A DNA stretch of 34,646 bases. Origin: Nitrospinota bacterium (GTDB taxonomy: Bacteria > UBA8248). This document shows, piece after piece, positions 1-34,646 of this stretch. Every line of letters starts with the position of its first letter. Within the stretch, counting starts at the first letter, position 1. The stretch is from the NCBI GenBank assembly GCA_046581755.1, contig JAYGFR010000232.1:1-34646 (forward strand). Reading direction: 5' to 3'. The notes below the pieces were generated by a model. It had not been told where the DNA came from. It was given only the letters and a program-made list of their open reading frames with translations, and did no database searches. The translations under genes and the position numbers were made by a program.

Positions 1-127
1 ACGCGGCTTCCGTTAGATGGCCAGTGTGGTTGCCGATGTGAAGTTCATCGATGGAGTAGACGAGAGAGAGACGGGCAGGAAGGCCGCTTGATTCAGGACG
101 GCCATACACCAGATTTGACGGTAGCTC
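1..127 (+). mobile_element. Right end of an IS256-family-like insertion sequence: transposase C-terminal remnant plus terminal inverted repeat
   Basis: Frame 2 reads RGFR*MASVVADVKFIDGVDERETGRKAA* (stop 89-91), which resembles the IS256-type transposase C-terminus (..RGF..LA.V..GVKF.DG..AA*). It is followed by TACACCAGATTTGACGGTAGCTC ending at 127, the style of right end I recall for this group. The internal TAG at 14-16 suggests decay. The left part is outside the window. Confidence 0.65.
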
Positions 128-142
128 TAGTTCGATTAGAAT
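115..142 (+). promoter_or_regulatory. Putative sigma70 hybrid promoter TTGACG-16nt-TAGAAT
   Basis: The -35 (115-120) lies inside the putative IS end, the -10 (137-142) lies outside it, and the promoter points into the selenoprotein operon. Confidence 0.5.
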
Positions 143-207
143 GGGGACAAATTCTAAGGACAGGCGAATTTCGACCTCCCCGAACAACCTCGCACAGGAG
201 GGTGGAC

Positions 208-762
208 ATGACCGAGATGACGAAGGAAAAAGAAAAAATTCTCGTGTACGAACCCGTGGCGGAGGCTTCAGGCGCAAACGCAGCCTTGTCCGCGCGGCCC
301 GAGAGCCTAAACGGCAAGAGCGTCGGCCTCATCAACAACACCAAGGATTTCACCGATGAGATTTTAGGCGTAATGGGAGCCGAGCTTCAAAAACAGTTTC
401 CCGGCGTGCGCGTCGTGCGCTACAGGAAAGAATCCGTGAGCGGCGCATCTCAGGCTCTCATGGAACAAGTGGAAAGAGAGTGCGACGCGGTCGTCTGCGC
501 CCTGGGCGACTGAGGCTCGTGCACGTCGTGGAGTATCCACGACAGCGTCGCCTTAGAGAAAAGAGGACTGCCCACGGCCACGGTCGTCACCGACGCCTTC
601 GAGACCTACGCCAGGCAACTCACCAAGCTGCACAAGATGCGCGAGCTTCCCCTCGTCACCCTTCCCCACCCCATAGCGGGCAGAAAGCGCGAGGAGGTGG
701 ATGAGATGTCGGAAAGAGCGAGCACGCATCTGGCGGCGGCCCTCACACGGGCGAACGGCTGA
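208..762 (+). CDS. UGSC-family selenoprotein (184 aa, Sec at codon 102, UxxC motif)
   Basis: AGGAGG RBS at 196-201 and ATG at 208. The in-frame TGA at 511-513 sits in DAVVCALGD-U-GSCTSWSIHDS. The frame stays open for another 82 codons (..LEKRGLPTATVVTDAF..LPHPIAG..) to TGA 760-762. A SECIS-like hairpin follows the UGA. Confidence 0.88.
525..543 (+). promoter_or_regulatory. Bacterial SECIS-like hairpin
   Basis: Perfect 8-bp stem GTCGTGGA/TCCACGAC with a GTA loop, starting 11 nt after the UGA. The apical loop begins with G followed by U. Confidence 0.8.
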
Positions 763-769
763 TATCGGC

Positions 770-1870
770 ATGGACACACCCCGTCCCGCCCGCCAGATAG
801 CGCTCGATGAAGACCCGGGCGCGATATTCGATCACTTCTACGAGGAGGGCTGGACGGACGGGCTGCCCATCATCCCGCCGACCGAGGAGCGCGTCGCAGA
901 AACCCTGCGCTTCACGGACTATGCGCCGCACGACGTGATCGCCAATGTCCCGCCCAGAAACGCGCCTGCCACGGTGGAGGGCATCGCCATCAACGCCGTG
1001 ATGGCGGGCTGTAGGCCTGAATATCTGCCCGTGCTCATCGCCGCCGTGCAGGCCATGACGGAGCCCGCCTACAACCTCTACGGCCGCCAGACGACCACCC
1101 ACCCGGGCGCGCACTTGATGATCGTCCACGGGCCGGTGCGAAACGAACTCGAGGTAAACTGCCGCCAGAACGTGTTCGGCCAGGGCCGGCGCGCCAACGC
1201 GACGCTGGGGCGCGCGGTGAGGCTCTTGATGATGAACGTGGGCGGCGGCATCCCCGGCGTGACGGACATGGCCACCCACGGGCATCCGGGAAAATACTCC
1301 TACACCATCGGCGAGGACGAGGAGGGAAGCCCCTGGCCGCCCTTCCATGTCGACAGGGGTTTGTCGCCCGAGACTTCCGCCGTCACCATGCTCTGCGCCG
1401 AGGCGCCCCACAACGTCAACGATCTCGTGAGCAAGACGGCCCACAAATACCTGGGCACCGCCGCTTCGGCCATGAGCCACCTGGGCGCGAACGGCGTCTA
1501 CCGAAGCGGGCTGCCGAGCGAGCAGATGCTCGTCCTGACCGCCGAGGCCGCCACCTGGTTGTCAAATCAAGGGTGGTCGAAAGCCGACGTATCCCAGTAC
1601 ATCTTCGAGACGGCGCGCCAGCCGATTCGCCTGATGCGCGATCGCGGCGGCTTCGACATGACGCCGCTCGCCCCTTTCGTGAACCTCGATGAGGATGAGG
1701 ACATGGCCCCCATAGTCCCGAGGCCGAAGGATATCCTCATCGTCATCGCCGGCGGCCACGGCCGCCACATGAAGGCCGTCCTCACGGCGAGCTACAACCT
1801 GAGCGTCACCAAAGCGATCACGCGCAAAGACGGAACGCCCATCGGCTCGGTGAGGGAGTTCGTGGAGTGA
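770..1870 (+). CDS. Uncharacterised conserved protein (GWTDGLPIIPPT / AINAVMAGC family), partner of the UGSC protein, 366 aa
   Basis: ATG at 770 lies 7 nt after the selenoprotein stop. Motifs GWTDGLPIIPPTEERV, IAINAVMAGCRPEY, RANATLGRA and GHPGKY are recognisable from a family I recall next to or fused with UGSC proteins. Confidence 0.85.
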   Translation: MDTPRPARQIALDEDPGAIFDHFYEEGWTDGLPIIPPTEERVAETLRFTDYAPHDVIANVPPRNAPATVEGIAINAVMAGCRPEYLPVLIAAVQAMTEPAYNLYGRQTTTHPGAHLMIVHGPVRNELEVNCRQNVFGQGRRANATLGRAVRLLMMNVGGGIPGVTDMATHGHPGKYSYTIGEDEEGSPWPPFHVDRGLSPETSAVTMLCAEAPHNVNDLVSKTAHKYLGTAASAMSHLGANGVYRSGLPSEQMLVLTAEAATWLSNQGWSKADVSQYIFETARQPIRLMRDRGGFDMTPLAPFVNLDEDEDMAPIVPRPKDILIVIAGGHGRHMKAVLTASYNLSVTKAITRKDGTPIGSVREFVE

Positions 1871-1933
1871 GGGGATTACCTGAAATCGAAAGATTAAAAC
1901 AGATATGCTTATAAACCAAGGATATACAAGTAA

Positions 1934-2045
1934 CTATGAGTCCTTGGTGGATCTCTTGCTATACCCATAACCACCAGCAAATCCAACCCCTAAACCTCCT
2001 AAACCCGTCAATACTGGCATTATGAGTTCTTTCGCCCCGAATATT
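1934..2045 (-). pseudogene. Possible 3' remnant of a low-GC membrane-protein gene
   Basis: It ends in a hydrophobic, Gly-rich segment LIMPVLTGLGGLGVGFAGGYGY followed by a basic tail. No convincing start or RBS; AT-rich context. Confidence 0.3.
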
Positions 2046-2200
2046 AAACTGGAATTATGCGGCAACGCTCTCCTTTTAGCAAAATACGGCCTAATTTTCT
2101 TCCTCTGCGGTGCCTCCCGCCAAGAAGTCCATAAAGTCCGAAAAAAGATACCCTCTTGAGTGCCCCTTCCATCCAAATCCACCGTGAATAAAGGGTTTTT

Positions 2201-2620
2201 TCCATTAATCAGAGTGGAGGACAGACAGCCCACTCCATAACAAACGTATCACCACCAAGGCGAAATCTCTTAAACTCGACGCGGCAACAGATGGTTCAAT
2301 ATTTGTCTCAGAATCAAAAGGGCACTGTCGGATTTGCCTCAACTCAAGGGGATGTTGAGGCACACCAATGGAAGGAGCAGTTGATGTCTGTTTTTGCAGA
2401 AGCTGGCTGGAAGGTGCAGGACTGCAAGACATTCATGTTCTTTGGAGAAAAAGATGGATTTGTCGTTACGATTCCTTTCAATACCTCAATTACAACTGGA
2501 TTACCTCAAGTCACCGTTCAAGCACTAAATATGACAGGAAATCCAATCTCGTGGAATGAGGGGGATATGGCAAACGAGGTAGGCATTTACGTGCAGGTTT
2601 GGCACGCTCCACAGGATTAA
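2201..2620 (+). pseudogene. Low-GC hypothetical gene, probably 5'-truncated (ATG 2291 gives 109 aa)
   Basis: The frame is open upstream of ATG 2291 back to a TAA at 2189 (SINQSGGQTAHSITNVSPPRRNLLNSTRQQM..) and looks protein-like but has no start. Its composition is unlike the host genes. Confidence 0.45.
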
Positions 2621-2652
2621 AATCGATAGCGAACAAGAGTACCCCCATATCC

Positions 2653-2732
2653 TTACACCATCACCTTCTCCCCCCCGCAGATCCCGGCGAACCTTCTTCA
2701 AAATCTCTAGCCCCCGCGCGCTCCTTCCCTCG
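2653..2732 (-). pseudogene. Diverged duplicate of the hisH 3' end (RGLEILK/RFAGIC-GGEKVMV*) with a 1-nt insertion
   Basis: 2677-2716 encodes the same 13 residues as hisH 3535-3573 once one extra A is removed. There are 9 differences in 39 nt, all synonymous. Confidence 0.8.
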
Positions 2733-2735
2733 TTT

Positions 2736-3020
2736 CTATTTGGGCAATTCGATGCCCAGTTCCCGGGCGGCGTCCTCAAGCGTGATGGCCTTTTCGTTGC
2801 TACCCTCGAAATCGGCGAGGGCGGCCTCGGCGGAGCGCAAATCCTCGGCATCCTCCAGCTCTTCCAAAGCCTCCGCAGCTTCCACCGGAACAAGATAAGC
2901 GATCACCTCTCCCCGGCGGGTGATGCCCACCCGCTCCTTGCCATAGCTGACGCGGTTAATTACATCCGAAAAATTCTGGCGCGCCTCTCTCGTGCTTACG
3001 GTCGTCGCGGTCGTTTTCAT
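2736..3020 (-). CDS. Type II antitoxin, Phd/YefM family
   Basis: N-terminal VSTREARQNFSDVINRV..ERVGITRRG is the Phd fold signature, followed by an acidic C-terminus. RBS GGAGAGG. Confidence 0.9.
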   Translation of the reverse strand: MKTTATTVSTREARQNFSDVINRVSYGKERVGITRRGEVIAYLVPVEAAEALEELEDAEDLRSAEAALADFEGSNEKAITLEDAARELGIELPK

Positions 3021-3080
3021 ATCCCTCTCCTGGCGTTACCTCGCCTTATTCGTGCCGGGCATACGCCGCCAAGTATTTCC

Positions 3081-3344
3081 CTATTTCCGGTACGCGCTCC
3101 CCCGGGTGGCGATTTCAATTACCAGCACTCTGAGTTCGCCCCGGTCCACTTCGTAGCTTATGCGGTAATTATCAAACACCCGAATTCGCCAGATGTTTTT
3201 CATTCCGGAAAGCTTTTTGCTCCGGGGAGGCGTCGGCTCGTCCGCCAATGCCCGAATTGCCATCAACAGCTTCTGCTGATCTGCTTTTCGAAATTTCCTT
3301 AACGCTTTCATCGCCGATGGAATGATATAGACCGTGTATTCCAT
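3081..3344 (-). CDS. Type II toxin, RelE/ParE family
   Basis: 87 aa and basic, with MEYTVYI.PSA.KAL, KKLSG...WRIRV.NYRI.YEV and R..AYR, typical of RelE. Confidence 0.9.
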   Translation of the reverse strand: MEYTVYIIPSAMKALRKFRKADQQKLLMAIRALADEPTPPRSKKLSGMKNIWRIRVFDNYRISYEVDRGELRVLVIEIATRGSAYRK

Positions 3345-3385
3345 CGTACAAATATAATCTTATGTACTTTTATATTCAAGTGTAC
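3345..3385 (-). promoter_or_regulatory. TA promoter TTGAAT-17nt-TATATT with three GTAC operator-like cores
   Basis: -35 at 3379-3374 and -10 at 3356-3351, with only 6 nt before the toxin ATG. GTAC occurs at 3346, 3364 and 3382 (18-bp period). Confidence 0.7.
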
Positions 3386-3507
3386 CGATATCTTACAAAG
3401 CCCCGACCAGCGTGTACATCTTCAACAAATTGGATTTAAAGGGGTTTAATCAGGTTGAAACACTGACAGAGCGCGCTATGGGCCAAAAAAGTACGATTCG
3501 CTAGCCG

Positions 3508-4176
3508 CTAGGGGGCCGCCGGAGCGGTCTCGCGGCAGATCCCCGCGAAGCGCTTGAGGATTTCGAGCCCGCGCGAGCCGCTTTTTTCGGGGTGGAACTG
3601 GGTGGCGAAGAGGCGGTCCTTGCGGACGCTGGCGATGAAGGGGACGCCGTAGGAGCAGGTGGCTGCGATATAGGGGCGGCAGGCGTCCGACAATTCGGCA
3701 TAGTAGGAGTGGACAAAATAGAAGTGCTGTCCCTCAATTCCGCCGTCCAGGAGCGGCGATGGGTTTTCGAGACAAATTTCGTTCCAGCCCATATGGGGAA
3801 TGCGGATGTCCCGGCTCCGGCCTTCCTCGCGCGCACCCTGGGGAAACTTGAGGATGCGGCCGGGTAAGAGGCCGAGGCCGGGCGTTGCGCCAAATTCCTC
3901 GCTGGCCTCGAAGAGAACCTGGAGGCCCAGGCAAATGCCCAGATAGGGCACCCCGCGCGCGATGGCCTCTTTGATCGGATCGGACAGCCCGGCGGCGTTA
4001 AGAGCGTTCATGCACTCGGGAAATCCGCCCACACCGGGGAGGATGATGCCGGACGCCCCGGCGATATCCGCGGGGTCGCCCGAAAGGCGCGAGGCCGCGC
4101 CGATGCTCCCCAGCCCGTTGGCGACGCTCCTGACGTTGCCCATCCCGTAATCGACGACGACGATGGGGGCTCCCAT
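3508..4176 (-). CDS. hisH: Imidazole glycerol phosphate synthase glutaminase subunit
   Basis: VDYGMGN, LPGVG, LGICLG, PHMGWN, YFVHSYY and QFHPEKS motifs. Confidence 0.97.
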   Translation of the reverse strand: MGAPIVVVDYGMGNVRSVANGLGSIGAASRLSGDPADIAGASGIILPGVGGFPECMNALNAAGLSDPIKEAIARGVPYLGICLGLQVLFEASEEFGATPGLGLLPGRILKFPQGAREEGRSRDIRIPHMGWNEICLENPSPLLDGGIEGQHFYFVHSYYAELSDACRPYIAATCSYGVPFIASVRKDRLFATQFHPEKSGSRGLEILKRFAGICRETAPAAP

Positions 4177-4249
4177 CTCATCTCCCGAAGGTGTTTGAAA
4201 GACTGAAGGAGGGCCCGGCGATACTCGCGCGGTCTCCCGCCGGCCCCGG

Positions 4250-4852
4250 CTAGAGTACGCCCTTGGTGCTGGGAACCCCCGTCTCGCGCAGATCGATGGC
4301 GGCGGCGGCCCGAAGCGCGCGCGAGAAGCCTTTGAAGACGGCTTCGGTCATGTGGTGGCTATTCTCGCCGTAGGCGATCTCGATGTGGAGGTCGATGCCC
4401 GCCTGGGTCGCCAGCGACCAGAAAAACTCGCGCACGAGAGCCGTATCGAACGCGCCGATTCGGGCCTCGGGGAAGCTTCCGCGGAAAACGAGGTTCCCCC
4501 GCCCGCCGGCGTCCAGCGCCACCAGGGCGAGTGCGTCCATCATCGGGAGGCGCACGTTCGAATAGCGGGCGATCCCCGCGCGGTCGCCCAGCGCCTTGGC
4601 GAGGGTCTGGCCCAGGAGGATACCCACGTCCTCGACGGTGTGGTGGCCGTCCACTTCAAGGTCGCCCTTGCCCCGGACACTCAGATCGACGAGGCCGTGC
4701 CGGGCGATCTGGCCCAGCATGTGGTCGAAAAATTCCAGGCCCGTGCGCACATCTGCTTTTCCGCTTCCGTCCAGATCGAGGGAAACCGTGAAATCCGTCT
4801 CCTTGGTCTTCCGGCTCGATTGGGCTTTGCGGCCCTGCATTTTCGCCGCCAC
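4250..4852 (-). CDS. hisB: Imidazoleglycerol-phosphate dehydratase
   Basis: RKTKET, FFDHML, DGHHTVED, NSHHMTEA and PSTKGVL motifs. Confidence 0.97.
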   Translation of the reverse strand: MAAKMQGRKAQSSRKTKETDFTVSLDLDGSGKADVRTGLEFFDHMLGQIARHGLVDLSVRGKGDLEVDGHHTVEDVGILLGQTLAKALGDRAGIARYSNVRLPMMDALALVALDAGGRGNLVFRGSFPEARIGAFDTALVREFFWSLATQAGIDLHIEIAYGENSHHMTEAVFKGFSRALRAAAAIDLRETGVPSTKGVL

Positions 4853-4965
4853 GGCGGGTCTCCTCGATAAGATTCAACTATTTACGGGCATCGGCACACC
4901 AGCCCGTGAAAATTGCGCGCCAATATATTCGATTGGGTCGCCGGGCGCCAGAGGGGGCGGAAGAG

Positions 4966-6267
4966 TTAGCGGGCCAAATCCCCCGAGCGCAGCCTCAGCG
5001 AGCGCGCATGGGCGGGAAAACCTTCCAGGTCGGCCAGCGCCGCCGCCGGCCCGGTCAAGCGGGCGGCCGCTTCCGGACCCAGCTCGGTCACGCTCGACCA
5101 CTTGAAAAAATCGAGAACCCCCAGGGGCGAGGCAAATCGCGCCGCCCCGCCCGTCGGAAGGATGTGGTTCGGACCGGCGAGATAGTCCCCGAAAGGCGCC
5201 GCGCTCCACGGGCCACAGAGTATGGCCCCCGCATTGCGGATCCCGGCGGCCGCCTCGCCGGGACGTTCGACCATGAGTTCGAGATGCTCGGGAGCCAGGC
5301 GCTCGGCCACCTCCAGGGCCTCCTCGCGGGCGGCCACCTCGACGATGGCCCCTTGGGACTTTAGCGCATCGGAGATGATCTCCCGCCTCGTGGCGGTGGC
5401 CACCTGGCGCTCCACCTCGGCTTCGAGCCGGTCGGCCACCTCAGAGCCCACCGCCACGCCCACGGCCATGGCCGTGGGATCATGCTCCGCCTGGGCGAGC
5501 AGGTCGGCGGCGGCCCATTCGGCCCGTCCCGGATCGTCCAGAACCACGACCACCTCGCTCGGCCCCGCGTCCTTGTCCACGTCGGCCACGTCGCGGACGA
5601 GGCGCTTGGCCGCCGCGACGAAGATGTTCCCGGGCCCCACGATTTTGTCCACCTTCGCGATGGTGGGCGTCCCGTAGGCCATCGCCGCAATCGCCTGGGC
5701 GCCGCCCGCCCGGAATACGTGCTTGACGCCGGTCAGCGCGGCCGCCGCCAGAACGGATCGGGCAATCTCCCCCTCGCGGTTCGGGGGCGAGCACATGACG
5801 ATTTCCTCGACCCCGGCCGCCTTGGCGGGAATGGCGCTCATGAGAACCGTCGAAGGGTACGCGGCCCTGCCCCCGGGCACATAGAGGCCCACCCGCTTGA
5901 GCGGAATCGGGCGAAGGGCAAACCGCTCGCCCGGCATGGGCGCGAACTCGATAATTTCGGGAAGGCAAACCTCGTGAAAGGCGCGAATGCGGTCCGCCGC
6001 CAGCGAAAGCGCATCGCGGACATCCGGGGTCAGCGATTCCAGCGCCTCTTGCATCTCCCGCTCCGGAACGGGAACCTTCTCCGGGCTCAAGTCCACGAAA
6101 TCGAAGGTTTTCGTATATTCCCGCAGGGCGGTGTCGCCGTGTTGGCGCACGTTGTCGAGGATGGGGCGAACCCTCTCCTCGGCGCTCTTGAACATCGTCT
6201 CGCCCGCGAACGGAAGCGCATCCAGCTCGGCCGCCGCATTCACATCGCCCCACCGAATCCGCTTCAT
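4966..6267 (-). CDS. hisD: Histidinol dehydrogenase
   Basis: YVPGGRA.YPS, GPGN.FV, AGPSE, QAEHD, APEHLE and AGPNH.LPT motifs. ATG 6267 overlaps the hisG stop. Confidence 0.97.
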   Translation of the reverse strand: MKRIRWGDVNAAAELDALPFAGETMFKSAEERVRPILDNVRQHGDTALREYTKTFDFVDLSPEKVPVPEREMQEALESLTPDVRDALSLAADRIRAFHEVCLPEIIEFAPMPGERFALRPIPLKRVGLYVPGGRAAYPSTVLMSAIPAKAAGVEEIVMCSPPNREGEIARSVLAAAALTGVKHVFRAGGAQAIAAMAYGTPTIAKVDKIVGPGNIFVAAAKRLVRDVADVDKDAGPSEVVVVLDDPGRAEWAAADLLAQAEHDPTAMAVGVAVGSEVADRLEAEVERQVATATRREIISDALKSQGAIVEVAAREEALEVAERLAPEHLELMVERPGEAAAGIRNAGAILCGPWSAAPFGDYLAGPNHILPTGGAARFASPLGVLDFFKWSSVTELGPEAAARLTGPAAALADLEGFPAHARSLRLRSGDLAR

Positions 6268-6941
6268 ATCCGATCCTTCGGTTTTTCGGGCCTGCAAACT
6301 TTTTTGAGCAAAGAGACGAACCGGCTCACTCGATCATGCTTGGTTTTCAGGCTCGCCCGGTTGACGATGAGTCGGGCGGTGGCGCTGAAAATCTCTCGGA
6401 TGGGGACCAGCCCGTTCGCATCGAGCGTTCCCCCCGTATCCACCAGATCGACAACGGCGTCCGCCACCCCCGCCGCTGGCGCGATCTCGACGTTTCCGTA
6501 GAGCCGGATCGTTTGTGCCTGAATTCCCTGGTCCTCGAAATAGCGTGCGGCGATTCCGGGAAATTTGGTGGCCACGCGGACGCCCATCTGCCTGGAAAGC
6601 GCCTCCCAGGTCACTCCCTCCGGGACGGCGACCATCAGACGGCAGCGCGCGAAATGAAGGTCGAGCGGCTCATATACCTCCGGGCCCTGTTCGAGGAGCA
6701 CGTCCTTTCCGATGACGCCCAGGTCCGCCGCCCCGCGCTCGACATAGGTGGGAACGTCGTAGTTGCGAAGAATCAGCACCCGGAGGGCGGTTTTTTTATC
6801 TTCATGGATGAGCAGGCGCGATTTATCCGAGATGGCCTTGGAGAGAAGTCCCGCCTCCAGCAGGCGCTCCACCGCCGTGGTGAAAATCCTTCCCTTCGGA
6901 AGGGCCAGCGTCAAGCCGGCGGAGGCATTGTTTTCGCTCAT
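6264..6941 (-). CDS. hisG: ATP phosphoribosyltransferase, short form (HisZ-dependent)
   Basis: ALPKGR, DVPTYVE.G.ADLG, VATKF and DLVDTGGTL motifs. 225 aa, with no C-terminal regulatory domain. Confidence 0.96.
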   Translation of the reverse strand: MSENNASAGLTLALPKGRIFTTAVERLLEAGLLSKAISDKSRLLIHEDKKTALRVLILRNYDVPTYVERGAADLGVIGKDVLLEQGPEVYEPLDLHFARCRLMVAVPEGVTWEALSRQMGVRVATKFPGIAARYFEDQGIQAQTIRLYGNVEIAPAAGVADAVVDLVDTGGTLDANGLVPIREIFSATARLIVNRASLKTKHDRVSRFVSLLKKVCRPEKPKDRI

Positions 6942-8194
6942 TCGCTCACCCGTTCGATTTCCGCGCCCAGCGTCCGCAGACGCTCCTCGATTCTCTCGTA
7001 GCCCCGGTCGATGTGGTACACCCGCCGGACTATCGTATCACCTTTTGCGGCCAAACCGGCGAGCACCAGGGATGCGCTCGCGCGCAGGTCCGTGGCCATG
7101 ACGTGCGCCCCCGTTAGGGATTCCACACCGATGACATGAGCCGTCCGGCCGTCGATCGAGATGTTCGCGCCCATCCGGATGAGTTCGGCCGCGTGCATGA
7201 AGCGGTTCTCGAAAATCGTCTCGGTGATGGCGCAGGCCCCCCCGGACAGGGTCATCAGGGTCATGAATTGCGCCTGGAGGTCAGTCGGAAAACCGGGATA
7301 CGCCGCTGTCTTGACGCTGACCGGCTTGAGGGGGCCGTTCGCGTGAACGCGCACCCAATCGTTACCCTCGGTGACCTCGAGCCCCGCATCCCGAAGCCGG
7401 AGCGTCAGCGCCCGGACGTGCTCTGGAATGCAGCGGTGAATCGTGACGTCCCCGCCGGTGATGGCTCCCGCGATCATGAAGGTCCCTGTCTCGATCCGGT
7501 CCGGCGGAACGCTCACGTCGAACCCGCCGAGCCGATCGACGCCCTCGATTTCGATAATCGGCGTCCCCGCGCCCCGAACCTGCCCGCCCATCTGGTTCAG
7601 CAGATCGGCGAGCATGGCCACCTCGGGCTCCTGAGCGGCGTTTTCCAGGGTCGTCGTCCCCTCAGCGAGCGCCGCCGCCATCATCAGGTTTTTCGTTCCC
7701 GTCACCGTCACCAAGTCGAACAATATGCGGGCGCCCTTGAGCCGCTTGGCCCGCGCGCCGATGTAGCCATCCTTCAGTTCAATTTCGGCTCCCATGGCTT
7801 CGAGGCCCTTGAGGTGCTGATCGATGGGGCGCGCGCCAATGGCGCACCCCCCCGGAAGGGAGACATCGGCTTCGCCGAAGCGCGTCAGCAGGGGACCCAG
7901 CACCATGACCGATGCCCGCATCGTCCGCACCAAATCGTAAGGGGCGGTGCCGGAGTGGGCATGAGCGGTATCGATGGAGATTTCCCGCGGGGTGATCCGT
8001 TCGCACCGGATACCAAATTCCGCAAGAAGCCCGAGGAAGGTTTCGGTGTCGCGCAAGTTCGGCACCCGCCGAATCCGGCAGGGACCATCCGCCAACAGAG
8101 AGGCCGCCAGAATCGGGAGTGTGGCGTTCTTCGAACCCGTCGCCTCGACGCCTCCGCGCAGGGCCTTGCCGCCGTGAATGCGGAATTGATCCAT
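6938..8194 (-). CDS. murA: UDP-N-acetylglucosamine 1-carboxyvinyltransferase
   Basis: GSKNA.LP, MRAS, LPGGCAIGARP (catalytic Cys), PGFPTD.Q, DLRA and RGYE motifs. Confidence 0.98.
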   Translation of the reverse strand: MDQFRIHGGKALRGGVEATGSKNATLPILAASLLADGPCRIRRVPNLRDTETFLGLLAEFGIRCERITPREISIDTAHAHSGTAPYDLVRTMRASVMVLGPLLTRFGEADVSLPGGCAIGARPIDQHLKGLEAMGAEIELKDGYIGARAKRLKGARILFDLVTVTGTKNLMMAAALAEGTTTLENAAQEPEVAMLADLLNQMGGQVRGAGTPIIEIEGVDRLGGFDVSVPPDRIETGTFMIAGAITGGDVTIHRCIPEHVRALTLRLRDAGLEVTEGNDWVRVHANGPLKPVSVKTAAYPGFPTDLQAQFMTLMTLSGGACAITETIFENRFMHAAELIRMGANISIDGRTAHVIGVESLTGAHVMATDLRASASLVLAGLAAKGDTIVRRVYHIDRGYERIEERLRTLGAEIERVSE

Positions 8195-8197
8195 GCC

Positions 8198-9088
8198 CTA
8201 GACGGTTTCCGTTTCGATGACACGCTCGCGGCAGGCCAGATCGCGGCGGATTCTCGGCTCTCCGAATGCGCGGCTCAGGCGCATTTGATCGCGGCACGGG
8301 AGAATTTGCTCCGGGTCCATTTCCAGGATGAGCAGCCCTCCCCTCTTCAGGCGGGAAGGGGCGCCAATGATGATACGGCGCAACAAGCACATGCCGTCCG
8401 GCCCTCCGTCCAGGGCCTCCCGCGGCTCAAAACGCGCCACCTCGGGCATGAGCCCGCCGATTCGGCCGGATGCGATATAGGGCGGATTCGAGAGGAGGGC
8501 ATCGAAAAGCCTCTCATCCGGAAGGCCTTCGAATAAATTCGAGCGGACGGCCTCGAAGCGGCTCTCCACCCCATTGCGGCGCGCATTCTCCCGGGCGAGG
8601 CGCAGGGCGGTCTCGCTGATGTCCGCCGCCACGATGCGGGCGCCTGGCAGCTCTTTCGCGAGCGCCACTCCGATCGCCCCGCTCCCTGTGCAAAGGTCGA
8701 AAATCCGGGGAGATTCCGCATCGCCCAGAAGGGCGGCGGCCCGCTCGACGAGAAGCTCGGTTTCGGGCCTCGGGATGAGGCAGCCGGGCGCCGCCCGGAA
8801 GGGGAGCGACCAGAACTCCCGCTCTCCCACGATATAGGCAAGCGGCTCTCGATTTTCCCGCCTCAGCGCCGCCTCGGACAACGCGGCCCGTGCGCCGGGC
8901 GGGATCGGGTCTTCGGCATGAGACAGAAGATAAGAGCGATCGCAATTCAGCGCCCAGCAAAGCAGCGCATGGGCATCGGAGCCAGCGTCCTCGACTCCCG
9001 CCTCGGCGAAGCGGCGCCTCAGGCGTTGGGCTTCATGGCCCAGGGAACCCTCAGGCCAACGGGCCGGCACCGGCGGGGTGCTTTTCAC
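8198..9088 (-). CDS. prmC: Release factor glutamine methyltransferase
   Basis: EPLAYI.G, LIPRPETE, DLCTGSG and SNPPY motifs; directly downstream of prfA. Confidence 0.96.
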   Translation of the reverse strand: MKSTPPVPARWPEGSLGHEAQRLRRRFAEAGVEDAGSDAHALLCWALNCDRSYLLSHAEDPIPPGARAALSEAALRRENREPLAYIVGEREFWSLPFRAAPGCLIPRPETELLVERAAALLGDAESPRIFDLCTGSGAIGVALAKELPGARIVAADISETALRLARENARRNGVESRFEAVRSNLFEGLPDERLFDALLSNPPYIASGRIGGLMPEVARFEPREALDGGPDGMCLLRRIIIGAPSRLKRGGLLILEMDPEQILPCRDQMRLSRAFGEPRIRRDLACRERVIETETV

Positions 9089-10176
9089 TTTGCGTCCTTC
9101 TCGCCGGGGTCCGAATCGAACTCCGCAAGGCGCTCCGCCTCGCGGCTCTCGAGCACGCGCCTGAGCATCTCCTCAATCTCTCCTTCGAGAAATTTGTCGA
9201 GGCTGTGCTGGGTATGGCCGATGCGGTGGTCGGTCACCCGGTCTTGGGGAAAGTTATAGGTTCGGATGCGGTCGCTCCGGTCCCCCGAGCCGATCTGGCT
9301 CTTGCGCTCGGCGGAGCGTGCTTCGTTCTGGGTGCGGATTTTCAGGTCGAGAAGATGGGACATGAGAATTTTCAATGCCTTGGCCTTGTTCTTGTGCTGG
9401 CTCTTTTCATCCTGGCAGGTGACGACGATTCCGGTCGGCAGGTGGGTAACGCGGACGGCGGAGTCGGTCGTATTCACGCTCTGGCCGCCCGGCCCCGAAG
9501 ATCGGTAGACATCGAACCGCAAATCGTTTTCATCGAGGTTCACCTCGATCTCGTCGGCTTCGGGAAGGATAGCCACCGTGGCCGCCGAGGTGTGGATGCG
9601 TCCCTGGCTTTCGGTGACGGGAACCCGCTGGACCCGGTGGGTGCCGCTCTCAAATTTGAGGCGGCTGTAGGCGCCCATGCCCTTAATCAGCGCGGCGACC
9701 TCCTTGATGCCGCCCAGGTTGTTCTCGTTCCGGTTCAGCTCCTCGACGCCCCACCCCTGGGCCTCGGCGTAGCGCGCATACATCCGGTAGAGGTCCGAAG
9801 CGAACAGGGCGGCCTCGTTTCCGCCGGTTCCGGCGCGAATCTCGATGATGACGTTTTTATGGTCGTTGGGATCTTTGGGGAGCATCAACCGCCGCAGACG
9901 AAGCTCCAACTCGGAGAGTTCGGCTTCGCGCGCCTCGGCCTCTTCCTTGGCCAATTCGCGGATATCGGCGTCCGAATCGTTTAAGAGGGTGCGGGCCTCT
10001 TCAAGAGACTCGCTGCACGCGCGCCATTCCCCGAAGGCTCCGACGATCCGCGATATTTCCTTGTGCTCGCGGGCCGTCTGTTCGAATTTTTTGCGGTCCT
10101 TGACCAATCGGGGATCGGAAAGGCGCTCCTCGAGGACTTTGTGCTTCTCGATAATCAGGTCGAGTTTTTCGAACAT
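9085..10176 (-). CDS. prfA: Peptide chain release factor 1
   Basis: EIRAGTGG.EA, PVT anticodon motif, GPGGQSVN and RIRTYNFPQ. Confidence 0.98.
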   Translation of the reverse strand: MFEKLDLIIEKHKVLEERLSDPRLVKDRKKFEQTAREHKEISRIVGAFGEWRACSESLEEARTLLNDSDADIRELAKEEAEAREAELSELELRLRRLMLPKDPNDHKNVIIEIRAGTGGNEAALFASDLYRMYARYAEAQGWGVEELNRNENNLGGIKEVAALIKGMGAYSRLKFESGTHRVQRVPVTESQGRIHTSAATVAILPEADEIEVNLDENDLRFDVYRSSGPGGQSVNTTDSAVRVTHLPTGIVVTCQDEKSQHKNKAKALKILMSHLLDLKIRTQNEARSAERKSQIGSGDRSDRIRTYNFPQDRVTDHRIGHTQHSLDKFLEGEIEEMLRRVLESREAERLAEFDSDPGEKDAK

Positions 10177-10270
10177 AACAATGAGGCTCCAGCCCCGCGG
10201 GAAGCGGAAGAGCCGCCGGCGCTCCTAGGTGGGGGCGTTCCGGATTCAGCCTCATTTCGAGAGGAGAAAC

Positions 10271-10786
10271 TCAGGACGTCTCGGCATCTCCGGAGAATGC
10301 CTGCGCCTCGGGCGCGGGCTCGGTTTCCGCTTCCGGCGGCGTCTCGGGCGATTTCGTTTCGGTCTCTGGCGCGGCTACCTGCGCTGCTCTCGAATCGGCA
10401 ACGGTCTTTTCCTCGGCTTCCCGGGTGGCCCTCAAGGCTACCTGCTCCTCGCGGCGGCGAATTCTGGCCTCCTCGCGGGCCGTCTTTTCATCGATGGCTT
10501 TTTGCTTCTCGCGCTCTTCCTGTGCGGCGGTTTCAGCCACGCGCGTCGCGATTCTCCGTTTCCGCTTGGATACGCGCGTTTGCTGGTCTTGGAATTTTTT
10601 GACGAATTTCTCAACGCGCCCTTCGGTGTCGATGATTCGGGACTGCTTGCCGGTATAGAAGGGATGGCAGTTGGAGCAAATCTCGATGCGAAACGACTCC
10701 CGGGTCGAATGGGTCTTGAATTCGGTCTGGCATCCGCTGCATACCACGGTCGTTTCATACAGTTCGGGATGAATATCGGCTTTCAT
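10271..10786 (-). CDS. rpmE: 50S ribosomal protein L31 (Zn-binding type) with a ~100-aa C-terminal extension
   Basis: [21 protein letters not shown] and DTEGRVEKF motifs. ATG 10786 has an AAGGAG RBS. Confidence 0.93.
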
Positions 10787-10922
10787 CGAATGCGGCTCCT
10801 TCCAGCCGGAGGCGTCCCGGACCCAAGCGTGGCCCCCGGAAACCTCTGCAAACTCCCGAATCCCGAATATGGGTCCGGGCTCACTCCACAATTTCTTCAC
10901 GCAAGACCGTGAAGAAGGCGTT

Positions 10923-10951
10923 TTTATACCGAAACTCGGTTTTTTTGTCCA
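10923..10951 (-). promoter_or_regulatory. Putative sigma70 promoter TGGACA-17nt-TATAAA for the rpmE-prfA operon
   Basis: Near-consensus hexamers with a 17-nt spacer in an otherwise GC-rich intergenic region. Confidence 0.6.
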
Positions 10952-11118
10952 CCCGCGCGGAAAAGCGCCGAGATCCGTTGCGCAGGCACCGCAAATGGCT
11001 GGGAGCGATGGGCGGAGATGGGAGAATCCAGGCGCTCAAAGGCGGAATCCAGCCCCGGGAGACGGGGCGCGGGGCCGAGACTCTCACGAAACCCGATCCA
11101 TAGATTGCGTAGCGAAAT

Positions 11119-12402
11119 TTAACTGTTCATGGAGAGGAGGAATTCCTCGTTTGTCTCCGTCTCGTTGATCTTTTCGAGGAGAAGTTCCATGGAATCCACC
11201 GGGCCCAGGGGCTGAAGCACCTTGCGGGGGACCCACACCCGGTTGAGCTCGGACGCGTCCATGAGGAGTTCCTCTTTCCGGGTTCCCGACTTGTTGATGT
11301 CAATCGAGGGGAAAACCCGCTTATCGGAGAGCTTGCGGTCGAGGTGGACTTCCATGTTGCCCGTGCCCTTGAACTCCTCGAAGATCACATCGTCCATCCG
11401 GCTTCCGGTTTCGACCAGCGCGGTCGCCAGGATGGTGAGGCTGCCGCCCTCTTCGAGATTCCGCGCCGCGCCGAAGAAGCGCTTGGGCCGCTGGAGGGCG
11501 TTCGAGTCCACGCCGCCCGAGAGCACCTTGCCGCTCGGTGAAATGATGGTGTTGTGCGCCCGGGCGAGGCGGGTGATCGAATCCAGCAGAATGACCACGT
11601 CTTTTTTGTGCTCGACCAGCCGCTTGGCTTTTTCGATCACCATATCGGCAACCTGTACGTGACGGGTGGCCGGTTCATCGAAGGTGGAACTGACCACCTC
11701 GCCCTTGACGGAGCGCTCCATGTCGGTCACCTCCTCGGGACGCTCGTCGATCAGCAATACGATCAAGTGCGCCTCCGGGAAGTTTTCGGCGACGCTCTTG
11801 GCGATGGCCTGGAGGAGCATGGTCTTTCCCGTTCGCGGGGCCGCGACGATGAGACCGCGCTGGCCGAAGCCGATGGGGGTCATCAAATCCAATACGCGGG
11901 TGCAGGCATCCTTGCTTTCCGGAACCTCCAGGTCAATCCTCCGGTCGGGGTACAAGGGCGTGAGGTTATCGAACAGGACCTTGTCCTTGCTGGCCTCGGG
12001 GGACTCATAATTGATCTTCTCGACCTTGAGCAGGGCAAAATAGCGCTCGCCCTCCTTGGGCTGGCGAATCTGGCCGTTGATTGTATCGCCGGTCCGCAGG
12101 TCGAATCGCCGAATCTGGCTGGGGGATACGTAAATATCGTCCGGGCCCGGCAGGTAATTGTATGCGGTCGAGCGCAAAAATCCGAATCCATCGGGCAGGA
12201 TTTCGAGCACGCCCTCCCCGTAAATCACACCATCGCGATCTTTCCCGGACTGAGCCTCAAGAATTTTAAAGATCAGATCCTGTTTTCGGAGACCGCTCAC
12301 CCCATCCACTTTGAGCTCTTTCAGGATCGAGTTCAGATCGGTGATGGTTTTCTTCTTCAATTCTGCGAGATGCAGGTCGCGTTCCTGGGTGGCAACTGAC
12401 AT
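11119..12402 (-). CDS. rho: Transcription termination factor Rho (alternative start at 12450)
   Basis: [26 protein letters not shown]-loop, [10 protein letters not shown] and FKGTGNME motifs. Confidence 0.98.
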
Positions 12403-12881
12403 TCCGTCCTTCTCCTTACTTGGTGGGCTTAAGTTCGCCGCCCGGGACATGGAACGGCACCATGATTAGCGCCGTCACCGCCACGCCCAATGCAGGGAGG
12501 CACACACACTTACAGCCTCTGGCGACGAACAAACTAGTGAATACTGCCTTTTTGAGCAAACTTTTAACCGAACAGGTTCGCTGCGATTCTCAGGCGGCAT
12601 TTATCGATTCTGATTGCATCTCTTCTTGTTCGATCTCGAATCTTCGAGAGGTTGATTAGAATTCAGGGACGTGAATAATTCCTTGGGTTAGATTTTCGAG
12701 CAGTGGTTTTGCCTACACATATCGATAAAAACAAAACCCGGTGCAAAGAATCCCGGCTATGAAAACCCGCCTCGAATCAATGAAAACCGAATGTTGGTTA
12801 GCAGCATTGGAGATACGGGCAATTTGACGATCAAGGATACATCTAAACTACGGAGCAATATAGCTGTCCTGTTCGAATCTG

Positions 12882-13514
12882 TCAATCACTCTTTTTTCTC
12901 GCTGCCGGCCCCGAATCCAGGAGCCAGGCGGCCAGTTCGTCCACCCGCCCTTTCAAATCCTCCAGGCTTCCCCGGTTATCCACCAACCGGTCAGCATATT
13001 TGGCCTTTTCGGGAAGGGGCATCTGGGATGCGAGCCGTGCGCGCGCGGTCTCTTCATCCATGCCCTCCCTATCTGCAAGCCGAGCCATCTGATGGCTTTC
13101 GTCGCAATCCACCACCACAATCCGATCGAACCGCTCCCACCCTCCGGATTCGATCATCAGCGCGGCATCCACGACGGCGACCGGCGAATCGCCCCGAGCC
13201 CTCATCTGCTCCAGCCACCTGTCCTGGGCGGCCATGATCCGCGGATGGAGCATGCCCTCCAGTTCGCGTCTTTTGGATTCGTCCGCAAAAACGATTTGTC
13301 CAAGACGCGTCCGATCGAGGGTCCCATCGCCCGCCAGGACACCGGGTCCGAAAGCTTCGGCGATTTCAGAAAGCGCCTCCGATCCGGACTGGACCAGATC
13401 GCGTGCAATTTTATCGGAGTCGATAACGGGGATGCCTTTTTCCTTGAGCAGGAGGCTGACGGTGCTCTTGCCGCTGGCGATACCGCCCGTGAGGCCGACG
13501 CGAAGCAAAATCAC
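12882..13514 (-). CDS. coaE: Dephospho-CoA kinase
   Basis: VGLTGGIASGKSTV, LDR..LG..VF, LHP.I and DNRG motifs. Confidence 0.96.
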   Translation of the reverse strand: MILLRVGLTGGIASGKSTVSLLLKEKGIPVIDSDKIARDLVQSGSEALSEIAEAFGPGVLAGDGTLDRTRLGQIVFADESKRRELEGMLHPRIMAAQDRWLEQMRARGDSPVAVVDAALMIESGGWERFDRIVVVDCDESHQMARLADREGMDEETARARLASQMPLPEKAKYADRLVDNRGSLEDLKGRVDELAAWLLDSGPAARKKSD

Positions 13515-13529
13515 CTCCAGCCGGCCACC

Positions 13530-13805
13530 TTACACGCCCCGGCGCTTCGCCTCTTGGTCGTAGTGCTTGGCATAGAGTATCTCCCACTCGCGCGTCCCCT
13601 CGATGAGACGGCTGGAGTAGCTGCTGAGCTCCCGGCGGACCTCTTCGTCGATCTCATCGTCGATGGCCAATTCATTCGTGATCGCCCGGACGATGTTGAT
13701 CCGGACATCGACGGCCTCGCCGAGGAAGGATACGTCCTCGGACTCCTCCATATCCTTGACGATGAGATTCGAGAGATGATTCACCTTCTCGCGGCTGATG
13801 CGCAT
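13530..13805 (-). CDS. DUF507-like small helical protein
   Basis: MRISREKVNHLS..IDEEVRR.L..Y..EGTREWEILY.K; paralogous to the neighbouring gene. Confidence 0.75.
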   Translation of the reverse strand: MRISREKVNHLSNLIVKDMEESEDVSFLGEAVDVRINIVRAITNELAIDDEIDEEVRRELSSYSSRLIEGTREWEILYAKHYDQEAKRRGV

Positions 13806-13849
13806 CGCCGCGCCCTCCTCATTTGGCACCGGCCAATCAATCACCCAGC

Positions 13850-14131
13850 CTAAAGTACCAGATTCCGCTCCCGGGCAAGCTTGGTCTTCACCATCGTGAA
13901 CATCCGGCTATAATCGACGTTGTCCTTGTCCATTTCATCTTGGTGATCTAGGAGAATTTCCTTCACCTCATAGTTCAGCCGATCCTCCACCAGAAGATCC
14001 GCTTCGATGAGGCTTGTGATGCGGTTGCGCAACGCTTCTTCGGTCCCAGCGATCTCAATCGCTTCTCGCCTGAGAAGACGATCGACAATTTTATTCGCAA
14101 TCCGATCGATCATCTCTTTCCGCAAACGCAC
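13850..14131 (-). CDS. DUF507-like small helical protein
   Basis: GTG start with a purine-rich RBS. RLRKEMI..EDRLN.EVKEIL..DY.RMF.MVK.KLARERNLVL. Confidence 0.8.
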   Translation of the reverse strand: MRLRKEMIDRIANKIVDRLLRREAIEIAGTEEALRNRITSLIEADLLVEDRLNYEVKEILLDHQDEMDKDNVDYSRMFTMVKTKLARERNLVL

Positions 14132-14289
14132 CCTTCTTCCTCCCTGGGACCGGAGCGGCCCGGCTTCGGACCTTCCGCCGGCCGGCGGCATCGTCCCCGC
14201 ACGCCACGCATCCGTCCCGCTCCACCCGAGAATACCCCAACTCGAAGGTTCCGCGCACCCCCTTTGGGCAATCCTGCCCACCTCGGGGA

Positions 14290-15156
14290 TCAATCCGCCC
14301 CGGACGCCTTCCGGCGAAGCTCTAAAAATGTGCGTACGGGCTGGGAATACTGCCCGAGCCTCTCGGGTCCCGGCCGGGAGCCGTGGCAATCCGAGCCTCC
14401 CATGGCGACCAGATTATAGCATTTCGCCATCTCCCGGTATTTTTTTTGCTCATCGGCGTCCTGGGATGGGTGTTCCGCCTCGATTCCGGCCAACCCGGCG
14501 GAAACCAGGTCCGGAATGATCTCGTCCACACCGCTCAAGTTGGGGTGCGCGAACGTCGCGGCCCCCCCGGCACCGGCAATCAACCGCACCGCCTCGGCCG
14601 GCGAGATCATGTCGAGTTCCACATAGGCGGAGGCCTCCTCGCCCAGGAATTTCTCAAAAATCTCCTCGCGGTGGCCGACGAGATTTTTTTTCAGCATATA
14701 GGCTGACAATTGCCCCCGGCCGATGCTCGCCGCCCCTCCATATTCCCTGAAAAAATCGTCCGGATCGATGGAGATCCCCAGCCCCCCGAGCCGTCCGATC
14801 ATTTCCGCCACCCGGGTTTTCCTGCTTCCCATATAGCGGCGCATCCGGTCGCTCAACTCCGGATCGGCGGTCCGGATGAAATGACCCAGCATGTGGACGA
14901 TCCGCCCCCGATGAATCGAGGAGAGTTCGACGCCATCGACAAACTCCAGCTCCAGGCGCCCCGACTCCCGCCGGGCCTCGTCCAGGCCCGCCACCGTGTC
15001 GTGATCCGTAAGCGAGACGACGCGAAGCCCGGCCGCTTTCGCCCGCTCCATCACACGCCGGGGCGGATCTTCTCCGTCCGAGGCGTTCGAGTGAAGGTGA
15101 AGATCAACGGCCAGCGAATCGTCGGGGAGATCGAGCCCGGAGGAGAAGTACGGCAT
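14290..15156 (-). CDS. PHP-domain metal-dependent phosphoesterase (TrpH/YciV-like)
   Basis: DLHLHSNASDG, LTDHDT, GVELS, AHP and GGSDCHG motifs. Confidence 0.92.
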   Translation of the reverse strand: MPYFSSGLDLPDDSLAVDLHLHSNASDGEDPPRRVMERAKAAGLRVVSLTDHDTVAGLDEARRESGRLELEFVDGVELSSIHRGRIVHMLGHFIRTADPELSDRMRRYMGSRKTRVAEMIGRLGGLGISIDPDDFFREYGGAASIGRGQLSAYMLKKNLVGHREEIFEKFLGEEASAYVELDMISPAEAVRLIAGAGGAATFAHPNLSGVDEIIPDLVSAGLAGIEAEHPSQDADEQKKYREMAKCYNLVAMGGSDCHGSRPGPERLGQYSQPVRTFLELRRKASGAD

Positions 15157-15234
15157 CGGAAAGGTCCCATCCCTCTGCCCGCGCGGCGGGAAGGCACGGA
15201 CGCAGCGGCTGCCATAGACGGGTATAAAAACACA

Positions 15235-15309
15235 TGGAGCGGGCGATGGGATTCGAACCCACGACGTCCAGCTTGGGAAGCTGGCACTCTACCACTGAGT
15301 TACGCCCGC
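15235..15309 (-). tRNA. tRNA-Gly (anticodon CCC)
   Basis: GCGGGCG acceptor stem, CCAGC-TTCCCAA-GCTGG anticodon arm, GGTTCGAATCC T-arm and encoded CCA; 75 nt. Confidence 0.97.
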
Positions 15310-15320
15310 CTATGGACCAG

Positions 15321-15350
15321 ACAATAGGACTTGGCGGCGGAGAGTGTCAA
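15321..15350 (-). promoter_or_regulatory. Putative tRNA promoter TTGACA-18nt-TATTGT
   Basis: The consensus -35 overlaps the stop codon of the upstream ligase gene, and the -10 ends 11 nt before the tRNA. Confidence 0.6.
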
Positions 15351-16195
15351 GAAGGCGATGCCGCCGCTTGGCCATGCGTCCATTCCGGGTTGGCGTAGCG
15401 CCGCGCTGCCAAGGCACCGGCGCGCGCCATCTCATCGTCGGTCAAGGAACCTTCGCGGAATGGGCCAAAAATCTCCGCCATCCCCTCCCGGAGCGCCCGG
15501 ACGCCTTCCCCATAACTCACCTCCCGGCCCAGGACATCGGAAAGGCCGACGGCGTGATCCGTGCTCTCCCGCGCAACCTCGCCTTCTCCGTGGGTCCGGA
15601 CCCGGAGCAGGGAGGCCAGCCGCGCCCCGGGAGACCGAAGAAGAATGCTCCCATGTTGAAGAACGGCGCCCCTCTCGCGGCACTGGGCGCTGCCGGCCAC
15701 CTTGCGCCCGCCGATGGAGAGTTCCCACACCGATGGCGTGGCGAAACAAGAGGGCTGGGAGGCATAGGCCCTTCCGCTGGGCGGAGCAAATTCGACGGGC
15801 ACGCCAAGGCGGCGCAGGCCGGCCGCCAGCCCCTCGCTGATCCGCCGGTAGCTTTCCTCGATCGTCGCGCCCAATAGCCCCTCGGGACCGGCCACCGAGT
15901 AAGTCACTTCCCGGTCGTGAAGGACCGCGCGCCCGCCGGTCAGCCTCCGGCAAAGATCCACGCCCTCCTCCCGCAGCCGGCCGATAAAAACGTCCCGCCC
16001 GGCCGCCTGATTTCTTCCCAGGGTGAGCGCGGGGGGGGACCATCCATAAACACGGAACGTGAAGGGGGCATCCTCCGCCGCGCCGCCGGCAGCGAGATGG
16101 GACCGGCAGCCCGCGAGGAGAACCTCATCGACGGCCATGTTCCAGGCGGCCGGGGCCGCTCCGGTATCGAGGAACCTGGCGTTTGGGGATGTCAT
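15347..16195 (-). CDS. lipM: Lipoate-protein ligase family, LipM-like octanoyltransferase
   Basis: NMAVDE, RRLTGGRAVLHD.E.TYS, SCF..PS.WEL and RKVAGSAQ....LQHGSI motifs; single domain, adjacent to the gcv genes. Confidence 0.8.
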   Translation of the reverse strand: MTSPNARFLDTGAAPAAWNMAVDEVLLAGCRSHLAAGGAAEDAPFTFRVYGWSPPALTLGRNQAAGRDVFIGRLREEGVDLCRRLTGGRAVLHDREVTYSVAGPEGLLGATIEESYRRISEGLAAGLRRLGVPVEFAPPSGRAYASQPSCFATPSVWELSIGGRKVAGSAQCRERGAVLQHGSILLRSPGARLASLLRVRTHGEGEVARESTDHAVGLSDVLGREVSYGEGVRALREGMAEIFGPFREGSLTDDEMARAGALAARRYANPEWTHGQAAASPS

Positions 16196-16221
16196 CGAGA
16201 ATACCGCCTCCCAGAGGCCGT

Positions 16222-19107
<2,886 letters not shown>

Positions 19108-19272
19108 GATGCGCAATCCTCAGCGGGGCACTCCGGTTCCCGGTCCGTTCATCTTCCGGGCCGGCCAGCGCGGCCGGTGCGGCGGATGAACCGGGGCGTC
19201 CCTGGCATTTCAAGGGCGGAAAAATTTAGCTTGCGGAATGGCCGGCGCTCTTCGCCCGGCGGAGCGGCCGGA

Positions 19273-19662
19273 TCAGCCGCTCTCCTCCTCGATGTACGCC
19301 TTGTAGTCATCGAGTTCCAGCAGCGCGTCGACCTCCGAGGTGTCGCTCATTTCGATTCGCAGCATCCACCCATCCTCAAACGGGTCGCTGTTAACGAGTT
19401 CGGGCTCGTCGTTTAGCTGCTGGTTCACCTCGGTCACCGTGCCGGTGACCGGCGCAAACAGATCGGAGACGGCTTTCACCGACTCGACGACGCCGAACGT
19501 GCTGTTCGCCTCCAGCTCCGAACCCACCTCGGGCAGTTCGACGTACACCACGTCGCCGAGTTCGGACTGCGCATGGGCGGTGATGCCGACCAACGCGATA
19601 TTGCCTTCCACCTTCACCCACTCGTGCTCTCGCGAATATTTGAGCCCTTGAGGATAATCCAT
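19273..19662 (-). CDS. gcvH: Glycine cleavage system H protein
   Basis: HEWV, GIT..AQ..LGD.VYV and VESVKAVSD (lipoyl Lys) motifs. Confidence 0.97.
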   Translation of the reverse strand: MDYPQGLKYSREHEWVKVEGNIALVGITAHAQSELGDVVYVELPEVGSELEANSTFGVVESVKAVSDLFAPVTGTVTEVNQQLNDEPELVNSDPFEDGWMLRIEMSDTSEVDALLELDDYKAYIEEESG

Positions 19663-19753
19663 GGCCCGAATCACCTCCCACAAAGAATTTCGGATAGCTA
19701 CAAGAACGAAATATCCCGATCGATGGAACCGGGAACGGCCTCGAACATTCCCC

Positions 19754-20869
19754 TTAGGCCGGTTTTTTCCGATAAAACGGCGTCTTCACAACCTTCGCTG
19801 CCCGGGGCTTGCCCCGGATGTCCACCTCGACCCCGCTCCCCTCGACTGCATGAGAAATGGGAACGTAGCCGATACCGATGGCTTTGCCAACCGTTGGGCT
19901 CATCGTTCCGCTCGTCACCTCCCCGGCAGGGTCGCCATCGACGAGAATCGGCGCCCCGTGACGGGGAATGCCCCGGTCCACCATCTCGATTCCGACAAGC
20001 TTGCGGCCGATTCCCCGCTCCTTGATCTCGGCCAGCCGGTCGCTCCCGGTGAAATCCCCCGCCTTGAACTTCACCACCCAGCCCAGCCCGGCTTCGAGGG
20101 GATTCGTCGTCTCGTCGATATCGTTTCCGTAGAGGGCGTATTTCATCTCGGTCCGGAGGGTATCCCGGGCCCCGAGACCGCACGGAATCAGCCCGCGCCC
20201 GGCCCCGGCCGAAAGCAGCGCATCCCACACCTGGGGGGCGTCCCCGGCGGCGAGATAGAGTTCGAAGCCGTCTTCCCCGGTATATCCCGTCCTCGATACA
20301 AGAACCTTGCGCCCGGCCACCTCCCGCTCGGCGGAGGTGTAATAGGCGATGGCCTCCAAATCCCCGCCGCCGGGAATTAGCCCGGCCAGAATTTTCTCCG
20401 CCTCAGGTCCCTGGGGAGCGATGAGAGCCGTTTCCTCGCTGATGTTCCGGAACGTGCAGCCCGCCCCGTTCCGGGCGGTCATCCACTCCCAATCCTTTTC
20501 GATATTGGCCGCGTTCACGACGGCCATGAAACGTTCCGGCTCCAGGCGGTAGAGGGTCAGGTCGTCCACAATGCCGCCGTCCTCCTGGCACATCACCGAA
20601 TAGAGGACCTTCCCCACCTCGAGCTTCTTCACGTTGTTCGACAGGAGCCCCTGGAGAAAATCCGCCGCCCCGGGTCCCGCCGCTTCGAACTCCCCCATGT
20701 GGCTGATGTCGAACAGGCCCGCCGCCCCGCGAACCGATCGGTGCTCTTCGATCACTCCCCGGTATTGAACGGGCATCTCGAAGCCTGCGAACGGAACCAT
20801 CTTCGCTCCGGCCCGGAGATGCGCTTCGTGGAGCGGCGTCCGCAGGAGGGTTTCCCCGGGCTCCGTCAT
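19754..20869 (-). CDS. gcvT: Aminomethyltransferase, glycine cleavage T protein
   Basis: RTPL, MPVQY, FDISHMG, RTGYTGEDGFE and GLGARDTLR.E motifs. Confidence 0.97.
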   Translation of the reverse strand: MTEPGETLLRTPLHEAHLRAGAKMVPFAGFEMPVQYRGVIEEHRSVRGAAGLFDISHMGEFEAAGPGAADFLQGLLSNNVKKLEVGKVLYSVMCQEDGGIVDDLTLYRLEPERFMAVVNAANIEKDWEWMTARNGAGCTFRNISEETALIAPQGPEAEKILAGLIPGGGDLEAIAYYTSAEREVAGRKVLVSRTGYTGEDGFELYLAAGDAPQVWDALLSAGAGRGLIPCGLGARDTLRTEMKYALYGNDIDETTNPLEAGLGWVVKFKAGDFTGSDRLAEIKERGIGRKLVGIEMVDRGIPRHGAPILVDGDPAGEVTSGTMSPTVGKAIGIGYVPISHAVEGSGVEVDIRGKPRAAKVVKTPFYRKKPA

Positions 20870-21062
20870 AGGCCACCTCTTCTGGGATAATCGAAACGAG
20901 CCGAACTGATGAATTCGAGGATTACCGGTTCCGGGGCCGAATTACAAGAAGGAAATTTTATCGCGAAACGCGCGCTGGGACCCGGGCGGGCAATAAACGC
21001 ACAGTTCATTGATTATCAACATATTAAAGAGGAATATCCCGGGCGTGCAGACACCCCCGCAG

Positions 21063-22214
21063 CTAGCCGAACGCCCGAATCCCGGTCTCGAATCCGGCGA
21101 TTATGAGCTTTTGAATCTGGCTGGTTCCCTCGTAGATGGTCCCCACCCGGGCGTCCCGCATATAGCGCTCCACCGGGTATTCGTTGCTGTAGCCCATCCC
21201 CCCGTGAATCTGGATCGCGTCGTTGGCGCACCGGACGGCGGCCTCGGTCGCATAATATTTGGCGATCGAGGTTTCCCGGGTGTTGGACTGGCCCGCATTT
21301 TTGAGCTCGCCCGCCCGGTAGATGAGGAGGCGGCTGGCGTCGATGTCCACCACCATGCGCGCGATCATCTCCTGAACAAGCTGGTGCCCGGCGATGGGCT
21401 TGCCGAATGTGTGGCGCTCCTTCGCGTAGGCGACCGAGGCCTCAAGCGAGGCCCGCGCGATGCCCAGGCAACCCGAGGCGACCGAGTAGCGCCCGTTGTC
21501 CAGGGCGCTCATCGCCACCTTGAACCCATCGCCCACCTCCCCCAGCAACGCCTCTTCGGGAACCTCCACCCCGTCCAGATAGAGTTCGGTCGTGTTCGAG
21601 CTTCGAAGGCCGAGCTTGCCGTGCATGTCCTTGGACTCGAATCCGGGGGTGTCGGTCTCCACCAGAAAAGCGGCCATGCGGCGGTGATTTTCCTTGTCGG
21701 TCTGGGCGATGACGATGGCGAGCCGGGCGACGCCGCCGTTGCTGATCCATATCTTCCGCCCGTCGATCCGCCACCCGCCTTCGGTTTTCGCCGCAAAGGT
21801 TTTGAGATGCTGGGCGTCGGAGCCGATGTCGGGTTCTGTCAGGGCAAAGCACCCCAGCCATTCGGCCGTGCAGAGCCGGGGGAGATATTTTTGTTTTTGC
21901 GCCTCATCGCCCCACTTGAGGATGGTGGTGGCGACCAGGGACACCTGGACGGACAGCGCGGTGCGCACCGAGCTGCACACCTTGCTGATCTCCTCGATCA
22001 CGACCGAGTAGGCGATGTAGTCCATCCCGGCGCCGCCGTAGACCTCGGGAATCACGCCCCCGAAAAACCCCAGCTCGCCCATCTCGCGAACGATGTCGGC
22101 GGGGAAGCGCTCGTCGATATCGTTCTGGCGGGCGACGGGCGCAATCCGGCTGGCTGCGAATTCGGCGGCGGTATCCCTGAGAAGCCGCTGGGCCTCGTTC
22201 AGTTCGAAATCCAT
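21063..22214 (-). CDS. Acyl-CoA dehydrogenase (short-chain/butyryl-CoA type)
   Basis: CFALTEP..GSDA, G.K.WISNG, QIHGGMGY and IYEGTSQIQ motifs. Confidence 0.95.
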   Translation of the reverse strand: MDFELNEAQRLLRDTAAEFAASRIAPVARQNDIDERFPADIVREMGELGFFGGVIPEVYGGAGMDYIAYSVVIEEISKVCSSVRTALSVQVSLVATTILKWGDEAQKQKYLPRLCTAEWLGCFALTEPDIGSDAQHLKTFAAKTEGGWRIDGRKIWISNGGVARLAIVIAQTDKENHRRMAAFLVETDTPGFESKDMHGKLGLRSSNTTELYLDGVEVPEEALLGEVGDGFKVAMSALDNGRYSVASGCLGIARASLEASVAYAKERHTFGKPIAGHQLVQEMIARMVVDIDASRLLIYRAGELKNAGQSNTRETSIAKYYATEAAVRCANDAIQIHGGMGYSNEYPVERYMRDARVGTIYEGTSQIQKLIIAGFETGIRAFG

Positions 22215-22220
22215 CCGGCC

Positions 22221-23078
22221 TCAGTCCTCGTAGGTATAGAACCCGCGCCCGCTCTTCCGGCCCAGATGGCCCGCGCGGACCATTTTTTTCAAAAGGAAAT
22301 TCGGGCGGTAGCGCTGGTCGCCCAGCTCGCGGTAGAGCGTCTCGGTCTTGGCGAGGTGAATATCCACGCCGATGAGATCGATCAACTCCAGCGGCCCCAT
22401 GGGAAACCCGCAGCCCATTTTCAGGGCGGCGTCGATATCCTCGGCCGAGGCGAGCCCCTGAGCGAACACCTCGACGGCCTCGTTGAGCGACCCGGCCAGC
22501 ACCCGGCTTCCGATTCCGGCGGGGCTGTCGAAGCGGGCCTGGACGGGCTGCTTGCCCAGCGCCTCGGCCAGCCCCCTCACCGCTTCGATCGTCTCCGGCG
22601 CCGTCCCGATGCCGGGCATGATCTCGACCAGCTTCATGACGACCGGGGGGTTGAAAAAGTGCATCCCGATCACTTTGTCCGGCCGGGAGGTCGCCGCCGC
22701 CATCTCGCTGATGGAGAGCGAGGTGGTGTTCGAGGCGAAAATGGTCCGCTCGGGCGCGGCCTCATCGAGCGCGGCCAGGATATCCTTCTTGAGCCCCATG
22801 TCCTCGAATACGGCCTCGATCACGACATCCGCATCCGAGGCGGCGCCGTAGCCCGCCCCCACGGAGATCCGGGACAAAATTTCGTCCTTGTCCCCGGCGC
22901 TCATTTTTCCCTGCTCGACCCGGCGCGCCATCCGCTTCTCCAGGCCGGCCACGGCTTTCGCGACGATGTCCTCGCTCTGGTCCGTGAGGGTGACCGGGAT
23001 GCCTCCCTGGGCGAAAATCTGGGCGATGCCCGCGCCCATCGTACCGGCGCCCACCACTATCGCCTTCTTGAATTCCAT
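22221..23078 (-). CDS. 3-hydroxyacyl-CoA (3-hydroxybutyryl-CoA) dehydrogenase
   Basis: GAGTMGAGIA, EAVFE, ASNTTS, HFFNPP..M.LVE and PMGPL.L.D.IG.D motifs. Confidence 0.93.
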   Translation of the reverse strand: MEFKKAIVVGAGTMGAGIAQIFAQGGIPVTLTDQSEDIVAKAVAGLEKRMARRVEQGKMSAGDKDEILSRISVGAGYGAASDADVVIEAVFEDMGLKKDILAALDEAAPERTIFASNTTSLSISEMAAATSRPDKVIGMHFFNPPVVMKLVEIMPGIGTAPETIEAVRGLAEALGKQPVQARFDSPAGIGSRVLAGSLNEAVEVFAQGLASAEDIDAALKMGCGFPMGPLELIDLIGVDIHLAKTETLYRELGDQRYRPNFLLKKMVRAGHLGRKSGRGFYTYED

Positions 23079-23117
23079 CTCGATCGTTCCTTTCCGCCGA
23101 ATCCGCCGGGTCCGGTC

Positions 23118-24305
23118 TTATGAAACCACGCGCTGGAGAACCACCGCCACGCCCTGCCCGCCGCCGATGCACGCGCTCACGACACCGAACTCTCCGCCCC
23201 TTTGCTTGAGGGCGCTCAGGCAGGTGGCAATGAGCTTCCCGCCGGTCGCGCCGACGGGGTGCCCGAGGGCGATGGCCCCGCCGTGGACGTTCAGCTTCCC
23301 GCGGTCCCACGCCAACTCGCGCTCGCAAGCGATAATCTGGGCGGCAAAAGCCTCGTTCACTTCGATCAGGTCCATATCCGCCAGATCGAGGCCCGCCCGA
23401 TCGAGCGCCTTGGGAATCGCCGTGACCGGGCCCAGCCCCATGAAGCGGGGCTCGACGCCCGTCGAGCCATAGCCCCGGAGGATGGCGATGGGCTTCGCGC
23501 CGAGTTCATCGGCCTTTTCACGCGAGGCGAGAACCAGGGCCGAGCCCGCGTCCGCCTGGGTGCAGGCGTTTCCGGCGGTGACGGAGCCGCTCTCGTTGAA
23601 AACGGGTTTGAGCCTGGCGAGCTTTTCCATCGAAAGCCCGGCGCGCGGGGTCTCGTCTTCGCCGAACGTGGTGACGCCGCCCTTGCAGTCCTTGAGTTCG
23701 ACCGGGACGATTTCGTCCGCGAATTTTCCGCCCGCGATGGCGGCGGCGGCTTTTTCCTGGCTTTCGAGGGCGTAGGCGTCCTGCTCCTCGCGCGTGAGGT
23801 TGTAGCGCTCGGCGAGATTTTCCGCCGTGTTCCCCATCAGCTCGCCCGCCAGCGGGCAAGAGTAGCCGTCCTTGTAAATGAGATCGAGAAACTCGGCGTT
23901 GCCGAAACGGTTGCCCCAGCGCGCGCCCGGCTGGACGTAGGGAACGTTTGTGGTGCTCTCGGCCCCCCCGGCGAGGACGAGATCGGCATCCCCCGCGCGA
24001 ATGGCCTGGGCGCCGAGGGCCGCCGTTTTGATACTCGAGCCGCAGCGCTTGTTGATCGTGAACGCCGGGACCGTTACGGGGAGCCCCGCGCCGACCGCGA
24101 TCAGGCGCGCCGAATTGGGGCCCACCCCCGCCTGCCACCCGTTGCCGATGATCACCTCGTCGAATTCTCCGGAGGCGGCGCCCGAGCGGCGGATCGCTTC
24201 TCTCGCCGCGTGGACGCCCAGGTCCACCACGGATTGATTTTTCAGCGAGCCGCCAAACGCGCCACCGGCGGTCCGCACGCTGCTTAAGATAACCACTTCT
24301 TTCAT
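23118..24305 (-). CDS. Acetyl-CoA C-acyltransferase (thiolase)
   Basis: INKRCGSS, VNEAFA, GGAIALGHPVGATG and CIGGGQG motifs. Confidence 0.96.
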   Translation of the reverse strand: MKEVVILSSVRTAGGAFGGSLKNQSVVDLGVHAAREAIRRSGAASGEFDEVIIGNGWQAGVGPNSARLIAVGAGLPVTVPAFTINKRCGSSIKTAALGAQAIRAGDADLVLAGGAESTTNVPYVQPGARWGNRFGNAEFLDLIYKDGYSCPLAGELMGNTAENLAERYNLTREEQDAYALESQEKAAAAIAGGKFADEIVPVELKDCKGGVTTFGEDETPRAGLSMEKLARLKPVFNESGSVTAGNACTQADAGSALVLASREKADELGAKPIAILRGYGSTGVEPRFMGLGPVTAIPKALDRAGLDLADMDLIEVNEAFAAQIIACERELAWDRGKLNVHGGAIALGHPVGATGGKLIATCLSALKQRGGEFGVVSACIGGGQGVAVVLQRVVS

Positions 24306-24377
24306 GTGCATCAGCTCCTGTCACGATTTCCGGACTAGACGGGGATTCGAATCTCGTTCCGGTGAATGGGATACCAG

Positions 24378-24430
24378 GCGGCCTGCGAAGGTGCGGCCCG
24401 CGGAGGTGCGGCCTGCAAGGTGCGGCTCGC
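24378..24430. repeat. Tandem 15-bp repeat (GCGGCCTGCGAAGGT), about 3.5 copies
   Basis: Units at 24378, 24393, 24408 (14 nt) and a partial unit at 24422. Confidence 0.85.
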
Positions 24431-24489
24431 CCAGTGGTTTTATGGCACACCGGATACCGACCGGCAAGACGGGCGATGGACGCGAGGCG

Positions 24490-25455
24490 CTAGGCGCTGC
24501 CGGCCCGCTGGCGCAGATCCTCCAGCGCGTCCAGGAAATCCCGCGGCGGCCCGGCTTCGAGTTCGCAGGGTTCCTTCGTCACCGGATGATCGAACGCCAG
24601 CCGGTAGGCGTGGAGGGCCTGGCGGGGAATCAGGGTCTCGGCTTCTTTTTTCTTTGGCCGCTTTCCGCGCCCCGGAAGGCGCCCTCGCCCGTAGACCGGA
24701 TCTCCCAGGATCGGAAATCCGATGTGATTGAGATGGACGCGAATTTGGTGCGTCCGGCCCGTCTCGAGGCGCACCTCGATCAGCGCCGCTCCAATGAGCG
24801 CCTCGCGCACCGTGTAGTGCGTCACGGCCTCCCGGCCTCCCTGGACCACGGCCATCGCTGTGCGGCGGGTGGGATGGCGCGCGATGGGGGCATCGACCGT
24901 TCCGCTGCCGCGCCTCGGAACGCCCCGGACAAGGGCCAGATAGCGCCGGTGGATGCGGCGGGCCTTGAGGGCATTGGAGAGGCGGCGGTGGACGATATCG
25001 GACTTGGCGACGAGGAGAAGGCCCGAGGTGTCCTTGTCGAGGCGATGGACGATGCCGGGGCGCTCGACGCCCCCGATGCCTGAGAGCTGGCCGCGGCAGT
25101 GGTAGAGGAGTGCGCTTACCAGGGTTCCTTCGCGCCGGCCCGCACCCGGATGCACCACCATGCCGGGGGGCTTGTTCACGGCGAGAAGGTGCTCATCCTC
25201 ATAGCGCACGTCGAGAGGGATGTTTTCGGGCTCCAGATGATGCGGCGTGGGAGGCGGAATCCGGACCTCGAGCCGGGCGCCTGTCGGCACCTTTCGGCTC
25301 GCCTTGCGGGCCGCCCGGCCATTCACCAGGACGCAACCCTCGCGAATGAGCCCCTGGATCCGCGCCCGGGAAAGATCCGAGAACCGGCCGGCCAAAAAAG
25401 CGTCCAGGCGCGGCGCCCCCCCTTCGCACACGAGCCGTCGCCCTCCGGAGGCCAT
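24490..25455 (-). CDS. rluD: RluA/RluD-family 23S rRNA pseudouridine synthase with an S4 domain
   Basis: RLD.FL, NKPPGMVVHP, HRLDKDTSG, LETGRTHQIRVH and RQALHA motifs. Confidence 0.9.
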   Translation of the reverse strand: MASGGRRLVCEGGAPRLDAFLAGRFSDLSRARIQGLIREGCVLVNGRAARKASRKVPTGARLEVRIPPPTPHHLEPENIPLDVRYEDEHLLAVNKPPGMVVHPGAGRREGTLVSALLYHCRGQLSGIGGVERPGIVHRLDKDTSGLLLVAKSDIVHRRLSNALKARRIHRRYLALVRGVPRRGSGTVDAPIARHPTRRTAMAVVQGGREAVTHYTVREALIGAALIEVRLETGRTHQIRVHLNHIGFPILGDPVYGRGRLPGRGKRPKKKEAETLIPRQALHAYRLAFDHPVTKEPCELEAGPPRDFLDALEDLRQRAGSA

Positions 25456-25462
25456 CCCCGCC

Positions 25463-25996
25463 TTAGAGTTTCACCAGCGAGTCGATCACGCGCGTTCGCC
25501 GGTAGGCCGTCCCGCGGACATGGTGCCCCTCCGCGAATATTTCAAAATAACCCCGGCCGGCCATGAACCATCCCTCCGAAAGGGCGAAATTCGTGCCATA
25601 TGCCAGCGGGCGGTGATCGTCGCCGCGCACGATGCGGAGATGAAATTTGTCCTCGAGGAAGGCGATGCGGTTCCAGAAAAGGGAGGCGCTTTTCCCCGAT
25701 ACCTTGCCCGCGATGGGAATGGGTTTGTCGAACAGGTCCCACAGCACCCGGCCCCCCCGGTAGAGGGAAAAGGCGAACACGACGGCGGCGGCGGAGAGGA
25801 CGACGGCATTCGGCGCCGCCCCCCTCCAGAGCTCCGTAAAAGCGGCCGCCAATGCGGCGGCGAAGCTCAGCAGGGCGGCGATGCCCCAGAACGCGACGGC
25901 GTTTTTCAGGTAGTGAACCGCATACCCCCTCGCCAACACCACCGACGGGGGAACGGGATTATCACCCTCGAAACTATGTTTGAGAAATGGGCCCAT
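25463..25996 (-). CDS. Hypothetical membrane protein (two predicted TM helices, 177 aa)
   Basis: Fills the gap between lspA and rluD on the operon strand. Hydrophobic segments AVAFWGIAALLSFAAALAAAF and AVVLSAAAVVFAFSLY. Start uncertain. Confidence 0.65.
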   Translation of the reverse strand: MGPFLKHSFEGDNPVPPSVVLARGYAVHYLKNAVAFWGIAALLSFAAALAAAFTELWRGAAPNAVVLSAAAVVFAFSLYRGGRVLWDLFDKPIPIAGKVSGKSASLFWNRIAFLEDKFHLRIVRGDDHRPLAYGTNFALSEGWFMAGRGYFEIFAEGHHVRGTAYRRTRVIDSLVKL

Positions 25997-26558
25997 CGCC
26001 TGATTCGCTCCCCGATCCGTCCGGCAAATCACCGTTTGGCAAATCACCGCTGGGCGGCTTTCCGCCGGAGGGCTCCCCATACGGGTTTCGGAACAAGTCC
26101 ACCGCCAGAAAAACCACCCCGACGGTAATGCATGAATCGGCTAGATTAAAAGCCGGCCAGGAATAGCCCCGGTAGTAAAAGAGGACGAAGTCGATCACCT
26201 CACCGTAGGCCACCCGGTCCACGAGGTTTCCAAGGCCGCCGCCCGAAATCATAACCAGCCCCACCCGGCCCCAGCGGGTCTCGGGCGGGTTGAAGCGGTA
26301 AAGATAAAAAACGAACCCGAGGGCGGCGAGCGTCGCCACGATGAAAAACGTCCTCCCCCAGACAGGGGGCAGCCCGGCGAGCAGGCTGAAGGCCCCGCCC
26401 CGGTTCCGGTAGTAGGTGAAGCTAAAAAATCCGGGGATGATGGTCAGGCTCTCGCCCAGAGCGAAATTCGCCACGACGGCGAGTTTCATGATCTGGTCCG
26501 CAAGGGCGATCAGGACCGATGAAACGAAGAAGGGGACCAGCTTCGGGGCGCGGCTCAC
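25974..26558 (-). CDS. lspA: Lipoprotein signal peptidase II
   Basis: DQ..K, NRGGAFS, GG.GNL.DR, VIDF and FNLAD motifs. The GTG start overlaps the ileS TGA. Confidence 0.95.
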   Translation of the reverse strand: MSRAPKLVPFFVSSVLIALADQIMKLAVVANFALGESLTIIPGFFSFTYYRNRGGAFSLLAGLPPVWGRTFFIVATLAALGFVFYLYRFNPPETRWGRVGLVMISGGGLGNLVDRVAYGEVIDFVLFYYRGYSWPAFNLADSCITVGVVFLAVDLFRNPYGEPSGGKPPSGDLPNGDLPDGSGSESGDGPISQT

Positions 26559-29416
26559 GAAATTTTTTCCGCCGCAATCCGGGCGCATCGGGCGGAGAGA
26601 TCGGAGAAGCGGGGATCGGAGCCCACGTCCTCTGAAATTTTCCAGGACATGGCGCACTTTCGACCCGCCGCCTCGCTCACTTCGACGGCGAGGCCTTCGA
26701 CCCCCTCGCTCCGGTAGGCGCCGCTGGGAGGCTCCTCCCCCTCCGGGGCCAGCGAGGCGCCCGAGACGATAAACACATCGGCCATCTCGTCCGCGAGCGG
26801 GGAGATTTTATCAAACAGGCCCTTGCCGGCGAACAGGCGGACCTGAAAATTGAGCGAGCTGCCCTTGCCCTTGCCCTGCTGATCCTGGCGCGTGCTCTCC
26901 AGCGCCTTGAGGACTTCCCCCCGTACGCGCAGGAGCGGCTCCCATTTCTCCTCGAGCGCCGGGTCGCGCCGCTCCGCCGAAGTGTCCGGGAAGGCCGCGA
27001 GGTGGATGCTCTCTCCGTGGGCCATCGGGGTGTGCCGGTAGACCTCCTCCGCCGTGAAGGTGAGGATGGGCGCCATCAGGCGAAGGAGAACATCGAGGAT
27101 TTCGTGCATGGTGGTCATGCCCGCCATGCGGTCCCGGCCGCCGGGAAGGGCGATGTAGACCCGGTCCTTGAGCACGTCGAGGTAGAACGCCGAAAGATCC
27201 ACCGCGCAAAAATTGTTCAGCGCGTGGTAGACGAGGTGAAAATCGTAGTCCGCATAGGCCTTTTTGATCCGCTCGATGAGGCAGTCGAGCCGGCTGACGA
27301 TGAGGCGGTCGATCTCGGGCCGCTCCCGCAAGGGAACCGAATCGGTCCCGGGATCGAAATCCTCGTAGTCGTGCAGATTGCCCAGGAGAAAGCGGCAGGT
27401 GTTCCGGACCCGCCGGTAGGCCTCGGCCAGCCGGGTCAGGATTTCCTGCGAGATGCGGATGTCCTCGCGGTAGTTCTCCCCGGCCACCCAAAGGCGAAGA
27501 ATCTCGGCCCCGTATTTTTTGATGACATCGTCGGGGGACATCGCGTTGCCCAGGCTCTTGCTCATCTTTTTGCCCAGCCCGTCCACGACATAGCCGTGGG
27601 TGAGGACCTCCCGGTAGGGCGCCGCGCCGCGCACGCCCACCGCCGCCAGAAGCGAGCTATGGAACCACCCGCGGTGCTGGTCGCTGCCCTCGAGGTACAT
27701 GTCCGCCGGCCAGGTGAGATCGGGGCGTTTCTCGACGACGGCGGCCTGGCTCACCCCCGAATCGAACCAGACGTCGAGGATGTCCATCTCTTTTTCGAAC
27801 GAGTTCCCCCCGCACGAGGGGCACTCGAACCCGGGCGGAAGGAGTTCGGCCGCCTCTTTTTCGAACCAGATGTCCGCCCCCCGCTCCTCCATCTGGTCCG
27901 CCACATGATCGACCACCTTCGAGTCCACGACGGCATGCTTGCAGGCGGTGCAGTGGAACACCACGATCGGCACCCCCCATGAGCGCTGCCGCGAGATGCA
28001 CCAGTCCGGGCGGTTTTCGATCATTCCGTATATGCGCTCTTCTCCCCAAGGGGGAATCCACCTCACCTTGCGGATTTCGTCGAGCGATTTTTGCCGGAGC
28101 CCGCCCTCGTCCATCGAGATGAACCACTGGGGGGTTGCCCGGAAGATGGTGGGCCGGTGGCTCCGCCAGTCGTGGGGATAGGGGTGCTCATAATCCTCCA
28201 CGCCGAAAAGCCCGCCACTGCCGCGCAAGAATTCGATGATATGGGGATCGGCGTCGAAAACGAACTGGCCCGCGAAATGTTCGATCTCTTCGGTGAATTT
28301 ACCGTCGTCATCCACCGGGCTGTACACCTCGAGGCCGTGCTGGAGACCGGTTTCGTAGTCATCACGCCCGTGGCCGGGGGCGGTGTGGACGACGCCCGTC
28401 CCCTGCTCGAGGGTCACGTAGTCGGCCGTGACGATGAGCGAGTCGCGGTCGATCCAGGCGTGGCGCGCCTTGAGCCCTTCGATCTCGCCGCCCTTGAAGG
28501 AGGCGATTTTTTCGAACCCCTTGGAACCTCCGGTTTCGCTCTCTTCGATCTGGGCCAGATGGGGCTGAAAATATTCGTGGAAGATCAGGATCTCATCGCC
28601 ATGGCGGTAGAGGCCGTATTCCAGTCCCGCGTGAAACGCCAGCGCGAGGTTCGCGGGCAGCGTCCAGGGCGTGGTCGTCCAGATGAGGATGGAGGGGTTC
28701 CTGCCCTTGAGCAGGCCCTTTAAGGCGGGGACCTTTTCTTCCCATTCGCTCGCCTGATCGTCCGCAACGGGAAAGCGGACGTAGATGCTCCGGGTGGTCA
28801 CGTCCTCGTATTCGACCTCGGCCTCGGCCAGCGCCGTCCGGAGGCCCGGCGCCCAGTGGACCGGCTTGAGGCCGAGATAGACGCTCCCGTTCTCCATGAA
28901 GCGGGCCAGTTCGCGGACGGTGCTCGCCTCATAGTCGTAGCTCATGGTGAGATACGGGTTCTCCCAGTCGCCGAACACGCCCAGGCGCTTGAATTCCCCT
29001 CGCTGGATGTCGATGAATTTTTCCGCATACTCGCGGCACATGCGGCGCTTTTCCACCGGATCGATCTCGAAGCGCCGGTCGCCGAGCTTTTTATCGACCT
29101 GATGTTCGATGGGCAGGCCGTGGCAGTCCCAGCCGGGGACGTAGACCGCGTTGAAGCCGGACATCTGTTTCGATTTGACAATAATGTCCTTGAGAACCTT
29201 GTTGAGAACGGTGCCCATGTGGATGTTGCCGTTCGCATAGGGCGGGCCGTCATGGAGGATGTACTTCTCCCTGTCCGCCGCGCTCGCGCGAAGCTTTTCG
29301 TATATCCCCGCCTCCTCCCAGGAGGCGAGCATCTCGGGCTCGCGGACGGGAAGGTTTCCCTTCATGGGAAACGAGGTCTTCGGCAGGTTGAGCAGCGATT
29401 TATAGTCCGCGGTCAT
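26555..29416 (-). CDS. ileS: Isoleucine--tRNA ligase (type 1)
   Basis: LHDGPPYANG, GWDCHGLP, WTTTPWTLP, WCISRQR, EGSDQHRGWF and KMSKS motifs. Confidence 0.98.
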   Translation of the reverse strand: MTADYKSLLNLPKTSFPMKGNLPVREPEMLASWEEAGIYEKLRASAADREKYILHDGPPYANGNIHMGTVLNKVLKDIIVKSKQMSGFNAVYVPGWDCHGLPIEHQVDKKLGDRRFEIDPVEKRRMCREYAEKFIDIQRGEFKRLGVFGDWENPYLTMSYDYEASTVRELARFMENGSVYLGLKPVHWAPGLRTALAEAEVEYEDVTTRSIYVRFPVADDQASEWEEKVPALKGLLKGRNPSILIWTTTPWTLPANLALAFHAGLEYGLYRHGDEILIFHEYFQPHLAQIEESETGGSKGFEKIASFKGGEIEGLKARHAWIDRDSLIVTADYVTLEQGTGVVHTAPGHGRDDYETGLQHGLEVYSPVDDDGKFTEEIEHFAGQFVFDADPHIIEFLRGSGGLFGVEDYEHPYPHDWRSHRPTIFRATPQWFISMDEGGLRQKSLDEIRKVRWIPPWGEERIYGMIENRPDWCISRQRSWGVPIVVFHCTACKHAVVDSKVVDHVADQMEERGADIWFEKEAAELLPPGFECPSCGGNSFEKEMDILDVWFDSGVSQAAVVEKRPDLTWPADMYLEGSDQHRGWFHSSLLAAVGVRGAAPYREVLTHGYVVDGLGKKMSKSLGNAMSPDDVIKKYGAEILRLWVAGENYREDIRISQEILTRLAEAYRRVRNTCRFLLGNLHDYEDFDPGTDSVPLRERPEIDRLIVSRLDCLIERIKKAYADYDFHLVYHALNNFCAVDLSAFYLDVLKDRVYIALPGGRDRMAGMTTMHEILDVLLRLMAPILTFTAEEVYRHTPMAHGESIHLAAFPDTSAERRDPALEEKWEPLLRVRGEVLKALESTRQDQQGKGKGSSLNFQVRLFAGKGLFDKISPLADEMADVFIVSGASLAPEGEEPPSGAYRSEGVEGLAVEVSEAAGRKCAMSWKISEDVGSDPRFSDLSARCARIAAEKIS

Positions 29417-29431
29417 TCCGTATCCATTCCG

Positions 29432-30463
29432 CTAGCGCGCCGTGGAGGGCTCGGCCGCCGGCACCGGCATCTTTCCGAGCCCGCATGCCTCGCGCACAAG
29501 CTTCATCGTCATTTGCGCCTCGGCCCGCGCGCGTGCGCCGCCCTGGGCCAAAACGGAGTCCACGTATCCCGGGTCTTTTTCCAGCCGCCGCCGCTCCTCG
29601 CGGAAGGGCCCGAACATTTCGTTGATTTTCTCGAGGAGCATCAATTTCGCCTCCCCGTATCCGAATCCGCCCCCCCGGTACTTTTGGGCGAGCGCCTCCT
29701 GCTCCCCTTCGCTGGAGACCAGCCGGTAGAGAGCAAATACGCTGCACCCACCGGGGTCCTTGGGATCCTCCAGAGGGGTCGAGTCGGTCACGATGGACAT
29801 GACGCGCTTTCGAAGCGCCTTGCCCTCCTGGAAAATTTCGATCGTGTTGGCGTAGCTCTTGCTCATCTTTTGCCCGTCGAGGCCGGGCACCTTGGCCCCG
29901 GCGTCGAGGCGGGGCTTGGGCACGGGAAACACCTCCCCGTAGGCCTTGTTGAAGGCCTGCGCCATGTCCCGGGTCATCTCGATATGCTGAATTTGGTCTT
30001 CCCCGACGGGGACGACGTGGGATCGGTAGATGAGGATGTCCGCGGCCATGAGCATGGGATAGGTGTAGAGGCCCACCGAGGCCGAAATGCCGCGCTGGAC
30101 CTTATCCTTATAAGAGGTGGCGCGGTCGAGGAGTCCCTTGGCCGTCACGCACGAGAGCACCCAAGCCAGTTCGGCCACCTCGGGCACTTCCGACTGGCGG
30201 AAGAAGATAGCCTTTTTCGGATCGAGGCCGAGCGCCAGGTAGTCGAGCGCCACTCCCAGGGTCTGCTCCTCCAGGAGGGCGCGGTCCTGGACCGTCGTCA
30301 TCGCGTGATAGTTGGCGATGAAGTAGAAGGCCTGGCCCTCGTCCTGAAGGGCGATATGCTGCCTGAGAGCGCCGAAGTAGTTCCCCAGATGGAGACGTCC
30401 CGAGGGCTGAACGCCCGAGAGGAACCTCACTTTACCGCCGTTTTTCTTCGTCTCATCCGCCAT
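29432..30463 (-). CDS. trpS: Tryptophan--tRNA ligase
   Basis: SGVQPSG.LHLGNY, YP.LMAADIL, VPVG.DQ.QH and KMSKS motifs. Confidence 0.97.
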   Translation of the reverse strand: MADETKKNGGKVRFLSGVQPSGRLHLGNYFGALRQHIALQDEGQAFYFIANYHAMTTVQDRALLEEQTLGVALDYLALGLDPKKAIFFRQSEVPEVAELAWVLSCVTAKGLLDRATSYKDKVQRGISASVGLYTYPMLMAADILIYRSHVVPVGEDQIQHIEMTRDMAQAFNKAYGEVFPVPKPRLDAGAKVPGLDGQKMSKSYANTIEIFQEGKALRKRVMSIVTDSTPLEDPKDPGGCSVFALYRLVSSEGEQEALAQKYRGGGFGYGEAKLMLLEKINEMFGPFREERRRLEKDPGYVDSVLAQGGARARAEAQMTMKLVREACGLGKMPVPAAEPSTAR

Positions 30464-30529
30464 TTGACCGCTCAAGTTCGAATTTCGCTCAAAGACAGCC
30501 GCCCACGCGCGGACACGCGGCGGGAAAAC

Positions 30530-31201
30530 CTAAATCAGGCCGAACACCTGCAAGAATCCGCGGGCGAATTCCTGCTCGGCCACCAGGAGTGCTCTGTATA
30601 TCGGCCCCATGATCCAGTGTAAACCTCCGAGCAGGAGCAGGCCCAGAACGATGAAAAACCCGTAGGCCTCGGTCTGGGCGTAACGCCAGGCCAGGTCCCG
30701 CGGCAGGAGGCCCATCAGTATCCGCCCGCCGTCGAACGGGAGGACCGGAATCAGGTTGAACGCCGCCAGGGCCGTATTCACCTGAAAGCTCGCGATGATC
30801 ATCAACGTGGCCGGCTGGCCGAAAAATCCCCCGTGCAGGCCGAACCGCCCTATCAAGTGCAATGCCAGGAGGCTCGCGATGGCCATGAGGAAATTCATCG
30901 TCGGCCCCGCCAGCGCCACCCACATCATGTCCCGGCGCGGGTTGCCCAGGTTGCGGGGGTCCACCGGCACGGGCTTGGCCCACCCGAAGCCCACCCCCGC
31001 CGCCATCGAGATGGCGAAGGCGAGCGTGCCCATCGGGTCGAGATGGATCAACGGGTTCAGGCTCAACCGCCCCAGCATGCGCGCCGTCGGGTCGCCCAGC
31101 TTGTCGGCCATCCACCCGTGGGCCACCTCGTGGAAGGTCAGCGCCAAGAGGATCGCCGGAAGGGCGATGGCGAGCTGCTGGATGTAGTCGGAGGAGAACA
31201 A
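30530..31201 (-). CDS. Site-2 protease family (M50) membrane metalloprotease
   Basis: HEVAH, GWAKPVP, AGP..N and FNLIP..PFDG motifs; TTG start. Confidence 0.93.
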   Translation of the reverse strand: MFSSDYIQQLAIALPAILLALTFHEVAHGWMADKLGDPTARMLGRLSLNPLIHLDPMGTLAFAISMAAGVGFGWAKPVPVDPRNLGNPRRDMMWVALAGPTMNFLMAIASLLALHLIGRFGLHGGFFGQPATLMIIASFQVNTALAAFNLIPVLPFDGGRILMGLLPRDLAWRYAQTEAYGFFIVLGLLLLGGLHWIMGPIYRALLVAEQEFARGFLQVFGLI

Positions 31202-31291
31202 GTCGCGCCTTTTCGTTCGCGCCCGGGCGTCAGTGGCAACGCGGGCGGCGGCATGGACGGGAGGGCCAGCAACGGCCTCAAAACCGCAGGG

Positions 31292-31320
31292 ATTTTAAAG
31301 AGTTGGGGGGGAGGAGTCAA
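31292..31320 (-). promoter_or_regulatory. Putative sigma70 promoter TTGACT-17nt-TAAAAT for the S2P-trpS-ileS operon
   Basis: Near-consensus hexamers with a 17-nt spacer, about 90 nt upstream of the S2P start. Confidence 0.65.
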
Positions 31321-31332
31321 TGGAGGGGGAAA

Positions 31333-31355
31333 CCCGGGAGGGAAGCCCTCCCGGG
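31333..31355 (-). terminator. GC-rich hairpin, possible terminator of the AT-rich gene
   Basis: Perfect 10-bp stem CCCGGGAGGG-AAG-CCCTCCCGGG, but only a short U tail on the minus strand. Confidence 0.45.
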
Positions 31356-31443
31356 CTGGGCGTTCTATCCGCCAATCGGTTTATTCGGCGCCGCGATCAT
31401 GACTGAGACGATAGCCTTTCCATAAAGCTGTTAAACAGAAATT

Positions 31444-32044
31444 TTAAAACCTGAAAGAAAATAAAAATAACCACGATCCCACTGATTTATTCTGGAATCT
31501 GATTGTTTCTTCACTTCCTGGCAACGGAGCACCTTCTTTTATACCGTTTCCCAAGACCCGAACATTTCTCTCAAGCAAAAATCCAACCCCAAAATTCATG
31601 AATTTTGCAGTCTGATTTTGTTTTTTTTTCAATCAGGCCAAACATCAGGCCTCCTCCAAAAGCATCGAGCACCTCATTACCAAATCTAGCAGCAACAAAA
31701 GGTCCTAAACCTAGGCTCACCCCCGTTGGGTTATCTACTCCACAATCTCGGGATCTAAACTTTTTGAAAGAATCCAAACTGTATGGACATAGAAGGTGAC
31801 CTTCGAGAATCAGGCCAAGTCTCGTATCTTCATCGTCGTCGATTCGAACGACTCCATTTACAAGGGAAGCTTTCTTTGCCCTCCTTCTCGATTTCATATC
31901 GACCGCAATCCCCACACCCACGCCCCAATTCAATCCGTAAAGCTCTTGCACATTCGGGGTTGGGGGAGTTTTTTTCTTTGCCGCCCAGGCGCCCACCGGC
32001 GCAACCACCGCCAAAAATACGATCAACCCCATCGCTCGCTTCAT
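31444..32044 (-). pseudogene. Exported/outer-membrane beta-rich protein split by a frameshift at an A9 tract (199 aa if A8)
   Basis: Signal peptide MKRAMGLIVFLAVVAPVGAWA. The first frame stops at 31571; the second frame continues to ..SWLFLFSFRF*. The junction is the T9 run at 31621-31629. Confidence 0.75.
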
Positions 32045-32258
32045 GGGCATATCTCCTTTCAGAGAGAAAATCCTTTCAAGAAGGCAAACCAGACAAAAGA
32101 CGCACCAATCCATTCGTCCCGGCGCGCGGGCATTCCCGTTCGGGAAATTAAAATAATATAATTAATTATAATAAAAATAGATAAATTGTAGCTTATTTTA
32201 CATCTCCCATCAATACCAAACCACGCGTCCGGCGCGCGGCGGGCGGCGTCCCGAGCGC

Positions 32259-32295
32259 AAAAAAGCCCGGGGGCGCGCAGGCCTCCGGGCTTTTT
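32259..32295. terminator. Bidirectional intrinsic terminator downstream of the nitroreductase
   Basis: A6-GCCCGGGGGC-loop-GCCTCCGGGC-T5. Confidence 0.85.
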
Positions 32296-32316
32296 CTTTA
32301 TGTGTGGGGGTGAGTG

Positions 32317-32886
32317 CTAGGGCTTGCCCGCGGCTCCGAACTCATCCCAGAAGACGATCTCCTCGAGCGGCTTGCGGGAGGGAGGTTTCTTCTCTTTCGC
32401 CTGCACGTCCGGGTGGAGGTCCTCCAGCTTTCCGGGATAGCCCACGGCGAACAAAGCGGCCACCCGGAGCGGCTCCGGGACGTTGAAGGTTTTTAGCACC
32501 GTATCCTCGTCCCAGCCCGCCATGGCGTGCGCCGTCAGGCCCAACTCACAGCCCTGGATGAGAAGGTTCTCGATGGCGAGGCCCACATCCAGAAGGTAGC
32601 GCTGCTGGCCGAACCGCTCCGGCTGCTCCTCGGGGTTTCCCAGGATGATCATTTTCATCGGGGCCGCGGTCGCCCACTGGCGGTTTCCCTCATTCAAGCA
32701 TTCGTTGAACTTCTCGTGCGCCTCGGGCGAGCGCACGACGATGATGCGCCATGGCTGGCGGTTGTTCGAGGAAGGCGCCCAACGGAATGCCTCGAGAAGG
32801 CAGGCAACCTTTTCGGGCTCGGGCGGCACTCCGTTGAAATCGCGCCGGCTCTGGCGGCTTCTCAATACTGGTAGTATCTCAACCAC
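32317..32886 (-). CDS. Nitroreductase family flavoprotein
   Basis: RQSRRDF, WAPSSNNRQPW, DVG.A.ENL..Q..ELGL and GYPG..RKPLEE motifs; AAGGAG RBS before the GTG. Confidence 0.93.
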   Translation of the reverse strand: MVEILPVLRSRQSRRDFNGVPPEPEKVACLLEAFRWAPSSNNRQPWRIIVVRSPEAHEKFNECLNEGNRQWATAAPMKMIILGNPEEQPERFGQQRYLLDVGLAIENLLIQGCELGLTAHAMAGWDEDTVLKTFNVPEPLRVAALFAVGYPGKLEDLHPDVQAKEKKPPSRKPLEEIVFWDEFGAAGKP

Positions 32887-33032
32887 TGCGGTTTCTCCTT
32901 TATTGGCTGTGACTTGTAAACTTTGCCGGGTTCATATCCTTTGAAACACGGTTTTCCTGCGTCAACTACTCTACTCCGTCATGGAGATCCCTCACAACCG
33001 ATCCCGGCCATGAGGCCACCCGGTGACTCTTC

Positions 33033-34334
33033 CTATAGTTCGATCACGTCCATCGCATCCGGCGTCTGGACGCGCGGGCCCGCCTCCTCGACGACGACCT
33101 GGGGGCCCACCTCGAAGAAAATCCGGTCCTCGTGGACTGCCTTCACCTCGATGGCCAGCACCATGCCGGCCTCGACCGTAAAATCATCCAGAAATTCGTA
33201 GCGCCCCCCGGCGAGCTCGCACCACTCATCGTTTTCGGCGAGCGAGCCCTCGACGAACGCCTCGCGCCAGGGCGATGTTCTCGGTACATTTCCGGCGCAT
33301 ATCGTCGTCATGGGCGGCTCGATCCCGTCGATGCCCACCCCGTGGACCTGGGGAATTTCGTGGTAGTAGCCCCGGCCGAGAACGGCCTCATCCGAGAGGC
33401 GGTCCACCTCGCTCCAGGGCGTTCCCGGCTTGAGGGCGCCCATCGCCGCCTCGATAGCCTCGAGAACGGCCTCGCGCAGGGGCTTGTACTCATCGTCCAG
33501 CGGGCCCAGCGACATCGCCGTGTGCGGGTGGCTCCAGTAGCCGCCGTAGCGGGCGTAGTAGCCGATCTGGAGAACGTCGCCCCCCCGCAGGATCCGGTCG
33601 GTGGCCCTCCGGTTGACCGGATAGCCCTTCCCCGAGGAGAGGATGACATAGTTGTCGCGGCCCGCCTCGCTTCCCGCCCGCAGGCTCGCGTCGAAGAGTT
33701 CGGCGTAAATCTCGCTCTCGCGGACGCCCGGCCGCGCGCTCCGCATTACGGCGTCGATCTCGATGTTCACCATCTCCGACGCCTTGTCCATCATGGCGAT
33801 CTCCTCCTCGCTCTTGACCATCCGGAGCTTGAGGAGGATGTCCGAGGCGTCGCAGAACGAGGCGTCCGGGAGAAGCCGTTTGAGATTCCGGTAGGTCATG
33901 TAGGGGATGGCGCCCTCGGAGCCATAGCCGCCCCCGATGAGGCCGACGATGCCGATCGTGCCGCCCTGATAGCCCATATCCCGAATGGCGTCGGCCGCGA
34001 CGATGCTCACCTTTCCCTCGTGGCCCCGGTAGCGCACCCCCTCCCAGCAGCACTCGGCGTACCACTTGCCCCAGTTCTGGAGGAGCCAGAAGGTCATCGG
34101 GTTTCCCTTGCGGGGAAAGACCAGGCTCCGCTCGCCGTAGTCGCCGTTGTCGAGCCAGCGGACGTTCCCGTTTTTGTTCATTCCGCCGCCGATGACGAGG
34201 AGGCAGTCGATTCCCCGCGCGTCCATCGCCCGCCGCGTGGCCTCCCACCGGCGGTCCCGCTCGGCCAGCGAAAAAGCCGAGTGCGGATCCCCCGCCCGGC
34301 CCGGCCTGGGAGTAAATCTCGGATCGCTTACCAT
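33033..34334 (-). CDS. M24 (Xaa-Pro peptidase/creatinase) fold protein with non-canonical metal ligands
   Basis: Creatinase-like N-domain, plus LRMVKSEEEI, RPGVRESEI, HGVG and GMVLAIE motifs. Confidence 0.85.
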   Translation of the reverse strand: MVSDPRFTPRPGRAGDPHSAFSLAERDRRWEATRRAMDARGIDCLLVIGGGMNKNGNVRWLDNGDYGERSLVFPRKGNPMTFWLLQNWGKWYAECCWEGVRYRGHEGKVSIVAADAIRDMGYQGGTIGIVGLIGGGYGSEGAIPYMTYRNLKRLLPDASFCDASDILLKLRMVKSEEEIAMMDKASEMVNIEIDAVMRSARPGVRESEIYAELFDASLRAGSEAGRDNYVILSSGKGYPVNRRATDRILRGGDVLQIGYYARYGGYWSHPHTAMSLGPLDDEYKPLREAVLEAIEAAMGALKPGTPWSEVDRLSDEAVLGRGYYHEIPQVHGVGIDGIEPPMTTICAGNVPRTSPWREAFVEGSLAENDEWCELAGGRYEFLDDFTVEAGMVLAIEVKAVHEDRIFFEVGPQVVVEEAGPRVQTPDAMDVIEL

Positions 34335-34477
34335 GCAACGCTCCCCCTAGTAGAAAGACTCCATATCCATGATCGTCCCGCCCGCCGGGCGGCCTCGGGC
34401 GTGGTCATCCTCGCGCCGATTGTGTTGTAGAATAAAGACCCTGCAAGCATATATCCATCATATCAGAGGGGAATGTC

Positions 34478-34646
34478 ATGCGAATCGAGGGGGTCGATCA
34501 TTTAGCGCTCGCCGTGCGGAGCCTCAAGGAATCGGAAACCTTCTACACGAAAATCCTGGGAGGGGAGGTGGTCCACCGCCACGGGGACGCAGACTTCGAG
34601 AAAGAGGCGGCCCGAACGCCCCAGGTCTGGGTGAAGGTGGGAAACG
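34478..34646 (+). CDS. VOC/glyoxalase-family protein (partial, runs off the window)
   Basis: GAGGGG RBS; MRIEGVDHLALAVRSLKESETFYTKILG is the typical VOC N-terminal beta-alpha motif. Not in the ORF track. Confidence 0.85.
   Translation, partial: MRIEGVDHLALAVRSLKESETFYTKILGGEVVHRHGDADFEKEAARTPQVWVKVGN

Follow-up and report, generated by a model that had tools for sequence, protein, structure and literature searches.

The first 2 kb of the 34,646-nucleotide contig JAYGFR010000232.1 of a Nitrospinota bacterium (the whole of which is hereafter called the window) contain two closely spaced forward-strand genes. Gene A starts with the ATG at 208, ends with the TGA stop at 760–762 and contains a single internal in-frame TGA (511–513); a spacer of 7 nt separates it from gene B, which starts with the ATG at 770 and ends with the TGA stop at 1868–1870. 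The features of the locus are listed below.

115..142, + strand: promoter-like TTGACG-16 nt-TAGAAT, ~65 nt upstream of gene A (consensus scan, 10/12 matches)
166..1868, + strand: two-gene block conserved as a unit (blastn against the locus L027)
196..201, + strand: AGGAGG resembling a Shine-Dalgarno sequence, 6 nt upstream of the start codon of gene A (read from the sequence)
208..762, + strand: gene A, UGSC-family selenoprotein of 184 aa with the W-type motif U-G-S-C-T-S-W (translation with TGA = U)
511..513, + strand: selenocysteine codon TGA, U102 (family profiles across the TGA; position kept in paralogs)
520–522, + strand: codon of Cys105 of gene A, in U102-G-S-C105 (translation)
525..543, + strand: SECIS-like hairpin, 8-bp stem GUCGUGGA/UCCACGAC, loop GUA (single-sequence fold; paralog conservation)
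770..1870, + strand: gene B, 366-aa partner domain (“Unknown_1”), no curated family (translation)
1010..1012, + strand: codon of Cys81 in the motif MAGC of gene B (translation)

When positions 1–8000 of the window were compared by blastn with L027, the locus of the closest partner ortholog (92% identical to gene B) on a 2.97-Mb contig, only 166–1868 was matched (L027 7399–9099, 87.6% nucleotide identity); the flanks are unrelated and the shared block consists of the two genes only. The promoter-like site constitutes weak evidence only, because it lies outside this common block.

The in-frame TGA of gene A

Translated with selenocysteine (Sec) at the internal TGA, gene A reads ...CDAVVCALGD-U-GSCTSWSIHD...LEKRGLPT...LPHPIAG, and its product is a member of the UGSC family by both curated models, scoring 163 bits with Pfam PF24696 (cut-off 25) and 144.4 bits with NCBIfam NF041046 (cut-off 125) in alignments that span the TGA. 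The position of U102 is occupied by U or C in 73/73 UGSC sequences and Cys105 is conserved in 70 of them. One TGA is found at the identical position in all eight UGSC copies of the genome and, likewise, at the Sec position of all full-length UGSC matches listed across 27 genomes, full-length meaning that the match spans nearly the whole 172-position profile; elsewhere, Sec (TGA) is present in 60 of 66 UGSC matches, 63 of which have a readable motif.

The SECIS-like hairpin starts 11 nt 3′ of the TGA and, as a single sequence, folds with a z of only −1.7; it is kept in 8/8 paralogs with one compensatory pair, which is G-C in four and C-G in the other four. No SECIS family from Rfam was detected in the window at gathering score, a tRNA being the only RNA found. 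The machinery for Sec insertion is encoded by the genome, as indicated by the matches obtained for tRNA-Sec (RF01852, 73.8 bits; gathering score 47), selB (TIGR00475, 374.7 bits; cut-off 242) and selA (TIGR00474, 569.8 bits; cut-off 268). The premise that gene A encodes a genuine selenoprotein is therefore upheld by the family profiles, the eight copies, the conserved hairpin and this machinery, and the opposite reading, that this codon ends translation or stems from faulty assembly and that the frame continues past it by chance, can draw on nothing beyond the usual meaning of TGA and the unremarkable single-sequence energy of the hairpin, and is practically untenable in view of family HMMs that score through the codon, its recurrence in the copies and matches counted above, the covariation within the stem and the Sec machinery.

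Gene B and its association with the UGSC family

No family of Pfam or NCBIfam matched the product of gene B, in which the motifs AVMAGC, THGHPGKY and GGHGRH can be recognized. At E ≤ 1e-3 its family comprises 5277 representatives at 50% identity and, among 8000 candidates scored, 7754 clusters at 90% identity. The initial annotation had pointed to a likely conserved Cys in AVMAGC and to the His-rich motifs. The first is borne out, Cys81 being conserved in 98 of the 101 partners compared and absent from three, with MAGI in place of MAGC in the natural fusion P0192; D30, N143, R148, E182 and W189 are invariant. The His-rich motifs, on the other hand, are features of subfamilies and do not extend to the whole family (H170 is found in 23, H330 in 12 and H333 in 68 of the 101 partners).

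The gene B family is a regular neighbour or fusion partner of UGSC in many bacteria and some archaea. In the genome to which the window belongs, all eight UGSC copies lie beside partner paralogs, seven being adjacent or fused, and partner matches outnumber those of UGSC by 16 to 8. In other genomes, a UGSC match occurs at 63 of 78 partner loci distributed over many phyla, two archaea included, whereas a partner match is found no more than 250 nt away for 61 of the 66 UGSC matches; furthermore, the two families are present together in 27 of 41 related genomes and both missing from the same 14. A functional link between A and B is suggested by this association, namely by the eight copies beside partners, the 63/78 loci and the 27/41 genomes, and the co-occurrence expected of a two-component system is thus confirmed, also by frequent fusions. 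Indeed, a 535-aa Sec-containing UGSC–partner fusion is encoded by another contig of the same genome (C97), and UGSC fusions account for about 13 of the 88 partner matches of the fetched loci, 6 of 36 longer partner relatives and 20 of 24 N-terminally extended representatives taken as a sample. P0180 is an example of a natural fusion in Cys form. UGSC precedes the partner in W-type modules and follows it in C-type ones. Among named organisms, the pair occurs in Robertmurraya sp. (L070) and, in Cys form, in Natrialba asiatica (L077) and Sphingomonas sp. (L080). The “244-aa extension” of the L032 partner was rejected as a fusion, being merely an open frame in high-GC DNA.

The remaining 15 of the 78 partner loci are devoid of UGSC within up to 8 kb on each side, two of them with the partner at a contig end; 14 of the 15 match the regular expression for MAGC or the variant MAGA, the Cys being retained in 13 of the 14. 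A correlation between the loss of Cys81 and the absence of UGSC was considered but discarded, the cases being too few (the own paralogs on C14 and C74, and L045) and all located at contig ends. In the same genome (C167) and in L092, three or four partner paralogs stand in an array with one distal UGSC.

In agreement with the initial annotation, a screen of the remaining ORFs of the window, 27 in number, detected no grd or trx genes at E ≤ 1e-20. The neighbours of the pair in the various genomes belong to organic-acid and CoA-ester catabolism (CoA_transf_3, ECH_1, acyl-CoA dehydrogenase, MmgE/PrpD, TctC, luciferase-like oxidoreductases); their families are heterogeneous and their tally partly reflects shared synteny within Dehalococcoidia. 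No third gene recurred constantly in the 146 neighbour ORFs encoded on the same strand; four ORFs had been left out on account of their great length.

The pair had been put forward as an undescribed system, a claim that is not sustained, since UGSC is already a named family (PF24696, NF041046), catalogued since 2008 (Zhang and Gladyshev, PLoS Genet 2008, PMC2398784), and its fusion with “Unknown_1”, with the motif AVMAGC-PEY in the alignment, is presented in supplementary Fig. S1A of the same article. By eye, AINAVMAGCRPEYLP in gene B matches the “Unknown_1” motif A(V/I)N(A/G)VMAGC-PEY-P of that figure, where the conserved Cys highlighted corresponds to Cys81 (PMC2398784). The published “UGSC/Unknown_1” is a fusion, whereas the window has two separate genes, and the pair is one more instance, stand-alone and of W type, of what the literature already records at the level of sequence. 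No function is given for UGSC in the available parts of PMC2398784 and of the reviews of 2022 and 2026, the latter of which (PMC13188914) still counts the family as uncharacterised, and a literature search that did not cover subscription-only papers found no functional study of it.

Relationship to GrdB-type proteins and predicted structures

The initial alignment by eye of the Sec region with glycine/proline reductase protein B is upheld by profile comparison. BLASTP placed the Sec of UGSC on the Sec of GrdB-like proteins with an E of 0.001, and hhalign of 73 UGSC with 31 GrdB-like sequences yielded a probability of 94.6% (E 6.9e-8, 84 columns), in a register in which UGSC 91–181 lies on GrdB-like 338–426, the two Sec residues coincide and PHP falls on HHP. 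As negative controls, the partner gave 0.3% with the GrdB-like set and 0.07% with 28 GrdE-like sequences, values that led to the rejection of gene B both as the missing N-terminal body of GrdB and as a GrdE/PrdA homologue. A weak match in the same register was obtained between gene A and the PrdB model TIGR04483 (11.5 bits; cut-off 300), whereas PF07355, the model for selenoprotein B of glycine, sarcosine and betaine reductase (GrdB/GrdF/GrdH), did not match gene A at E ≤ 1; the latter model ends just before the Sec and is therefore blind to the module that GrdB has in common with UGSC. Likewise, gene B was not matched by PF09338 (GrdE/PrdA).

By these alignments the Sec module of UGSC is a homologue of the one at the C terminus of GrdB-like proteins, the elements in common being a strand, U-G-(S/T)-x-T, a helix, E-x-x-G-(I/L/V)-P, a second strand and P-H-P or H-H-P; the C-type UGSC copies also have UxxCxxC, spaced as in canonical GrdB-like sequences. 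The two systems have the same two-gene layout as well, with a large-subunit gene beside a Sec-subunit gene, and canonical pairs of this kind, GrdE-like beside GrdB-like, are present in the same genome. Unlike GrdB, however, UGSC (184 aa) lacks the GrdB body, its partner is unrelated to GrdB and GrdE/PrdA, no grdA, grdC or grdD genes lie near the pair, and the distribution among genomes is different, GrdB-like proteins being found in 5/7 genomes of a family (f4) that is without UGSC. The homology with GrdB, which extends over ~84 columns only, says nothing on the substrate.

The AlphaFold2 model of gene A (pLDDT 89.4) is a five-strand parallel α/β, flavodoxin/Rossmann-like three-layer domain with U102 between strand 94–100 and helix 103–118. 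Flavodoxin-, receiver- and Rossmann-like domains were the best matches of the model in both Foldseek (E 4.6e-5, TM 0.43–0.52) and VIA (Z 9.6–11.8). By sequence, the UGSC profile found nothing in the PDB but a chance match to SdhA (E 0.13). A GrdB/PrdB chain was not found there either, the best match of a profile of two GrdB-like proteins of the genome being an unrelated protein (E 0.13). The model of gene B (pLDDT 85.8, pTM 0.87) has Cys81 in the turn joining helix 69–79 and helix 83–96. Reactive thiols are usually placed just before a helix, and both U102 and Cys81 directly precede one in these confident models. For gene B, the best Foldseek E was 0.02 and the best VIA Z 5.8, below the noise level (Z under 7–8), so that class I fumarase, PurM-like proteins, Toblerone-fold hydrolases, encapsulin pieces and chorismate mutase were all dismissed as relatives; a search of the PDB by sequence gave as best match aldehyde dehydrogenases (E 0.12), which are no relatives, and the ESM Atlas returned its own family only. 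As far as can be judged from the model, the fold of gene B would be one without a solved relative. The predicted flavodoxin/Rossmann-like fold of gene A differs from the thioredoxin-like fold suggested for UGSC in PMC2398784, and thioredoxin-fold chains are absent among the Foldseek and VIA matches listed with the predicted model as query.

A possible two-part selenium enzyme

A thioredoxin-reductase-like Pyr_redox_2 domain is present in 12 of 36 longer partner relatives (in P0134 the partner occupies residues 20–334 and Pyr_redox_2 363–639), and fusion to an AhpC/TSA-Redoxin domain is seen in 3 of 11 extended partner ORFs and 1 of the 36 longer relatives; at two loci, L084 and L104, the fused redoxin domain occurs where UGSC is absent from the DNA examined. 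Because the partner is fused to these two types of domain, a redox supply of thioredoxin type is suggested for the pair, and genes A and B are likely to constitute a selenium enzyme driven by such a system. The more specific reading that we favor, to which a probability of roughly 0.5 may be assigned, is that the two products form one two-part reductase with a Sec/Cys relay, consisting of a GrdB-type Sec module and the partner domain. Of the two-component reductase originally proposed, the Sec reading, the GrdB-type module, the conserved Cys and the co-occurrence have survived, whereas the undescribed status and the family-wide His motifs have not.

In such a reductase, the partner would bind a small, probably carboxylate-bearing substrate in a putative pocket lined by R141 and the invariant D30, N143, R148, E182 and W189, with Cys81 at the start of a helix; the U102 selenol would then carry out the redox chemistry, either alone or relayed through Cys81, after which Cys105 would resolve U102 into a selenenylsulfide to be re-reduced by a thioredoxin-type system. 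Physical contact between the proteins, the residues that meet, the type of reaction and the substrate are what we infer in this scheme, and the substrate probably differs between UGSC/partner paralogs. ArsC (the thioredoxin-dependent arsenate reductase) and the methionine sulfoxide reductases are thioredoxin-coupled multi-cysteine relay reductases. The likeness of the pair to these enzymes would be a functional one only, consisting of a nucleophilic Cys or Sec that opens a helix, a second Cys three residues on to resolve it and a regeneration by thioredoxin/thioredoxin reductase such as the TrxR-like and redoxin fusions suggest for the pair. No relation in sequence or fold was found, Foldseek and VIA having listed generic flavodoxin-like domains only, and the relay of the UGSC pair, unlike theirs, would be split over two proteins and use Sec.

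In the overall balance, the following observations were counted against a two-part reductase: the window has no reductant gene and the L027 block holds just two genes; partners outnumber UGSC (16 vs 8) and 15/78 loci have no UGSC; Cys81 is absent in 3/101 partners and replaced in the MAGI of P0192; the neighbour families are heterogeneous; and gene B has no structural or sequence relative that names a reaction.

A competing possibility, less probable but deserving consideration, is that the partner is the whole enzyme, resembling a peroxidase, a sulfoxide reductase or a disulfide reductase, and that UGSC is dedicated to carrying electrons, as a shuttle comparable to thioredoxin or GrdA that re-reduces an oxidised Cys81 (sulfenate, disulfide or persulfide) without the Sec ever touching the substrate. 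The excess of partners, the arrays of three or four that share one distal UGSC (C167, L092) and the 15/78 loci without UGSC within the DNA examined are in keeping with a shuttle, as are L084 and L104, where the fused AhpC/TSA-Redoxin is carried instead, as though redoxin could take the place of UGSC as donor and vice versa; the TrxR-like fusions point in the same direction. However, no relatives of the Sec module other than GrdB-like proteins could be detected, and in D-proline and glycine reductases the Sec is taken to attack the substrate itself. Moreover, Sec in 60 of the 63 readable UGSC motifs would be costly for a shuttle, although selenoprotein thioredoxins do exist, as recorded in PMC2398784.

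It is improbable that Cys81, U102 and Cys105 instead bind a metal or an iron–sulfur cluster at the interface, with a further Cys as ligand in the UxxCxxC-type copies, and that the pair is a non-redox organic-acid lyase or hydratase. The organic-acid gene context would fit, and weak fold matches recur with class I fumarate hydratase (6uqn, E 0.02; 7xky, Z 4.6 over 183 residues), L-serine dehydratase 4rqo and CyuA 9fsl, but every one of them falls under the noise level of the tool (Z under 7–8), the W-type pair of the window offers three candidate ligands only, and the fused TrxR-like and redoxin domains speak for redox cycling of a thiol/selenol and not for a static cluster; to our knowledge, no Sec-ligated Fe-S hydro-lyase has been described.

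In GrdE and PrdA a pyruvoyl group is formed from a Cys, and self-processing sites are typically found in a strand-turn setting. That the partner should be a functional analogue of these proteins, self-cleaved at Gly80|Cys81 to yield an amine-binding pyruvoyl while UGSC acts as PrdB in a reductive C–N cleavage, accords with the GrdB-type Sec module, the near-invariant Cys and the identical layout of the canonical pairs of the genome, but is highly improbable given the hhalign result with the GrdE-like sequences (0.07%), a Cys81 modelled in a helix-helix turn and the partners from which this Cys is missing.

For the UGSC family, the association with a partner, the GrdB-type Sec module and the redox-domain fusions turn a catalogued selenoprotein into an enzyme hypothesis open to expression and assay, the two-part reductase being the reading preferred here. 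The partner family is very large, with its 5277 representatives at 50% identity and no curated family, and since it has neither such a family nor a solved relative, a structure of the partner would be likely to bring to light a fold or an active site new to the catalogue. A broader and quite tentative view is that the pair belongs to a family of selenium enzymes that is very large, spans phyla and serves ordinary aerobic heterotrophs, being akin to the Stickland reductases but without a pyruvoyl group and powered by thioredoxin or a dedicated TrxR-like flavoprotein, and whose many paralogs may reduce or reductively cleave varied carboxylic-acid-type substrates. If this were true, a GrdB-type Sec module would operate on a substrate-binding domain without a solved fold relative, and the eight Sec copies of the genome would be an instance of its diversification.

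A selenoprotein gene and its companion

The window is the whole of C337, one of the 400 contigs that make up an assembly of 4.22 Mb, its sequence starting at base 1. The pair of genes A and B lies on the plus strand and the remaining identified genes are all on the minus strand.

Features of the window (position, strand, feature)
196-201, plus: AGGAGG before the gene A ATG
ATG 208 to TGA 760-762, plus: gene A ORF, with a single in-frame TGA at 511-513
ATG 770, end 1868-1870, plus: gene B ORF (the partner), 366 codons, 7 bases after gene A
2736-3020 and 3081-3344, minus: two small ORFs, without NCBIfam match at 1e-20
15238-15309, minus: tRNA gene (Rfam RF00005, 71 bits), the sole match of the window to Rfam when the gathering score is applied
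Minus (NCBIfam): hisHBDG, murA, prmC, prfA, rpmE, rho, gcvPHT
Minus (NCBIfam): three beta-oxidation-type genes, rluD, ileS, trpS

With the TGA taken for a Sec codon, gene A reaches 163 bits against Pfam PF24696 (UGSC) and, over a cut-off of 125, 144.4 bits against NCBIfam NF041046 ("UGSC family (seleno)protein"). Eight UGSC genes are present in the genome; all have a single TGA, in the identical position, and an 8-bp hairpin, located in gene A at 525-543 and starting 11 nt after the TGA; tRNA-Sec, selA and selB are also encoded, all above cut-offs. Gene A is a genuine selenoprotein of the known UGSC family, and the two coupled genes with an in-frame Sec codon proposed in the initial annotation are confirmed.

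Two types of UGSC module can be distinguished by the sixth residue after Sec, which is Trp in the W-type (U-G-S-C-x-x-W) and Cys in the C-type (UxxCxxC). The codon that tells them apart also forms the covarying pair of the SECIS-like stem, this pair being G-C in four of the genome's copies and C-G in four, a swap that links the Trp/Cys codon with a synonymous change three codons downstream. At gaps of up to 300 nt, UGSC precedes the partner in 30 W-type cases (reverse order in 2) and the partner precedes UGSC in 21 C-type cases (reverse in 1); in the genome itself UGSC comes first in each of the four W-type copies and the partner in each of the four C-type ones. The window pair is W-type, the type that fuses.

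A low-GC stretch (45%, about 1870-2700) parts the pair (62-68% GC) from the other window genes; taken as far as 3350, it carries the two small ORFs, which look to us like an antitoxin of the Phd/YefM type and a toxin of the RelE/ParE type. The locus of the closest partner ortholog (L027, 92% identical) has only window bases 166-1868 in common, with unrelated flanks, so that the pair behaves as a self-contained two-gene block; since the flanks of L027 differ from those of the window, with a PIN toxin gene preceding the pair there and a phage terminase gene following it, the pair is found amid mobile-looking DNA in both. As had been remarked at the outset, no grd or trx gene lies nearby, none being found among the 27 other window ORFs (NCBIfam, E <= 1e-20).

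The Sec module and its likeness to GrdB

The AF2 model of gene A (pLDDT 89.4, pTM 0.83) shows an alpha/beta domain of five parallel strands, in which U102 comes after strand 94-100 and before helix 103-118. With Foldseek and VIA-align, matches to flavodoxin-, receiver-, B12-binding- and Rossmann-like domains number in the hundreds (best Foldseek E 4.6e-5, TM 0.43-0.52; VIA Z 9.6-11.8). The matches listed include no thioredoxin-fold chain, and therefore the thioredoxin-like fold suggested for UGSC in a 2008 study (PMC2398784) does not appear to be borne out by the model.

The resemblance to GrdB/PrdB, initially seen by eye, could be tested because the genome has two GrdB-like selenoproteins of its own, each preceded by a GrdE-like gene (PF09338).

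GrdB-like selenoproteins of the genome
L105:1501-2781, plus: contig C60, PF07355 440 bits, ...ILTST-U-GTSTRSG...LEKAGIPVV...
L106:1234-2541, minus: contig C256, PF07355 406 bits

Their Sec motifs, U-G-T-S-T and U-G-T-G-T, are without the Cys of the canonical UxxC; the canonical UGTCTRCG is seen in relatives from other genomes. In BLASTP, gene A 84-128 pairs with GrdB-like 329-373 so that the two Sec residues coincide (pairwise E 0.001). The hhalign probability is 38% for 8 UGSC versus 2 GrdB-like sequences and 94.6% (E 6.9e-8, 84 columns) for 73 versus 31, with UGSC 91-181 aligned on GrdB-like 338-426 and PHP on HHP; by the same method, the controls partner versus GrdB-like and partner versus UGSC both yield 0.3%. 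These data support a GrdB-like Sec region. The rest of GrdB outside this module is missing from UGSC, nor is gene A recognised by the curated models of GrdB/PrdB. A sequence search of the PDB found no GrdB/PrdB structure.

The partner family and its linkage to UGSC

Gene B has no relative among Pfam, NCBIfam or PDB sequences. Its family is large, with at least 7754 clusters, of 8000 candidates scored, reaching E <= 1e-3 and with 5277 representatives at 50% identity. Its model is confident (pLDDT 85.8, pTM 0.87); no Foldseek match reaches E <= 1e-3, and across 48,161 chains the highest VIA-align score is Z 5.8, under the tool's stated noise level. By hhalign the partner is unrelated to GrdE/PrdA-like proteins (0.07%).

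Best-kept partner residues (101 sequences), together with several Gly and Pro
D30: 100/101
Cys81: 98/101
R141: 95/101
N143, R148, E182, W189: 101/101 each

The Cys of the AVMAGC motif, expected to be conserved, is indeed so (Cys81, in a turn between two helices of the model), whereas the His motifs singled out with it are not. Ile, Gly or Ala replaces Cys81 in a few partner domains, among them two paralogs of the genome (contigs C14 and C74) and that of the 563-aa natural fusion P0192, where the domain is fused to a CGSC-type UGSC; the UGSC part of P0163 reads CGAS, without the second Cys.

The initial idea of an undescribed system is not supported, since the pairing was published in fused form as early as 2008: Zhang and Gladyshev (PLoS Genet 2008; PMC2398784) report a UGSC/"Unknown_1" fusion and place the "UGSC-containing protein" among the most abundant GOS selenoproteins (255 Sec versus 21 Cys forms). 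Their Unknown_1 alignment (Fig. S1A), in which the Cys is highlighted, reads AVNGVMAGCRPEYMP..., and its gene B counterpart is AINAVMAGCRPEYLP. UGSC is still without function in the accessible parts of 2022 and 2026 reviews, and a full-text literature search found no functional study of it.

In the genome all eight UGSC genes occur with partner paralogs, seven being adjacent or fused; contig C97 has one 535-codon frame, UGSC then partner, with a single TGA. The eighth (contig C167) lies 2.6 kb away from a tandem array.

Tandem partner arrays
L021:11238-15604, minus: C167 array; its UGSC at 8125-8652, minus
L092:3123-6274: second array; UGSC at 10170-10694

Each array has three or four partner paralogs (motif HAVMAGC), which share one distal C-type UGSC, and an enoyl-CoA hydratase gene comes after the latter; in C167 a xanthine-dehydrogenase-family molybdenum subunit gene lies between array and UGSC. 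Such an array may represent a hetero-oligomer or multi-substrate locus.

From contigs of one genome per species, 78 loci were collected by means of the partner alignment, spanning Betaproteobacteria, Methylomirabilota/Rokubacteria, Binatia, Chloroflexota, Actinomycetota, Acidobacteriota, Poribacteria, one Bacillaceae isolate and, among archaea, Nitrosocosmicus and Natrialba. UGSC is matched on the partner's strand in 63; two of the other 15 have the partner at a contig end. The 66 UGSC matches over at least 120 profile positions have TGA in 60 cases, Cys in 3 and no visible motif in 3, and 61 lie within 250 nt of the partner match. The expected co-occurrence of the two families is also seen in 41 genomes, where both are present in the same 27 and missing from the same 14, although these genomes are related and not independent samples. 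Fusions are frequent: about 13 of 88 partner matches have an in-frame extension of 89-116 residues starting right after a TGA, PF24696 is found in 6 of 36 longer partner relatives, and some 57 of the top 150 of the 5277 representatives have an N-terminal extension, which contains UGSC in 20 of 24 scanned (post-Sec tail alone 9/12, complete domain 11/12). UGSC, with its GrdB-type Sec module, is linked to one uncharacterised domain by adjacency, phyletic pattern and frequent fusion.

At a Betaproteobacteria-type locus selB (GTP_EFTU plus SelB beta-barrel; L053:1948-3867, plus) directly follows the pair. Many partner matches in the related genomes G001-G025 span one TAG, TGA or TAA, most of these stops probably being boundaries of tandem genes.

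Redox fusions and a possible enzyme

The partner domain is also repeatedly fused to thiol-redox domains. Among the 36 relatives longer than 641 residues, 12 contain a thioredoxin-reductase-like Pyr_redox_2 domain (in P0134 at residues 363-639, after a partner domain at 20-334 that shares 45% identity with gene B) and one further has AhpC/TSA; 3 of 11 extended ORFs of the fetched loci begin with an AhpC/TSA-Redoxin domain, two of these three loci having no UGSC within 8 kb. Neighbouring genes vary. Those of the pairs in the genome are MarR with a class III CoA-transferase, enoyl-CoA hydratase, an EamA exporter, a fumarate-reductase-like flavoprotein with class I fumarase-like genes, and an FAD oxidoreductase with an ABC importer. 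Elsewhere, 146 same-strand ORFs include luciferase-like oxidoreductases (11 ORFs from 8 loci, to a large extent through synteny shared within Dehalococcoidia), TctC (5 in 3 loci), ECH_1 (4), SDR (4), acyl-CoA dehydrogenases (3), CoA_transf_3, MmgE/PrpD and LarA (2 each) and SelB (once), with no constant third gene among them.

The reading that we prefer, at even odds (about 0.5), is that UGSC and partner would constitute a single enzyme. In it Sec102/Cys105, perhaps together with Cys81, would alternate between selenol/thiol and selenenylsulfide, a thioredoxin-type system would be the electron source, and the partner would hold a small anionic substrate, differing between paralogs. The main rival, in which UGSC is a mere electron shuttle and the partner the complete enzyme, seems to us rather improbable; metal-cluster and pyruvoyl versions of the pair are less likely. 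Experiments would be worthwhile on what this very abundant selenoprotein does and on the role of its partner family, which is without known fold relative.
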